IMG/VR virus record: IMGVR_UViG_3300018875_000004
Coordinates: 32,184-96,183 of that record
Strand: one strand, 5' to 3'
DNA from: a virus
DNA length: 64,000 nucleotides
In this document: piece by piece, positions 1-64,000 of the stretch
Layout of the letters: every line of letters starts with the position of its first letter
How positions within the stretch are numbered: the stretch's first letter is position 1
Program-made: the position numbers and the translations under genes
The notes under the pieces: generated by a model
What the model saw: the letters and a program-made list of their open reading frames with translations, nothing else
Database searches by the model: none
Told to the model about the DNA's origin: nothing

Positions 1-134
1 ATATTGATGTTCTCGATCGTCAACATTAGGTTCTCCATATCGTTGACGATCGACATCGTAATATCGGTAATCATTCGGTCGATTTCTTTATGATTCAGGA
101 TGGTTTGTTTCAGATATTCCCGTAAAAGTTCCAT
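1..134 (-). CDS. Hypothetical protein, N-terminal part (runs off the window)
   Basis: ATG at 134 (MELLREYLKQTILNHKE...) preceded by GGGGAG RBS; open to position 1; not in the ORF track. Confidence 0.6.
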   Translation of the reverse strand, partial: MELLREYLKQTILNHKEIDRMITDITMSIVNDMENLMLTIENIN

Positions 135-511
135 GGCGCATGCTCTCCCCTGTTGTCTGATTGCATGGCTTGCATCATGATCCGCTCGATATCCGCCGCC
201 ATACGCGCCCTGGTGGCTTCGTCGTTTGGCATGCCGATATAGCTTTCCATTCTTTCATAGAGCCTTCGCTCGGCTTGGCTGCGTATGACGTCCGGAAATT
301 CAGCATGGACGGAGGTTTCGGAAGATGGAGCGGCCATCACTTCACTGCTGAAATAAGACGCGCGCTGCGGAGCTTTGGGCTGTCTTTCGCCAAATATCCC
401 TCGTTCACGTAATCTGGCGAGTGCGCTTTTCGCACTCTGTTGTGTGGTTTTTTCCTGATAGATTTGCATGAGTTCCACGCTGTTCAACCCCCAATGCTGC
501 GCGATACGCAT
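110..511 (-). CDS. Hypothetical protein (start uncertain)
   Basis: 133-aa ORF filling the gap; no clear RBS; overlaps an alternative 57-aa ORF at 405-578. Confidence 0.5.
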   Translation of the reverse strand: MRIAQHWGLNSVELMQIYQEKTTQQSAKSALARLRERGIFGERQPKAPQRASYFSSEVMAAPSSETSVHAEFPDVIRSQAERRLYERMESYIGMPNDEATRARMAADIERIMMQAMQSDNRGEHAPWNFYGNI

Positions 512-555
512 CGGCTAATCTGCTGATGCTGTACGGCGGATTCTGTATCTTGCGA

Positions 556-726
556 TTATATTGCTCTATGAGTTCCATGGCTTTTGCTCTTCAATAGTCG
601 GATGGCACTTTCCAGCTCACCGATACGCTGGTTCATGTTGTAGCTGGTTTTCATTCGGTGCTTTTTCATAAGGCGGAGGATTCTGACTTTTTCTTCAAGG
701 TGGCGGATCGCGTTGTTATATTCCAT
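556..726 (-). CDS. Small basic helical hypothetical protein (56 aa)
   Basis: Manual translation MEYNNAIRHLEEKVRILRLMKKHR...; fills the gap downstream of the MazG-like gene. Confidence 0.55.
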   Translation of the reverse strand: MEYNNAIRHLEEKVRILRLMKKHRMKTSYNMNQRIGELESAIRLLKSKSHGTHRAI

Positions 727-759
727 GACCTATACCTATATGTAACCAAGAAGGCAGGC

Positions 760-1200
760 TTATGCCCCCTTCTGGTTCTCACTTTCTTTGCGCTGGCGCT
801 CAATGGCAGCCTGCAGCTTTGGATATGGGTCTTCCCAGCCTTCCGGCTTCTTCACCTTGCCGTCTTCTTTGTAGTGCGGTTTGCCGTCTGGCCACAGCTT
901 GGACATGTTCGCATGCTGCACGATATTCATCAGCTCCTGCGGTTTCACGCCCATTTCGACGAGTGTGCCGATGGCGAAGTAGATGGTATCGATCATCGCG
1001 TCTGCTTGGTCTACCACGTTGTCGGAGTCCAGGAACTCCTGTACTTCTTCCTTGATCCAGTTCATACGCTTCTCTGCGCGCTCTGGCGTGATCAGAGTTG
1101 GCGTATCTTGATAAGGATGGTTGAATGCTTTCTGGAAAGCTTTCACCTGCTCATATGCGTAGTCAAGGCCTTTGCCTTCATACTGTTTCATCAGTTCCAT
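760..1200 (-). CDS. MazG-like all-alpha NTP pyrophosphohydrolase (PRA-PH/DR2231-like)
   Basis: EEVQEF...DAMIDTIYF acidic motif and HANMSKL..DGKVKKPEGW, typical of this family. Confidence 0.85.
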   Translation of the reverse strand: MELMKQYEGKGLDYAYEQVKAFQKAFNHPYQDTPTLITPERAEKRMNWIKEEVQEFLDSDNVVDQADAMIDTIYFAIGTLVEMGVKPQELMNIVQHANMSKLWPDGKPHYKEDGKVKKPEGWEDPYPKLQAAIERQRKESENQKGA

Positions 1201-1201
1201 G

Positions 1202-1411
1202 TCATTTATTCCCCTTTGGTCTCTTATTGTATTTTTCTTGTACGAATTGGAAGAATGCAGTTTGAATTTTGAGCATCTGAAGTCCGGTCATAAATAGATA
1301 GGCCCATACGTTGTAGAGGAGCCAGACCAGCCCGGCAACAATCAATGCTGCTCCCAGGGCTGCTGTAGTGTACAGAAACCATTGCAAAATGATAGCGGGT
1401 ACCTCTGGCAT
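1202..1411 (-). CDS. Small membrane protein (69 aa)
   Basis: AGGAGG RBS; long hydrophobic stretch followed by a basic tail. Confidence 0.7.
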   Translation of the reverse strand: MPEVPAIILQWFLYTTAALGAALIVAGLVWLLYNVWAYLFMTGLQMLKIQTAFFQFVQEKYNKRPKGNK

Positions 1412-1422
1412 CGTAATCCTCC

Positions 1423-2442
1423 TTAGCGGATGCGTCCTCTTTCAAAACGTGCTTTCATACGAGCGATCGATTCATCGGTTACTTCGGTTACGTTCAGGGC
1501 TTTGTTGTAGAAGCCCTTCTGGCTGAAGAAGTCATGTGTGATGTGTGTTGCATTGTCACCGGTACCGTTCAGCACCAGGGAGTTGATCGGCTCTTCTTCG
1601 AACATTGGATCAAAGCCCAGGTTCATGAGTGCGCGGTTTGCGTTGTAACGGACGTATGCTTTTACCTGTTCAACCAGTGGCTTCTCGCCTTCCGGCAGCA
1701 GGATGTTGTTGTACAGCTCTTCGGTGTAATTCATTTCTACTTCGTGCAGCTGGCGAAGCAGTGCGTAGGTTTTCTTCTTCACGCGCTCCTGCTGCTGCTT
1801 GTCCATCATGTTGTAGAGTTCCTGTGCCAGCACACCGATGTACAGGCCGTGAACGGCTTCGTCACGCAGGATTGCGCCGATGATTTCGCCCGAGCTGGTC
1901 ATAAGCCCCTGCCCTTGCATATAAACCGGCAGGAAGAATCCAGAGTAGAATTGATAGGATTCCAGGAATACGGATGCCACACGCTGCATGAATTGATCTT
2001 CGAGTGTATTCGCCACCGCATAGTAGGAGCTGATGATGTTTACCTTCTCGTTCAGGATCGGGTGATTGGTTGCCCAATCGTCCAGTAGGTAGTTCACGTA
2101 ATTACTGTCGGTAATAACCGTTGTAAAGATTGTGGAGTATGATTTCGCATGAACATGCTCCATCATTTGCATAAAGCTCAGCGTGGATTTACGCTGCAGC
2201 TTCTTCTCCGTTGCGTTGATCGCCGGCAGCCCGACATTCCCCTGCAGAGTATCCAGACCGGTCAGACCAGCGAGAGCTTTGGAATAGCCCTCCTGGAACA
2301 TGGGATGCAAGTTCTCATAAACCTGCTTATCGTCAGAAGGAACGTGTTCTTCATCGCTCCACATCTGTGTCATATTTTGAGTCCAGATGCGCGGGGTAAA
2401 CGCATCATCCGGACGATTCCAGTTCACTACATCAATTGCCAT
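1423..2442 (-). CDS. nrdF: Class Ib ribonucleotide reductase beta subunit
   Basis: Metal ligands and radical Tyr motifs LTGLDT, MEHVHAKSY, FLES..FYSGF, RDEAVHG; C-terminal HDFFS. Confidence 0.95.
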   Translation of the reverse strand: MAIDVVNWNRPDDAFTPRIWTQNMTQMWSDEEHVPSDDKQVYENLHPMFQEGYSKALAGLTGLDTLQGNVGLPAINATEKKLQRKSTLSFMQMMEHVHAKSYSTIFTTVITDSNYVNYLLDDWATNHPILNEKVNIISSYYAVANTLEDQFMQRVASVFLESYQFYSGFFLPVYMQGQGLMTSSGEIIGAILRDEAVHGLYIGVLAQELYNMMDKQQQERVKKKTYALLRQLHEVEMNYTEELYNNILLPEGEKPLVEQVKAYVRYNANRALMNLGFDPMFEEEPINSLVLNGTGDNATHITHDFFSQKGFYNKALNVTEVTDESIARMKARFERGRIR

Positions 2443-2461
2443 CTCTTTTTATCCTCCCGTA

Positions 2462-4546
2462 TTACACTGCGCAGCTTTCGCAGTCTTCTTTTTGTAAGTC
2501 TCTGGAGCGAGTGTAATACAAGCTCTTCAGGCCTTTCATTTCAGCGTACATATACAAGTTTGCGATCTCAGCCGTTTCCATGTTGGAATCGACGAACAGA
2601 ATGCAGCTGATACCTTGGTCAATATGAACCTGTGCCGCTGCTACAACATCGATTACGTTGTACGGATCCATGTGATACGCCGACTTATACAGGAAGTTCG
2701 TTCTTGGAGACAGGAACGGCATTGGATAGCAAGTTTTCGCATCGCCGTAAGTCCGCGTCTCAACCTGATCGGTGATTGGCATGATCGACTGTGTAGCATT
2801 CTGGATATAGGAAATACTCTGTGTCGGAGCGATCGCCAGGCGGTATGCGTGCCACAATCCATTTTTCATAACCTGTGGTTTCAGCGCAGCCCAGTCTGCT
2901 GGTCCTGGAAGCTTCATGCCTTCGAACAGTTTCTGAACGGTTACGTCTGTCGGACGATAATCATTCTCTAAATAGTGGTCGAAGTATGATCCGTCCGCAT
3001 AGGATGATTGCTCAAAGCCTTTGAACGTTTCGCCTTTCTCGACCGCGATCTCCATCGAACGAACCAGACTGTGGTAGTTCATCAACATGGTAAAGACGCT
3101 GATCACTTCCAGTGCGCGGTCGGATTCGTAAGGGATGCCGACGCTGGCCAGATAGCCGTGGAAGTTCATGACGCCAAGACCGGTGCTGTGCATTTCATCG
3201 TTGGCTTTCTTGACGGAAGGAACCGTTGTGTTATTGGAACGCAGGATTACGTCTGTCAGCAGGTCCATCGCATTATAGACAGCTTCCTGAATGCTCTTGT
3301 GCATCATGATGTTATACATGTTCAGGGAGCTCAGTACACAGTTGATGTCGCGTTTGATTTGGTCTTCCTCGAAGTAGTCGTTAATCTCCGAAGCTTCAGA
3401 CAGCTGGAAGATTTCCGTACAGAGATTGCTGAACGATACATCGCCCAGGGCAGCCAGCGGATGGAACTTGTTAGCGTTCGTCTGGAACATGATGTACGGG
3501 TATCCGGATTCGATCTGAACACGGGACAGGTCATTCATGAACTTCCGTGCGCTTTCCGGCTTGGACTTACGGACATTCGGGTTATTCAGAGCATCTTCAT
3601 ACAGCTCATCGAAGTTGAATTTACTCATCGGCACGCCGTATTCTTTCTTGATGTCGTAAGGGCTGAAGCGAACGAAGTCTTCGCCTTTATCCATCAGCTC
3701 GAAGAATTTACGTGGGATGATCACGCCGACCGACAATGTTTTCAGGCGGATCTTCTCGTCTGCGTTGAATTTCTTACTGTTGATCAGGTCAGGTGTATCT
3801 GGGTGGAAGATGCTTGCGTAAGCTGCGCCAGATCCTTTACGCTGCCCCATTTGGTCTGCGTAGGAGAATGCGTCTTCCATCAGCTTCGCTACAGGCATCA
3901 GGCCTTTGGCTGCGCCTTCGACGCCTTTGATTGGGTCGCCGCTTGATCGTAAATCGGTCAGGTTGACGGATACGCCGCCGCCGACTTTACTCAGCTGCAT
4001 GCAGGAGTTCAGTACATAGTTGATCGAGTTCAGGCTATCTTCTGCATGAAGCAGGTAGCAGCTGATCAGCTCGCCTCTACGGGCGCGTCCGGCATTCATA
4101 TACGATGGTGTGGCTGGTTGAACGTCCTGAGCCATCAGGCTGTGCAGGTAACGTTTCGCACGTTCGAAATCGCCTTTCGCATAGAACAGTGAAGCGATAA
4201 CGTTTTTGTCTTCGTAATGCTCCAGGTATTCTTTGCGATCGTCAGTCCGCAGCGCGTAGTTCTTGTAGAACTTCGACATAGACATGTACGACTTGTGTTC
4301 AAAGTTGTAGCTTTCAGCGATGGCGTGCATCTGCTTAATTTGACTGATGTTGTATTCATGCAGCAGTTCTGGATAGTAATAGTCATTGGCTACCAGCCAG
4401 ACGATGCGTTCACGGATGCTGTTAAATCGTCTGTACTTCGCATCCACTTCTTTTTTCAGTTCTTCCATAGCCAGCTTGTCGTAATGCAGCTGGTAAAAGC
4501 CGTCAAGCTTTTGAAGAACCATACCGTTGAGTTCCTTATGGTTCAA
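2462..4546 (-). CDS. nrdE: Class Ib ribonucleotide reductase alpha subunit
   Basis: QPATPSYMNAGR, ELISCYLL, SNLCTEI, APTQSISY, KSLYYTR and C-terminal CESC; no ATP cone or intein (694 aa). Confidence 0.96.
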   Translation of the reverse strand: MNHKELNGMVLQKLDGFYQLHYDKLAMEELKKEVDAKYRRFNSIRERIVWLVANDYYYPELLHEYNISQIKQMHAIAESYNFEHKSYMSMSKFYKNYALRTDDRKEYLEHYEDKNVIASLFYAKGDFERAKRYLHSLMAQDVQPATPSYMNAGRARRGELISCYLLHAEDSLNSINYVLNSCMQLSKVGGGVSVNLTDLRSSGDPIKGVEGAAKGLMPVAKLMEDAFSYADQMGQRKGSGAAYASIFHPDTPDLINSKKFNADEKIRLKTLSVGVIIPRKFFELMDKGEDFVRFSPYDIKKEYGVPMSKFNFDELYEDALNNPNVRKSKPESARKFMNDLSRVQIESGYPYIMFQTNANKFHPLAALGDVSFSNLCTEIFQLSEASEINDYFEEDQIKRDINCVLSSLNMYNIMMHKSIQEAVYNAMDLLTDVILRSNNTTVPSVKKANDEMHSTGLGVMNFHGYLASVGIPYESDRALEVISVFTMLMNYHSLVRSMEIAVEKGETFKGFEQSSYADGSYFDHYLENDYRPTDVTVQKLFEGMKLPGPADWAALKPQVMKNGLWHAYRLAIAPTQSISYIQNATQSIMPITDQVETRTYGDAKTCYPMPFLSPRTNFLYKSAYHMDPYNVIDVVAAAQVHIDQGISCILFVDSNMETAEIANLYMYAEMKGLKSLYYTRSRDLQKEDCESCAV

Positions 4547-4934
4547 GTTTATTCACCTCTTCTAAGAATTTATCAACATCAGACGCAAGACCTTGCAGCT
4601 CGAACTTGTGCAGCAGCGGCACGTCGTACTGTTTAGAAATAATATCGCCGGCTCTCGCGAACATGCCGGGGCTGAAACGATCCCAGTTCCGATTGCCACT
4701 TGCGGCGACAGCAACCATGTAAGCATGGTTATGTACCAAAAAGTCTGTGACTTCTTCCGGAACCTGGCCCATGCCGACTGTGCTTGTAATCAGAATGAAA
4801 GGATGCCGCATCCGTAAAGCAGGTGTAATCTTGATGGCTCGCATGCCTGTCTTCTTTACAAACGTTTCGACTTTGCCAGTCAGGGAGAAATAGCAGATCA
4901 TGGGACGATCTACAGATGTCTTTTTCAAATCCAT
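4536..4934 (-). CDS. nrdI: Flavodoxin-like RNR assembly protein
   Basis: YFSLTGKV..FV, ASGNRNW, KFELQG motifs; directly upstream of nrdE. Confidence 0.93.
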   Translation of the reverse strand: MDLKKTSVDRPMICYFSLTGKVETFVKKTGMRAIKITPALRMRHPFILITSTVGMGQVPEEVTDFLVHNHAYMVAVAASGNRNWDRFSPGMFARAGDIISKQYDVPLLHKFELQGLASDVDKFLEEVNKLEP

Positions 4935-4954
4935 TTTATCATTACCTTCCCATT

Positions 4955-4970
4955 TTGTAACGCGTTACAA
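4955..4970. promoter_or_regulatory. Palindromic operator-like site TTGTAACGCGTTACAA
   Basis: Perfect 16-bp palindrome just upstream of the nrdI RBS; the same core recurs elsewhere in the window. Confidence 0.75.
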
Positions 4971-5016
4971 TGTGCGCATAGACTATTTTATTCTAAATTT
5001 TTCTTGAATGAAAGAC

Positions 5017-5045
5017 TTGACATTTAAAAAACCCCAACATATTGT
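5017..5045 (+). promoter_or_regulatory. Putative antisense sigmaA promoter TTGACA-N17-TATTGT
   Basis: Perfect -35 box, 17-bp spacer and 4/6 -10 box, pointing against the gene direction. Confidence 0.4.
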
Positions 5046-5052
5046 GTCGGGG
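5026..5052 (-). terminator. Intrinsic terminator overlapping a putative NrdR box
   Basis: Minus strand CCCCGACA-CAATA-TGTTGGGG-TTTTTT; contains ACACAATATGTTGGGG (5032-5047), which resembles the NrdR box acaCwAtATaTwGtgt. Confidence 0.7.
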
Positions 5053-5074
5053 CCTTTCGATAGATACTACAAAA

Positions 5075-5476
5075 TCAAGCTGGGATCGACGGATAGATGC
5101 CGATTGACACCCCGTATTCGTATTCAGCAGCAAGCACGGCTTTAATCTGTTCGATGGTCAGGCCGGTCTCCTTCAGGCGCTCATGAACGAACTGGTCACG
5201 ACCTGCTTCGCTGTATACCGGCGCATCCAGCAAGCCTTCGCTGTCTTCCATCGTATTCGCAAGCAGGCGTGTTGTCAGATCCATCATATCTTCCAGCAGC
5301 TCCAGACCACCAACATGCTCCGAGTATTCTTCCAGTGCGCGGCACAGGTATCCGCCAGCGTGGGAACTTCCGAAGGTCATGTCCGTTAGACCGGCGATCT
5401 CGTCAAACATTTCATCCTCAGCTTTACCTTTCAGGGTGTTAAGGTTATGCAGATATTGTTCGTATACTTGTTTCAT
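5075..5476 (-). CDS. Acidic hypothetical protein (133 aa)
   Basis: GAGGA RBS; clean ORF followed by a terminator. Confidence 0.75.
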   Translation of the reverse strand: MKQVYEQYLHNLNTLKGKAEDEMFDEIAGLTDMTFGSSHAGGYLCRALEEYSEHVGGLELLEDMMDLTTRLLANTMEDSEGLLDAPVYSEAGRDQFVHERLKETGLTIEQIKAVLAAEYEYGVSIGIYPSIPA

Positions 5477-5502
5477 GGCTATTTCCTCTTTTCGTTTTGT
5501 TT

Positions 5503-5516
5503 TGTAATGCGTTACA
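5503..5516. promoter_or_regulatory. Palindromic site TGTAATGCGTTACA
   Basis: Matches the recurring motif; overlaps the stop codon of the 40-aa Cys-rich ORF. Confidence 0.7.
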
Positions 5517-5634
5517 ATTCTTCGAATCCCTCTTTATCCTCTGCTTCTTCTTCGGTTGTTTGGCAGCTTGGACAGAAAGAGACATTACAGCATGGACAGG
5601 TAGTAAAATATTCCAAACATGACTGACAATACAT
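5512..5634 (-). CDS. 40-aa Cys-rich zinc-finger-like microprotein
   Basis: Manual translation MYCQSCLEYFTTCPCCNVSFCPSCQTTEEEAEDKEGFEEL; AAGGA RBS; below the ORF-track cutoff. Confidence 0.7.
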   Translation of the reverse strand: MYCQSCLEYFTTCPCCNVSFCPSCQTTEEEAEDKEGFEEL

Positions 5635-5827
5635 ATTCCTTCGTCCTTTCAGATGAAATAAATCGACCAGTTGTTCAGATCCGAAACTAAAAATCGCTTA
5701 GAAACGAAACTGCGCATAATCTTAATTATACGCCGTTTTTATAGATCGATTATCCTCGTACCGATGGCCGTGAAAAGTATAATAATCGATCTAAAAGGAA
5801 AGGGCGCCAAACGCTGATTTGGCGTAC

Positions 5828-6001
5828 TTATCCAGCGATGCTCTGCAGATAGAAGGAAATCATGCAAAGGTATGCCACCATTGCGATTCCGTCCACGACA
5901 ACGCCTAGAGGAGCCTTTTCTTTCAGGTATTTCACCACGCCAAGGCCAGACATCGCGGCTGCAAAAAGCAAGAGTACGACAACGATCCAGGGGTCGATCA
6001 T
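5828..6001 (-). CDS. Small two-TM membrane protein (57 aa)
   Basis: MIDPWIVVVLLLFAAAMSGLGVVKYLKEKAPLGVVVDGIAMVAYLCMISFYLQSIAG; ATGA overlap with the upstream gene; followed by a hairpin at ~5804-5825 and a T-rich tract. Confidence 0.7.
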   Translation of the reverse strand: MIDPWIVVVLLLFAAAMSGLGVVKYLKEKAPLGVVVDGIAMVAYLCMISFYLQSIAG

Positions 6002-6309
6002 GCTTGGACCCCGTATCCCTTGAACAGTTTGCGGACGCTGCGCTCTGCTACTTCCAACTCGATCGCGGCCTTCTTCACTTCCGCATCGTTTGGCATCTTC
6101 TTCAGCAGCATTGCTGCATCACTCAGCAGCTTCTGGATATTGGTGTGCAGCACAGTGAAGTCATAGGTATGTTCCTCCACTCTCGCGCGGGTTGCTGCAT
6201 CGTTCTCCATCAGACCGCGGCCGATTGCTTCGACCACAGTCCCCGTTTTTACATCGATCATAACGACATCGCCGTTATCCAATTTCTTGGCTACGGTATT
6301 TTTACTCAT
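5998..6309 (-). CDS. Hypothetical protein (103 aa)
   Basis: GAGGAG RBS; clean ORF. Confidence 0.75.
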   Translation of the reverse strand: MSKNTVAKKLDNGDVVMIDVKTGTVVEAIGRGLMENDAATRARVEEHTYDFTVLHTNIQKLLSDAAMLLKKMPNDAEVKKAAIELEVAERSVRKLFKGYGVQA

Positions 6310-6337
6310 GATGATTCTCTCCTCTTGTTGCCGGCAT

Positions 6338-6496
6338 TCAACCGGTGATGATTTTGATCATGGATGTAGAGATGAAAACTGCACCCAGCAGCAGGCCGTA
6401 GATACCCACTGCGTATTCCCTTTCCTCGACAATCTTGACTGACCCCGCACTGTAAGCAAATATCCCGAGAATCAGACCTCCGATCCCAGACAGCAT
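6338..6496 (-). CDS. Small two-TM membrane protein (52 aa)
   Basis: Start MLSGIGG overlaps the upstream stop (TAATG); two hydrophobic segments. Confidence 0.65.
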   Translation of the reverse strand: MLSGIGGLILGIFAYSAGSVKIVEEREYAVGIYGLLLGAVFISTSMIKIITG

Positions 6497-6789
6497 TACT
6501 CTACTGTCGTCCAGTCTTCCGCAAGAATGTCTGCATGGGAAGGCAGCCAGCCTGGTTGCCATTGTTCTGCAGCAGTAAACTGTGCGATATACGGCTGAGA
6601 ATCAAGTGGCGTATCGACGCCGATATGCTTGGCAGTGCGGTCGTTTACTTTCGGGCCTGGCTCTTGCTGGGAGTGTGGCGGCAGGAACAGGGATGGCATC
6701 AGCACGATCCATACTCCTTGTCGATTCCAGCCTTGACGTGCTACTTTTCTTCCTGCCTTCATGACTTCAATTGCTTGTCCAAAGTTCAT
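6496..6789 (-). CDS. DUF2829 / Tad2-like anti-defence nucleotide-sponge protein
   Basis: MNFGQAIEVMKAGRKVARQGWN...QPGWLPSHADILAEDW is the DUF2829 signature; start reassigned to the Met at 6789. Confidence 0.85.
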   Translation of the reverse strand: MNFGQAIEVMKAGRKVARQGWNRQGVWIVLMPSLFLPPHSQQEPGPKVNDRTAKHIGVDTPLDSQPYIAQFTAAEQWQPGWLPSHADILAEDWTTVE

Positions 6790-6800
6790 ATGATTGCTCA

Positions 6801-6832
6801 CTTTCTGCAGCCGTGCTGCGGTAGGTTTTTTT
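6801..6832 (+). terminator. Plus-strand intrinsic terminator
   Basis: CTTTCTGCAGC-CGT-GCTGCGGTAGG stem (needs G-U pairs, so favours the + strand) followed by T7. Confidence 0.5.
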
Positions 6833-7319
6833 ATGCGTTGACTGTTACACAATCCAGGCGAACGAATTTGTTGGCGAATGCCAGAAGGAATGCGGTGTTC
6901 GTTGGCTTCGGCTCCAACAGCGGCGATGGAGAATTGTCTGCTTCGTGTCCTTCAATCATGCCAAGAATGGTATCGAAGATTGGACCGCTCAGGTCTTTGC
7001 GGATCGGCTGCAGCAGCGTGCGAACCATGACCGGATGGATGCGGCGGTATTGGTCGCCTGTCTCATTATGGCAAAGGTCTTGCAGCAGCACAGCCGCGCG
7101 GAAGGCGTCCGCCAGTCCAGGTGCGCCGGCTTCTTCGCCCAGCAGGCCCATCAGAACCGCGTAGGTCTTCTTGGTGTGCGACAGCAGCTCCTCGTCTTGA
7201 TAGAAGCTTTCAGGTGCCATCGACAGAGCATTCACGACGAAGTTTTTAATCTCCGGCGTTTTGATTTCTTCAATCTGGTCTTTCATTTCAAGTACGGCTG
7301 GTTTCAATTCGGTTGTCAT
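6831..7319 (-). CDS. Degenerate HD-domain protein
   Basis: SHTKK...AAVLLQDL...HP...IEGH pattern, with QD in place of HD. Confidence 0.55.
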   Translation of the reverse strand: MTTELKPAVLEMKDQIEEIKTPEIKNFVVNALSMAPESFYQDEELLSHTKKTYAVLMGLLGEEAGAPGLADAFRAAVLLQDLCHNETGDQYRRIHPVMVRTLLQPIRKDLSGPIFDTILGMIEGHEADNSPSPLLEPKPTNTAFLLAFANKFVRLDCVTVNA

Positions 7320-7321
7320 TG

Positions 7322-7555
7322 TTATCGTCTCCCCACGTTTTCTCTTGCACAGCTTGCATGCGATTTATTGGCGATCTCCCAATCCAGGTTGATCTTCCAT
7401 GATCCATTGCTGCCACCCGGTGACTTGCTGGATGGCTCCTTTACATTGAAGCCGCAGAACCGGCAGTAGACCGGCTCCTCGACAGCTTTGCGCGTTTGTT
7501 GCATCAGGATTTGCTCGAAGCTCATTCCTGGGATGCCACTATTCTTTCTGGCCAC
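7322..7555 (-). CDS. Small putative zinc-binding protein
   Basis: CRFC and HASC motifs; overlaps the upstream gene. Confidence 0.65.
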   Translation of the reverse strand: MARKNSGIPGMSFEQILMQQTRKAVEEPVYCRFCGFNVKEPSSKSPGGSNGSWKINLDWEIANKSHASCARENVGRR

Positions 7556-7847
7556 TTTCCTTCACCTCTTCCGGCACGTCCGTCCAATTCATGTCGATGG
7601 CTCTCACACCATTGATCGTGCGGTCGATATCCATGAGGACGCCGATCTTATTCAGCTTGCCGTCACGATAGTATTTGACGCCTTCTCCGATAAACGGGCG
7701 GAGCGGTTCAAAGTTAATGCGGTCTTGCTCGTGATTGTAATGAACGATTTCACCAGTCGGCAGCGTGTAGGATTCAATGAACCCTGCATTCTCTCCGACT
7801 TCCGGCACAGCAACCCATTGGATGGTGATCCATTTCTCTTGACTCAT
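7539..7847 (-). CDS. Hypothetical protein (102 aa)
   Basis: Start MSQEKW chosen from the ATGA overlap at 7844-7847. Confidence 0.65.
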   Translation of the reverse strand: MSQEKWITIQWVAVPEVGENAGFIESYTLPTGEIVHYNHEQDRINFEPLRPFIGEGVKYYRDGKLNKIGVLMDIDRTINGVRAIDMNWTDVPEEVKESGQKE

Positions 7848-8023
7848 GCGCGGCTTACCCGCATAGACGGAACCGAACCATCGTTTGTGCATCTCGGGTT
7901 GATATACTTGTCCTCAAAGGCAGTCACGGCAGTAAGTAAGTTGCTTTCCACACCAGTAACGCCCGCCTTCTTTGCGTCTACCAGTGATTTAATGTATTGC
8001 AGATGCTCATCGATTTTCAACAT
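7844..8023 (-). CDS. Hypothetical protein (59 aa)
   Basis: GAGGAG RBS before MLKIDEH. Confidence 0.6.
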   Translation of the reverse strand: MLKIDEHLQYIKSLVDAKKAGVTGVESNLLTAVTAFEDKYINPRCTNDGSVPSMRVSRA

Positions 8024-8045
8024 GACAGAATCTCTCCTCGTATGA

Positions 8046-8627
8046 TTATTGTTTGATTTGGTAGATGCCCAGGTGATCGGCGTCAACCAGTGTGAATTTG
8101 CCTTGACTTACGTTGTTGATGAAGTATTCCAGCTGCTGTCCGATGTATGGGATCATCTTGGATGTGTCAGCATCGGCTTCGCCCTCAGCGCGCATGATTA
8201 CTTCGCCACCCGGCAGGATGATTTTATGAACGCCGCCGTGGCCGCTTTCACATTCGACATAGAACAGTCGGAAGTCAATTCCGTCCAGGTCAATACGCTG
8301 TCTGCGGATCATCATGTTCAGGACTTTCTCGTTGTGCTTCTCGGTGTTGCAGATGGAACCTTCTTCATACAGGATGCAGCTGCGGCATTCCATGTTGGAA
8401 GAATTGAAGTTTCTGCATTTGAAGCACAGCGGGCATTCGTGGAAACGAATGCACTCGCCGTACACTTGATGTCTTGGCATATTCAGCGGATCTTCCTTGG
8501 ACAGAACCTTTCCTTTTGGCGCCTTAAAGGTCTCCTGCTTCATTTGACCGGCTTTGTATTGCTCAAGCATGTCTCTGCGATCGGTGGCCGATAAGTTGCC
8601 TTGGTAAGCTTTCTGTAAGAAATCCAT
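8046..8627 (-). CDS. Cys-rich hypothetical protein (possible Zn or Fe-S)
   Basis: C..F.ECPLCFKC...CRSC...C cluster. Confidence 0.75.
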   Translation of the reverse strand: MDFLQKAYQGNLSATDRRDMLEQYKAGQMKQETFKAPKGKVLSKEDPLNMPRHQVYGECIRFHECPLCFKCRNFNSSNMECRSCILYEEGSICNTEKHNEKVLNMMIRRQRIDLDGIDFRLFYVECESGHGGVHKIILPGGEVIMRAEGEADADTSKMIPYIGQQLEYFINNVSQGKFTLVDADHLGIYQIKQ

Positions 8628-8643
8628 CTGTGATATCCCCTTC

Positions 8644-9006
8644 TTATTCTTCTTCTTTGGCTTCTTCTGCTGGGTCTTCTACGCCCAGGCGGATCATGTC
8701 ATTCAGAGACAGCATCGAACGCTGGTTGGCTACATTCGGGTCTTTCTCGATGGCTTTCTCCGCTTCTTCGACTTTAACTTCGAGCCAAGAGATTTCGTCG
8801 GCCATGCCTTCGATAGTCTCCTGCAGGGCTTTCAGCTTCATCGGACGTTCGTCGTCGCGGTTCTTCTGCGGCGGATTGGTGGACATCTCGCGAGACATCT
8901 CACCGTATTCCTTTTGCAGCTTGCGGGACTGCATATCCAGATCTGTAATGCGGTCGTTCATGATGACGACCAGTTGTGCTGTTGTAAAGTGTTTTCCGAT
9001 TAACAT
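8644..9006 (-). CDS. Coiled-coil hypothetical protein (120 aa)
   Basis: AAGGAG RBS before MLIGK; heptad-like helices. Confidence 0.7.
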   Translation of the reverse strand: MLIGKHFTTAQLVVIMNDRITDLDMQSRKLQKEYGEMSREMSTNPPQKNRDDERPMKLKALQETIEGMADEISWLEVKVEEAEKAIEKDPNVANQRSMLSLNDMIRLGVEDPAEEAKEEE

Positions 9007-9017
9007 GGTAAGTCTCC

Positions 9018-10763
9018 TTATTTGTAGAATTTGATAACCAGGTTGTCGAGGTAAACCGGTATGCGGTTTGTCCAATCGATTTCCGGTTCTTCCAGAATGA
9101 ATGTGACGGCTTCGCTTGCTGGCGATACGATCGTGCCGGACTTAGCCGTCACCTGAACCAGGTACTCTTTGTCCTCGATCAGGTTGGAGAGGATCGCTTC
9201 ATTGACTCCCTCCACCTCAACACCAAGATAGATGCTATGGTTGAAGATGCGGAACTTGGCAGCTGGCCCGTCGTAATCCCACGTCAGCTTCACGCTGTTG
9301 TCGTCACGAACAATGGCCTTCACGTTGTACGGCGCCGGCAGCGCTTCTTCGAGTGCCTGATACATCTGCACATCGTAGATAATCCAGGATTGGTCGATCA
9401 TGCGTTGATCCCACGCTTCGCCGGTATCCGGGAACGTGACGATCGGAGACGCTGCAGTCAGGCGCCAGTAGCGAGCTATCGCGTTTACACTCAGGTCAAT
9501 GGATACCAGCGGCTGGCTATGGGTGCTGACGGACTCGACATACGTCCAGGTGTTGCCATCCTCAGACGTTTCAATCTCTACCAGATCCACGCCGTAGTCA
9601 GCGGATTGCAGGAAGGTAATGTTCCGCAGCCCGGTCGGAGCTTTCAAGTCAAAGCCAATCCAGGCCAGGCCGTCTACGTTACCGGCTTGCAGGGAACCCC
9701 ATGCGGTTACGCCGCTGTCATCAATTACATTCTTGGCATCCCATTCACCAGCAATGCCAAGCCGATCGCCGCTGCTGAATACCTCAGCGCCCGGTGTGAT
9801 ATCAATATCCGTGTCTGCCACCAACATACGAATGGTTGGAACAGCAGACTCTTGTCCAATCAGGTTGATGAATTGGATCGACTGCCCGGCATTGTAGTCC
9901 ACGATGAATTGCTTGCCGAAGTAGGTGATCGTCAGCTTGCCGGTACCGTTGCCGGAAATCGTCAGCTTGGATGCAGGCAGGAAGCCGTTGTTCTGGTAGA
10001 ACATATCCCTTGTCAGCGTGACGCCCAGTGGAATCTTCACGGCGTGAGCCGGGCTGTCGCCCTCGTTCGTGTAAAGCATGTTGTCCTTCTGGAAGTCGAA
10101 GCGTCCTACGCCATCGATATTCAGCCAGAAGATGGAGTCAGCCACCGGTATCACATTGCGCGGTGCGATATTCATCTCCACGGAGAATGCGGTGTACGCA
10201 TCGATCTCCTGCGGCAGCACCTGCTTGAATCCCTTGAGCTGATACATCAGTCGCTCGCTGTTGTATTCGGCCGTATCAGAGCTGAATCCAATCGGGTATT
10301 CCGGTGTAGCGAACGTGGTGTAAACCAGCGTCTGCGTCAACACAGGTGGCTGGTATTCTTGCTCCAGCATCGCCAGGTTGTTTGCTTTCAGCTCGGCATT
10401 ATAAGTCGGCGTGACGTGGTAGATGTCTTCGCCCAGCGGATTCGTAATGGCCGTCTTGCTGATCAAGCCGACGATGACATCCTGGGATACGTCCTTGTTG
10501 TTTTTCACATGGAATACCCATTTGTTCTGTTCTGCAATGCGGATACGCTGCAGATCGACATCGTGACTGGTGTTGCCTGCTGGGAAGACGAATGTGCCGG
10601 TTTTGGATTCCGTCCGGACGCTTTCGTTATCGATCAGCTCGGTAACTCTGGCAATAAAGATCATCTCAATATCTCCATTATCCCGAGCCTTGTAGCTTTG
10701 CACTTCGAAGGAAAACTCGATTCGATGTGACTTGTCTTGGTTGAAGAAGTATGCGTATTTCAT
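9018..10763 (-). CDS. Discoidin (F5/8C) and fibronectin type III domain protein
   Basis: AWIGFDL..IETSEDGNTWT..ARYWRL (discoidin); PAPYNVKA..SVKLTW..LSNLIEDKEYLVQVTA (FN3); no signal peptide. Confidence 0.75.
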   Translation of the reverse strand: MKYAYFFNQDKSHRIEFSFEVQSYKARDNGDIEMIFIARVTELIDNESVRTESKTGTFVFPAGNTSHDVDLQRIRIAEQNKWVFHVKNNKDVSQDVIVGLISKTAITNPLGEDIYHVTPTYNAELKANNLAMLEQEYQPPVLTQTLVYTTFATPEYPIGFSSDTAEYNSERLMYQLKGFKQVLPQEIDAYTAFSVEMNIAPRNVIPVADSIFWLNIDGVGRFDFQKDNMLYTNEGDSPAHAVKIPLGVTLTRDMFYQNNGFLPASKLTISGNGTGKLTITYFGKQFIVDYNAGQSIQFINLIGQESAVPTIRMLVADTDIDITPGAEVFSSGDRLGIAGEWDAKNVIDDSGVTAWGSLQAGNVDGLAWIGFDLKAPTGLRNITFLQSADYGVDLVEIETSEDGNTWTYVESVSTHSQPLVSIDLSVNAIARYWRLTAASPIVTFPDTGEAWDQRMIDQSWIIYDVQMYQALEEALPAPYNVKAIVRDDNSVKLTWDYDGPAAKFRIFNHSIYLGVEVEGVNEAILSNLIEDKEYLVQVTAKSGTIVSPASEAVTFILEEPEIDWTNRIPVYLDNLVIKFYK

Positions 10764-11285
10764 TTACTTGGTGCCTCCCTTCGTCAGCGTGATCTTGAGC
10801 TGGGAGCTGTCTTTCCACGAAGAAAGGGAAGTCCCGATGATCGCTTCCGCGCTGCCGTCTGGCTTGAGTGTGAGCCCCTGTGACTGTTCATCAAACTCAG
10901 CATTTGCTCGCAGTCCGAACAGCAGGGCAACGAATCCGCCTTGGTCAATCTCAATCTCCGACAAGGCAACCATATGGGCTTGTCCGTCCTCGATCATCTG
11001 GAGGTTGCGCTCTTTCAGCAGCTGCAGATTGCGATAGACATTCAGCTTGATGGATTCAAGGCGATTAAGCCGCCCTTCAACCACACGCTTCTTCTCCAGG
11101 TCACGCATGGCGCGTGCTGTCTCGGCTTCATCGACCACCGATTCCGTCAGCTTGTCCCATTCGGCTTCATACAAAGCAATCGCGCTTTCGAGTCTGATCT
11201 TTTGCGTAATGTCCTGCTGCAGATACGTCCGCAGATAGTTACGGTTCTGATCCGGGGTGTTGGCCATAATTCTGATTTGGTCCAC
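10764..11285 (-). CDS. Coiled-coil hypothetical protein
   Basis: AAGGAGG RBS; abuts the next gene. Confidence 0.75.
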   Translation of the reverse strand: MDQIRIMANTPDQNRNYLRTYLQQDITQKIRLESAIALYEAEWDKLTESVVDEAETARAMRDLEKKRVVEGRLNRLESIKLNVYRNLQLLKERNLQMIEDGQAHMVALSEIEIDQGGFVALLFGLRANAEFDEQSQGLTLKPDGSAEAIIGTSLSSWKDSSQLKITLTKGGTK

Positions 11286-11297
11286 TTGGGTACCTCC

Positions 11298-12419
11298 TTA
11301 GCTTTGGTGAATCTTCGAGAGGAAGCGGCGCTGAGCTTCATCTTCAGCTTGGATGAACAGGGAGTAGTCCGGGATGAAGTTAAAGAATTTAGTGCTCTTC
11401 ATGGAAGCGTGTTTGTTCTTGGCGAACTTCACTTCCGCGACCGGCATCTTCTTATCTTCGTCTTCGTCCAGCCAGTAGATCTCGGCTGTCTCTTCTTTGA
11501 TACCGACCTCGTTGTACATCAGACATACCATGGTGGCTTCGTAGCGCAGCGTGATGGTGTCTTTCAAGTCATCCTCGATTGGACGTTTGCCGTTCGTTTT
11601 ACGCAAGTGAACGGTACACATAACGACTGCATTGTAAGCTGTAGACCATTTCTTAATAGCCTTCGCTACGTAGGCATTCTTGTCATCGGAGTTACTGAAC
11701 TGCTTGTCTTCGACCGTCAAGTCATTGAAAGAGTCAATCGCAATAACGATACGAACGCCTTCTTGCATAGTCATGATAATGTCTTTGATGTGCTGCTCGA
11801 TCGCTTCAACGCTGGTCATTTCATTGGAGTCAAACATCCCGAAGCGGTCTACCCTGCGATACAGGTTCTTGATCCCTTCATTCCGTTTCTCCATAATCTC
11901 TGGCTGATCCTCGTACTTCGCCGGAGACTTCGCCTGACCAATCGTAATCTGCTGGTCGTTGGCAATATAGCGCGGCATCAAGTCATTGTTGGCATCATCC
12001 AGTGAATGATATGACACATAAACGTTGTCGTTGAGTTCGGACATTCCCTTACATACCTGCAGCATGTACGCCGATTTACCGACGTTTGGTGCTGCGCCGA
12101 ACAGAATCAAGCCCGGCTGCGCTCCGCCCTCAAAGGCGTCATCGAAGGCTTGTAGCCCCGATTTTAATCCCCCGTCTTTCCCTCTGGCCCAGGAGTGAGC
12201 GTCTACGTTCATAATGTTGCGGACCATCTTCTGCTCGATCATATTGAGCGGACGCCCGAGAATACCTTCTGCATTCTGAACGACGACCTTTTTACGGGTT
12301 TCCTCGTCGGTGCCGAATGCGTTCGGGTCTTCGGCCATTTGGCGCTCGACCTGGTTCATGATAGCGCTAAAGTCAAATTGTCCTGGTTGTATGTGATCGT
12401 TCATAGCTGCTCCCTTCAT
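11298..12419 (-). CDS. DnaB-like (SF4) replicative helicase
   Basis: Walker A GAAPNVGKS, IAIDS, RP..DDLKDT..LRYEA and KNK motifs; start may be 12404. Confidence 0.88.
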   Translation of the reverse strand: MKGAAMNDHIQPGQFDFSAIMNQVERQMAEDPNAFGTDEETRKKVVVQNAEGILGRPLNMIEQKMVRNIMNVDAHSWARGKDGGLKSGLQAFDDAFEGGAQPGLILFGAAPNVGKSAYMLQVCKGMSELNDNVYVSYHSLDDANNDLMPRYIANDQQITIGQAKSPAKYEDQPEIMEKRNEGIKNLYRRVDRFGMFDSNEMTSVEAIEQHIKDIIMTMQEGVRIVIAIDSFNDLTVEDKQFSNSDDKNAYVAKAIKKWSTAYNAVVMCTVHLRKTNGKRPIEDDLKDTITLRYEATMVCLMYNEVGIKEETAEIYWLDEDEDKKMPVAEVKFAKNKHASMKSTKFFNFIPDYSLFIQAEDEAQRRFLSKIHQS

Positions 12420-12587
12420 TACGGCGTTTCTCTCCCCCGTGTAATACCAACGAAACGAGTCGCAGGCATTACACAGAGGATGAAGCCTCTGTGTGTTGTG
12501 TTGGAGGTGTGAGTTTCGGGCAGGGTCCTAAGCTGCCCCTTACAGGGTTACATAAGATTAATTATGTCAAACCCTCTAAGGGATCGC

Positions 12588-13688
12588 TTAGGACTTCTGC
12601 TCTTCACCCTCTGGTTTCTTGTTCAGCTCTTTATTGAAGAGCGGACACTTATCTTTATCGCATACGCCGCTGAGTCTTGCGAAAGCTTCGCAGCCGTATC
12701 GGTATTGTCCGTTGTAAACGGAGTTGACGATGATCTCCATATCCCGCTTGGATAAACGCGGACTGCAGTTCTCTTCACCCCATACAATCATTCGTGCCAT
12801 TGCTTCGTCTCGCGGCATGCCCTGCTGCATATAGAAGCTGGCAAGTGCGGTGCCGGAGTTATTTCGCTCGTCGATCGTCTCTCTGAAAGTACGCTCGATC
12901 ATGGTCTTAATGCACGGCGGCAAGGCTTCCAGCTTCTTGATCTTGCCTTGATATTCGGTAGCCCGATTATTCCGTTCCGTCCATTTTTGAATATATTTCT
13001 CCAGTGCGATCTTTGCTCGGTTCGAAGGAATCAGTGGCGCCGGCTGTATGAACCTTGGCTCTTTCGCCAGCGCTCTGACTTCTTCCAGCGAACACTTTCT
13101 TAGTTCTTCCTGGGTAATCGGCACTTTGAAATAGCCGCCCTTTTTGTTGAATGAATTGACCATGCGGAACATCCGCTTGTCATCATAGATGGCTGTATCC
13201 ATCGTATCGAAGAGGGTGTATTTCGATATGTCCAGCGCGATCTCTCGGTAAATCTGGTTGAGGGAAACGTGCGGATTCAGCCCCAGTACGTGACCGCTGA
13301 CGGTCAAGTGAATCCCTTTGTGTCCGGAATAGAATACGTTGATTTGATCCGGCTCAATCGACAGAATGTTTTTCAGGTAGCGGAAGGCGATGTATACGTC
13401 ATGTCGCAGCTTGTTGTAGTCATCTTCGCTTTCCAGCGGCCGATCAAAGTCCAGGTAGAGGTCGCCCCACTTCAAGGCGTCTCTGGCATTCAGAACCCAT
13501 TTACCGCGCTCATTCTGGAAGAACTCCGGATTGATGTACTGCATAACCGTTTCGTAAACGCCAATGTTTCCGTAGTGATTGCGGAACTTGACTGTTTCCG
13601 AAGGGTGCATATAATGTTTGCGTGTGAATGGGAACTTCTCCGAATTGGTGTCCGCTCCGCATTCCACAAAGAGTTGGAAACTGCTCAC
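12588..13688 (-). CDS. Archaeo-eukaryotic primase with a C-terminal PriL/PriCT-like Cys domain
   Basis: AEP motifs DLYLDFD, SGHKGIH and YDDKRMFR; C-terminal LPPCI...RNN..LAS...YGC...C....CP. Confidence 0.85.
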   Translation of the reverse strand: MSSFQLFVECGADTNSEKFPFTRKHYMHPSETVKFRNHYGNIGVYETVMQYINPEFFQNERGKWVLNARDALKWGDLYLDFDRPLESEDDYNKLRHDVYIAFRYLKNILSIEPDQINVFYSGHKGIHLTVSGHVLGLNPHVSLNQIYREIALDISKYTLFDTMDTAIYDDKRMFRMVNSFNKKGGYFKVPITQEELRKCSLEEVRALAKEPRFIQPAPLIPSNRAKIALEKYIQKWTERNNRATEYQGKIKKLEALPPCIKTMIERTFRETIDERNNSGTALASFYMQQGMPRDEAMARMIVWGEENCSPRLSKRDMEIIVNSVYNGQYRYGCEAFARLSGVCDKDKCPLFNKELNKKPEGEEQKS

Positions 13689-14368
13689 TGCGTGATCACC
13701 TGTTTTCGTATCACTCGGTTGATTCCATGCAGCTGGTGGATATTCTTTTTCGCAAGGATGTATTCTCTTGCTTCTTCCATATATTTTTCAATATCAAAAG
13801 CATTTCGTAGAAGGCTTCGGGATTGAGTAAGCCGGGCTTTCTTCGCCACATCAATCGCAAAAAGAATTTCATCCAGATCATAGACGCCGAGTAAGTAATT
13901 GAATTTGCCTTCGTCTTGCTTAATCATGTGTGGATTGCTCTCGATGTTCATTTTCTCGTACCAATATTGCAGCAGCTCGTCCATCGTGAAGCGTTTCTTC
14001 ATCTCAAGGAAGAAGGGTTCCACTTCCTGAATGTATTTTCCGTCCACTTTACGCATCTTTGGTGGCGGCGGTACTTCCCGCAGCCGGTTGTGATAGTAAA
14101 AGATGTCCGGGTTCATAATGTTCTTCGGCGGCTTCTTGTTATCGAATATCTCTTCAAGCATGTAAACGCGTTTGACCATTTCCGGGTATAGGCGGGCAAA
14201 CTCTTCGATCTCTGCTTGAATTTCTTCCAGCTCCCATCCGGCTGCGACCAGTTTCTTGATCGATGCCGTGTTCGTCCGGATGCGGCTGTCGGATCCCTGA
14301 TAAGGAATACCGACGACCGTACAAACGAACCAGCCTGCGAGCTGATAGATGATTTGATCTTCGTTCAT
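13685..14368 (-). CDS. Hypothetical replication-module protein
   Basis: Translationally coupled to both the recombinase and the primase. Confidence 0.75.
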   Translation of the reverse strand: MNEDQIIYQLAGWFVCTVVGIPYQGSDSRIRTNTASIKKLVAAGWELEEIQAEIEEFARLYPEMVKRVYMLEEIFDNKKPPKNIMNPDIFYYHNRLREVPPPPKMRKVDGKYIQEVEPFFLEMKKRFTMDELLQYWYEKMNIESNPHMIKQDEGKFNYLLGVYDLDEILFAIDVAKKARLTQSRSLLRNAFDIEKYMEEAREYILAKKNIHQLHGINRVIRKQVITQ

Positions 14369-15678
14369 TACGCTGCAAACTTCTCCAGGAAGATATTGAA
14401 CTCAGCCAGATTGCCCGGAACAAGATCGGCTGGAATAGCATCGTCTTTCTTCAAGAAATCTCTCAGGTAAGGCAAGATGTCGTTATCAGTTTTGATGCCG
14501 AGACGCGCCCGATGCTGGTGGATTTTCTGAATTTCGATTTGATCCCACTGTGCCGGAATGGCGCTTGGCTTCGGCTCTTCAGGAGAAGGAGCTGCAGCAG
14601 GTTGTTGTTGCTGGGTTTGGACCGGCGCGCCAACTGGTTGTGCAGGTTCAGCCTGGAATGCTTGCGGCGTTGCCTCCGCTTGCGGAGTTGCCTGGAATGG
14701 CTGCTCCTGCGCACTCACGGGTTGCTGGGGCATATTACGCTGATCCCACGCATTGGCTGCTGGTGTGTTTGGCTCATGAGGGTTGAATGGAAACTGATCC
14801 TCATGCAGCTCTGGCGCTTGGTTAAAAGTCCCGTTTGCCTCGTTATTCATATCCTGCGCCCAGTTGCCTTGCTGCTGCGGCTGACCGAAAGGTTGCTGCC
14901 CGGCAAAGCCTTGCTGTGGCTGCTGGAATTGCTGCTGTTGTTCAGGTGTTGGCTGGAAGTACGATTGCTGCTGGTTCGGATCAACGTAAGGCTGACCGAA
15001 TGTCTGCTGCGGCTGTGCGTACTGTTCTTGCGGAGCTTGGAAACCGCCTTGAGGTTGACCGTAGCTTTGTTGCTGGCCGTATCCTTGTTGCGGCTGGAAG
15101 CCTTGCTGCTGCTGGAAACCTTGTTGCTGATCGTATTGCGGCTGCTGCTGGAATTGATACTGTCCGCTCTGCTGCATTTGATCGTATTGGTTCTGCTCGT
15201 AATCAGCTTCTGTTTCTACTTTGATTTTGGAGTAGATGGATTCCCCTACACCAAATAAGGATGCAGCTTTCACAAGCACGTTGGATGCTGCTGCTTTATA
15301 TGCGCTGTCTTGGTTGTCTTTACCGCCGATGGCGATCTTGCAGCCGTACTGCTCACGATGGCCAAGGCCTGGAATAAAGAGATAACCGCGGACGTGATAA
15401 ACGTAACCATCGAACAACCATGTTTTCGTATTGTCCTTATCGAACTTGTAGACTTCTTCTTTCCATTGCTCAATCAATCCGAAGTCCCAGTACGTCATAC
15501 CAGATACGGCGTTGTCCAGAATCTGACGAACCGTGTTGACGCCCATGTATTTACCGCCCGGCTTGCCTTTACCGCCTGGCTTCGTTTCCAGCCATTCATC
15601 CTTACATTCCTTCAAGCTATCGCGGATCTTTTTAATCTGATCCAGCTCGGGAAGGTACTTTTCAATTGTCGCTCTCAT
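14368..15678 (-). CDS. Sak/Rad52-like single-strand annealing protein with a long Q/P/G-rich linker
   Basis: GKYMGVNTVRQILD..WDF..AYKAAASNVLVKAASLFGVGESIY; AGGAGG RBS before MRATIEK at 15678. Confidence 0.8.
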   Translation of the reverse strand: MRATIEKYLPELDQIKKIRDSLKECKDEWLETKPGGKGKPGGKYMGVNTVRQILDNAVSGMTYWDFGLIEQWKEEVYKFDKDNTKTWLFDGYVYHVRGYLFIPGLGHREQYGCKIAIGGKDNQDSAYKAAASNVLVKAASLFGVGESIYSKIKVETEADYEQNQYDQMQQSGQYQFQQQPQYDQQQGFQQQQGFQPQQGYGQQQSYGQPQGGFQAPQEQYAQPQQTFGQPYVDPNQQQSYFQPTPEQQQQFQQPQQGFAGQQPFGQPQQQGNWAQDMNNEANGTFNQAPELHEDQFPFNPHEPNTPAANAWDQRNMPQQPVSAQEQPFQATPQAEATPQAFQAEPAQPVGAPVQTQQQQPAAAPSPEEPKPSAIPAQWDQIEIQKIHQHRARLGIKTDNDILPYLRDFLKKDDAIPADLVPGNLAEFNIFLEKFAA

Positions 15679-15747
15679 ATGTTGCCTCCTGTTTGCTGAC
15701 TGCTTTCTTATTATAGTCTTCAAAGTAAATTGAAGCAATACTCAAAA

Positions 15748-15795
15748 TGTAACACGTTACATTCTTAATATAGCATGCTATTTACTTGCGTTCAA
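15748..15795 (-). promoter_or_regulatory. sigmaA promoter TTGAAC-N17-TATATT with the palindromic operator TGTAACGTGTTACA at the start site
   Basis: -35 at 15790-15795, extended -10 at 15767-15772, palindrome at 15748-15761. Confidence 0.75.
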
Positions 15796-15806
15796 GAGCA
15801 AATACG

Positions 15807-15852
15807 AAAAAACGCAAGCTATTGGGAGAAAACCCGAGATAGCTTGCGTTTT
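15807..15852. terminator. Bidirectional intrinsic terminator ending the structural/lysis operon
   Basis: AAAACGCAAGCTAT...ATAGCTTGCGTTTT inverted repeat. Confidence 0.85.
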
Positions 15853-15862
15853 ATTGGTTTTA

Positions 15863-16129
15863 TTAAGCTGTCTGCTTTTTAAAGGTGCCGACAAGGTTGT
15901 GGAACGAAACCGCGATGTCGATGGTGATGGCTGCGACCTTCAGCACGAATGCTTTATCGACCGTCAGGTTGAGCGTTGCGGCGAGTTCGGCATACGTCTG
16001 ACCGACTGTATCCAGAACCGCTTGTTTCTTCGCTTCACCGTTGCCTTCGGTTTCAAACAGTCCGACGAGTGTAAATACCAGCTGTACGATCGCTGGTGTC
16101 AGTGCCAGGTATTGCAGTGCCTTTTTCAT
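15863..16129 (-). CDS. Small holin-associated membrane/amphipathic protein
   Basis: 88 aa, hydrophobic helices, ATGA-coupled to the holin. Confidence 0.7.
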   Translation of the reverse strand: MKKALQYLALTPAIVQLVFTLVGLFETEGNGEAKKQAVLDTVGQTYAELAATLNLTVDKAFVLKVAAITIDIAVSFHNLVGTFKKQTA

Positions 16130-16629
16130 TCTTGTTTGTCCTCCTGTTTGGTGTCGTTCTTTTGCGAACGATTTGTTTTATTTTCAATCTCTGACTGGAC
16201 AAACGTGATCACGCTGTTGGGAATCCATTTCTCCCAGCCTGCGCGAACGGAGTTTGCTGTCAAGCTATTGAATGTGTGGAAGATAAGTCCTGATGTGACA
16301 AAGTAAAAGACAACGCCGGGGGTGTGCAGGACGTAATCGAGCATGTTGGCTGCTGCCGGAAAGCACAGGATAAACAGGGTTCTCAGTACACCGTTAATCC
16401 CATATTCAGAACTGTACGATCCGTCTTTCTTGGAAGCAGCAATGCCGCTGATCCAATCCATAAAGATGAAGAATGCGTACACGCCAATCATGAGTTTTCG
16501 ATCCTCTCCACCGCCATAGACCAGTTCAATCACGCTTCCGGAAATAGCACCGAGGGTTGCGAACACGGCATGGCCGGTTGTATTAATATTGTCCAGCGAA
16601 AGCGTCTTGGTAAATGCGAAGCGGTTCAT
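16126..16629 (-). CDS. Phage holin (TcdE / holin family 4-like)
   Basis: DWISGIAAS..SSEYGINGVLR..LD..SLTANSVRAG..IP pattern; GAGGTG RBS before MNRFAF. Confidence 0.85.
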   Translation of the reverse strand: MNRFAFTKTLSLDNINTTGHAVFATLGAISGSVIELVYGGGEDRKLMIGVYAFFIFMDWISGIAASKKDGSYSSEYGINGVLRTLFILCFPAAANMLDYVLHTPGVVFYFVTSGLIFHTFNSLTANSVRAGWEKWIPNSVITFVQSEIENKTNRSQKNDTKQEDKQE

Positions 16630-16643
16630 CGGTTTCACCTCTC

Positions 16644-17882
16644 TTATCGTGAGTAGTTTAGGCGGACCGCATGTAAGCATGGGTTCACGCCGTTGTACAT
16701 TAGCAGCTTCGTCCGGACCCAGATCCGTTCGGCAAACTGCCCTGACCATTCGTTGTTCTTTAGCGGTGTCAGGAAGCCGTCTGCTTCTTCTCTCAGCAGT
16801 TCATACTCGAAGACCCGGCCCTCCATCAGTTGATCCAGGTTGCGGTCGATACCAAACGCGCTACGATTGAGGAAGACATGTTCTACAGACTCGATGTTGT
16901 AGATGCCGTCCATATCGAATGCCGTTAGGATCGTGCCGCCGCCTGGCTCAAACATGGTCAGGTAGACGCCGATCTCCTGCGCTCCAAGGACGAAAACTTT
17001 CTTGCCGCCGATATCGAGAGGGTTCTTCTGAACCAACGTAATCCGCACCTTCTGTACCGGCACGCTCGGGAAGAACCATCGCTTCCGCGGCGAATACTCA
17101 TTACTGTTTACGGCAGCCATGTCCGGCTGCACAAAACCCTGGATGGTATTCCAAGCGCTGTTATAATGAATCTCCACATTCTTGATCTGCACGCCGCGTT
17201 CCGGATGCGGGTGAACCTGAAGCATATTGATATTCAGATTGTTGACCAAGTGGCTTGGCAGCTCGATCTCCAGGATGACATCCTCTTGATCGGGGCATTC
17301 GGCAATGTTATACGTTACCGTGCGGTGCCAGTAGGATTCATTATCGCCATTGAAAGCGTTGAACAGGTTGTTGTCGATGACTTCGCCTTTCGTATTCGTT
17401 CGTCCGATCTGGACTTTGAGTTCCGATGGAACAACGACAGCGCCCGTCTTCTCGTTGATGGTATGCGTCTTTGGAATCTGGTGAATGAGCGGCACCGTTG
17501 CGTACCGGTAGTTTAAGTCCACATCGCAGCGCAGACTGGTTTCTCCGTTCTCCTGGGAGACGTTCGGGTAAACCGTTGTCATGTCCTGCACGAATCCGGT
17601 CTTAAAGAAGATCGGGTCATACGAGCCTGCTGATTCGATTCGATCCATTTGCGCTGCCAACTCCACGACTCTACGCTCAAGCATCATGGCGTAGTTGTGG
17701 AGTGCTGTGTTCTCTGCAAGGACAATCTGATGGGCCTCAGAGAGGTTCTGAATGTTCAGGTTGCTTTGACGATACAGCTCCACAAGCTCCAGATACTTGT
17801 CGTCTTCGTTTTTATTATAATCCGAGGAAGAAGTAGCGCCCCGGAACTGGGCGCCTCCTGGTTTACTTGTAGGCATTCTCAT
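16644..17882 (-). CDS. Baseplate-associated structural protein (paralog family; coiled coil plus discoidin-like)
   Basis: SSDYN..LELVELY N-terminal motif; NAFNGDNESYW; C-terminal NPCLHAVRL. Confidence 0.7.
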   Translation of the reverse strand: MRMPTSKPGGAQFRGATSSSDYNKNEDDKYLELVELYRQSNLNIQNLSEAHQIVLAENTALHNYAMMLERRVVELAAQMDRIESAGSYDPIFFKTGFVQDMTTVYPNVSQENGETSLRCDVDLNYRYATVPLIHQIPKTHTINEKTGAVVVPSELKVQIGRTNTKGEVIDNNLFNAFNGDNESYWHRTVTYNIAECPDQEDVILEIELPSHLVNNLNINMLQVHPHPERGVQIKNVEIHYNSAWNTIQGFVQPDMAAVNSNEYSPRKRWFFPSVPVQKVRITLVQKNPLDIGGKKVFVLGAQEIGVYLTMFEPGGGTILTAFDMDGIYNIESVEHVFLNRSAFGIDRNLDQLMEGRVFEYELLREEADGFLTPLKNNEWSGQFAERIWVRTKLLMYNGVNPCLHAVRLNYSR

Positions 17883-19809
17883 AGCTCTGACGTCTCCTCT
17901 CTATTTCGGCCAGTCGTTCATTCATCTGATTCATCCGCTGCGAGGTCGGATATAAGCCCTGCATGGGTGTTTCAGCTACAGCAACGGTTACGGTGTAGTT
18001 GACTTCCATCGTCCCACTTTGTAATACGTTACGATTTAGCTGGATATATCCGTTTTCGAGCATAAAGTCCCCAGGACTAATGAGTTCTGCTCCATTTAAG
18101 GATACCACAAGCCTGCTGAATGAGCTTTCTTCCACTCCGGGGATCAGGGGATACGCTGCCTGCTCTTTGTGCGTGGTGATTGTTTTTGTTGCAGAATACG
18201 TAATATTTTCCGATTCTGCTCCATTTTCCCCGTGAAACCACGATTTTACTGCAACGTCTTGATTCTTCGTGTGATTTTCAATAAGAATATGATTCAGTCG
18301 GATGTCCAAAATCTGCTCCTGGTGATCGGACAATACCTTCTCGGATTCGCGCTGTCCACGGTAACGGGCATTGCGCTTCATTACATTCGGGTAGTGGTAG
18401 TTATCATCCCGGCGCTCCACGATCTCCAGCTTGTAGCCATCGTCTGCTGTGGCCAGCCAGCGCAGCTCGTAGAAGCGTGTGAGTGATTGCCCTTGGTCAT
18501 CATTCATAATTGCCTTCAGGATGATCGTGTATCGTTTGCGGGCATCGTACTCATGCAGTGCAGCGTGTATCTTGTATTCTCCACCGGCTGCAATCGTTAC
18601 GGTATCCTGGATGCGTGTGCGGCCGTCCATGTACATAAAGGAGTCGGAGCCGACTTCCACGTTAAAGTCAACCTTCGTCCATGTCGATTCGCCGCTATTT
18701 TTGTAGATGAGCAGAACGTCATCCTTATTTATCGGATGCTCATTCATCATCAATGAGGGGTTTACCTGAATCCGGTTGCTGTCCAGCCCTACCCATAATT
18801 CTATTCCTGGTTTTTTCTTCGGAGGCTCCACGACGGTAACGATCACGCTATCTTCTGCAGATGAACCTTCGATATTTTCTGCGCGGAAAGTGATGGTGTA
18901 TGTTCCGAGCCTGTCAAAGCTCAGCACAGCCTGATCTCCGTTCTGGTTCAGAATCCCTACCCCATCTGGGATACGCCACTGACGCAGGCTGATAGCCACC
19001 GCAGAATCGGCTTTAGCATCGAGGGTCAAACTCTCCCCTTGATACAAGCGCGTGTTGTCTTGGAGGATATCCGCCGTAATAGGCGCGGGATCGGCAACAA
19101 TGATGGTGGCTGCTATTGTGAAATTTTCACCTGTTGAATTTGTCACAGTATACGTGCAGTGGTACGTGCCCGCTTGCTTGAATTTTACAGAGCTGCCCAG
19201 GTTGCTGATCGACAGCAGCGTCATGTAATCTGGGCCGGCATCGTAGAACCAGTTGTAATCTGCGATCGTTGTATCGTCGCCGTGCAGTGTGATTGTGAAG
19301 TCCACTGTGCTGCCGATGCGAACCCGGGCTTCTGCTGGGTCGATCGTTGCGGTCAGAGGAACGTGCGGCGGCGGTGGATCCCGGTACGGTTCAATTTGAT
19401 ACTCTACATAGTCCTGTGCTTCCACGTATCCGATATACGGTTTCCGGTAGCGGTAGTCTGCGCGAACCTGCTGGATCGTCTTTCCGTCCACCCAGTTGCC
19501 GATGGCCACTTCCAGGTTGCTGGAGTTCGGGCCATAGCGCACTACGTCCTGCACCCAGCTCTTCACGCCGTTGTCGTAGACGTAAGCGATAGCAAGGATG
19601 CTACCAAACTTATTACCCGGTGCAGACGCTGGTGGCGCAAAGTTAACCATCCGGATCGTCAGGTTGTCTGCGCTTTGAATCTCTGGCACTACACTGTATC
19701 CCTCGGATGTGCTGATCCCGGTGTTACCCAGGACGTCAGCAAAATCCATCTCGTAAGGAAAAACAGCATCGTCATCGAAATAAAATAGAACCTTTTGTAT
19801 TGTTGGCAT
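17863..19809 (-). CDS. Structural protein with PKD/Ig-like repeats
   Basis: Two PKD-like units (FKQAGTYHCTYTVTN, FDRLGTYTITFRAEN); C-terminal coiled coil. Confidence 0.7.
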   Translation of the reverse strand: MPTIQKVLFYFDDDAVFPYEMDFADVLGNTGISTSEGYSVVPEIQSADNLTIRMVNFAPPASAPGNKFGSILAIAYVYDNGVKSWVQDVVRYGPNSSNLEVAIGNWVDGKTIQQVRADYRYRKPYIGYVEAQDYVEYQIEPYRDPPPPHVPLTATIDPAEARVRIGSTVDFTITLHGDDTTIADYNWFYDAGPDYMTLLSISNLGSSVKFKQAGTYHCTYTVTNSTGENFTIAATIIVADPAPITADILQDNTRLYQGESLTLDAKADSAVAISLRQWRIPDGVGILNQNGDQAVLSFDRLGTYTITFRAENIEGSSAEDSVIVTVVEPPKKKPGIELWVGLDSNRIQVNPSLMMNEHPINKDDVLLIYKNSGESTWTKVDFNVEVGSDSFMYMDGRTRIQDTVTIAAGGEYKIHAALHEYDARKRYTIILKAIMNDDQGQSLTRFYELRWLATADDGYKLEIVERRDDNYHYPNVMKRNARYRGQRESEKVLSDHQEQILDIRLNHILIENHTKNQDVAVKSWFHGENGAESENITYSATKTITTHKEQAAYPLIPGVEESSFSRLVVSLNGAELISPGDFMLENGYIQLNRNVLQSGTMEVNYTVTVAVAETPMQGLYPTSQRMNQMNERLAEIERRRQSYENAYK

Positions 19810-19817
19810 ATGCTACC

Positions 19818-21884
19818 TCACTTTGCTTGCAGCTGCAGCCGCATGATCTTCGGTGTAATGTGGGGAATGCTTTCGTCCCGCTTCATCGAAGCCCGGGCTA
19901 CAACCTGATTATTCTGAATAGAGCTATCAATGACTTCATAGACCAGTTGGAAGATGCAGTTGGTCGGCAGGTAGTTTAGGACAACCTGGTTTTCATAGAT
20001 GGCAAAGTAGTCTCGGTTGTTTGGCGAGATATTGTAATACAGCGAATGCTCGTCCACGATTTTAAGACTATCCTTATCTGCCCTTACCCGTTTCTCCATC
20101 AGGAAGTTAAACTTGCCAAGCAGGGTTTCATTCGGCAGATTGCTGTCGGCAAAGTCTTGCCGCAGCTGCATATCGCCCCAGTGAAACAGGATTTGAATCT
20201 CACTCCAGCCGGCAGCCAGTGTCAGCGTGACTTCTTCGTTGGATGGCACCATGCGTTTGCCGTCTACATAAACTGCATACGTGCCGATTCGTTTACGGAC
20301 TCCGGATACCGTCTGAATGACAGCCAGGGATAAAGGTTCGACTCTGGCTTCTTCGCTATATACACAAGTTGTAAAGCGATACATATTGTCGGACTTTCCG
20401 CCGTTTTCCCGGCGCAAGCTCAACTGGTTGCCGATTGGAATATAGTCGGTACGGATCATCTCCGGCCGGTTATCGTACTGGGTTTTCCATGCGCTGTTCA
20501 GCGGAATCGTGCCGTCAAACTTCACATACGTCCGCTCTCTTCTCCACTGGTTAATGCCGCGCAGCAGGATTGGATTCTGGATGTCGTCAAAGCTGTCCGG
20601 CAGTGTGCCGTCTTTATCATCCTTGAGCAGCCGGAACACCTTCATGCCGTTCTTTACTTCCTCTGTCGTTTCTGCTTGTCCGAACTCGATGTTCTTCGAT
20701 GCTCGTGCGTTGAATGCCACCGTCTTGGAATACTTCGGTGTGCTGTCTTCTGAGGAGCTGATCGGATACCAGATGAGGTTATCCAGTGCAGTCGTATCAT
20801 TCGTCAGGGCGACTTCGTAATCAATCGATGTGCCGAATGGAATATCGTGCGAGGCAGTCAGGGAAACCATGTTGATGTTATCGGAGCTGAAGACGAAAGG
20901 CTGCGTGATCATAACCCCTTCGCTCAGATAACTCTTCTTGGAGATGGAAATGGTTTTAGCACCAAAATAATAATTGTAGACGCCAGCCGAGTTGTCATCG
21001 TGGTCTTTCTTCTCATACGTAAACTTGATGGCCTTCACCTTCAGCTGGGAGAAGTTCCAGATGGCTCGATCGCTGACAGACTGTTTATTATTCTTTTCCG
21101 GAAGCGGCGTAAACGTCGATCCATCCAGGGAGTACTCCACCTGAATAAGCATTGCCTTTCCGTGGTGGGCGACATATTCCACTTCGTTGATTTCTTCTTG
21201 CCCGGCCAGACGGATCGTAAGCTCTGCCTTCACCGTTCCCGGACTGGTCGTCTTGACCACATGCCACCAGGCGGTATTGACGTTATCATCGAATGCGTTG
21301 TTGATCGTCTCGATGGCCGCCGTCTTCAGGTTCGGCGTGAGCGCGGTAAACGTCGCTTGTGAGCCGTTGATCAGAACCTTATTACTCTGCCTTTGATTTT
21401 CTTTCAGTGTGATCTGACCGTTATTCAGATCGATGGCCGTCGTGCTGTTCGCGGTATTCACCCGACTGGTATCGATGAAGTCTTCGATTACCGTATCCAG
21501 GTAGCTGCTGCCGGCGCCTGACACAAGCAGAAGCTGGTCAATCTTTTTGGAGAGCGTGGCCAGCTCATGGCTGATTTTATCCCGCTCCGTTTCCGCAAAG
21601 TTGAAGTCATTCATAATGCGGATGGTTTGGTTAATCGTGGCGTCATACAAGTCGCCAATGTCCTGGTGGATCATCGTCACATTATCATTGTATCTTTCGC
21701 TGTCAGACTTCTCTTTACGGAGAACCTTGAGCGGCGAAAAGGACGGAGCCCCGGGAGTGTGTTCCCGGAGCCATTGTCCCAAATGATAAGTGATGGTTTG
21801 AATACTGGGGTACCGTCCGCGCTGCAGGTAAGACCTTACGATCTTCTCGACGACGCGGGATAGCTGTGTCTGCCGGATGCCCAT
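19818..21884 (-). CDS. Baseplate-associated structural protein (paralog family)
   Basis: SERYN..QDIGDLY; NAFDDNVNTAW; C-terminal TPKIMRLQL. Confidence 0.7.
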   Translation of the reverse strand: MGIRQTQLSRVVEKIVRSYLQRGRYPSIQTITYHLGQWLREHTPGAPSFSPLKVLRKEKSDSERYNDNVTMIHQDIGDLYDATINQTIRIMNDFNFAETERDKISHELATLSKKIDQLLLVSGAGSSYLDTVIEDFIDTSRVNTANSTTAIDLNNGQITLKENQRQSNKVLINGSQATFTALTPNLKTAAIETINNAFDDNVNTAWWHVVKTTSPGTVKAELTIRLAGQEEINEVEYVAHHGKAMLIQVEYSLDGSTFTPLPEKNNKQSVSDRAIWNFSQLKVKAIKFTYEKKDHDDNSAGVYNYYFGAKTISISKKSYLSEGVMITQPFVFSSDNINMVSLTASHDIPFGTSIDYEVALTNDTTALDNLIWYPISSSEDSTPKYSKTVAFNARASKNIEFGQAETTEEVKNGMKVFRLLKDDKDGTLPDSFDDIQNPILLRGINQWRRERTYVKFDGTIPLNSAWKTQYDNRPEMIRTDYIPIGNQLSLRRENGGKSDNMYRFTTCVYSEEARVEPLSLAVIQTVSGVRKRIGTYAVYVDGKRMVPSNEEVTLTLAAGWSEIQILFHWGDMQLRQDFADSNLPNETLLGKFNFLMEKRVRADKDSLKIVDEHSLYYNISPNNRDYFAIYENQVVLNYLPTNCIFQLVYEVIDSSIQNNQVVARASMKRDESIPHITPKIMRLQLQAK

Positions 21885-21898
21885 TACATCACCTCATA

Positions 21899-24800
21899 TC
21901 ATGGATATATACTGTTGTGTTTTTCTTTTCTTATTGTAATGTCGGAGAGCTTCGTTTGACCAGCGCTTTTTAGAAGGATGTCGCATACAGCAACGGAGCC
22001 TCCGCTGAAATCCTCTGCTGCAAGTGGGATAACCTGCAGAACGCTATTGGTTGCTGCATTCACGATCTCTACTTGCGGCAATCGATCCAGCTGCTCTGCT
22101 TTTGCCCCTTGGTAGTGATTCACGACAAGCGTCAACACCCGGCCGACAAAGCCATCAACGGTAATGATCTCTACCTGGTTGGACCAAGGATCATCCTGCC
22201 CTGCTCGGTGAGCCGTGTAATCATAGTTCAGGTACAGTTTATTGGTGCCTTCCACATAGGATTTATAGTTTGGATACTGTGCATCCGGTGGGGAATTGTA
22301 GAATAGATGCTTACTTGAATCCCGATCGAGGAAAGCATGGAAGTCAAAGTCGGATGCTTCTGTTCCCGGAGCCACACCCCAGCGGAGCCGGAACAGCATG
22401 TCGTAGCTGTTTTCGATATTGCCTTCATCCGGAGACGGTGCTGGCGCCGGCACGCTGCAATCGTGTACGTTGATCTGAATCTCCCGAGTCAGTGTTCTGC
22501 CATCTGCGCCGGTAGCCGTGATGATGACCTTGCCGGAGTTCAGCTCACCAGCGTCTTCAGAAATCTGGCCAGAGATGCCTTGCAGCTGGCTGCCGTAGTT
22601 ACCCATGATATCTACGTACTGTCCGCCTGTTGCGTCAGCCATCGGCTTCAGCTGGTTGTATGGCTCACCGCTCATAGGCCCGATGACGTGCAGCTTGATA
22701 TTATTTTCTTTCAGTTTATTAATTGTTTGTGTAACGCCATACACAGAGCGACCATCCCCGTCTTTATCATGAACCGGTGCATCCGTCAGCAGGATATAGT
22801 GCCTTGCTGCTCCTGTCCGGAAGCCGTAGGTCAGTGCGCCATTGGTCGGGTCCATGATCGATTCCAACCCGGATTCGTTCGTGTCGCCGCCGCCGCTGAC
22901 TGCAATCGACCGCAACATACTGATGAAGTTGTCTGCATTGTCGGTCTGGCCAATCTTCACGATCGGCTGCCCGTCATTGACTTCGCTGTACTGGATACAG
23001 CCCAGGCGATAGTTTACATTGTCGGCCTGCAGCCTTGAAATGAATACGGCCAGGTTGTCTGCCACTTTGCCGATTGGTGCCGACATGCTGCCGGAGTAGT
23101 CGATCAGGAACGTAATGTCAGCCCTGCCGTTGTCCGTGGTTGTGCCGCCACCGGTACCGAATGCCGATGATGGAATCGTAAAGCGGAAGTCCTCATGTAC
23201 TTCATCCCCATCTTGGCTATATACCTGGCTGCCCCGATAGGTCGCTTTGATGTTTGCAACGCTTGGGAACATTTCAGCAAAGCCGCCGATCGTCAGGGAA
23301 TCCGTATTACATTGTTCGATAACAGTTGGATTCGAGGATGGCTCCGTAATCTCCAGCTTCGGATCACGCCCTGCGCCTGTCTCAGGGTCAGAGTTGTGAA
23401 TCGGATCGATGGAGCAGACCATATTTGTAAACAGGTCAACGTGCTTACTTACTACGAAGTCTCCTGTCTTGCCGATGATTGGTGCGTTGCTGTAATCGCC
23501 GGCTTGCACTTCTGCTACCCATGGCAGATTGCTCATGGTCTTCGGCCCGCCGATCATCCACTCCTTCCGTTTTACCCCAGCCGTTTTAAAGTTAATATCC
23601 GTTGCCCATGCCGTTTGTGTCCGGTCATAGTAATCCTTGAAGATGACCCCGATACCGGTCAGCTGGATATTGTTCACGCCGGTTGCGCCCCGGATCAGCA
23701 GCGACACGCCTTTGTAGTAATCCGACCATCCAGCGACCAACCGCACGTCTCCGGCTTTTGTTGGAACCGTCAGCTCCTGGGTGACGAGCCATTCCAGCGG
23801 CACGATGTTCGTCTGCATCTGATTATCCACGTCGCTGTAGTACTGGAAGATGATCTTGTCCAGCAGCAGGCAGTCTCGCACCGGATTCTTTGTTGGGTCG
23901 TATGGCGGCACGTCCGGGCTGGTTGGGTCATCCGTATTCGGTCCGGCATTCTCCGGATCAATGACGTCTTTGTTAATTGGACACTGGTTCGTCGTGAACT
24001 CATTCGGGAACGAGAACTTCACGTAGTCCCCTTTGTATCCAAGGGATGGACTCATGCTGTAGTTGCCGTATGCTTTGATCTGCTGAATCCAGCGGCTGTT
24101 GTCTTTCTCAGCCGGATCGCCAATCATACGCTCACTGTTCTTCACGCCTTCGGACTGGAAGAAGATACTGTTTGCCCATGCCGTTTTTGCATTATTGTGT
24201 TCATCCAGATAGTTAATCCCGATGGAACTCAGCTGGAATCCGTAGCCGGTATTGTTTCCGCCGTCTCGGAACCATGCGGCAATCGTGTTGTCGTCGCCCC
24301 ATCCGAACATAGCCGTTGCACCATCGCCGTTATCGATCTCATACGGCAGCCAGTCGGCAGGGATATCGAACTTCTTAATATCCTGGATGTTGGCATCGTA
24401 ATACTCGACATGTAGCGTATCGAACATCAAGCAGTCTCTCACGGTTGGCCCGTTCGGATCGATGGAGCAGTCCTTGATTGTCACCGTCATGCTGTCAGAT
24501 GCTTCGTTGCCTTCGCTGTCGTAAGCCTTCACCTCAACCACGAAACTGTCTCCGACTTCCCAATCCAGTGTCGGGTACCGGAAATTGAACGTCTGTTCAT
24601 ACGGCGATGTGGCCATCCAGAATGGGCTGTGGTATCCATCGATGACAATTGTCTCGCCTGTGCTTTCGATGCTGGCCGTGCTCACAGGACCAATCGACTT
24701 CAGGTTCTTGACGTACTTCTCCATGAAGGCGAACTGCTGCGGGAAGTTGGCTCTCAGGAAACCCGGGTTGATGATATACAGTCTGTAAGCTTCTGCAAAG

Positions 24801-26878
24801 CCCTCTGCCGGCTGTGTGCATCCGTAGGCTGTAACTGGGGCTTCCTTGCCATTGTCGAGCTTGGTGCCAGCGCTGCTCTTCTTCAGCTTGTAATACTGGC
24901 TCATGCCAGACCAGTTGATCGCATCCCACCCGCTGATCTCCTGCCACTCTTTGTAGTCGTGCAGGTTCAGGCCGATGTCGCTGGCGTATTTATGGCCAGC
25001 ATTGGAAGTGTAGTAGTCTGCTCCGTAGAACGCAACGGCGTGTCCGATTTCGTGGATGGCGACTTCTCCGGCAATGTATGGCCGGCATACGACCTGGTTT
25101 TGATCCAGTGTGTACAGGTCGGCATTGCCCAAGCTGCCGATTGGGAGCCAGTAGCTCTTGTATACGTCCAGCGGGGTCAGCGTATCACTCTGATCAGTAG
25201 ATGGATTCGACGTGTAATCAGTTGGCCGGTGCGCCATCAGGTTAATCACGCTGGCGTTCAGGGCATCAGGTTCAAAATTAATATAAGAATAGAATTGCGG
25301 AAGCTCTCCGTCCTTGGCCCATGCAGCAACACTCGGATTCGTCTTGATGTCGTTAAAGTCGATCCAGTGGTACGTGTAGGTGTTCGTCTTCGCCACCAGG
25401 TCAGACAGCGTATCGATGATGTCTCCATCCAGGTAAGCACTCGCGCTGCTGAAGAAGAAGCAGATGTTCTTGATCTTGTAGGTCGCATAGATACTGCCCA
25501 GCTGCAGCGTGGTCAGCCCCGGGAGGTTTGTCTGCGCCCAAGACTTAAAGCTACTCCACGGCTGCGGCAGTGTCACGAGGCCCTTGAGGTTATCCTGGTG
25601 CATCTTCCAAAGGAAAGCGTGGAAGCTCTGAATGGTCAGGTCACTCTTGCTGTAGATGGCATCCTCACCCGGCGCCAGCTTCTGTCGGACGGCTTCCATA
25701 AAGTCCAACCACTCGTTGCGTCCTTTGAAGAAGTTCGGCTCGATCGTCAGTGGATAAATATATCCATTTGTAATTTGTACATTGCCGCTGAACGCTTTGT
25801 TGCCTGTCCAGTAATCCTGGTTGATGCTCGATGGCGATACGGATCCGTCTACAAAGTAGCTGATGCCATTGCTCGTTGCTGGCGGTGTTGTCGGATTCGT
25901 TGGTGTGGGATTCGTTGGTGCTGTACCGCCGCCCGATGTACTTTCATCGATCGCGCTGCCGTTAACCAGCATAACCACTTTCGTAATCGGATACGGTCCA
26001 TCCACGACGCCGGATACCATCAGGTCGTCACCGTAACACAGTTCGGTCGTCTTTGGCGTGATCGTTACCTTTAGCTCGTCCGGCTGATTTGGATTCGGGT
26101 CGTCTTTATCTGGAATGCCATCCCCATCAGAATCCTTATTTGGATCATCCTCTTCATTACAGTCAACGAAGTATACGAAGTCTGTTGTCGTTGCAGACTC
26201 TCCGTCCTGTGAGTAAGCCGTGGCCACCAGCTGCAGATACGTATCTTTCACTACGCCCCATTCGGTAAGCTGGGCCAGCGTTATGTTATCTGTGATGGCT
26301 TCCTCTGTGCTGCCGGCATAGTTGTATTCCTTAAATGGAATCTCTGTACGAGCGGCAGAACCTTTCTTGCCGATCTTGAACTTCAGCACGACTTTAATCA
26401 GTCGGGAATCACCATGCGCTTTAGCTGTAACCTTGATTGGATAGTCGATGCCCAAGCAATACTTATCTGGACTATCTTTTCTCTCCAATATCCGGATCGT
26501 CACCTTGCCGCCTGCAGATACGCCATCGGACGGATCATCGTCTGGTTCTTCTCCGCTACCTGGCGTACCCGGTGTGCCGTTATCGCCGCCGCCCGGATTA
26601 GAAGGGTCGGTGCCGCCTCCAGGATTACCTGGGGTGCTGCCGCCGCCACCTCCGCCAGGATTCCCGGGATTACTCCCTCCCCCGCTTCCGCCGCCCGCAT
26701 CTGGGTCGGTTGGGTTCGGTGGTGTTGGTGGGAAGTAGGGCGGGTCAGTAACTTCGGTGCCGGTGTCCTTCTCCCCTGCTGCTCGTCGCAGGGAAGCTTC
26801 ACTGTCAGAAGGGACGCTACCGGTATAAGCTTTGATGGTGAATCCTTTTAAGAGTGGTGTTTTATTTTTCTGCGTCAT
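21899..26878 (-). CDS. 1659-aa multidomain protein: Ig-like domains, HEXXH zinc metalloprotease (lethal-factor-like), vWA and a YfaP-like C-terminus
   Basis: HEIGH..EGFAEAY..P..L....P..F.FM; MIDAS DYSGS..GGD..E..LLTDA; DSDGDGIPDKDD Ca-type repeat; G/P-rich linkers. Confidence 0.8.
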   Translation of the reverse strand: MTQKNKTPLLKGFTIKAYTGSVPSDSEASLRRAAGEKDTGTEVTDPPYFPPTPPNPTDPDAGGGSGGGSNPGNPGGGGGGSTPGNPGGGTDPSNPGGGDNGTPGTPGSGEEPDDDPSDGVSAGGKVTIRILERKDSPDKYCLGIDYPIKVTAKAHGDSRLIKVVLKFKIGKKGSAARTEIPFKEYNYAGSTEEAITDNITLAQLTEWGVVKDTYLQLVATAYSQDGESATTTDFVYFVDCNEEDDPNKDSDGDGIPDKDDPNPNQPDELKVTITPKTTELCYGDDLMVSGVVDGPYPITKVVMLVNGSAIDESTSGGGTAPTNPTPTNPTTPPATSNGISYFVDGSVSPSSINQDYWTGNKAFSGNVQITNGYIYPLTIEPNFFKGRNEWLDFMEAVRQKLAPGEDAIYSKSDLTIQSFHAFLWKMHQDNLKGLVTLPQPWSSFKSWAQTNLPGLTTLQLGSIYATYKIKNICFFFSSASAYLDGDIIDTLSDLVAKTNTYTYHWIDFNDIKTNPSVAAWAKDGELPQFYSYINFEPDALNASVINLMAHRPTDYTSNPSTDQSDTLTPLDVYKSYWLPIGSLGNADLYTLDQNQVVCRPYIAGEVAIHEIGHAVAFYGADYYTSNAGHKYASDIGLNLHDYKEWQEISGWDAINWSGMSQYYKLKKSSAGTKLDNGKEAPVTAYGCTQPAEGFAEAYRLYIINPGFLRANFPQQFAFMEKYVKNLKSIGPVSTASIESTGETIVIDGYHSPFWMATSPYEQTFNFRYPTLDWEVGDSFVVEVKAYDSEGNEASDSMTVTIKDCSIDPNGPTVRDCLMFDTLHVEYYDANIQDIKKFDIPADWLPYEIDNGDGATAMFGWGDDNTIAAWFRDGGNNTGYGFQLSSIGINYLDEHNNAKTAWANSIFFQSEGVKNSERMIGDPAEKDNSRWIQQIKAYGNYSMSPSLGYKGDYVKFSFPNEFTTNQCPINKDVIDPENAGPNTDDPTSPDVPPYDPTKNPVRDCLLLDKIIFQYYSDVDNQMQTNIVPLEWLVTQELTVPTKAGDVRLVAGWSDYYKGVSLLIRGATGVNNIQLTGIGVIFKDYYDRTQTAWATDINFKTAGVKRKEWMIGGPKTMSNLPWVAEVQAGDYSNAPIIGKTGDFVVSKHVDLFTNMVCSIDPIHNSDPETGAGRDPKLEITEPSSNPTVIEQCNTDSLTIGGFAEMFPSVANIKATYRGSQVYSQDGDEVHEDFRFTIPSSAFGTGGGTTTDNGRADITFLIDYSGSMSAPIGKVADNLAVFISRLQADNVNYRLGCIQYSEVNDGQPIVKIGQTDNADNFISMLRSIAVSGGGDTNESGLESIMDPTNGALTYGFRTGAARHYILLTDAPVHDKDGDGRSVYGVTQTINKLKENNIKLHVIGPMSGEPYNQLKPMADATGGQYVDIMGNYGSQLQGISGQISEDAGELNSGKVIITATGADGRTLTREIQINVHDCSVPAPAPSPDEGNIENSYDMLFRLRWGVAPGTEASDFDFHAFLDRDSSKHLFYNSPPDAQYPNYKSYVEGTNKLYLNYDYTAHRAGQDDPWSNQVEIITVDGFVGRVLTLVVNHYQGAKAEQLDRLPQVEIVNAATNSVLQVIPLAAEDFSGGSVAVCDILLKSAGQTKLSDITIRKEKHNSIYP

Positions 26879-28710
26879 TGCTCATCCTCCGGTCGTTCGA
26901 ATAGCATTCTCAGTCGCAGGCTGTATACTGGATATTCAGATTCGATATACCCTGCCTTATTGGTCAGCGCCTGACTGGATTTGTCCACTTGCTGGACAGT
27001 GTAGATTTTTGGCGGCGCTTCTTTCCCGCCTGCGCTGTACTCCTGATGCTCCAGTGGCGAGATTGGGTACCAGGTGGCTCCGTCATCGATGGACACAAAA
27101 TACTTAATCCATTTGTACTCCGTGCCGGGTTCCGCACTTTCAATCATCAGTGGATTATCCTCGTCCACAGACAGCGTAATCTTCTCCAGCGGCTGGTCGA
27201 AGTAATACGGCTCTGTGACGATCTCTCCGCTCGTTTCATACTCGTAAGAGTAAATGTTAATCCCACGGATTCCGATGCAGTAGCGCCAGCCCTCGAAGCG
27301 CTCTGTGCCAATATCGATGGTCTGTTGGGTGATCCCTCTTGATAGGGATGTGATCACATCATCCAAGATAGCGCCAGAAGCATCCTGACCTTGCAGTGGA
27401 TAGTAGGCTTCGACGCTGGAGTCCTTCACGCTGACTTCGACTCCAATATCCTGCAGGGCAACCAGCGGACCGTCTACGCGCGGCAGATAGCCGGGCTTTA
27501 CCTGCTTGGTGACGGTGTTCATCGCGTAATCCACATCGCCGCCTGTCTGCTGATTCTGCTCATAATACTCATGACCGATGTCGGTATAGTATTTGGTCTT
27601 CTGCTCGAACAGTACGGAGATGACCTTCGCTTTCTGCGGCGAGAAGTGGAATATATAATCATCATCTTTTTTATTTGCCCCGATAACCGATACCGGTACG
27701 CCGCTGCCATCTGAAATCAGAATGTCTTTGACGATGGCCGTCTTCGCCCCCTGGTTCGGCGGCGTGTACATCTCCACGTCGATCGCATTCACGGTAGACG
27801 CTTCGTCGAGGACGATCTGCATGTGCAGCTTCAGCACACCGTTGTCCGGATCCCGAGCCCATTTTAATTTTTGATTTCCATTCACCTGATAATCGAAGCC
27901 GAGATTCTTGGCCACGTTCTGTTTATCATGATCGCGGACGTTGACCAGTTCGAACTCGAACCAGGTGTCGGGGTTACCATCCAGTACCGCACCGTAGGCA
28001 GCGTGGTTGTTCTTGCCGCCGACATACTGGTACGTGTAATCGTTCTGGGTGTTGCCGGCACCGACTGTCACCTCGTGGTTGTTCCCTGGGAAGCCGTTGG
28101 ACTCTGTACCCAGGATGAAGCTGTCATACGTCTTGTTTCCGGGAATGATCGTTACCTGTGCGCTCTGACTCAGGTTGATGCTGTCTGTTTGCGGCAGCGT
28201 CACGATTCCGTTGTTGATACTGGCAGCATTGCCGGTCGTCCGGTCGTAGTCGATCTTGTCGTTGTTCACGAAGTCGTTGCGGCGGAAGGTAATCTTCCCG
28301 TTCGATTGCATGTTGGAAGACAGCAGCTGCAGGTCTTTCAGCTTATCCTGAATGACGCTGAACTTGCTTTGCAGAATACTCTGCTGCACCATGTTGTGGT
28401 TGAAGTCGGTGTATAGCGCACGTCCGATGATATCGATCTCCTGATACATCATAACCAGGTCACGCTTGATCTCGTCCATCATGTTATTGTAATCTTCCGA
28501 CCATGGAGGCCCGCCTTCCGGCGCAAGCCGCAGCATCATTTGCGGCTGGCCGATCGACGTGAAGAAGGCTTCGAATGCCTGGAAGACATTCTGAATCAGC
28601 TTGGTGTTGGTCTTGATGCTGCCGTCATTGAATGCAGCATGGGCTGCATCGAACTGGGCTTTCGCCTGCTCATAGAGCAGCTGCGAGTTATTCTTAATAG
28701 GCTCACTCAT
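26875..28710 (-). CDS. Baseplate-associated structural protein (paralog family), lacking the terminal TP strand
   Basis: SEDYN..KRDLVMMY; AVLDGNPDTWFE; YFVSIDDGATW; ends LRLRMLFERPEDEQ. Confidence 0.7.
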   Translation of the reverse strand: MSEPIKNNSQLLYEQAKAQFDAAHAAFNDGSIKTNTKLIQNVFQAFEAFFTSIGQPQMMLRLAPEGGPPWSEDYNNMMDEIKRDLVMMYQEIDIIGRALYTDFNHNMVQQSILQSKFSVIQDKLKDLQLLSSNMQSNGKITFRRNDFVNNDKIDYDRTTGNAASINNGIVTLPQTDSINLSQSAQVTIIPGNKTYDSFILGTESNGFPGNNHEVTVGAGNTQNDYTYQYVGGKNNHAAYGAVLDGNPDTWFEFELVNVRDHDKQNVAKNLGFDYQVNGNQKLKWARDPDNGVLKLHMQIVLDEASTVNAIDVEMYTPPNQGAKTAIVKDILISDGSGVPVSVIGANKKDDDYIFHFSPQKAKVISVLFEQKTKYYTDIGHEYYEQNQQTGGDVDYAMNTVTKQVKPGYLPRVDGPLVALQDIGVEVSVKDSSVEAYYPLQGQDASGAILDDVITSLSRGITQQTIDIGTERFEGWRYCIGIRGINIYSYEYETSGEIVTEPYYFDQPLEKITLSVDEDNPLMIESAEPGTEYKWIKYFVSIDDGATWYPISPLEHQEYSAGGKEAPPKIYTVQQVDKSSQALTNKAGYIESEYPVYSLRLRMLFERPEDEQ

Positions 28711-31174
28711 CTCTTACCTCCTGATCGTAAGTCTGGCAACGGATAGACCAACTATAGACAGACGGTGTAACGCTCTCGTAGCCGGCGCTATTGCGGCGCA
28801 GGATGGCTTTCAATCGAACGTCTGTTGTCAGATAGTAATAGTCCACGGTAATGTTCTTCAGCTCACCGTCAAAAGCGGATATCGGGAAGTACAGCGTGTT
28901 GCCGATCTGTGCAAAGTTCTTTCCATCATTTTCATTTTGCAGCCGGTTCTTATCGTAGGTTCCGCTGGCGTAGTCTGTAATGTTCTGGTATTCTACGCCG
29001 CCGACCCGGACGATCACCGGATAGTAAAGCTTATCCATGCTCAGTTGGCTGCTGTCCTGCGTATAGCGGTCATCGTGCGAATTGTAGTCGAAGATTTCGC
29101 TCCGGTACACATACGGGATATGCTGAAGCGTGACCGTGTTGTTGGCGCTCACCGCATTGAAGTATTCGCCAGTCTCACCCTGTGGATTGATATACTGCAT
29201 GGGCTGCACCTTGTCAGCATCCACATCCACAAAGTACGCTTCGTTCGCTGGTTTGTAGTCCACGGTGTAAATGCTTGATGCCGAGTAATACGTCTGCCGG
29301 ATCCCGATGCGTTTTCCATCATCAGTGATGACGTACTGCTCCCCGCCGATCGGCACGCCGTCTCTGCGGACGGTCACGGTGTCTTTCGAGATAGCCGGGA
29401 AGCGGAAGCTGAAGTTAATCGTGTTTTGCAGCAGGTAATCATCTCCGCCTACAGTGCTGCCGAGCAGCAGCTCTCCCTTGACGTAATCCTTGTTCGCCGG
29501 CATGATCGGCATCCATGCAGTCGGCTCCGGATTCTTCTTGTAGCTGATGTAATACTCGATATCGGTGATCCGTGCCTGGTCCCCATTCTCTAAATCCATA
29601 TCATGGTGCTTCTCTTCGGTGGTCAGCGACATACGTTTCACGTTGCCGGATACCGGCAGCCCCTCGGAGACGTAGATTGATCGCGGCAGATACTTCCGCC
29701 CGGTGATGCCGATGTTGTAGAAGCCGTACAGGTACGACAGCTTATTGGCTGCGATGTATTGCTGGCTGAGTGTGCCTTCGCTCGCGGCCGCTTCATTCAT
29801 ATTGGCGCTCACTGATCGCAGCGCAAGCATCATCGGGTTTTGGTAATTGCCCATGCGGACTTGCTCCATGGCGCTCTTGGCTGCGCTCAGTACGGACTTG
29901 GCTTTATCGCCCTGCTTGGCTGCCCAATCTTGAAGGGCGCTCAGGTACTGGCTCCAGCCGGTCAGTTGATTCTTTTTATCGAACTCTGCAATACTCTCCC
30001 CCGGCTCCCGCTTGTCTGCGATCGCATCGGTACCGAGACGCTGCAGCTCTGCATTGCCGGCAATTTTATTCCATAGTTCCATGTTATTCTGTTCATCCAC
30101 ATTCACCAGGTAGTTCTCTTTGATGTAGTTCTCCTGACGAACCAGGATGCGCAGCTTCGCAATGTCCACCGATGGGAACTGGAATGTCATTTGACCGACC
30201 GACTTCTTGCTGCGCTGGTATGGATTCTCGTGATCCGGAGTCACCAGCTTGTAGGTCTTTCCGGCGTAGTCCGAAGACTCATAGCCGTGGATGGCCACAA
30301 TCTCCAGCGGGTAAGACGCATACGGATCGAAGGAGATTTCGGATACGGTAGTGATGCCGTTAAGCTGAATCTCCAGCTCGCACATCGCCCCATCCATTTC
30401 ATATCCTTCATAGTCGTGCGTCCACAGGTCGCTGATGTCCTGCGTGATTACATCGTCAGCCAGAATGACTTCTGCCCAGAAAGTTTCCTGGGAGCCATCG
30501 ATCGCATTGTTGATGGGGTTGTTCGTATTTGTGGCTACGGTGCCGATTCGGTTCAGCACCTGAATCGATGCCAGCTTCCGGCCGTAAGGGTTCTTCAGCT
30601 GGTCGATCGTCTCAAAGGAAGCCAGCTGCAGCGCATCGCTGACAATCTCGGCTCCGTATTTGCTGGCGAGAAACTGTCCGTACCGATCCTTGCGCAGGAT
30701 GGCCAGATTGGTTTCGTCGGTCTCGGTATACTGCGGTGCTTTGTATTGCTCATGGACGCCTTCCACAAACCCATCTGTATTTTTCATGATCAGGGTCTGC
30801 TTATCAACTTCGGCATTCAGTGCCGATATCTTCTTGCGGATGTCAGCCAGCATCGATCTGGCCAGCCGCTGGTTATCATTCATCAGACTATCAATCTGAT
30901 TCGACGCGGCAAACAGCGTGGAAAGATCGAAAGCAATCTCCTCCAGGTTGCTGTTGTATCCCTTCGAGTCTGTCTTGCCGGTTTGATGCCGAGCCTGAAA
31001 GGTTGGCGTGGCGTTGGTGGAATCCAACTGCTTCAGCAGCCGCTCCAATTCCGCTTGAAACTCGGTATCGCTTTTGATATATCCTTCTTTCTGCTTCAGC
31101 TCCAGAAGCTCCATGAGCTTTTGCCTCTGGGTCTGCGGCAGCGTGGACAGGAATTGATCTAAATAATTAGACAT
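28703..31174 (-). CDS. Baseplate-associated structural protein (paralog family)
   Basis: SKGYN..AFDLSTLF; NAIDGSQETFW; C-terminal RLKAILRR..TPSVYSWSI. Confidence 0.7.
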   Translation of the reverse strand: MSNYLDQFLSTLPQTQRQKLMELLELKQKEGYIKSDTEFQAELERLLKQLDSTNATPTFQARHQTGKTDSKGYNSNLEEIAFDLSTLFAASNQIDSLMNDNQRLARSMLADIRKKISALNAEVDKQTLIMKNTDGFVEGVHEQYKAPQYTETDETNLAILRKDRYGQFLASKYGAEIVSDALQLASFETIDQLKNPYGRKLASIQVLNRIGTVATNTNNPINNAIDGSQETFWAEVILADDVITQDISDLWTHDYEGYEMDGAMCELEIQLNGITTVSEISFDPYASYPLEIVAIHGYESSDYAGKTYKLVTPDHENPYQRSKKSVGQMTFQFPSVDIAKLRILVRQENYIKENYLVNVDEQNNMELWNKIAGNAELQRLGTDAIADKREPGESIAEFDKKNQLTGWSQYLSALQDWAAKQGDKAKSVLSAAKSAMEQVRMGNYQNPMMLALRSVSANMNEAAASEGTLSQQYIAANKLSYLYGFYNIGITGRKYLPRSIYVSEGLPVSGNVKRMSLTTEEKHHDMDLENGDQARITDIEYYISYKKNPEPTAWMPIMPANKDYVKGELLLGSTVGGDDYLLQNTINFSFRFPAISKDTVTVRRDGVPIGGEQYVITDDGKRIGIRQTYYSASSIYTVDYKPANEAYFVDVDADKVQPMQYINPQGETGEYFNAVSANNTVTLQHIPYVYRSEIFDYNSHDDRYTQDSSQLSMDKLYYPVIVRVGGVEYQNITDYASGTYDKNRLQNENDGKNFAQIGNTLYFPISAFDGELKNITVDYYYLTTDVRLKAILRRNSAGYESVTPSVYSWSIRCQTYDQEVRDE

Positions 31175-31176
31175 GA

Positions 31177-31488
31177 TTACTCTCCTGTTCTCGGTTGTGG
31201 TGGTTTAATAGAGGAGTGTCCTTTTGGTGGGGGCTTGATTGTGATCGACTCAAGAAAAATACCGTGGCACTCATCGCAGTATGGACCCATTACCATCCCG
31301 CTTTTCGTAACCGTCACACGATGTTTGCCTGCGTTCGCCCAATATCTTTCATTGCAAAAGTTGCATGTCCAGAATCCGACGATCCAAAGCATAAATCTAT
31401 AGGTGGCGACTACGAGCAGAAGAGCCAGTCCAATGTTCCACGAAAACAAAAGCCAAAAGGCTGGTATCTTGCATAGGGTTTTCAACAT
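31177..31488 (-). CDS. Membrane-anchored zinc-ribbon protein (moron-like)
   Basis: AGGAGG RBS before MLKTLC; TM segment, then CNFC...CDEC and a Pro-rich tail. Confidence 0.65.
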   Translation of the reverse strand: MLKTLCKIPAFWLLFSWNIGLALLLVVATYRFMLWIVGFWTCNFCNERYWANAGKHRVTVTKSGMVMGPYCDECHGIFLESITIKPPPKGHSSIKPPQPRTGE

Positions 31489-31534
31489 ACTTATCCTCCT
31501 TTCGTATGTAAAGACAGCCAGTACGGCTGCCTTC

Positions 31535-32593
31535 TTATTTGGAGACGACTCCTGCCTGTCCGTCAAACGGCTCATACTCGTTCGTATCTGGATTCAATTT
31601 CTCCAGCACAAAGTGGCTGAGATTCGGATGATCGTTGTAGCTGAACATCGCGTGGACGTTTCCGTTTTGAACTTCGACCTGCAGGCCTTTCGGTGTAATG
31701 CTTTCCAGAAGAATGTCCTTCCGGTTTCGAGCGATGGAGTAGTCCGCCGTCCAGTTCGTTCCCTTCATCTGCTTGATGTCGCTGACGACTTCGGTCACGA
31801 CAGCTTCCATGCGCTGAACAAAGGTAAGCGTCGGGCTGGATTTCGTAAGCATCATCTGCAGCGTGTAATACAGGAAGTCTTCCGGTACATTGTTGAAGTT
31901 CAGTCGTGCCGGATAAACCAGCGTGACAGGCACCTTCGGAGACTCAGATAGGATGATCAGTCCGCTTTCGTAAACGGTTCCTGTGATCGCTTCCTGATTG
32001 GTGCCCAGCACGACTCGATCGCCTTTGGCATCAAGAACCGTCACATCTCCTTTTACATATTCCACGCCTTCCTGCGGAGCAAGCTGCACTTCGTAGTGAT
32101 TCAGCGGGAACTCGCTCTTGTAATTGAATGGCAGGATGATATCCTTCTCTGCGAAACTCTGTCCTTCTTCGGCTACGGCTTGCAGCTCCCGGATGCGGTA
32201 GTCCAGCTTGAGCCCATCGCTGATTGAACTGTCTACACTGGCAATCGCGTTGTTGATCTCGTCTTTGATATACGGATCAATGTCCACGCCTTTACCGGTG
32301 GCGTTCTCTGCGATTTCGATTACCTGGGCTTTCAGGTCATCCAGCAGTTTTTTCAGGCGCTGTCCCTTCGCAGCAACAACCCCGTAAGTGGCCGTGTTCA
32401 GCTCGGCCAGTGCATCCTCCGCCTTAACGATCGCGCTGATCGCATTGGTGCGGTTGATGTTGATCTGTGGCAGGGCGCTCAGGATTTGGATTTTATTATT
32501 CTCCCAATCCGTCATATCCTGCTGCAGACCGTTGATCTTCGTTTCGAGGCCATTCACAAATTGAATGACATCTTTAGTATTCGAGATTGGCAT
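31535..32593 (-). CDS. Coiled-coil structural protein
   Basis: AAGGAGG RBS; N-terminal coiled coil and a beta-rich C-terminus; followed by a hairpin at ~31511-31534. Confidence 0.7.
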   Translation of the reverse strand: MPISNTKDVIQFVNGLETKINGLQQDMTDWENNKIQILSALPQININRTNAISAIVKAEDALAELNTATYGVVAAKGQRLKKLLDDLKAQVIEIAENATGKGVDIDPYIKDEINNAIASVDSSISDGLKLDYRIRELQAVAEEGQSFAEKDIILPFNYKSEFPLNHYEVQLAPQEGVEYVKGDVTVLDAKGDRVVLGTNQEAITGTVYESGLIILSESPKVPVTLVYPARLNFNNVPEDFLYYTLQMMLTKSSPTLTFVQRMEAVVTEVVSDIKQMKGTNWTADYSIARNRKDILLESITPKGLQVEVQNGNVHAMFSYNDHPNLSHFVLEKLNPDTNEYEPFDGQAGVVSK

Positions 32594-32609
32594 ACTTTGG
32601 CCTCCTTAT

Positions 32610-32640
32610 AAAAAAACAGCTCGCAGTAAAGAGCGAGCTG
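32610..32640 (-). terminator. Intrinsic terminator
   Basis: CAGCTCGC-loop-GCGAGCTG followed by T7 on the minus strand. Confidence 0.8.
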
Positions 32641-32658
32641 CTGTTTATTATCTTAACA

Positions 32659-32672
32659 TGTAACGTGTTACA
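32659..32672. promoter_or_regulatory. Palindromic site TGTAACGTGTTACA
   Basis: Recurring motif; overlaps the stop codon of the 1713-aa gene. Confidence 0.65.
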
Positions 32673-35600
32673 TTTCTATAAGTTCTACGCCTTCAATCTC
32701 CGTAAATTTAGGGAACATCTTCACGTAGTCTACTTGCAAGCCGCCGATTGCAGATCCGCTGTCATCGCGGTTGACTTGGATGATAATCGAATCGACATCT
32801 CCGTCATTCAGAATGTCAGCCGTGTAAATCATCCACTCTTCGCTGTTCACGATCGCCATTGGCACCTCGGCCGTTTCTCCATTTTTATATACATACCTTA
32901 TCAGTGCTGCTGACCGGTCTGCTGCGCCCGCCATCTTCTTCGCTTTAATATCCAGCGTGTAGTCGCTGTAATCTAGTTTAGAAGCGGACAGCAGCACTCC
33001 GTATACGCCGCCTTCTTCGATCTGCAGAATAGAGTTATCTCCGGTGCCGAGGTCCTGTTGGTTGATGAAATACAGTCCGCTCGAAAGGCTGGCGCTATAT
33101 TCGTCCAGGTGCTTGCCGTATAAGAACTCCGGATTGCCCAGTACGTTCAGGTCATTCGGCTGCGGATCGTAATACTCAATGATCGGCAGGATACCGTATC
33201 CTTTATGCTTGGCCACAGCTGCTTGCACTTCGGATTCGCTGAAGGTGGTCAGGACGCTTCGCGGCAGCCGGATAACAATGACGCCGTTCTCCTGATACGC
33301 TTCGCCATCAAAGTAGCCGATATCCCAGTGGTACAAGGATTCGCGATTGACTTTGGCGATCACCGCTTTGGAGAGGGCTTCGTCCAGTCCGCCACCCCGG
33401 GTCCGGGTGTCCATGATAACGACATCCTTCTTGAGGTTGGAATTTGCTTGCACGGTGACTTTGCCCAGCCGCAGCATGGATGGATCGTAGTTGTAATCAT
33501 CCGGTTCGAACCAGTAGGCGTCGTCGGTGTGGAAGATCGCCTGGCTTCGGGTCGTGCCGCTGATGAGCTGTGCGCCAGACTCCTGCTGAATCCAGATGGA
33601 AGTCGGTCGCAGGTAAACGTGCATCTGCCGCACCAGCAGCTGATTGCTTTGCTCCTCGGTGGTCGTGTAGGATTCCCGCAGCGGGATATCGCCCGGCACC
33701 CATTCGTGGAAGCCGTCCTTCGCCATCGTGAAGCGGTGTCCTGGACTTGGATTCAGATCCAGATGGAAGAACTGGTTATCTCGGTTGAAGCCGCGGTACG
33801 TGTACCAGTCCTCGACGTAAGCATACCAGACGACGATTTCATCCTGATCCCGAATCTTATCGTGCAGGTAGACGATGCCTTTCTTCGCATCGATGTCGGA
33901 GACGCGCAGCTTACGGGATTGATTCATCCGAATCGCTTCGACCTCCAGGTAACTCACCCCGGCTTCCGAAGCCAGTGCGATCGGCGTAAAGCCTACCTGA
34001 ATCGCCTTGTCATTCAGAATGACAGGATGCTCTCTGTCGATCAGGACGACCGGCTGATTGTAGAACTCCTGGTTGCCGTATTCCGGCACGGTGTAATCCA
34101 TGATGATTTCCTTGCGCTCGTCCGGGCTTGTTGGCGCATAAGCGATCAGCTCTGGATAGGACACGTATAATTGCGGAACCTTCTCCCCTGCTTCATAGTA
34201 CGGCAGGATCAGGCGTTTCTTCACTCGGCCATTCTTCACTCGCACGTACCAGTTGTCGATCTCGGTGTTCGCCTGCTCGACCTTGGGCTTCTCTATTTCT
34301 ATTTTTTTATCATCATCAATTTTGATGGCCAGCACCGGTACCGACTCCAACTCCTCGAATGTCGTCCATGCTACCAAGTCCGCAGTCAGACCGTCGATCA
34401 CTTTGGTTGTTCCCGGCTGCAGGATGCTCTTCATCCGCATGCGGTTCACACCGTGGTTCGCTTGATCGACCTCGAAGTACTCTCGCTTCTGCCAGGTATA
34501 ATGCCAGCGATAGTTGACCCGGTTCTCCCGGTTGTTGCCCGCCGCGTCCCCGCGCTCAATCCGCAGCAGGATTTCACCGGCTGGCACGTCTGCTGGAATG
34601 CCCAGCTTCTCCAGGATGTTGCCGCTGCCGAACAGCTGCCCCATGGACTTCATACCTTCCTGCTTATAAATCTTGTCGGTGCCTTCTGCTGGCAGCGTAA
34701 TCGGTGCGCCAATTGGCAGGATCGGTGGAATGTCTACATCTGCAGATACGGTGTTGTCCCGGTTAATCCGGATACTGACTCCCTCGCCACTCGTTACCCA
34801 GATACGACTCCAGCTGAAGTTCTGTACCTCGGAAGGAATGGCATCCCGGGTTAGGTTCGGCGGAGTCAGTGTCACCTGCATTACGCCGTCTGCTCGCATA
34901 ACAGCTTTACCGGTCCCGGTGATATTCTTCCGGTTGTCGCTGGTTTTCCACGGCGTACTGATCGTGCCGCCCGCTTCGTTGCTGTTGGTCGCCGCCCAGA
35001 TATATCCGTCATTTCGCACTTCTGCCCGAAGGTCTGCTGGATCACCAATCACGCTTGGTGTTGTTACCGTGTAAGGCATCTTGCCGCCGTAGGTATCCTG
35101 CATATATTTCTCAATCATGGGATTCAGAATGTCGGCTGGCTTCTTGTCGGAGACCTGCACCCAGTCGTTACTGGTCAGGGTTACATCCGTCCAATCCGTA
35201 CACATCTCGTGAACGTCCAGCTCGGTAAACTTCAGCTTCGACCATAGCGCATTCTCCTGGGAGATGTTACAGATGCCGTAGGAGCCTTTGCTGTAGGTGG
35301 TGTCTGTCGCTTCGCAAACCAGTGTGCCGATGGCTTCGTCTGATGTATCGTTGCCGATGTATACCTGGAACTTGCTGCCGGCAACCACGACTCTGATCTT
35401 GTACGTCTCGCCCGGCACCCAGCCTTTTGCGTTGTAGTTGGTGCTGGCCGTGATGTTCTCGAAGGATGATTTGGTCTTGTCAGACTTGTACTGGCAATTA
35501 GGATGCAGCGCATCGGAGTAAGGCGGCAGCGTGCTTCTCTTCGCTTTGAAGATACCTTTCTTCCGGTTCTTGAATCCGTAATTGGACATGTAGGTCGTCA

Positions 35601-37809
35601 TGTTGGTTTCATGCTCGTAAGCCCCGTTGAACTTGCTCGGGTCTGGATTCTTGTAATACAGCACCGCAGATACGCCGCGCTGATCCACCAGGATGCGGCC
35701 GACACCGTTACCGTTCGCGCCAGGCTCGCGCATGAGCTGGTCTTTCTCCCAGAGGAAGGCGTAGTATTCGGTATCGCTGTTCACTCGGAACAGAATGCCG
35801 ATCACATCATCATCGTTCTGGTCGTTGACGGTGACGCATGCGGAGAAGACGTAATCGTCTTTAGACATGTGATCGCCATTATAATAGCCGCTGACCTCAA
35901 CCACGTTGTTCGTAAGCAGCAGTACATCCCGTGCCTTGTTGTATTCCCATTTGCCGCGCGTAGCGTCAGTACCGATAAACTTCCAGCCGGTAAACACGTC
36001 GATCGCTTTGGCTGTCGTCTTCTGCTCGATCGTGATGTTCTGGCAGACTTTCCACCGCCCCTTGTAGCTTTGAGATGTGATGATCTCTCCCTGCCCGCTG
36101 GCTTCCCAGGCAAAGTCCACTTCGCTCTTTTGCCGCTCCGGATAGACTGTCACCCGATGTTCGATCGGATTGTTCTTCAGCTTGACGTTGCTGCCGCTGG
36201 CTCCTGTCCATGGCGCAGTCACTGCATTCGATTTGGCTTGTGCTGGGCTGCTGCCGCTCTGGGCTACGATGCTTTCCACGGAGCCATTGTCGGCTGCTGT
36301 CTGCGTGGTGTAGAGCAGGTTGCCGCTGGCATCCTCGATTTTAAAGATAGCATCCATCGGAAGCGATGGCATGTCTATCGGCATAATCGATTCAATCAGG
36401 CTGCGTGCGTCTACGTATCCGGCTCCGATGTTGACGCCGAGGGTTTTATACTCTCCGGTGAAAGACAGCTTCTCGTGGGCCAGAAGAGCGTCTGCATTCA
36501 TCGTCCAGTCACTGACATATCCAAACGTCAGTGTGCGGTCATTGCCGACATCATCTTTGAAGGTGGCGGACAATCGGTAGTTGAATGCGTTGCGGGCTCT
36601 CGGGTCATTCATGGATCGCTGTGGTACCGTAATTTTATATCCGTCCTTATCTGGATATTCTTCGATCGCATACACTTCCTGAATGTCCTCTGCTGCCTTC
36701 AGGTCATCAGCCGTTACACGCTCGTAGGCGCCGATGCCGTTAATGACCCGCAGCTTACCGCCCTCGATCATGCCAACGTTGCCCTGGTTGGAATACAGTT
36801 CGACGGTCTTGGTTGTACTGTGCAGCTCCTCATCGGAAGCGGGCTCCTCGACGTGGTTGTAGCGCACCTTGAAGGTCTGCTCCTCATCCGTATTGTTCTG
36901 AATATAAATCTTCACCCAGTATACCTTTGGATTCTCTTCGGTGGCTTGTGCATAGATCAGGCGCTTGAACTCCGGCCCCAGCAGGTTTCCGTTCTCATCG
37001 GTCAACTGAATTTGGCTGCCGGTGTAGCGGACGACTTTCCCTGGCTCACCCGGATCGCTGTCGTAATGGTATTTCAGTTCGAATTTGTAATACAGTGCAT
37101 TGGATACGGTTGTCTCGTTCTGCAGGAACCGGCGCGTGATGTTAATGTTCTGGGATGGGAACCGGCTGTACGGTGGCCGCATGACGATCGGCTCGCTGTC
37201 AGAAGTGATGTCTACATAAGACAGGACACCATTGCCGTCCGGCACCACCAGGGATTCGATTTGATCCACGGGGATGACGTTCTCGTTGACCGAAGACGTA
37301 TCGATCAAGGACACGTTCTCATCCGCACTGATGCGCGGACTGTGGATGTAGGCCAGGTTTACGTCGCCAGTTGGCACCTGCTGCCCGACACGCAGCGACA
37401 GTTTGCCGTTCGGCAGGGAATCGTTAAACTCGAACAGATCCAGTCCGTAGCCTAGCTTCTCGTCTTGATGATAATACGCTACGGCTTTCATGCTGCCGTC
37501 TGTCGTCCGGATTCTTTTCTCCACGCCATCTTTATAAAACACGGTGGATACATCGGCATTGCCGGAACTAATAATGTATTCGCGGGAAGTAATGTTCTCG
37601 ATACGGATGCCGTACTGCTGCGCATAGTCAGTGATGGTCTGCTGGAACATGTCCTCCATCGTCTTTCCGGCTGCCAGTGTTTGGCCGATCGCCGCCTGGT
37701 TCATCGTTTCATTGAGCGCAAATCGATCGTTGTATACGAAGGTATGATTCAGGTCGGGCTGGTCTTTCACGGTGATGCTGCATAGGATGCGGTAGTAATC
37801 TTGTATCAC
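32668..37809 (-). CDS. 1713-aa baseplate/structural protein with a thrombospondin-C-like lectin domain
   Basis: NDDDVIGILFRVNSDTEYYAFLWEK motif; C-terminal DTRTRGGGL..WDIGYFDG region; GTG start after a GAGGAG RBS. Confidence 0.7.
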   Translation of the reverse strand: MIQDYYRILCSITVKDQPDLNHTFVYNDRFALNETMNQAAIGQTLAAGKTMEDMFQQTITDYAQQYGIRIENITSREYIISSGNADVSTVFYKDGVEKRIRTTDGSMKAVAYYHQDEKLGYGLDLFEFNDSLPNGKLSLRVGQQVPTGDVNLAYIHSPRISADENVSLIDTSSVNENVIPVDQIESLVVPDGNGVLSYVDITSDSEPIVMRPPYSRFPSQNINITRRFLQNETTVSNALYYKFELKYHYDSDPGEPGKVVRYTGSQIQLTDENGNLLGPEFKRLIYAQATEENPKVYWVKIYIQNNTDEEQTFKVRYNHVEEPASDEELHSTTKTVELYSNQGNVGMIEGGKLRVINGIGAYERVTADDLKAAEDIQEVYAIEEYPDKDGYKITVPQRSMNDPRARNAFNYRLSATFKDDVGNDRTLTFGYVSDWTMNADALLAHEKLSFTGEYKTLGVNIGAGYVDARSLIESIMPIDMPSLPMDAIFKIEDASGNLLYTTQTAADNGSVESIVAQSGSSPAQAKSNAVTAPWTGASGSNVKLKNNPIEHRVTVYPERQKSEVDFAWEASGQGEIITSQSYKGRWKVCQNITIEQKTTAKAIDVFTGWKFIGTDATRGKWEYNKARDVLLLTNNVVEVSGYYNGDHMSKDDYVFSACVTVNDQNDDDVIGILFRVNSDTEYYAFLWEKDQLMREPGANGNGVGRILVDQRGVSAVLYYKNPDPSKFNGAYEHETNMTTYMSNYGFKNRKKGIFKAKRSTLPPYSDALHPNCQYKSDKTKSSFENITASTNYNAKGWVPGETYKIRVVVAGSKFQVYIGNDTSDEAIGTLVCEATDTTYSKGSYGICNISQENALWSKLKFTELDVHEMCTDWTDVTLTSNDWVQVSDKKPADILNPMIEKYMQDTYGGKMPYTVTTPSVIGDPADLRAEVRNDGYIWAATNSNEAGGTISTPWKTSDNRKNITGTGKAVMRADGVMQVTLTPPNLTRDAIPSEVQNFSWSRIWVTSGEGVSIRINRDNTVSADVDIPPILPIGAPITLPAEGTDKIYKQEGMKSMGQLFGSGNILEKLGIPADVPAGEILLRIERGDAAGNNRENRVNYRWHYTWQKREYFEVDQANHGVNRMRMKSILQPGTTKVIDGLTADLVAWTTFEELESVPVLAIKIDDDKKIEIEKPKVEQANTEIDNWYVRVKNGRVKKRLILPYYEAGEKVPQLYVSYPELIAYAPTSPDERKEIIMDYTVPEYGNQEFYNQPVVLIDREHPVILNDKAIQVGFTPIALASEAGVSYLEVEAIRMNQSRKLRVSDIDAKKGIVYLHDKIRDQDEIVVWYAYVEDWYTYRGFNRDNQFFHLDLNPSPGHRFTMAKDGFHEWVPGDIPLRESYTTTEEQSNQLLVRQMHVYLRPTSIWIQQESGAQLISGTTRSQAIFHTDDAYWFEPDDYNYDPSMLRLGKVTVQANSNLKKDVVIMDTRTRGGGLDEALSKAVIAKVNRESLYHWDIGYFDGEAYQENGVIVIRLPRSVLTTFSESEVQAAVAKHKGYGILPIIEYYDPQPNDLNVLGNPEFLYGKHLDEYSASLSSGLYFINQQDLGTGDNSILQIEEGGVYGVLLSASKLDYSDYTLDIKAKKMAGAADRSAALIRYVYKNGETAEVPMAIVNSEEWMIYTADILNDGDVDSIIIQVNRDDSGSAIGGLQVDYVKMFPKFTEIEGVELIEM

Positions 37810-37838
37810 GGGTTGTCTCCTCTCGTATTCACCTATGT

Positions 37839-37869
37839 AAAAAGCAATAGGGGTTGTTACGCCCCTATT
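37839..37869 (-). terminator. Intrinsic terminator overlapping the end of the 2805-aa gene
   Basis: AATAGGGG-loop-CCCCTATT-GCTTTTT. Confidence 0.7.
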
Positions 37870-40800
37870 ACCTTCAGATAGATGAAGCTGCTTGCCGTCT
37901 CTCCGCTCATTTGATATGAAGCAGTGATGACGATGTTGCCCTGCTGCTCATCGACAGCAGAAAGGGTGAACTCCACTTGGCCATAACTGTTCGTGATGGC
38001 TTGCGATGTGGTCGTCTCGCCTTTCGTATTCCGGCAGGCAATGGTTACTTGTTCGCCGGCGATGTTCTCCCAGTTCTCGTTCCGGAGTGTAATATAGATC
38101 GTTGCCTGGTCATCCTTGCCAGCTTGGATTGCTGCCTTGCTGGTCTTCAGCTCCAGGTAATAACGATCTTGTACATTCGGTGCGTAGAAGTTCAGGAGAG
38201 CTTGGTTATTCAGGTCTTCGCAGATGATTTGATAATTGCTGATCATATCCGCCCGCGGCACTGGCTTATCGTAAACGTATACTTCACCGGCGCGGTTCGT
38301 TGGTCCGCTGTAAATCAGATTGCCGTCCCGGTACACGTCCACCGCTTTGTTCTGGATAGGGTTGTTGTACTTGTCCAGCACCTTGCCGGTCAGCAGCACT
38401 TTGCCCAGTCCATCGGAAGCCAGGGTCTTCGGTGATACGCTGATCTCAACCGATTTTGGTGTGTCCAGAATCTTATTGGTCAGGTACAGGAAGCCTTTGT
38501 GGTTGTGCGTCAGGATCGGATTCAGTGCGATTTCCTTCGCCCGGTAGTACGGACTGTAGGCGTCGCCTTCGTAGATGATTTCCATATCGGTCATCTTCTG
38601 CGGATCGTAGTTCGGGTGAAGCACGATCTTGGCCACATCGTTATCCGGGTCGTGATTGTAATCCACGAAATAGCTGTACATCAGGCTGTATTCGAAGTTC
38701 ATTATATCATGGTTTCCAACATTGTTCATGAATTGAACCGATGATTTTTCGGGATCGAATACATATTTATCTGCCGATATTGTAACGCCATTCAATTTGA
38801 CAACAAGACTGTCTTTATCGATTCCTCGATACGTCAGGAAGTATTTGCTGTAGCCGTTGCCGGTCAGCTCTTCCTTGAAGGTGAGCGTCTGCTGGATATC
38901 GATCAGCTGTCCATCTTCATTAAACACCTCTTCGTAGAATGCTGTCTTGCGCAGCAGGTTGCCCTCGTTATCTCGCACAATCAGCGGAGCGCCCTGCTGC
39001 GGCCGTGGCTGCACGAGCAGCTGGTGATCAACCGGCGTTTTGACGTGCCGGACTTTATCGGCGTACAGGTAATGTTCCTTATCTTTGAAGTAGTAATATC
39101 CGTTGTGGATCATCGGACTCCACGGCAGCGGCGTTGCTTCCTTCACTCTGGCATTGACTTTGTAGCCCAGACGCGGTGTGAAGAAGTCCGGCGAGATCAT
39201 CACCCGGCTGGTTGCCGGATTTGACCATTCTAGTTTTATGCTGGCTGCTTCTTCGTTCTCGAAGTAGTTGGCGTTGAAGTCGTACCACTTGCCGCCCTGC
39301 AGATCGATGCTGCCGGAGCTTGTGATTCCGTTCTGCAACTCCCACTTATCGATGATCATCTTCTTATCAATCCAAAGCCGGAATCCATCATCGGCTGTAG
39401 CGTAGAACGTGTACGTGCCGGACACCGGCGCATAGATGCTGCCTTTCCAGTTGATGGCGAATCCATCGTTCGGGCTGCCTTCATCGACTGGCTGAATCGG
39501 ATCGATATACGGCTCTGGTTGATCAGGGCTGTACACATCCACGGAGCTATCCGGAGACAGGTATCCGCGATTGACTTCCCGGTAATCGAGCCATGCCGGC
39601 TGCTGCGGTGTCGAGGTCGGCTTCGTCAGAACGGTTGCCGCTACTTTGGCATCATCGCTGCTGGTGGCTACACCGCCTGTCGTGAAGTGTGCCGGATAGT
39701 CGCTTCGATCGCTCTTGATGAAATACTGCAGAGAGACATCACTGCGCTGGAAGCCATGTGCGCTCAGGAATCCGGCAAGCTCGCTGCTGAAGAAATCAAT
39801 CATGCGGGCATCGTTTGCCATCATCTCTTCTGTGCGGACGGTCTCTGTCAGGCTCTTCGTCTTATCGCCACTCATCGGTTTGCGGATCGTCTCTTTCAGA
39901 ATCTTCGATACGCTGAAATCCCAGAAGTACGTCTTCGGCTGAGACATCGTAACAGGACCCCATGCACCTGCAATCAAAGCATCCGGCGCGCTATCCACAA
40001 TATCGAACTTCAGCACATCGTTCGTCCATACCTTGATGGATTGACCAACAACACGCACTTTGATCTTGTTGATCTGACTTGCGCCGAACTGCCAGTTCTC
40101 CGGCAGATGCGCCAGCTTCACCTTGTTATACGTCAGCAGAGCTGTGCCATACTGCGACGGGTTCGTGCAAATGTTTCGGTAGATGGCCATCCCTTTTGTA
40201 TCCATGCCGTTTGCATCCCACTCGAAGGAGTAGAAGTTCTTGGTGGTCGGATTGAACCGGAAGATGGCGCCGTACATATCATCGTCGCCGGAGTTGATCT
40301 CCTGCACCTTGAACTCGAATGCGTAGTCAGCCATATCGACGTGTGCTGGGTTATACCAGCCGGAACGGTAGCTTTGATTCGCCAGGTCGGTTACTTTGTC
40401 GTAGCCGGGTTCTGGCGGCCCGTGCCAATCCCCTACGTCTACTCCTACGTTCTCATCGAACTTGCTCCATACCCCCGTGAAATTGCTGGTGTCGATCACC
40501 TCAGAGGAAGGATAGCTGATTTCCATCTCGACATTCAGATCAAAGTGAATCTGGTCCGGGATGGCTGCCATCATGGTAAATGGAGATGCGGTAAGGCTTT
40601 CCGTAAACGGAGACTGCGTTCCCCAGTTGAAATTGATGAATGGATCGACGCGCTGCATCTTCACCTCGCCCAGGTAATTATCCTTTCGTGGGTCAAAGCG
40701 TTTCGTCACTCTGTAGGATTGAACGTGAACCCAATCTTTCGGCATCAGCAATCCTTTGTCGATCGTCAGCTCGCGGCCGTTCAGGCTGTACTTCGTTTCG

Positions 40801-43800
40801 TCCAGCTTCGCTCCGTTCAGATAAACTTCTGGGGAAAGCTGCGGATCATTCGCCAGATCGAACGTATTATCGATCTCACCTACGCCGTACTTAATCCGGA
40901 TGACGCCAGGCGTAACGTAGCTTCCTCTGATCTTGAAGGTCTGTCCATCAATGAAGTATCCGTTCGCTGTGCTCTCTGGAATCTCCACATCGTTCTTGCT
41001 GACGCTGAGTACTTTGTACGGCGGCACATCATACATCGGGAAGTCCGTCTGCATTGGCAGCTCGTTGATCTTCTGGCCACCCGCGTTGTAATTAACTTGG
41101 ATGACGTCTTCATTCACGATCGGTGCAGTGATAATTAAATCCTTGCCACTCATGGCGAATCCGGTAATGGCTGTGCCGTTCACTTTCACGACAACGGAAT
41201 CCGGGTCGGGAATGTAGCTGAGCGTCAGCGTCTTGCGCACGTCCGAAGCAATGTTTGTCGTCACCATGTAAGTGGTCGGCACCTGCCCCTGGTTGAATAC
41301 GCTGATCTTCCATGTGCCTTCGATCGGCAATGTGAATGTCATGACTTCGGCATGCCCCGTGTCTGCAGCATACGTATATTGTCTGCAGCTGAGTCTGTCG
41401 GCTACGGTAGCGCCGGCTGCGCTCCATGTTCCATTCATATATTTAATACCAAACTGTTCTCCGTTCGGTGCTGTCACCAGCAGGTCGGGATACTTGTTTC
41501 CGGTATCGATCATGAAGTTGGACGCAATCTTGAGGATTGGCTTTCCGGATGGCACGTACACGGTTGTTACTTCGGATTCGACCAATGCTTCGATCGTTCC
41601 CTTGACCGGCGCACTGCCGGGAATGAATGTCTCGGTTGCTGGAAGCCCTGGACGATTAACGGCCGTTACGGCTTCGTCGATGGTGAAGACCTGTTCCTTC
41701 AGTTGGAAGCTGCCGCCGACAACGAACTTCTCCAGGATGTTCTCGGTCTCCTGCGGATACCGGTAGTATGTTCCAAGCAGTCCGCTGGAGCTGCCGTCCG
41801 CTTGCTCTGTCCAGACGGAGACAAATGGATTATCACTGATAACCTCTACGGTCTCGATCGATACATTCTCATCGTAGTCATCTTGGTCATCTGGATTGAT
41901 GGCCACCGGATCACTGATGACGGTCGTCGTCTGCAAATCGGCGTGGAAACCGCGGTCATCTTGCTGCCAATTCGTATACCAGTCTGTGTACCAGACATAC
42001 GCATCCTTGAAGTCGGAGCTGAAGGATACAGTCTTCGTTCCAGCATCCACGGCGTAGTTTACGCGGTCGTCACTGACCTCGATATACGGGCCGGTGATGT
42101 TGACCATGTTGTCCGGCATGTAGACCGTATCGGTTGGCACACCCACCATGCTTGCACGTCCTGCGGAATCTCCGAAGAATGGACGCTTGCCGTTCACCTT
42201 GCCGTAGCCGATTTCTTTTCCGGTTACATACGGGATGTAGCGCGGGTCCTCATCACACTTCACGACAACGCGGTCGTTCTGACGGTCGGTCTTGATAATC
42301 GGTTTACCTGTCAGCTGATTGACTGGCAAGCTGCCGCTGCGGGTTGTAACCCCCGGCTGGCTTTCCCAATACATCCAGGTAAATGTCTGCTTTCCGATCG
42401 GCTCTTTATACAAGAGGTAATGGACATTATCGTAAACGGCTGGCATCGGCGTATTCAGGTACGGCTCGATGTAATGCTCATGGTTTGGTGGAATCTCCAC
42501 ATAGCTGTCTTCCTCGCTGTTGACGATTCCTTCGTTGTGGATGTCGGCCGGGAACGTGCCTTTATACCATTCGGTCGTCTTCAGCATCAGCACGTCCGAT
42601 GGATCATGGTGAACATTGACTGCGCCACTGGTCTGCCACTTCCAAGCATCATACTTCGGATTAACGGTACCGGCATTGTCATGGAAGGTCAGCGTATACG
42701 TTGCCCACTTGCCGCCTACAAAGTCGGTCAGCGGCTGCCCTACAACCCAGCCTTCGTAAGCAAAGACGTTATGCTCGTAATCTTTCTGGATGGTGGCAAT
42801 CTCCGGTTCGCTTTCCCACATCAGCAGCCGTTCCTGGGTGAAGTCCTTCTCTGCATCGCTTGGGTCTGGCTTCACAAGTGTAAAGGTCGGCACTACGCTG
42901 CTGGCAGACATTTCAGGATGATCGCTCTTGAACTTGGCCAGTTCCGTCTTGAAGAACTCTTTCGCATTGGTGTAGACCTCAGCTGCGCTGTTCAGGTCGA
43001 AGTTGTCCGGCGTGATGTTGATCTGGCCGCTCTTCGTGAACTTGGCTGTGATAGGCTCTCCGGCGTTCGCTGGGTTATTGGATTTAACCACGACAGCGCC
43101 TGTGACGGTTGCTGTGATGCTGCCGGCAGAACTGTCCGTGACTTCACCGGATACCTCCGTGATCTCGTACTTCTGCGAAGGGCTGCTGAGCTTGGCAATA
43201 ACCTTACTCTTTACATACTCCTTACCAGACGAAGAGATCGTCTTCGTGCCGATGCCGCTGTAGGAATCATAACCGGTCTCTGGAACGCGTCCTTCGATTT
43301 CCTTCCACTCTCGAACCCGGATACCGTGGAATTGCACAGCTTGGGAGATGTTACACATGCCGAAGCTTCCCTGTTCCCATTCTGCATCAAACTCAAAGAT
43401 TTTGGTGTAGTTGTCGGTCAGGTTATGGCGAACATAAAGCTCAACGTGTTTGCCCATAGAACGAACCATCATGCTTTGCTTCACATTGAAGTCCCATCCG
43501 TTGCCGCCGCCAAGGTCGGTTACATTCACACGCTTCATAACACCATTGGTGACTTTGTATATCCGTCTGTGCTGCGTCTTCCAACCCATGCTCTGGCTGT
43601 AAATGCGCCACTGTGTTTCGTTGCTTGAGTAGGTCGCACCGCGAACAGAAAGGGCATCCCATTGTTCAGGTGTGCCGGTATAGATGTTGAATCCATCCAG
43701 GTTGTCGCCAGCTCGGTTGGAGTTCTTCGCCCGCTCCTGGTTCTCGATCAGCATCATGTAGAAGTTTCGCGTATCCTTCGCTTTGAAGATGAGTCCAATC

Positions 43801-46274
43801 AAGTCATCATCCGCGATTCCGCTGGAGTCGCCTGGGATCGGCTTGTAATCGAACTCGGCCTCATAGCTCTTGTAAGAGTAATACTTCTTCGCCACAACGC
43901 CGCTGAACCGGCTCAGGTTGTAGGTGTCGTATACGAATCCATTGCCAAGGCGCCAGGATAGTGCCGTACCGCTACCGATATAATCGCCTTTGTCTCCACC
44001 GGAGACGAACAGACTCTTCACATCGCCCTCGTCGTTTTGCTGAACGTTGGCTTTCCAGTTGACTGCGTACTGCAGCTCTTTCTTGTTGACCTGTCCGGTG
44101 ACGGACATCTCTACCTCATAATCTTTTTTCGTCTCCAGCTTGCGCTCCTCTTTGATCGAGAACTCAAACTTCTTCGCCGGATACGCATCGATGTCCACTT
44201 GGAACGGCGATTCGTTATACGTAACATACAAGTCGCCCTTGTACTGGACGCTGTACTGGAAGTTCAATTCTGGATAGATCATGATTGAGTGTTTCTTCTT
44301 CCCGCGCAGACGGGCTGCATACTGGAATGCTTGGACGATGTTTTCCGATTGCGGCTTCTTCACCTGCAGGTCATCCTGATCTCCGATGCCAGAATGAAAT
44401 GCGTAGTTCGGGTCTTCCTCTCCGCTGGTGCGGGTATACATGCTGGTCAGCATACCAGGGCTCTCAATATAGTTCGGATGCTTCTGAATGTCGTCCCACT
44501 GCTCCGGCGAATCCTCAGTAGGAATGTAAATCGAATCATCGGATGTATCGATGCTCATCGTCTGCATGCGCAGCTCAGAGACCTCGACATACAATTGCTG
44601 CTGCAGGTTTCCTGCTTTGCAGGTAATCGTCGCATTGCCGTTTGCGATCGCTTCGAAGGAAAGCTTCCCTTCTTGCTCCATAATGCTCAGGCAGCCGGTC
44701 TGCTGAATATCCCAGCTGATCGCCCGCACCCGGCCGTCATCGTTAACGATCGTTGGATAGATGGTCTTCTTTTCGCCAGGCATCATTAGGACGCTTTGCT
44801 CAGACAAGTGAAGGATCGGTTGCGTCTGTCCAACGATGTTGACGACCGCTTCGGCTTCGTTATCGTAGACCGCTGCTTTGATTTTTACCTGACCCGTTCC
44901 ATACCCGCCAATCGTAATCGACCGTCCGGTAGTGACCGGCATCTGAATGAACTCGGCGCCTTCCACGATCGACCATTCAATCTGCGTATCGTCATGCTCC
45001 ATCCCAGGAGACGTGTTCTCGTAATGGACCGCAAGCGCCAGGCTATCGCCCTGAACGGCGGTTACTTCTTCTGGCTGAATATGGAATCGATACAGATGCT
45101 TGGCGTAGACCGGCAGCTTCATCCATGCAAGGTGCTGCTCTCCACTCTTGCTGATTGCGGTCAGCTGCAGTTCTGTGATGCCTGCCATAAACGGCGTAAC
45201 CCGGAACGTGGATTGATCGATGCGTTCTACGGTTGCACTGCTTGTTTCGGCATGAATGATATCCAGATTGAAGGCTGTACCATTGGTATACTCCGGCATA
45301 GCATGGACTTCGAATGCTTGCCCGACATATAGCTGCTCGGCATTCAGGGATGTGCTGATTTTAACCTCCGGACGTTTGACCGTGATCGGGGTTTCAGCAA
45401 CCACACTGCCTGCATACATCAGGCGAACCTCCGTCTGTCCTTCTTTCAATCCTTCAAAGATGATGCGATCAACCTCGATGGAGACGGCTTTCGCCACCTT
45501 CGGGTCAGCGACAATCGCCTGAATCAGTTCGGACTGTACACCCAGCGGGCCTGCATCCACGATGCCGATCGTCACCGGCGTCTGTGTCTTCTCAGTCAGA
45601 ACAATGTGGTCTGCGCTCATCTCGCCGCCGCTGTAATCAATTGCTGGCGCTTCGAAGCCATACACCTTGATAACTTCAACCGGGAGATCAACGCCCAGGA
45701 ACGAGAAGTTCTCAGTAGACAGGAACATAATCACATTCTCTTTGTTGCTGACGACTTCCATGGACAGAATGTCGTAGCTGACCGGAAACTCAATCTCGCT
45801 GTTTCGCTCGATGATTTCCTGCAGATCGGATCGACTGATAGTCATTGCGGTTTCTTCTGTGCCATTGACAGTCGTGTCAATCTGACTGGATGTAATCCAG
45901 CGGGTTTCGACATCGATTGGCTGCGGCGCTGTTCCCTCATACCAAGCATAAACCGGTTCGCTGCCATCTTCCTTGCTCACAGCCACGATGAAGGAATCCC
46001 GGCTCATAATGAAGTACTCTTCGACGATCGTTCCGTCTTCCAGCTTGGCCACTTCTTCTGCCGCCAGCTCTTTCACAGTTTCCGTTGTAACCATGGTTTT
46101 CTCATCGTAGTTTACGTTTCGATATCCGACAAACGATTTTCCTTCGTATGCCTTGTGGTTGTAAGGGCTACCGTCTGGGCGGATCACGCTCGCATAGATG
46201 GCGAACTCAAATGGATGGTTCCATGCCGGAATGATCGTTGCTTTGATTTTGTAATCGAAATTAATGATAGCCAT
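37857..46274 (-). CDS. 2805-aa giant structural/adhesin protein: Ig-like repeats, two thrombospondin-C-like domains, split PA14, PPC-like and invasin-type Ig C-terminus
   Basis: ADDDLIGLIF and GDDDMYGAIF; PA14 pieces GLLGTYY / RVDPFINFNWG / FAINWKGSIYAPVSGTYTFYATADDGFRLWID; DKYNNPI..TNRAGE Ig repeats. Confidence 0.8.
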   Translation of the reverse strand: MAIINFDYKIKATIIPAWNHPFEFAIYASVIRPDGSPYNHKAYEGKSFVGYRNVNYDEKTMVTTETVKELAAEEVAKLEDGTIVEEYFIMSRDSFIVAVSKEDGSEPVYAWYEGTAPQPIDVETRWITSSQIDTTVNGTEETAMTISRSDLQEIIERNSEIEFPVSYDILSMEVVSNKENVIMFLSTENFSFLGVDLPVEVIKVYGFEAPAIDYSGGEMSADHIVLTEKTQTPVTIGIVDAGPLGVQSELIQAIVADPKVAKAVSIEVDRIIFEGLKEGQTEVRLMYAGSVVAETPITVKRPEVKISTSLNAEQLYVGQAFEVHAMPEYTNGTAFNLDIIHAETSSATVERIDQSTFRVTPFMAGITELQLTAISKSGEQHLAWMKLPVYAKHLYRFHIQPEEVTAVQGDSLALAVHYENTSPGMEHDDTQIEWSIVEGAEFIQMPVTTGRSITIGGYGTGQVKIKAAVYDNEAEAVVNIVGQTQPILHLSEQSVLMMPGEKKTIYPTIVNDDGRVRAISWDIQQTGCLSIMEQEGKLSFEAIANGNATITCKAGNLQQQLYVEVSELRMQTMSIDTSDDSIYIPTEDSPEQWDDIQKHPNYIESPGMLTSMYTRTSGEEDPNYAFHSGIGDQDDLQVKKPQSENIVQAFQYAARLRGKKKHSIMIYPELNFQYSVQYKGDLYVTYNESPFQVDIDAYPAKKFEFSIKEERKLETKKDYEVEMSVTGQVNKKELQYAVNWKANVQQNDEGDVKSLFVSGGDKGDYIGSGTALSWRLGNGFVYDTYNLSRFSGVVAKKYYSYKSYEAEFDYKPIPGDSSGIADDDLIGLIFKAKDTRNFYMMLIENQERAKNSNRAGDNLDGFNIYTGTPEQWDALSVRGATYSSNETQWRIYSQSMGWKTQHRRIYKVTNGVMKRVNVTDLGGGNGWDFNVKQSMMVRSMGKHVELYVRHNLTDNYTKIFEFDAEWEQGSFGMCNISQAVQFHGIRVREWKEIEGRVPETGYDSYSGIGTKTISSSGKEYVKSKVIAKLSSPSQKYEITEVSGEVTDSSAGSITATVTGAVVVKSNNPANAGEPITAKFTKSGQINITPDNFDLNSAAEVYTNAKEFFKTELAKFKSDHPEMSASSVVPTFTLVKPDPSDAEKDFTQERLLMWESEPEIATIQKDYEHNVFAYEGWVVGQPLTDFVGGKWATYTLTFHDNAGTVNPKYDAWKWQTSGAVNVHHDPSDVLMLKTTEWYKGTFPADIHNEGIVNSEEDSYVEIPPNHEHYIEPYLNTPMPAVYDNVHYLLYKEPIGKQTFTWMYWESQPGVTTRSGSLPVNQLTGKPIIKTDRQNDRVVVKCDEDPRYIPYVTGKEIGYGKVNGKRPFFGDSAGRASMVGVPTDTVYMPDNMVNITGPYIEVSDDRVNYAVDAGTKTVSFSSDFKDAYVWYTDWYTNWQQDDRGFHADLQTTTVISDPVAINPDDQDDYDENVSIETVEVISDNPFVSVWTEQADGSSSGLLGTYYRYPQETENILEKFVVGGSFQLKEQVFTIDEAVTAVNRPGLPATETFIPGSAPVKGTIEALVESEVTTVYVPSGKPILKIASNFMIDTGNKYPDLLVTAPNGEQFGIKYMNGTWSAAGATVADRLSCRQYTYAADTGHAEVMTFTLPIEGTWKISVFNQGQVPTTYMVTTNIASDVRKTLTLSYIPDPDSVVVKVNGTAITGFAMSGKDLIITAPIVNEDVIQVNYNAGGQKINELPMQTDFPMYDVPPYKVLSVSKNDVEIPESTANGYFIDGQTFKIRGSYVTPGVIRIKYGVGEIDNTFDLANDPQLSPEVYLNGAKLDETKYSLNGRELTIDKGLLMPKDWVHVQSYRVTKRFDPRKDNYLGEVKMQRVDPFINFNWGTQSPFTESLTASPFTMMAAIPDQIHFDLNVEMEISYPSSEVIDTSNFTGVWSKFDENVGVDVGDWHGPPEPGYDKVTDLANQSYRSGWYNPAHVDMADYAFEFKVQEINSGDDDMYGAIFRFNPTTKNFYSFEWDANGMDTKGMAIYRNICTNPSQYGTALLTYNKVKLAHLPENWQFGASQINKIKVRVVGQSIKVWTNDVLKFDIVDSAPDALIAGAWGPVTMSQPKTYFWDFSVSKILKETIRKPMSGDKTKSLTETVRTEEMMANDARMIDFFSSELAGFLSAHGFQRSDVSLQYFIKSDRSDYPAHFTTGGVATSSDDAKVAATVLTKPTSTPQQPAWLDYREVNRGYLSPDSSVDVYSPDQPEPYIDPIQPVDEGSPNDGFAINWKGSIYAPVSGTYTFYATADDGFRLWIDKKMIIDKWELQNGITSSGSIDLQGGKWYDFNANYFENEEAASIKLEWSNPATSRVMISPDFFTPRLGYKVNARVKEATPLPWSPMIHNGYYYFKDKEHYLYADKVRHVKTPVDHQLLVQPRPQQGAPLIVRDNEGNLLRKTAFYEEVFNEDGQLIDIQQTLTFKEELTGNGYSKYFLTYRGIDKDSLVVKLNGVTISADKYVFDPEKSSVQFMNNVGNHDIMNFEYSLMYSYFVDYNHDPDNDVAKIVLHPNYDPQKMTDMEIIYEGDAYSPYYRAKEIALNPILTHNHKGFLYLTNKILDTPKSVEISVSPKTLASDGLGKVLLTGKVLDKYNNPIQNKAVDVYRDGNLIYSGPTNRAGEVYVYDKPVPRADMISNYQIICEDLNNQALLNFYAPNVQDRYYLELKTSKAAIQAGKDDQATIYITLRNENWENIAGEQVTIACRNTKGETTTSQAITNSYGQVEFTLSAVDEQQGNIVITASYQMSGETASSFIYLKVIGA

Positions 46275-47716
46275 TAATACTTCTCCTTCGCTAAGTCCAG
46301 CTTGAACGTATAATCATTCCAGACCTTAATATCTGAATCCCAGATGTTCGGCAGATATCCGATGCCGGTCAGATCTTTGCTGATCGTATCCCAGTATCCT
46401 TCATCCCAGTTGAACTTGCCCCACATAACCGGCGCCACCTCATTGATGTAGTTCACCCAGTTAACCAGTTTGTCGGTCGCCTGGCCGTCTTCACCAAACA
46501 TCATTTTGTACAACTCTTCATCTTCTTTATTGTGCAGCTCATGCTTGAAGATGTCTTTAATGATCGAGACAGTGTGCTGCTTGCCTTCGCGGAACGCCTG
46601 AATCATGATGTTGCCGAAGCGATCGACTGCATACATATTCGGCTCAATCTTCTGGCCATCGATTCGGATCGTCCGAGGATCAAGCCCACTGCCTTTGATA
46701 TATAAATTTTTCGTATCATCTTTCCATGTGGCTCGTTTGATTAGATCCAGCTCTCGACCCAGGGCGTGGGTTAGCCCCAGTTCGCTGCTGTTGGCCGGAT
46801 AGCGAAACGCGTCTTTGATGCGCTCTCGGTACCGGGCGTTGCCTTCCAGCGGCAGCCGCTTCACCCCGACAAGCAAACCGAACTCATCGAACGGATTCCA
46901 GACGAGATGCGGCGCTGGCGTGGTGCGAAATCCCTGCCGATTATCGATGTTCTGCACGACGCCCAAGATGGTATCGTATCGCTTGATCGAATACATCGCC
47001 CGGGATTGATAATCGATCAGTACACCCTTCTGCTCCATGTTCAGGAAGAACTCTTTCAGCGTGCTGAGGATAGGTACCTCTTTACGAAGGCTCGGGTCCT
47101 CCTGGTCGTAGATCGTCAGCTCGTCTGATGCAGATATCTGTGGGATCGGATAAATCCAAACCCAGTCCATCATCTTCTCATCCAGCGTATCGATAAACCG
47201 TTGCCGGCGCAGATCGCGCAGGTCAGACATGGCCTTCTCAAACTGCATCCCGAAGTAGTTCAGGAACTTCTGGCCAAGACTGTTTTTCTGCCGGCGCAGC
47301 GTGGTCCACGTTGGGAACTCATCCGCCATGTACTGTGTATATTCTGAATAGTAGTATTCGTTAAGGAATAAGCCGATGATCAGATTCTTACCCGCGAGTG
47401 TCGCCTTCAAGATGCGCTGGTTCTGGTCGCAGTCTGTCTTGACTGGTCGCCAGTTGCTGATACCATCGTGGAAGCAGATCACCGCATGAGCTGCGTCTGA
47501 ATCGCTCAGGCGATTGGAATACGGAATTGTGACTTGCACATCCTCTCCGCTCTCCGAGGTGATCCGATACTGGAGCGGCGTCTTTTCAAAGGAAGCATAG
47601 TCCCGTTCTTCCGTAAACACATTGTCGGTCTGAATGTCTTCCAGAACGCTAAGGGCTGCGGAGAAGGGCTTGTTGCTGCCAAACAGGATGCCGTCGATGT
47701 TTAATGTATAATCCAT
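46274..47716 (-). CDS. Baseplate wedge-like protein
   Basis: FDEFGLLVGVKRLPLEGNARYRERI resembles the wedge LD..G..R...E.D..YR.RI motif. Confidence 0.6.
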   Translation of the reverse strand: MDYTLNIDGILFGSNKPFSAALSVLEDIQTDNVFTEERDYASFEKTPLQYRITSESGEDVQVTIPYSNRLSDSDAAHAVICFHDGISNWRPVKTDCDQNQRILKATLAGKNLIIGLFLNEYYYSEYTQYMADEFPTWTTLRRQKNSLGQKFLNYFGMQFEKAMSDLRDLRRQRFIDTLDEKMMDWVWIYPIPQISASDELTIYDQEDPSLRKEVPILSTLKEFFLNMEQKGVLIDYQSRAMYSIKRYDTILGVVQNIDNRQGFRTTPAPHLVWNPFDEFGLLVGVKRLPLEGNARYRERIKDAFRYPANSSELGLTHALGRELDLIKRATWKDDTKNLYIKGSGLDPRTIRIDGQKIEPNMYAVDRFGNIMIQAFREGKQHTVSIIKDIFKHELHNKEDEELYKMMFGEDGQATDKLVNWVNYINEVAPVMWGKFNWDEGYWDTISKDLTGIGYLPNIWDSDIKVWNDYTFKLDLAKEKY

Positions 47717-47733
47717 ATCGTCTCTCCTTTCTT

Positions 47734-47760
47734 TGTAATGCGTTACATTAATACATTATA
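47734..47760 (-). promoter_or_regulatory. TATAAT -10 box followed by the palindromic operator (TGTAATGCGTTACA on +)
   Basis: Minus strand GCTATATAATGTATTAATGTAACGCATTACA, then an AAAGGAG RBS; no good -35 box. Confidence 0.65.
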
Positions 47761-47800
47761 TAGCCTGTTTACATATAAAGAAAGAGTGCATAGCGAATTG

Positions 47801-48301
47801 CTACACACTCTTTGCAAGGGTATTTTTGATCTGAACAATGTAGGGTGATTTTAGAATATCCACCGGTGTTACATCTTCATCTTCCAGCTGTGGCACCAGG
47901 TTTATTCCGATCGCAGCATAAGCGGCGTCAATCACTTCGGAGCAAATGTACCGGTTCTTGTCATTCAGGGAGACTTCCCATTTCAGGAACCGGCGCAGAA
48001 CGATTTCGATAATGCGCAGCCAATCATATCCCTTTGTGGTTTTGCATTTCTCCTGCAGGAATGTTTGCATCTTCAGCTTCTCTGCTGCAGTCAGGCCGGT
48101 GTTCATCCGATACAGGTCGTAATCGGTATATGGGTTGCTGACGATCCGCATACGCTTGAAGGCATCGATCTCACAGATATGATTCTTTCCGACAGCGATA
48201 GCAACGTGAGAAAACTCCGAATGGAGTATTTCCTTGATAACGGGAGACACGATAAACGTATCTCCTCGCACCATTAGGATATCACCGACTTCGAAGTTCA
48301 T
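47801..48301 (-). CDS. Permuted papain-like NlpC/P60 amidase (YiiX/YaeF family)
   Basis: GDIL..FSHVAI..YDW..YICSEVI..AY, with His before Cys. Confidence 0.85.
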   Translation of the reverse strand: MNFEVGDILMVRGDTFIVSPVIKEILHSEFSHVAIAVGKNHICEIDAFKRMRIVSNPYTDYDLYRMNTGLTAAEKLKMQTFLQEKCKTTKGYDWLRIIEIVLRRFLKWEVSLNDKNRYICSEVIDAAYAAIGINLVPQLEDEDVTPVDILKSPYIVQIKNTLAKSV

Positions 48302-48753
48302 TATACTTCTCCGATGGTGTTCTTTTTCCGATTGATGTGTTCTGCGCGGTTCTGCAGGAACTCAGCCGATTTGACTTGAGCATAGCCCATGTAATCAAAC
48401 AGCCAGTCCTGTTTCGGCGTAGTGCCGTCCGTGATCTGATGATTGCCCAGGATTACCTTCAACGCGTCTTCAACTTCTTGATCTTCTGCTGTCAGACTCA
48501 TGCCGGACAGCTTCTTGTTGGCGATACGCATGAATCCAAACAGGATGAACTCCAGGGCGGATGTTCCTTGGTTCGGCTCAATCTTCTCGGAAGACATCTC
48601 GAACAACACGTTGGATACGGCGGTTTTCTCATCTTCGGACAGTGTGGCGTATACTTCTGGATTCATTTCGCCGGTTTCAATCTGCCGGCGAATATCCTCC
48701 TCGCGTTTTACTTCGTCAGTTACCAGTGTGAATCGCTCTCTTGCCATAATCAA
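48301..48753 (-). CDS. Hypothetical protein, possible fibre chaperone
   Basis: Helical 150-aa ORF at the end of the RBP cluster; AAGGAG RBS. Confidence 0.6.
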   Translation of the reverse strand: MIMARERFTLVTDEVKREEDIRRQIETGEMNPEVYATLSEDEKTAVSNVLFEMSSEKIEPNQGTSALEFILFGFMRIANKKLSGMSLTAEDQEVEDALKVILGNHQITDGTTPKQDWLFDYMGYAQVKSAEFLQNRAEHINRKKNTIGEV

Positions 48754-48762
48754 TCGTCTCCT

Positions 48763-49941
48763 TTAGGACCAGGTAAGTCCGTAGTTTAATAGTTCTGATT
48801 TGTCCGGCATTTCAATTCGCGTCCGGATCTTCGTCCCAGCAGGTGTGCTTCCGCTGAAGTAAAACAGTTCGCCCGGAGTGATGGGCTCCCACGTTGTGCC
48901 ATCATCTCGGGAGATGAAGTATCTGCCAACCTGAATCTCACCTGTGGTCACAGAAGCCATATATTCCTCCGTGACAAGGATAGCCTTGCTCGGAACTGCG
49001 TCAGCGGTTTCTGTTGTGCTTGTAATGATAGCCGCAGGATTGTCTACCGGATTGAGTCCTCTGGCCACATACAGATAATCATAGGTGTTGTTGTAGTAGC
49101 GGGACTGGATATCAAAGTATGCCGAAGCGCCGCCATATCCCTGAGAAAGGTTTGTGTCCTTAACGATCTGGCTTCCATTCAACCAGATATTTGCCACTCC
49201 TAGATTGTTGGAGACGACAAGTTCGAAAGGTTTAGTGGCATCAAAGCTGCCGGCCGGAAGCAATGTGAGGTCGTTTCCTCGCATAACAGACCCATCTGGA
49301 TTTATTTTAATCCTGAAGAATTTCCCTTTGTTTGCTCCGCCTGATACAATAAGCAGCTCAAGGAATCCTGATGGTTGTCCCAGTGTTCTTAGCTTAACGG
49401 TTATGGCAGGATCTGCCCCAAAGGTTTGGGTAAGATGTGCGTTTGATGTCGTCCAGGAAGTGGTAGTCGTTACGGTGGCTGTGCCATCCGCATTAAGTGT
49501 CGTTCTTGCGTCTTTGGTATTAATCCCAGCGGCTGTTGGGTCCACGTCCCCATTCCATTTAATTGTCCATGGTGTGATCCCGGCAAGCTGAGGTGTTACT
49601 TTACCGAGAGCTGTGTCCAGGGTGTAGTTGCTGCTCTGCGCCGTGTCGATCCCGGAGCCATCGAGGAAGTCCTCAAAGATCATGTTCGCCAGCTTGTACC
49701 GCTTAGACTTGGCAATCACATTCAGTCTGGCATTGGCCTTGATGATGTTGACCGCATCCTTGACGATCACGCTGTCAGCCATCTTGACTACGCCTTGAAT
49801 ATATTTTTCTGCCAGATCAATTCGCTCCTTCAGGTTGTGAGCTTGCCCCTCAATACCCGATCCAAGCGTTGTATTGCGAATTTTCTTTTGTTCCGAGACT
49901 GCCTTATTGGCAGTCCCGTAGCTGATAACATCCATGCTCAT
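48763..49941 (-). CDS. Receptor-binding/fibre module protein (MDVIS type) with a lectin-like insert
   Basis: MDVIS N-terminus, KRYKLANMIFEDF module, SRDDGTTW..LTWS C-terminal module. Confidence 0.7.
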   Translation of the reverse strand: MSMDVISYGTANKAVSEQKKIRNTTLGSGIEGQAHNLKERIDLAEKYIQGVVKMADSVIVKDAVNIIKANARLNVIAKSKRYKLANMIFEDFLDGSGIDTAQSSNYTLDTALGKVTPQLAGITPWTIKWNGDVDPTAAGINTKDARTTLNADGTATVTTTTSWTTSNAHLTQTFGADPAITVKLRTLGQPSGFLELLIVSGGANKGKFFRIKINPDGSVMRGNDLTLLPAGSFDATKPFELVVSNNLGVANIWLNGSQIVKDTNLSQGYGGASAYFDIQSRYYNNTYDYLYVARGLNPVDNPAAIITSTTETADAVPSKAILVTEEYMASVTTGEIQVGRYFISRDDGTTWEPITPGELFYFSGSTPAGTKIRTRIEMPDKSELLNYGLTWS

Positions 49942-49953
49942 TTCAAATCCTCC

Positions 49954-52353
49954 TTATGCCCAGGAATAAGACAAGCCTTGCAGGTCCTGTTCCTCTGACA
50001 AGATCACTTTAATACGAATGCTTTTGCCGGCTGGCAGGCTGCTGATATTGGTCAGCGTATCTGGGTTGATTTCTTTCCAGCTTGCGCCGTCGTCTCGGCT
50101 GACGAAGTACTTCGGACCCAGTGGGTTAAGCACATCAAACACGATCCCAATATTCTCGATATACGGCGTCAGATCGTAAGATCTCTCCCAGACACTGAGC
50201 TGATCTGCGATTACCATGTCCGTGCTGGTTTCGAGGTTCAGGTAGAATCCGAACCGGGCCTTTTTATTCGGGAACAATGCTTCCAGTTCTTGCCGGCTTA
50301 GATTATTTAACTCCTCAATACTCCAGCCGTTTGCCTTGACGGAAGCTGCATCGTTAACGTCCACCAGCTGCTTGCCCTTCCACGTTACACCGCTATCCCC
50401 ACTTGCAATGATGCGCAAGTCTTCTCCGCCAGCCTTCTCCATGAAGAACATCTCGATCTCCTGCGCTCCAATAGGGCCAGCTTTTGCATCAATAATATAC
50501 AGCCTAATGTATTTGTAAGGCAATACATTTTCGAAATAGTAGGTCTCTTTTGCGGCCTTCGTTTGAGTTGCTTGCTGTATTGTTACGAAGTTGATTCCGT
50601 CATTAGACCCTTCGAGTCTCCAGTTGCCGATGCGTGGGGTTTTGTCCATGCCTGCCCAACCAGTGGACGTAATCGTTGGAAGAATGCTGATCCCTCTGAC
50701 GACCTTTTGGTTCGGCAGTTCAATCATAATCCAGGCATTAGCATTAACTGTCGTACTCCAGGAAAGCGCATCATCCCCAAACACAGTATAGGCAGCGAGG
50801 TTATAATCGCTTGAAGATACGTTGTAACCCTGATCGTGATTTGAAGCAAGTGTCGGTATAGAGTCTACATCAGATATAACGGAGCCGCTGGTTCCGAGAA
50901 GAGAAATACGCTCAACCTCATCAAATTGAGTATCGGCTGTCTGAAGAATAACCTTTTCCCGTGGGACTGCAGTCGTGTAAAATTCCTTCTCTGGATTTCC
51001 AGATTCCTCCGTCCAGACCAGCATTTCTGGAGTATCCGATATCAACTCGTATATCTTCGCATTATCCATGAGGCTGTAGTCGCCAAAGCCGTGCTGATCA
51101 AAGAGGGCTTTTGTAACCGGCGCTTGCCCTACGGTTTTCCATACTGGCTTTGTCTCCTGTTCGTAGAGCTTAAACTCGTTCACGGAAGTATACGCTGACG
51201 TTGCGCTGCCGTATGCGTTATCCGTCCAATTCAGTCTATACTGTTTGAATGTTCCTGGCGAAGATACCATGTATTCAATTTCAGTATTTGCCGTGGTCCA
51301 CAGCTGCCCTGTCTGGGTGTCAAGAACCGTCCAGTTCGTTCCGTCATCCGAACCCTCGAAAGTCCAATCCTTCGGCAGATATTTGAGATTGTTCGTGCCG
51401 GATCGAATCGCATATTTTAAAATCAGCTTCGGCTGCGTAAACTCATATCCGAGATATCCTTTGTTGCCGTCGCCGTTTCTGCTGCAGAACCCCTCCAAAT
51501 CATCTATTTGGTTGAAAGCCTTCCAGGCAGCATACGATCCTGCATACACGGAGCTTGCGAATGCTCGTCCACTTGGAGTATTGTCAGAAGTCATTTGGGC
51601 AGTAGCGACATTCGCCTTTACTCCATTCGGCACATGGACGATTGTTTTAATGTCAGATTCATCCTGCACTAAATACTTATGATCGTACATGAGAAGCGTA
51701 TGCGCGCCATTTGCGTCAACAGCGTCGGAAACGTAGACGTTGTTTTGGATATTGATTGTTGGCCATGCTTCTGCTTCAACTGGGTCTGTTGTATTGTAGG
51801 TTATAGTGGTCGATCCGTCAAAATACTGAAGAAACATTTTAGTATCCGAGATACCCACGTTTCTCACCCACCTGAAAAGCCCGCTGCCTGCGCGGTTGAC
51901 TGCGGTATCCCACTTACCCGCATAGCTGAAGCTAACATCCAGAGCGCTTGCGTAGTTCCCACTAAGCCCGCCGAACTCTTTTGCAGAAACAATAAATACA
52001 TTATAGTTTCTTGTCACGGCACTTCGAGTGCCAGTTGCGGATGCAAACTGCGATACTTCAAGAGGTGTAGTAAGGATAGCCTTTTTAAGCTTGCTGCTTA
52101 GTGTATTGTAAAAGTCGATCTCGCAGTATTTTGAAACTGCGGACTCGTGATAACTCCAAGGAAGAACGCTCGGAACTTCTGCAGTTTGAGAAATCAGTTT
52201 TGCTTTAGTCGTGATGAGCGTTACGGAATCACCAGGATAGTTTGCATGGTTAAAATCGAGGACTTCCCACTCGATCGGATTCCCGGATTCATCCAGGGAA
52301 AAAGGGTCGATGACCCTTGATCCTTTTGGAAGCTCGGTAATTAATTTAGCCAT
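49954..52353 (-). CDS. Receptor-binding protein: CLec/DUF6273-like N-terminus plus two discoidin domains
   Basis: IEWEVLDFNH..WVRN; two W.(F/L)EGS.DG domains; SRDDGASW..SYSWA end. Confidence 0.7.
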   Translation of the reverse strand: MAKLITELPKGSRVIDPFSLDESGNPIEWEVLDFNHANYPGDSVTLITTKAKLISQTAEVPSVLPWSYHESAVSKYCEIDFYNTLSSKLKKAILTTPLEVSQFASATGTRSAVTRNYNVFIVSAKEFGGLSGNYASALDVSFSYAGKWDTAVNRAGSGLFRWVRNVGISDTKMFLQYFDGSTTITYNTTDPVEAEAWPTINIQNNVYVSDAVDANGAHTLLMYDHKYLVQDESDIKTIVHVPNGVKANVATAQMTSDNTPSGRAFASSVYAGSYAAWKAFNQIDDLEGFCSRNGDGNKGYLGYEFTQPKLILKYAIRSGTNNLKYLPKDWTFEGSDDGTNWTVLDTQTGQLWTTANTEIEYMVSSPGTFKQYRLNWTDNAYGSATSAYTSVNEFKLYEQETKPVWKTVGQAPVTKALFDQHGFGDYSLMDNAKIYELISDTPEMLVWTEESGNPEKEFYTTAVPREKVILQTADTQFDEVERISLLGTSGSVISDVDSIPTLASNHDQGYNVSSSDYNLAAYTVFGDDALSWSTTVNANAWIMIELPNQKVVRGISILPTITSTGWAGMDKTPRIGNWRLEGSNDGINFVTIQQATQTKAAKETYYFENVLPYKYIRLYIIDAKAGPIGAQEIEMFFMEKAGGEDLRIIASGDSGVTWKGKQLVDVNDAASVKANGWSIEELNNLSRQELEALFPNKKARFGFYLNLETSTDMVIADQLSVWERSYDLTPYIENIGIVFDVLNPLGPKYFVSRDDGASWKEINPDTLTNISSLPAGKSIRIKVILSEEQDLQGLSYSWA

Positions 52354-54670
52354 GATATTTCACCTCCACTTTCTCGATATTCTTAAAGTCTGCCTTCTTG
52401 ATGGGAAATCTGAACATCGTTCCCTGCTCTACATATTGGACATCCTTTGCTTTAACATCCAGGTACTTCGTTTTCATCCGTAGTTGGCCATCCAGAGTCA
52501 CCTGGTCATCAATCGTCAGGCTGCCCGCTTCCGATGAATCGAAGCTGCTGATCGCTCGCTCGCTGACTTTTACTGAAGCTTTCAAGGATGCTTTAATCTT
52601 CACATAGCGTCCAGGAGGAGCAGCTATATTTCCTTTTCCGCTTACTGGGGAGTAGTTGGAAAAACTGACTCCATCGGGTGAAGTAGCGATTTGGAAATCA
52701 ATCTGGCTTTTATAATCAGACTCAAGCATATCAATTTCGCCAAAGGCAACATAGTTATATCCTGTTCCGGTTGGCGAGTCGGTTGCGAGGACATTGATCC
52801 GATACTGCAGATACGCGACGTTGTTGTCGATCTCATACGTTCTCTTCTCGCTTAACCCCCAGCCTTCTTGACCATACCGTCCATCCAACACTACCCAACT
52901 AACCCCATCGTTCGATCCCTCAAACGTCCAGGAAGCAGGGTTATAAGCCGCGTTTATCTTTGTATGACTGGAAGTTACTGAATAACACTCGATAACCACC
53001 GGTTCAACAAAGGCATATCCTATAGATCGGGACGTGTCTGAATTATTGGTGATTATCGCAACCGTGCTCAGACTCTTATCGAACGCCTTAAAAAGTGAAT
53101 AGGCTGTCGTGTAGTTCTCACCGATTGCCTTGCCGTAAGGAGCCGCATTGCTTGTCATAGGAGGGATCGTGCTCTGCTTGTAGACGCGGGGGGCTTTGAA
53201 ATCGATATTTGATTTCGCAAACGATTTATAATTGTCCCCTAAGTCGAGCACAGATGATTCCCATGTTCCTTCAGTGACTGTCTGCGACAGCTCGATCTTG
53301 CCGTTATTCAAAACCGTATTTGTGTTTTTGCCGGCCGATAAATCGAAGCTCTTTTCATCCTGGTATTTAATGCTGCCTACCTGTGACAGGACAACCAGAT
53401 TTGGAACGGCATTACTAATCTCTGAATTTGTGATGACGGTCGCCTTGTCCGATCCGGACGCAACTTCAATCTTTCCTTCAGAGGCGTTGTGCGTGTAGCC
53501 CGAAGACAGGGTGGAATCTATCCCGCTATCGTCATCAAAACTATCAATAACCATATCAGATAAACGATATTTTCTTGCATTGAGAAGTGTACTAACCCGC
53601 AGATTATGCTTGTTAAGATTGGTTGTCACCATCTTCTCCATTTCGGAGATTCGGGTATTTATCGGACGGGCGCGATAATTGATCGAAAGCCTGCTGATGC
53701 TTAGATTTTTTCCGGCTGGCGCTGCGATCCTCACCTTAAACTTGGAATTGAACTTCGAACTGATTATTCCCCCAGCACCAAGTGTTTCAAAACCTTTTCC
53801 GGTGTCGATCGTCACATCTGCTGTAGTAAAATCATCCTCAGTGTAAATTGGCTTTGATTCTCCTTGCTCATACAGCTGCGTTCGCCCAACAATAAAGTTA
53901 TTGGTGCTGCTGGTGGTATCAGCCGTTTGATCAAAGTAGAATCGATAGTATCTGTAAGCACTGTTATTGGTAAACTGGAATGTCTTTGTGATCGGCGTAT
54001 TCCAGTCCCTCCAGCCGCCCCAATCGCTTGTAGTTGCTGTTCTAGTGTCGATTGTAGTCCAGTTTGTGCCATCGTCGCTTCCCTCAAATCGCCACGATCC
54101 CGGCATCGCTCCAGCATACATATTAGTAGTCGTTGCTTCTGATCCGGTAGACATCGTATACTGTGTTACATTTTTAGCAGAGCCCATATCTATCATAACC
54201 CAGGAGTTTCTAATCACTCCGAAGGTTGATCTCCAAGAAGATCTATATGCGTCAGAGAACATACCATATGCTGAGCCACTAGATGCAGTGGCGACCAGTG
54301 GTGCAGGCGCTGTGCCAGATGTCATGCTATTCACCAATGGATTATAACTGCCTGGCTGCATGACCTTCGTTTGAATACTTATTTTCGAGATCGATACGGC
54401 GTCCGATAAATCAATTTCTCCTATCCATGAGCCTGATCCTGTTAAAACTCCGCCTGCAGGAGCCACATTATTTAGTGTGCCTTTTCTCCACTGATCATCC
54501 GTATTGATAATGTGCTGAGCAATATCCTGTCCGATTCTTTTGGCTTCGAGCGCTTCTACTCTGCCCTTGACGTTAGCGTAGGATGCCTGAACATTATCAC
54601 CAAGACGATCTTTGATTTTCTTGATTTCTCGTTTGGCTTTTGTTGCTTTTTGTAACGAGATAACATCCAT
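52346..54670 (-). CDS. Receptor-binding/fibre module protein (MDVIS type) with two discoidin domains
   Basis: Start reassigned to MDVIS at 54670 (GAGGTG RBS); WRFEGSDDG and WTFEGSNDG. Confidence 0.75.
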   Translation of the reverse strand: MDVISLQKATKAKREIKKIKDRLGDNVQASYANVKGRVEALEAKRIGQDIAQHIINTDDQWRKGTLNNVAPAGGVLTGSGSWIGEIDLSDAVSISKISIQTKVMQPGSYNPLVNSMTSGTAPAPLVATASSGSAYGMFSDAYRSSWRSTFGVIRNSWVMIDMGSAKNVTQYTMSTGSEATTTNMYAGAMPGSWRFEGSDDGTNWTTIDTRTATTSDWGGWRDWNTPITKTFQFTNNSAYRYYRFYFDQTADTTSSTNNFIVGRTQLYEQGESKPIYTEDDFTTADVTIDTGKGFETLGAGGIISSKFNSKFKVRIAAPAGKNLSISRLSINYRARPINTRISEMEKMVTTNLNKHNLRVSTLLNARKYRLSDMVIDSFDDDSGIDSTLSSGYTHNASEGKIEVASGSDKATVITNSEISNAVPNLVVLSQVGSIKYQDEKSFDLSAGKNTNTVLNNGKIELSQTVTEGTWESSVLDLGDNYKSFAKSNIDFKAPRVYKQSTIPPMTSNAAPYGKAIGENYTTAYSLFKAFDKSLSTVAIITNNSDTSRSIGYAFVEPVVIECYSVTSSHTKINAAYNPASWTFEGSNDGVSWVVLDGRYGQEGWGLSEKRTYEIDNNVAYLQYRINVLATDSPTGTGYNYVAFGEIDMLESDYKSQIDFQIATSPDGVSFSNYSPVSGKGNIAAPPGRYVKIKASLKASVKVSERAISSFDSSEAGSLTIDDQVTLDGQLRMKTKYLDVKAKDVQYVEQGTMFRFPIKKADFKNIEKVEVKYHG

Positions 54671-54692
54671 CGAGTTCACCTCTTTCTTTAAA

Positions 54693-54730
54693 TAAAGGAT
54701 GGGGCAGGGAAATAAATCCCTACACCCATG
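54693..54730 (-). terminator. Putative intrinsic terminator
   Basis: ATGGGTGTAGGGA-loop-TCCCTGCCCCAT followed by CCTTTATT. Confidence 0.5.
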
Positions 54731-57674
54731 AATAAGCAAGTGCGCTGATGTAATCGCCAGATGGCACGGAGGCTTTAACTCTAAGCTGCGTCCCATTTTT
54801 TTGCGAGATATCCAGCAGTGTGTCCGCCGCACCCACCGTCCAGGTTGCACCATCATCCAGCGAATAGGCAAATGTTACACCCGCGGTTGCGTCGGCCGTA
54901 ATCAGTAGCGTCTTTTTCGTTCCGCTTACTAATTCGTAAGGCGTTACAATGTCACCAGGGCCATTATATCTCTTGTTGATTGTATCATAAGTGGCCGTAG
55001 TTAGCGATTTATCTGTGCCGGCGTCTGTCTCAAAGGTGTCGATTACAAGATCATAAAGCTTATATTTTTCGCCCAAAAGCAAAGCATTGCTCTTAAAATT
55101 GAGCTTTGCGATATTGATTACATTTAGACGCTCCAGATCTTTCAGTCGCCCTTCGACAGTCATTTCATCAAAGCTGGCCTTGATTGACAGCACAGATGGT
55201 GTGGCGTTGGTTGAAGACTTCGGTTTCAGCTTGATTTGATCCACCTTGGAGTAGTTGTCCAAGTAGTAGGCGAACCGGATTTTGTTTGAGCTGCCGATCA
55301 GTGCCGCCCACTGAGCTTCCGTCAGTCCGTTGAACGCGCCAGCTATCATTCCTTTTGCCACCACATCGCTGATGTTCGCAGCATCCACTGATACCCACGC
55401 CCCAGAGGAGTAAGTCTTCCAGCTCTGCCCTCCATCAACACTTGAGATGATTTTTATCTCTTCCGGAATGGCACTCTGAATCAATACCTCGATACCTTCA
55501 ATCCCTTGAGCAGGCAGTGTTATATCCCCCTCTGGAAATACGACTCTACTTGAAGGAAGGGCTGAAATACTGATCTTTTTCTCCACAATGCTTAGCATAT
55601 CGGTCCATGCAAGTATCTTCACTACGCTTGCAGTAAGCTGGTTCACCAGCGACTCTGTAATTAGTGTTAGATCATCCATCCCATAAGTCAGATACATTTG
55701 CTCGGTGACAGGAGCTGCGCCAACTGTTCTCCACCCAGTGCCATCGACTATCTTGATATCAGATCCATCTTGAATCAGGTATTTATTATTAATGATCTGG
55801 GTGAGGATCAGCATCGGCCTAAAGTTTTCATTTACGGCCGACATCTCTGTGGCAACCACATAGCCAGATCCGGATGCCGAACCACTTCCTCGAACAGTCC
55901 GGTAGGAAGTGCCAAATGTGTTGGTTGAAGTGGTCAGACTCCATCTGCTCATCCAATTCCATACGCTGTTGTCGCCTGGCGTAATCTTTCCATTAAGACT
56001 TGATCCCACGATATACCGGTCCCACTCGTTATTGGTATCGGTAGAAGAATAACCGCCTGTCATGAGTCGAATGCGCCCTTTGATTTGATCGACTTCTTCC
56101 AGGAAGTCTATTTCTGCAGTTCGAACATATCCGCCGCCGCCGTTGCCTGTAATTACAATTCGATACGCTGTGTATGGTGTATCATTGCTGATCGAAAAGG
56201 TTCTTTTCTCGAAAATTCCAAAGGTATATCCACTCTTGGCGTCCAATACGACCCAGGTTGCCCCGTTGTCGTTTGAAGCTTCGAATCTCCACGACTTCAT
56301 ATAGTCAGTGTCCATATTGGTATTGCCACCCATGATTGAATATCCTTTGATAGTTTTGGGCGATGTAAAGTCGTATCTAATCCATGCGTTATTCCATTGG
56401 CCACCAAGCATAAGCCAGCCAGCAGTTGTTTTATCAAAAGCACGCCACGCATCTCCGGCCGCTGAATAGATCGAACTTGCGGAAGCTCTACCATACTCTG
56501 ATACATTCGAAGTCATAGCGGGAATGGCAGAAACTAAACCCTTTGGCGTAAGATCGATGCCGGTAGTCGTTGCTATCCCGGCAACATTCAGGGCATCCCA
56601 AGTGATTGCACTTTGGATATTACGATCGGGCAGGAGTCTTATTTCGCCGTTGTAGTTATCTACCATAATAAAGTAAAAGTCCCCATTAGGCGCGCCTGGC
56701 GCAATCGCACCCGAAATAAAGTCCGTTGTTTCTCGCCCAAGATTTCGGAATGTTCCTACCGAGTTCAGCCCTGCCGAATAATTACAGCGAATCCTTTTGC
56801 CGACTACCAATTCACTTGCGTTTTCCACTTCGTCAGGATGATAAATTCGAGCAGATGAGGCGATATCTACCGCATCAAACCACATATATCCATCTTCTCT
56901 CGAAAGACTGATAGTATGCCTTTTGTCTTCAAGATCGGTTCTTTCATATATGATTACGTTATAGGTTAAAGCCCCGTTTACAGAGATAGTTTCAGTCACA
57001 CCATCCAAATTAACCTTAACTGTTTTTGCACCTGTCGTGTTTTTGACGCCAATAATTCGAATGAATGGCCCCGTAAAACTGAAGGTAATTGGACTATTTG
57101 TGGATGTGTTATTATAATACGACCCCAGGTATGCGGAGTTGTCGGTGGCATACCCCCATCCTGAGCCGAAGCTAAACGCACCGCACGAAGAATCGAGCCT
57201 CTTCCATTCAGGTTCTGGTGCTGTCAGCTGATTGCCGATTTGCGCTACAATATAACCTGTATCATCAATGTCGATGGCGTCAATCATAAAGGTTTTTGCG
57301 ACATTGCTTTGAATTTTAACCGTGTGGACAACGTTGGGCAGACCTATCTTCTCATAGTTAAGTGTCTTGTACACTCCTGCCGCTCCACCAGATTGACTAA
57401 AATTCTCAGAAGAGCCGTCAATCGTAATTGCGATAGACTCAGAGTAATTGGTCGGACTCATGTAGCCAATAATTCTAATTTTCGTTCCTTTGAATTTAAA
57501 GGTTACAAAGTCTGTTGTATTGCCTGTTTTTAATCCATGATACGTGCTGTTATGGGCATTAGCATCTGACGCTAATGCAAAATTGGTGCTGCTATATGAA
57601 AGATATGCGTGAGTATCGTCATTTCTACTCCACCCGGGTTCTGGTGCTGTCAGCTGCTGTCCAATTACTGCCAT
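54720..57674 (-). CDS. Receptor-binding protein: two tandem beta-sandwich repeats and a CLec-fold domain with an inserted discoidin domain
   Basis: Two G.QLTAPEP.W.R repeats; DRNIQ..ITWD.LN ... TGG..NEWD ... FRPML; SLDDGATW..AYSWV end. Confidence 0.72.
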   Translation of the reverse strand: MAVIGQQLTAPEPGWSRNDDTHAYLSYSSTNFALASDANAHNSTYHGLKTGNTTDFVTFKFKGTKIRIIGYMSPTNYSESIAITIDGSSENFSQSGGAAGVYKTLNYEKIGLPNVVHTVKIQSNVAKTFMIDAIDIDDTGYIVAQIGNQLTAPEPEWKRLDSSCGAFSFGSGWGYATDNSAYLGSYYNNTSTNSPITFSFTGPFIRIIGVKNTTGAKTVKVNLDGVTETISVNGALTYNVIIYERTDLEDKRHTISLSREDGYMWFDAVDIASSARIYHPDEVENASELVVGKRIRCNYSAGLNSVGTFRNLGRETTDFISGAIAPGAPNGDFYFIMVDNYNGEIRLLPDRNIQSAITWDALNVAGIATTTGIDLTPKGLVSAIPAMTSNVSEYGRASASSIYSAAGDAWRAFDKTTAGWLMLGGQWNNAWIRYDFTSPKTIKGYSIMGGNTNMDTDYMKSWRFEASNDNGATWVVLDAKSGYTFGIFEKRTFSISNDTPYTAYRIVITGNGGGGYVRTAEIDFLEEVDQIKGRIRLMTGGYSSTDTNNEWDRYIVGSSLNGKITPGDNSVWNWMSRWSLTTSTNTFGTSYRTVRGSGSASGSGYVVATEMSAVNENFRPMLILTQIINNKYLIQDGSDIKIVDGTGWRTVGAAPVTEQMYLTYGMDDLTLITESLVNQLTASVVKILAWTDMLSIVEKKISISALPSSRVVFPEGDITLPAQGIEGIEVLIQSAIPEEIKIISSVDGGQSWKTYSSGAWVSVDAANISDVVAKGMIAGAFNGLTEAQWAALIGSSNKIRFAYYLDNYSKVDQIKLKPKSSTNATPSVLSIKASFDEMTVEGRLKDLERLNVINIAKLNFKSNALLLGEKYKLYDLVIDTFETDAGTDKSLTTATYDTINKRYNGPGDIVTPYELVSGTKKTLLITADATAGVTFAYSLDDGATWTVGAADTLLDISQKNGTQLRVKASVPSGDYISALAYSWV
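57211..57656 (+). repeat. 20-bp exact direct repeat GGTTCTGGTGCTGTCAGCTG (57211-57230 and 57637-57656)
   Basis: Seen directly; 426-bp in-frame period bounding a duplicated domain. Confidence 0.85.
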
Positions 57675-57677
57675 CTC

Positions 57678-58805
57678 TTATTCCTCCCTATATTCCAACA
57701 CTGGCCGGAATCCGAATGTCGCGTCTGCAGTTGCCGCAGACAGATAGTTGATGTCCGCCCAAGTGCTTCGGCTGTTTTTCCCTCGACCAATCCTTGTAGA
57801 CAGGCTTGCCGAGGTAGAAGTAGCCCCCGAGTTGTCCTTCCATGTACCAGATAGCGGAGTGTCCTGACACCAGGTATAGCACTCCTCATAGTGGAACACG
57901 TCGTTTAATGAACTGCCTGCCTGGATCTTTGCCGCTGGGAATCCTAAAACTAAACGATCCCACTCGTTATTGGTTGGCCATGCTCCTTTACCCTGATAAG
58001 TCAAGGTTGGTTGTCCATTCGCATCTGCATATGCCGATCCGCCAGTAGGTGACCGAAGAATACCGTCATTCTCCATCATTTCCATCTCTTCGATATAGGT
58101 GAAGTACCCACCTGTATATCCGCAGTTGGCTGTAATATTGATTCGATAATACCGGTATTTATTCTTATTGGCGAACGAAAAAACTTTCTTCGTCGTATTC
58201 CAGCTGCTGAAATTGGCCTGCCGATCAAGGATGACTTGTTCGCCTGCAAAGGCTCCGGTATTCGAAGCTTCGAATGTCCAGTCTTTTGGTGAGGCGGATG
58301 GATAAAATCCAGAAACGATTGTATATTTTTGAATCGTTTTTTCATTGCCCGCTCCGAAATCATACATCAGCCAAGCACTCGTCGCCCCTACTGCAGTAAC
58401 CCATCTTGCCGTATCAGACCCAGTGTTTCGGTTGAAGGCTTTATAGGCTTCGTACCCAGTTAGTTCCGAGCTGGCCGATGCAACGCCAGATGGGGCTGTA
58501 TTGCTTGTCATGATTGGCAAGGCATTGCCGGTATCAAACACAGCATTCTCAATTCTTGCTATGTTGTTAAGGGCATTCCAACTGCTTCCGGCGTATGCAA
58601 CTCGATCAGCAATGCAGATGCCTTTTGCTGTCTTAATCAGGTAGAGGAACTGGCCTGTTGCCCACGAGGTTCCTGGAGTGTTTGGCAGCTCTGTGGTTCC
58701 GCCGAAATAGAAGCTTGACCCATTCCAACCAAATTTGATATAGTCGCCTACTGTCATCTCCTGTAGGCTTGTGCAAAGCTTGCCTGTTGTCGCTGGTACA
58801 GCCAT
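57678..58805 (-). CDS. CLec-fold receptor-binding protein with an inserted discoidin domain
   Basis: IADR..SWNALN ... TGG..NEWD ... TWCQDT ... GFRPVLEY C-terminus. Confidence 0.75.
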   Translation of the reverse strand: MAVPATTGKLCTSLQEMTVGDYIKFGWNGSSFYFGGTTELPNTPGTSWATGQFLYLIKTAKGICIADRVAYAGSSWNALNNIARIENAVFDTGNALPIMTSNTAPSGVASASSELTGYEAYKAFNRNTGSDTARWVTAVGATSAWLMYDFGAGNEKTIQKYTIVSGFYPSASPKDWTFEASNTGAFAGEQVILDRQANFSSWNTTKKVFSFANKNKYRYYRINITANCGYTGGYFTYIEEMEMMENDGILRSPTGGSAYADANGQPTLTYQGKGAWPTNNEWDRLVLGFPAAKIQAGSSLNDVFHYEECYTWCQDTPLSGTWKDNSGATSTSASLSTRIGRGKNSRSTWADINYLSAATADATFGFRPVLEYREE

Positions 58806-58811
58806 CGATGA

Positions 58812-60371
58812 TTACACCTCTATTCCTGTAATTTTTTTATATTTACTTCGGTCGATGGTATAGGAAAATTGCTTTCCTGATGCGAGCGCTCCCTCGTCTC
58901 TCATCAGACCTGTAATTCTCGTCTTCAATCCAAGCATGCCGTTTGCTTCGGAATAGTCATCCAGAGCAAAACGGTTTTCAGCGTTCGATTGGTTGAAATC
59001 TAAAACCGTTGCCGGCAGGTCTACTGCGGGAGAAGAAAGACGGATCATAAATTTCAGATACCTTTTTGACAGAGGAGCTGATGGATTCAGTTTCTCATAT
59101 GCGGTGAATGAAACGCCATCATCCGAATAAGATACTTCATACGCTGCGTCGAGTCCCGGCAAAGATTCATACATGTAAACCTCTCGAATGCTAGTAGCTC
59201 CGCCGCCGCTTACTGATTTCGTCGAGTTGATACGATATTTGATATACGAACCCGGGTTGGCAATGATAAATTCTTTGATGGTGTAATTAATCCATGACGT
59301 TATATTCTGACTGTCGAGAATAACCCAATTCGATCCGTCCCATCCTTCAAAAGTGAAAACGCCAGGTGCTTCTTGTCCAGCGTGCGACATGATAGAATAC
59401 TTCGTGATTTTCTTCGGTGTCGGAAATTCATACGCAATCCAAGCTGCGGGGGTGTATACGGTCCACCACGTATTGCTTGAAGGCAGATTATCGAATGCTT
59501 TCCAACCCGCATAAGTTGTACTTAAATCTCCGCTCGTAGTGATAATTCCGGAAGGTGTAGTATTGCTTGTCATAGCGGGGATTGTGGATACATATCCACC
59601 AGCTTTGGACACATCCGCGATAGTAATCGCCTTGTTACCAAGCCAGCTTTCTCCGAGATCAATCACCGAAGATTCCCATGTCCCTGACGATTTATAGACG
59701 TCAACTTTTGCGCCTGTGGCGTCCTGCCCCTCACCGATCTTGGTAAGGCGAATCCCTTGCTGAATTGCCGGACCAGGAGAGTACACTTCGATGGATCCAA
59801 GGTTAGTCCAGTTTGCTCCTGAGTCAACGTTGGTGACTTTGATATATCTATAGACTTTAGGCTCCGCAAAGATGGTTTCGCCCGCTTTATGACTTCCAAT
59901 CAGCCTATAATTGATATTGTCGTTTGATCCATGCATGTCGTAGCCGACCAATGTAGTTCCGACCACATTTACCTTCGTAATCGAATACGTCTGACCCAGA
60001 TCAATAACAAGCTCTGCAGAAGTCACATGAAGTGATCCGGCATTCCAAAGGGTGGAGGCATTGCCGTCAACCGCACTTGCTGCACTTGAATTAGCGACAG
60101 TTGCTGTAATTGGCTTTTTCAGAGCAACGTCTGTAGCAGCACCTTGCAGCACTCCATTATTGAAGAACTCGGTGTCTGTGAATGTGCCTTGAGATAGATC
60201 GATTGATTTGGAATTTATAGCTACTGCTTTTGTCGCCTGTGCTTCCAGCCAATCCAACCGTTCATCGACGGTTGGGAATCGGCCTTCTGCAAGCGGCGCT
60301 ATGATGTTGTCGTTCAGGTCTTTGATAGCATTCAAAGCCTGAGTCGCTTTACCCAGGGAAATTACATCCAC
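58812..60371 (-). CDS. Receptor-binding/fibre module protein (MDVIS type) with two discoidin domains
   Basis: GTG start MDVIS; AVDGNASTLW and FTFEGWDG domains; paralog of 52346-54670. Confidence 0.75.
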   Translation of the reverse strand: MDVISLGKATQALNAIKDLNDNIIAPLAEGRFPTVDERLDWLEAQATKAVAINSKSIDLSQGTFTDTEFFNNGVLQGAATDVALKKPITATVANSSAASAVDGNASTLWNAGSLHVTSAELVIDLGQTYSITKVNVVGTTLVGYDMHGSNDNINYRLIGSHKAGETIFAEPKVYRYIKVTNVDSGANWTNLGSIEVYSPGPAIQQGIRLTKIGEGQDATGAKVDVYKSSGTWESSVIDLGESWLGNKAITIADVSKAGGYVSTIPAMTSNTTPSGIITTSGDLSTTYAGWKAFDNLPSSNTWWTVYTPAAWIAYEFPTPKKITKYSIMSHAGQEAPGVFTFEGWDGSNWVILDSQNITSWINYTIKEFIIANPGSYIKYRINSTKSVSGGGATSIREVYMYESLPGLDAAYEVSYSDDGVSFTAYEKLNPSAPLSKRYLKFMIRLSSPAVDLPATVLDFNQSNAENRFALDDYSEANGMLGLKTRITGLMRDEGALASGKQFSYTIDRSKYKKITGIEV

Positions 60372-60386
60372 TGTTCACACCGCCCT

Positions 60387-60920
60387 TTATACAATTGTTG
60401 TCGTAGTTGTAATGCCAGTGATATTGCCAGATGCTGCGTCATAGGTGTAAACCTTCTTGATCGTCACATTCTTGCCGCTGGCGTCCTTGTACTTTTTCTC
60501 TGAATAGTTCAGGATGCCGTTGGCGGCATCGGCATAAACATAGTCGATCGTAAAGGCGACATCGCCTGTGACCGTGTGCTTGTTTACGTTGCCGCTTGTG
60601 TCATAACCAAACGTTTCACTGAAATTACCGTACTCGCCCAGCATGTTGATCTTGGTCTTGAGTTCCGCTGTGTCAGAAGAACCCTGAACAAGGCCGTTCA
60701 CTCGCTCGACGATGTTTTCACCAGTACTGGAATGGTTGTCGATCAGTGCTTGAATAAGCGGCTGATACGAATCATCCAGTCGATCGACCGTGATATCCAA
60801 CCCCAGCTCTTTCAGTTTTTCCGATAAGTTCGGTTTGCCCAATCGGGCGTTCTCCAGCTCGGTCAGCAGCTCCCTAATCTCAAACGCTAGGTCGTCTCTT
60901 AAAATTTTGGTAGTAGCCAT
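60387..60920 (-). CDS. Structural protein (helical N-terminus, YD-like beta C-terminus)
   Basis: GGAGG RBS; YDTSGNV and YTYDAASGNI repeats. Confidence 0.65.
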   Translation of the reverse strand: MATTKILRDDLAFEIRELLTELENARLGKPNLSEKLKELGLDITVDRLDDSYQPLIQALIDNHSSTGENIVERVNGLVQGSSDTAELKTKINMLGEYGNFSETFGYDTSGNVNKHTVTGDVAFTIDYVYADAANGILNYSEKKYKDASGKNVTIKKVYTYDAASGNITGITTTTTIV

Positions 60921-60934
60921 CGTTTATTCCCTCC

Positions 60935-61519
60935 TTATGCGTTCACATACAGCAAGTCGTAGTTGACAAGAATCTTCGATCCGGCTGCCGGTGCTTCTGT
61001 CATGGTGATCTTGTTTCCTTCGATCACATAGTCGTTCTCCTCGCCGGAATCCCGCAGCACGCCATTAACAAACACCAGTTCGGTGTTGCCTCTTGGTGTT
61101 CTACTGAGGAAGAATATCTTGTTTACACCATCGATCACTCCGATCGGCTTTTCCCGATAGGCGTGAAAGTGATCGACCACGTATGCCACACCCTGGCCCT
61201 TTCCGGCCATTCGAAGCTCAACGATGTCTCCATCCTGCAGCGGATCGAGGAAGCGAATTGTAGATGAATCCACTTCGACATAATCGCCGTCCTGGACGAT
61301 CGGATCGACCGTAGGTTGAATCTTCAATCCATTGAGGAAGACCATTAACTCTCCGTCCCCTGGCTGGTAAGGCGTATTCACAGTGATGTCTTTCTGCCCT
61401 ACCCCAGCGGTAACAAATTCATAATACGGCTTGGAGAAACCGCTCAGCTGCTCGGCTAAACTGTTTTGGTCCGGGCTCTGTGAGCGAACCTGCTCCACCC
61501 GTATGCGTTGGATTGCCAT
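60935..61519 (-). CDS. Baseplate/fibre adaptor with two small beta domains
   Basis: Duplicated VF(L/V)NG...DY......I.F...P..G motif, also seen in the giant proteins. Confidence 0.65.
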   Translation of the reverse strand: MAIQRIRVEQVRSQSPDQNSLAEQLSGFSKPYYEFVTAGVGQKDITVNTPYQPGDGELMVFLNGLKIQPTVDPIVQDGDYVEVDSSTIRFLDPLQDGDIVELRMAGKGQGVAYVVDHFHAYREKPIGVIDGVNKIFFLSRTPRGNTELVFVNGVLRDSGEENDYVIEGNKITMTEAPAAGSKILVNYDLLYVNA

Positions 61520-61565
61520 ATTGCTTCCGCCTTTCTGTTTAGTATATCACGTTATACCAAACTTA

Positions 61566-62414
61566 TCATTGTATTTCGACCTCAAGCGGAGCGATCATCT
61601 CGTCATCGAGAATGCTCTGATTGGTAAGAAGCGCCGGCTGTCCGGCCAGGTAAAACTTCTCTACCGTAAAGTCCGCGACTTTGTTGTCGATATCCATTAC
61701 CTGCTGTACAAAGTCGTTGTACACAAAGCCCTGACCCATCTCGAAATTGCCGAAGTATTTCAGCAGTGCAGACCTTAGACTGATCCGGATTTGCTCTCGC
61801 TCTGATGTGGTCGCTGTGTCGCTGAAGACCAGCTGTAGGGCCAGCTCCAATTCTACTGTTTCCGGAAATACAATCGTTGGCTTTACGCCAAAGCTTTTCG
61901 TATTGCTGACTGCATCCTGAACGCCAGCCATGATCTGCGACAGGCTGTAGCCATATTGCGGGATGATCGTAAAGCTGAAGCTGCCTGTGCCGTGCGTGTA
62001 CTCTTTACCAATGCAGTCGGCAACGCCGGGGACTGTCAGGATGATCAGACGGAGTGCGGTATAATTGCCAGCTGCGGCGGCGAGAACACGCTGCGTCAGC
62101 TCATAGCGATAGGTCTCATTATCCAGCAGCGCCGAAGTAACTGTGCCATCATTGTTGACGGTCTCAACGGTTCGACGCGGGTAGCTGAAAAGCCCACCGA
62201 TCAGGTCGAGGTATTCATCCTTTGCCTTGCTAATAAAGCCCATGTTCATGGTCTCTTCTGCATAGTCGTACAGGGTCGGGAACTCATCTTTCATTGACTC
62301 CAGCAAGGCTCGTGCAATCGCGCCTGGCTTGAAGTTCGTGATCGGCGTGTTCTCCTTTAAGATTGCCATCGCATCAGATAGAATCTCATTTGCGGTGCGC
62401 TTGATTAACGCCAT
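61566..62414 (-). CDS. Baseplate J-like protein
   Basis: TNFKPGAIARALLE..AKDEYLDLIG..R..DNETYR..VPGV pattern. Confidence 0.8.
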   Translation of the reverse strand: MALIKRTANEILSDAMAILKENTPITNFKPGAIARALLESMKDEFPTLYDYAEETMNMGFISKAKDEYLDLIGGLFSYPRRTVETVNNDGTVTSALLDNETYRYELTQRVLAAAAGNYTALRLIILTVPGVADCIGKEYTHGTGSFSFTIIPQYGYSLSQIMAGVQDAVSNTKSFGVKPTIVFPETVELELALQLVFSDTATTSEREQIRISLRSALLKYFGNFEMGQGFVYNDFVQQVMDIDNKVADFTVEKFYLAGQPALLTNQSILDDEMIAPLEVEIQ

Positions 62415-62429
62415 TCTATTTTCACCTCC

Positions 62430-62840
62430 TTACAGTTCTGTGCTTTGGTTGACGACGATTGGCGTGTCTTCACCACCATCTACAAAGCAGAAGAAATCGA
62501 TTTGATAAATGTCGGTCGGTACCGCTCTGACTTCTACGTCTGTAGCAGTGAACCGGCCGTCATACGTTAATGTCTTGAGTAGCTGCTGAACGCCCTGCTG
62601 GGCTGTCTGAGGCGTGTTGGGTTCTCCCTCCAGCAATTCCAGGTCTCCGCCAATCTGCGGGTGAGAGCGCCAATCTCCGGTCTGTGTGCGAGCCCGGTTG
62701 CTGATATCCTGCCGAGCAGAATCATAGTCTGCTGTCAGCAGTAGATCGACAAGCCCGTCCGCATCCGGCTGCCCCGCCACCAGATCGCCATCAATGCTAT
62801 CGCCATAAAAGGCGGCATCCTTCTCGTTATACTTCGCCAT
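62430..62840 (-). CDS. gp25-like baseplate wedge / sheath initiator
   Basis: QDISNRARTQTGDWRSHPQIGGDL..L.G..N..LTYDGRF. Confidence 0.75.
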   Translation of the reverse strand: MAKYNEKDAAFYGDSIDGDLVAGQPDADGLVDLLLTADYDSARQDISNRARTQTGDWRSHPQIGGDLELLEGEPNTPQTAQQGVQQLLKTLTYDGRFTATDVEVRAVPTDIYQIDFFCFVDGGEDTPIVVNQSTEL

Positions 62841-63180
62841 TGTCCTTCCCTCCGATCATGTTCAGAATCTCGGCGTACTCATCGTTGATTGGATTAAACT
62901 CCTGATCGCCGCTGACTACCTGAAAGTCATTCGTGAACATGCGTATCTTCGGCGCGAAAAAACCGATTGTCATTGTTGCAGGATCAAGCCTGAATCCCAG
63001 ATTGTAATAGGAAAACCCCTCTAAGACACCATTGTCCCGCGCCAGAATACCAGCGCCGGACGTGTCATTAATGATTCCCACATCATTCGTTTTTGCGTGT
63101 GACGATTGCTCCGCCATTTCATCAATGTTCTGGTCGTCACCGGTCATCATGTTTTCTAATTGCTCCATCCAATTTTGCAA
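62827..63180 (-). CDS. Baseplate spike-associated protein
   Basis: Lies between the OB-fold and gp25-like genes; short beta-strand run; TTG start uncertain. Confidence 0.55.
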   Translation of the reverse strand: MQNWMEQLENMMTGDDQNIDEMAEQSSHAKTNDVGIINDTSGAGILARDNGVLEGFSYYNLGFRLDPATMTIGFFAPKIRMFTNDFQVVSGDQEFNPINDEYAEILNMIGGKDNGEV

Positions 63181-63184
63181 CGCG

Positions 63185-63592
63185 TTACACCCCCAGACTA
63201 CCGAAGAAGTCAGATATTCTATACTTTAGATTGTTCCAGAATAAATCGAGCTGTCCAGGCTCCCGGTAGTAGCCGGTTACGATCGGCTGCTTGCGATCAC
63301 CATTGACGAACTGCACCCATACTCGGTCGTTGACTTCCAGTCCTTTATCGATAACGCCTTGCGAGTAAACAAAGCACGGCACCGAGTGATATTGAATCAC
63401 GCGGCTGCCGTTAGGCACATCGATGTCTACGGTGTGTCTTTGTTCCTTTGGCAGGTCTTTACCTTCAAAGGATGTTGCGTTTGGATAGTATTTTGTAACG
63501 TAGCCGATCAGCCCTGCAGTACTCTTATCAAGAGCACTCTCAGTTCCCTGTTGGCTGATTTTCCGGCTGACGTTTCCCTGCTCCATGGCCAT
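63185..63592 (-). CDS. Baseplate spike OB-fold protein (gpV/gp5-N-like)
   Basis: GYVT..TVDI..VP..LEVNDRVWVQFVNGDRKQPIVTG. Confidence 0.75.
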   Translation of the reverse strand: MAMEQGNVSRKISQQGTESALDKSTAGLIGYVTKYYPNATSFEGKDLPKEQRHTVDIDVPNGSRVIQYHSVPCFVYSQGVIDKGLEVNDRVWVQFVNGDRKQPIVTGYYREPGQLDLFWNNLKYRISDFFGSLGV

Positions 63593-63605
63593 GACTTACT
63601 CCCCC

Positions 63606-64000
63606 TTATTTCGTGCGCGGATAGGACAGATGCAGGTGGTTATTATGATCGTTGCGCTGCTGGATTGCTACGTTCGGATACTTTGCCTTCATCTCTGCCA
63701 CCACATCTACGTCGCCGTGAATGACGCCGCCGAATCCAACTTGGATTGCCAGTTCAAACAGAATGCGCAGGTTTTCTTTATCCTTGCTGCCTTTGGCGAA
63801 ACGGCATTTGCCGCCGATAAATCCGCAGTTCGGAGTGTCCACGTCTACGCCATATCCGGTGCCGTGCCAGTTTGGATCGCCTTCGCGGTAAGCGCTGGTA
63901 ATGCAGATCGTCTGGCCGGTTCTCTTCTTGTATTCCTTACCGAGCGCTTCGAGCAGGTCGTAGCTGGCTTGACGGACATACGGCGAAGATGTAACCATTG
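63606..64000 (-). CDS. C-terminal M15 (LAS) zinc peptidase domain of a tail-associated lysin/hub, 5' truncated by the window
   Basis: ITSAYR..H..GYGVDVD..HNNHLHLS. Confidence 0.8.
   Translation of the reverse strand, partial: MVTSSPYVRQASYDLLEALGKEYKKRTGQTICITSAYREGDPNWHGTGYGVDVDTPNCGFIGGKCRFAKGSKDKENLRILFELAIQVGFGGVIHGDVDVVAEMKAKYPNVAIQQRNDHNNHLHLSYPRTK

Follow-up and report, generated by a model that had tools for sequence, protein, structure and literature searches.

A baseplate-type gene cut inside a folded domain in jumbo phages related to 0305phi8-36, with predicted strand completion by the downstream protein

In chaperone-usher pili, the fold of a subunit lacks a strand that comes from the N-terminal extension of the subunit after it. 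Pilins have an incomplete Ig fold, which a periplasmic chaperone holds until exchange at the usher; a dedicated chaperone is not expected in cytoplasmic phage assembly. Sheet completion between proteins has nonetheless been described for phage baseplates: in the tripod of phage Tuc2009, the C-terminal beta-hairpin of BppU completes the sheet of BppA domain 2, as seen in a crystal structure (PMC4742702), and inter-protein beta-sheet augmentation is an assembly principle in the baseplate of phi812, a myophage of gram-positive bacteria. Searching the literature on donor-strand complementation in baseplates of phages turned up no more than two reviews in which the words occur. At the level of genes, the survey of Antonov et al. 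2013 described conserved frame transitions that result from translational coupling or gene fission (PMC3711429). Among known systems, those closest to the locus studied here are gp172 (ORF172) of phage 0305phi8-36, a low-copy virion structural protein for which the GenBank note gives a single peptide by mass spectrometry, and the fused proteins of the family phrog_21108, which come from ~200-kb phages and phage-like plasmids of Bacillus, Priestia and Alicyclobacillus.

We analyzed a window of 64,000 nucleotides from a virus (IMG/VR record IMGVR_UViG_3300018875_000004, positions 32,184 to 96,183), in which two minus-strand genes encoding proteins of 611 aa (P0001) and 1659 aa (P0002) meet at the junction CCGGAGGATGAGCAATGACG. 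The features of this locus are the following, with positions in the window:

28703..31174, minus strand: 823-aa paralog (gp171-like; phrog_20243) with its last strand in cis, upstream of the 611-aa gene
26875..28710, minus strand: 611-aa ORF (P0001; translation, stop TGA at 26875-26877), a putative virion (baseplate-type) protein with an N-terminal helical region and a discoidin/CBM32-like jelly roll that holds a beta-sandwich insert
26893..26928, minus strand: last strand encoded by P0001 itself, at about residues 595-606 and ending in Arg-Pro (DSSP strand 597-605 in the P0001 model)
26886..26890, minus strand: GGAGG Shine-Dalgarno sequence for P0002, inside the codons of the acidic P0001 tail and 7 nt before the ATG
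26875..26878, minus strand: ATGA overlap of P0001 stop and P0002 start (4 nt, -1 frame)
21899-26878, minus strand: 1659-aa ORF (P0002; translation, start ATG at 26876-26878)
26726..26878, minus strand: anchor module, P0002 residues 1-51, comprising the donor strand, a Ser/Asp/Glu-rich segment and a Pro-Pro-Tyr-Phe motif (alignment A4, BLASTP)
26825..26860, minus strand: donor beta-strand, P0002 residues 7-18, with P8, L10, I15 and A17 invariant in A4
26507..26725, minus strand: Gly/Pro/Asn/Asp-rich flexible linker, P0002 residues 52-124 (translation), hypervariable in relatives
21899..26506, minus strand: P0002 arm with Ig-like modules, a HEIGH region, two tandem repeat modules (~771-1156), a vWA domain and a C-terminal domain
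22574-23119, minus strand: vWA domain, P0002 residues 1254-1435 (Pfam VWA, E 2e-17)
19818..21884, minus strand: 688-aa paralog (gp173-like; phrog_19683) with its last strand in cis, after the arm gene
16644..17882, minus strand: 412-aa paralog (gp175-like, PHROG match) with its last strand in cis

The earlier note on this DNA had described much of this layout, and the sequence bears it out: the genes overlap in ATGA behind a GGAGG 7 nt upstream, the 611-aa protein stops one strand short, the C-terminal tails of the 688-, 823- and 412-aa proteins read as it had given them, and the 1659-aa protein does contain the flexible G/P/N/D tether. The stop of the 611-aa protein lies only a few residues past an Arg-Pro motif that is conserved in all homologs.

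P0001 matches profile positions 1-604 of the 1867 positions of phrog_21108 (E 3e-206), a profile that is also matched by P0002 (residues 771-1156 at positions 912-1287, E 1e-44), and its tblastn alignment with gp172 covers 95% of the query. The P0001-type fold is a discoidin/CBM32-like jelly roll, with CBM32 matches at Z ~14 (4zy9_A: VIA Z ~14, rmsd 2.4, 126 aligned); all of the 50 fold matches listed have a Z of at least 12.4, and most are CBM32, discoidin-type or galactose-binding, covering model residues ~177-493. In Foldseek, the 611-like model is matched best by baseplate chains of phi812 (E ~1e-7; VIA Z 12.5, rmsd 3.8, 136 aligned), a partial match with a TM of ~0.2 across the whole model. 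BppA and BppU are absent among the fold matches listed for it, and a relationship to them is still possible. Pfam F5_F8_type_C has matches in two of the paralogs, P0004 (E 1e-8) and P0005, and none in P0001. Cross-matches between their PHROG families mark the 611-, 688-, 823- and 412-aa proteins as distant paralogs, with hhalign values of 96.7% for the 688-aa and 90.5% for the 823-aa protein that concern the N-terminal and central parts only. The claim of a missing strand draws much better support from orthologs than from these paralog tails.

The orthologs occur in armless, fused and split states. At least 61 armless or short forms, including gp172 of 0305phi8-36, CDS0054 of Moorella phage MTATph1, P0018/L009 and P0019, carry the strand in the same frame and end soon after it; in gp172, CDS0054 and dozens of others, the chain passes from Arg-Pro by way of a loop to a (T/S)P strand. 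The 45 fused forms (1377-2955 aa) continue in one frame from a 611-like part through a loop of 25-30 residues and the strand into an arm. Both gp172 and the fused phrog_21108 proteins are orthologs of P0001, with 25-60% identity over the full length and the same neighbors (gp171-like upstream, gp173-like downstream), and this position between the two paralogs is conserved; in armless relatives, the gp173-like (688-aa-type) gene comes directly after the 611-like gene. The fused proteins have the same linker, repeats and vWA arm as P0002. Split forms are represented by 9 proteins of 528-618 aa that stop immediately past Arg-Pro. The stop/start overlap was read in five of the nine split lineages, the other four (P0012, P0014, P0016 and P0017) being known by their protein ends, and the split is kept in 5 independent assemblies: the window's own pair, L004 (89% protein identity), L005 (63%), L006/L014 (61%) and L010/L013 (60%). 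The loop before the strand is 15-20 residues shorter in split than in fused relatives. A search of genome contigs gave a fused Oceanobacillus locus as its sole hit, and a metagenome search added one more split locus (L014, of the L006 type), the remaining loci being cis or fused. A megablast search of the junction region against the phage collection gave no matches. A strand in cis, with or without a fused arm, is the norm among relatives.

The anchor module at the P0002 N-terminus is homologous to the C-terminal end of these cis and fused relatives. The first 55 residues of P0002 align with residues 613-666 of the fused protein P0083 (BLASTP E 2e-11), and the N-terminus aligns at the same position with the short cis relative P0018 (BLASTP E 7e-8), an armless protein that terminates directly past an anchor-type module. 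These alignments indicate that the match of the P0002 N-terminus to the position of the missing strand is not due to chance. Querying for homologs with P0002 residues 1-60 recovered P0002 itself and its TCA20 ortholog and nothing else, as arm lengths vary too much and so short a segment does not suffice. Further along the arm, the P0002 repeats share 46% identity with those of the fused protein P0094, whose arm is of the same repeat-plus-vWA type. Within the first 125 residues of the arm protein, conservation is highest in the strand, which has residues that are invariant across split and fused forms (A4), and codons 1-20 of P0002 differ between the window and its closest relative L004 by 11 synonymous and 0 non-synonymous changes. 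This codon comparison indicates that the strand codons are under purifying selection in the downstream frame.

Complex models of the C-terminal part of the 611-aa protein with the P0002 N-terminus (P0001 140-611 plus P0002 1-60, three runs) reached an ipSAE of 0.66 in three runs, with 0.03 for the best control, and contacts agreed by at least 71% between runs. Of 80 solved complexes, 58 attained the mark applied to ipSAE, compared with 2 of 110 mismatched pairs, a calibration that holds only roughly because our own alignments were used. No PDB chain matched the family profile at an E of 0.01 or better, so it is unlikely that the pair passed through the model's memory of a similar complex. In the complex model, P0002 residues 2-21 contact P0001 at 140-147, 168-172, 504-522 and 598-610, and the donor strand is placed between 168-172 and 512-516; the P0002 piece has a pLDDT of ~49-51 that is low outside the strand, so that its own fold is uncertain. 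AF2 models of single chains are in line with this picture: the cis relative P0018 forms its last strand at 619-629 (pLDDT ~89), and the model of P0001 alone lacks the counterpart of strand 141-146 and the greater part of that of 511-521. The pLDDT of block 521-530 is 61 in P0001 alone and 85 in P0018, which is soft evidence given that the sequences differ. As modeled, P0002 most likely docks on P0001 by returning the missing strand.

The explanation that we hold to be probable is gene fission within a folded domain, combined with coupled translation and a missing strand that is supplied in trans. Under this explanation, the ancestor would have been a single long virion protein composed of a gp172-like baseplate module, a flexible linker and a variable adhesin or enzyme arm. 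In a Paenibacillus-type subclade of the jumbo phages that resemble 0305phi8-36, the gp172-like module would have had the loop ahead of its last strand shortened and cut, such that the upstream gene ends past Arg-Pro with acidic and glycine tail codons that double as Shine-Dalgarno sequence, and the downstream protein opens with the orphaned strand. Going by the complex model with its controls and by conservation, this strand would insert with the initial jelly-roll strands (~140-147, 168-172) on one side and a strand of the inserted sandwich (~504-522) on the other, beside the last cis strand (598-610). The insertion would complete the fold and fasten the 1659-aa arm to the baseplate via a linker of ~70 residues.

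The fission itself may be neutral, in which case tight binding of the fragments and their production next to each other would account for its being tolerated. Both the tree and an AU test (p 2.7e-6, a value that is somewhat optimistic since the group was defined after a quick tree had been seen) reject a single origin of the split, which leaves either two or more cuts of this loop or a transfer of the junction. Re-fusion as an account of the fused sisters P0083 and P0084 is unlikely because they retain the long ancestral loop. Recurrence at one loop suggests an unusually permissive cut site at least. It is possible, though we would not expect it, that the cut is adaptive and recurrent, with the loop before the closing strand serving as a natural "plug and socket" opened at least 2 times in the lineage and the 611-like socket and its arm kept separate and co-translated. 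If this were true, arms would be exchangeable by recombination at the gene boundary or the amounts of socket and arm would be decoupled, and the joint would offer a compact, one-strand, non-covalent protein tag of natural origin. The idea of a swappable plug-in effector arm, which the earlier note had put forward, gains no support from the relatives because length and domain content of the arms vary equally in the 45 fused forms and the split ones.

A real fission that left the strand as a vestige is improbable in our view. In that case the 611-aa protein would fold alone, and the arm would be held by other contacts or be non-stoichiometric. Even lacking the donor strand, P0001 is predicted by AF2 to keep most of its fold, the complex score expresses the model's own confidence only, and the conserved PPYF motif and the linker could bind something else. 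Against a vestige stand the conservation of the strand above all else in the first 125 arm residues under purifying selection, the loss of definition of neighboring strands when it is lacking (P0001 versus P0018 models), the near-zero controls of the complex model and the retention of the strand in cis by armless relatives. Docking in trans, as the earlier note had imagined it, has gained support from conservation of the split, from purifying selection on the strand and from a complex model that holds up against its controls, with the binding itself being predicted, and its comparison to pilus-type complementation stands as a functional likeness but not in terms of fold, since the acceptor is a discoidin/CBM32-like jelly roll and not a pilin Ig domain.

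The nucleotides of the junction speak for coupled translation of two proteins and make a programmed -1 ribosomal frameshift, or other recoding in the last codons of the 611-aa gene that would yield a fusion of ~2270 aa (compare lambda G/GT), a very improbable alternative. The overlap is kept as ATGA in the window, L004, L005 and L006/L014 and as GTGA in L010/L013; GGAGG, 7 nt and ATG are common to the former despite differing tail residues, and L010 has a G/A-rich run ahead of its GTG start. The stop/start overlap is thus conserved and the Shine-Dalgarno sequence lies at functional spacing, as expected for translational coupling, and neither would be needed by a shift site. With an ATG or GTG start overlapping the TGA stop, both proteins are probably made from one mRNA via coupled translation; no promoter or terminator was found near the junction. 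It is true that the two frames stand in a -1 relation in each of the five split genomes, that a purine-rich, Shine-Dalgarno-like run of a kind that can stimulate frameshifting in some genes lies upstream and that coupling and frameshifting can coexist (PMC3711429), and a low-level fusion product may be compatible with the sequence. However, a TGA two codons ahead of the ATG in the P0002 frame confines any frame change to ~6 nt, and within this stretch an X XXY YYZ slippery heptamer is absent from all 5 split genomes, which all differ in their junction nucleotides. Conserved downstream RNA structure was not found either, the RNAalifold consensus being -1.7 kcal/mol with 5 weak pairs far downstream. 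The frameshift that the earlier note had listed as an alternative is rejected on these grounds.

Its other alternative was a 1-nt indel. An error of sequencing or assembly, or a recent 1-nt indel that inactivated the gene, would hide a fused gene or leave the arm as a dying pseudogene, and has next to no probability: the loss of one base from the short A run before the ATG would give such a picture in one genome, but the same cut recurs in five independent assemblies with differing junctions and intact downstream ORFs (814-1660 aa in all five), which excludes error or decay, the strand codons have changed by synonymous substitutions only and the loop is shorter than in fused relatives by far more than 1 nt.

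The locus is a clean natural case of a gene cut inside a folded domain for which fused, armless and split states are all extant. A covalent linkage has been replaced by what would be a one-strand, non-covalent joint that was kept for long (down to 60% protein identity) and probably arose more than once. For annotation, this means that such pairs should not be "repaired" as frameshifts. The predicted complex would also indicate the attachment point of the protease/vWA arm for modeling the baseplates of gram-positive jumbo phages, and it points to a minimal docking peptide of ~20 residues that is testable.

Compared to the systems described above, gp172 and the fused phrog_21108 proteins carry the last strand in the same polypeptide, with gp172 being armless, whereas the window pair is cut in the loop before this strand. 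The junction resembles those of the survey by Antonov et al. in its conserved co-location of upstream stop and downstream start, its Shine-Dalgarno run and its lack of a conserved shift site, but the survey took it that conserved domains lie undivided within one gene (PMC3711429), and the cut in the window falls inside a structural domain. In contrast to chaperone-usher pili, the acceptor has the jelly-roll fold in place of the pilin fold, the setting is cytoplasmic and the pair originates from fission. In phi812, linkers thread between dimers in another topological role, and no split gene lies behind the joint. There is a likeness in kind to Tuc2009, where a peripheral baseplate protein of carbohydrate-binding type is fastened by sheet completion in trans and the composite resembles one ordinary domain (PMC4742702), as is predicted here. 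Sheet completion in baseplates is no new principle, having already been solved in Tuc2009 and phi812. The two cases differ in that Tuc2009 uses a two-strand C-terminal hairpin and an Ig/titin-like sandwich and the window pair a single N-terminal strand and a discoidin-like jelly roll, without a detected sequence relation, and while a fused ancestor is not documented for Tuc2009 (PMC4742702), the fission from a fused gene is directly visible in the window pair and its relatives.

The gene block lies wholly on the minus strand of the window, and its junction reads as the earlier note had described it:

26875-28710, minus: 611-aa ORF (P0001), ending a few residues past a conserved Arg-Pro
21899-26878, minus: 1659-aa ORF of the "arm" protein (P0002), with an ATG start overlapping the TGA stop of P0001 (ATGA)
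26886-26890, minus: GGAGG, 7 nt upstream of the P0002 start
P0002 residues 52-124: Gly/Pro/Asn/Asp-rich tract (from the translation), following a Pro-Pro-Tyr-Phe motif and corresponding to the flexible tether of that note

The N-terminus of P0002 opens with a short (T/S)P-led segment of alternating hydrophobic residues (hereafter the strand) that runs into a Ser/Asp/Glu-rich stretch and then the Pro-Pro-Tyr-Phe motif. The C-terminal tails previously quoted for the 688-, 823- and 412-aa proteins also match the translations. P0001 is assigned to phrog_21108 and its 823-, 688- and 412-aa paralogs to phrog_20243, phrog_19683 and phrog_19670, respectively; all four are "virion structural protein" families with weak mutual cross-matches, and hhalign confirms distant paralogy, extending from the N-terminal helices into the beginning of the beta domain. 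By tblastn, orthologs are found in Moorella phage MTATph1 and 0305phi8-36-like Bacillus jumbo phages, with gp172 of 0305phi8-36 (flanked by gp171 and gp173) as the counterpart of P0001. The window belongs to a 96-kb fragment of its virus record, and its near relatives, Paenibacillus and metagenomic contigs, measure 197-229 kb.

The phrog_21108 profile has 1867 positions, and P0001 fills 1-604 and P0002 residues 771-1156 fill 912-1287; this sharing of one profile by both window proteins was the first sign of fused relatives. The search for fused or split homologs proposed earlier indeed recovered both, plus a third, armless form. Armless proteins (gp172, Moorella CDS0054, P0018, P0019 and at least 58 others) encode the Arg-Pro, a loop and a (T/S)P strand in one frame, stop soon afterwards and are followed by the gene of a 688-like paralog. 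The 45 fused proteins (1377-2955 aa; from Bacillus, Priestia, Alicyclobacillus, Virgibacillus and metagenomes) carry in one frame a 611-like part, a loop of 25-30 residues, the strand, and then a linker leading into an arm that varies; the arm of P0094 shares its repeats and vWA domain with P0002. The 9 split proteins (528-618 aa, 56-89% identity to P0001) terminate directly behind the Arg-Pro. Residues 1-55 of P0002 align at the strand position of both fused P0083 (E 2e-11) and armless P0018 (E 7e-8), so the strand missing from the end of the 611-aa protein is found at the start of the 1659-aa protein, as the earlier note had claimed. Because armless and fused forms encode the strand in the same frame, sequence comparison places its home in the upstream module.

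The cut itself is conserved across the five split lineages that could be compared as DNA (the window, L004, L005, L006/L014 and L010/L013). In all five, the downstream start codon overlaps the upstream TGA (ATGA in four, GTGA in one), lies in the -1 frame behind a Shine-Dalgarno run and opens an uninterrupted ORF of 814-1660 aa; four have GGAGG at exactly 7 nt despite differing tail residues. A programmed -1 frameshift had been raised as an alternative. A downstream-frame TGA two codons ahead of the P0002 ATG confines any frame change joining the ORFs to ~6 nt, and a slippery heptamer is absent from this permitted window in all five junctions. RNAalifold found no conserved downstream RNA structure (-1.7 kcal/mol), and the conserved start codon and Shine-Dalgarno spacing are required by coupled initiation but superfluous for a frameshift site. 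These observations argue against programmed frameshifting, though a minor fusion product is still compatible with the sequence. Two genes with overlapping stop and start, the layout used in coupled translation, are what the DNA encodes, and with no promoter-like or terminator-like site near the junction, P0001 and P0002 are probably translated in this coupled manner. The other alternative, an assembly artefact or fresh 1-nt indel, is excluded by sequence comparison because the junction nucleotides differ between the split genomes.

The codons of the strand, which open the gene of the arm protein, are under selection. Relative to L004, the first 20 codons of P0002 in the window show 11 synonymous and 0 nonsynonymous changes, and the 611-aa frame meets stops immediately past the junction. 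Strand residues P8, L10, I15 and A17 are invariant across split and fused forms, unlike the linker, which is hypervariable among relatives.

We modeled the complex of P0001 residues 140-611 and P0002 residues 1-60, each supplied as an alignment, and obtained ipSAE values of 0.67, 0.66 and 0.66 compared to 0.03, 0.00 and 0.00 for controls, in line with the proposed docking. Of 80 solved complexes, 58 reach the score mark applied, as do 2 of 110 mismatched pairs, a calibration that is only rough as we used our own alignments. At least 71% of contacts are common to the runs; pLDDT of the P0002 partner is only 49-51 because most of its 60 residues beyond the strand are uncertain. P0002 residues 2-21 are predicted to contact P0001 residues 140-147, 168-172, 504-522 and 598-610, and the tightest pairs are antiparallel, to 169-172 on one side and 512-516 on the other, so that the strand is modeled as an inner strand tying the first jelly-roll strands to an inserted sandwich. 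No sequence relative was found among PDB chains, so the high score is unlikely to reproduce a similar complex already known to the model. The monomer models are consistent with docking: in the AF2 model of P0018, the cis strand (619-629) has pLDDT ~89 and its neighbors 141-146 and 511-521 are strands, whereas in P0001 alone the first neighbor is not a strand, the second is shortened to 510-512 and block 521-530 has pLDDT 61 (85 in P0018). As evidence this is soft: the two proteins differ in sequence, and they were compared by secondary structure and pLDDT.

The P0018 model (pLDDT 77.8) begins with a helical region, followed by a discoidin/CBM32-like jelly roll into which a beta-sandwich is inserted (CBM32 modules: Z ~14, rmsd 2.4, 126 aligned; VIA-align). 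Its top Foldseek matches are phi812 baseplate chains (E ~1e-7, with TM only ~0.2), and a location of P0001 and P0002 at the baseplate or tail-tip periphery appears reasonable. The 823-, 611-, 688- and 412-aa paralogs (16644-31174, minus) share a helical module at their N-termini, in which an S-x-D/E-Y-N ... D-L motif is conserved; by analogy to the T4 gp6/gp7 trifurcation unit these modules may form a hetero-oligomeric bundle, which is only a lead. Between the 688- and 412-aa paralogs sits a 648-aa protein (17863-19809, minus) with two PKD/Ig domains (Pfam PKD, E 1e-9), where 0305phi8-36 has only small gp174. In the arm (21899-26506, minus), Pfam detects a vWA domain and has zero matches at E 0.1 or better for the HEIGH region; a tandem repeat spans residues ~771-985 and 990-1156 and also has two copies in P0094.

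A careful tree of 19 rows, built on the part upstream of the cut, speaks against a single origin of the split. Split P0021 (L010/L013) and fused P0084 are sisters (support 100/98) and join fused P0083 (100/100) apart from the main split clade; the split forms make one group in 0 bootstrap trees and the AU test rejects it (p 2.7e-6, somewhat optimistic as the group was named after a quick tree was seen). P0083 and P0084 are unlikely to be re-fusions, since they retain the long ancestral loop. On this evidence, either one loop has been cut two or more times, or a short tract at the junction has passed between phages. The L013 upstream protein is nearest P0084 in all 80-column windows, and its anchor module is also similar to that of L008. 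Armless P0018 (L009:5216-7210), a single chain that the tree places inside the split clade with moderate support, has a short loop that equals the joined split ends in length, a stop right after its PPYF motif and a 688-like paralog directly next; it may descend from a split ancestor by re-joining or by loss of the arm.

L010:1-14798 and L013:1-17794 both lie in IMGVR_UViG_2889049205_000001 (228841 bp; P. rhizovicinus 'plasmid'), which has the 611-like/arm pair twice, near each end, in nonidentical copies. Their upstream frames are open from the preceding stop for 575 (L010) and 644 (L013) codons, and the downstream ORFs of 960 and 814 aa differ at their C-termini. The two copies could have arisen by duplication and divergence, or through the assembly together of two variants of a genome with terminal redundancy. 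In a metagenomic relative (L022:6001-8492 and downstream), the frame stays open 509 codons past the match and reaches a discoidin motif of the kind typical for the 688-like paralog. Two neighboring paralogs may have fused in this relative, which would be the reverse of the fission studied here.

Taken together, the observation is confirmed, and its core interpretation, docking by strand return, is supported by computation (conserved split, selection and complex model), with the binding itself predicted. By completing the jelly roll of the 611-aa protein, the P0002 strand would anchor the arm through a flexible linker of roughly 70 residues; making both ends from one mRNA would favor prompt pairing. 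The special benefit of a swappable plug-in effector arm suggested earlier is unsupported, as arms vary equally among fused (1377-2955 aa, with or without vWA) and split forms, and the fission may be neutral.

Among conserved frame transitions as surveyed by Antonov et al. (PMC3711429), the junctions match the "translational coupling" class; that survey took domains as undivided between two genes, whereas here one is divided. The likeness to pilus-type strand complementation holds as a functional analogy and nothing beyond. In-trans sheet completion in baseplates is already known from Tuc2009, where a C-terminal hairpin of BppU completes the sheet of BppA domain 2 into a composite resembling a titin domain (PMC4742702); that joint is a solved structure, whereas the window pair is predicted. 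Particular here are a discoidin-like jelly roll as the modeled acceptor, closed by a single N-terminal strand, the armless, fused and split states all extant among relatives, and a cut recurring at one loop with a conserved 4-nt overlap.
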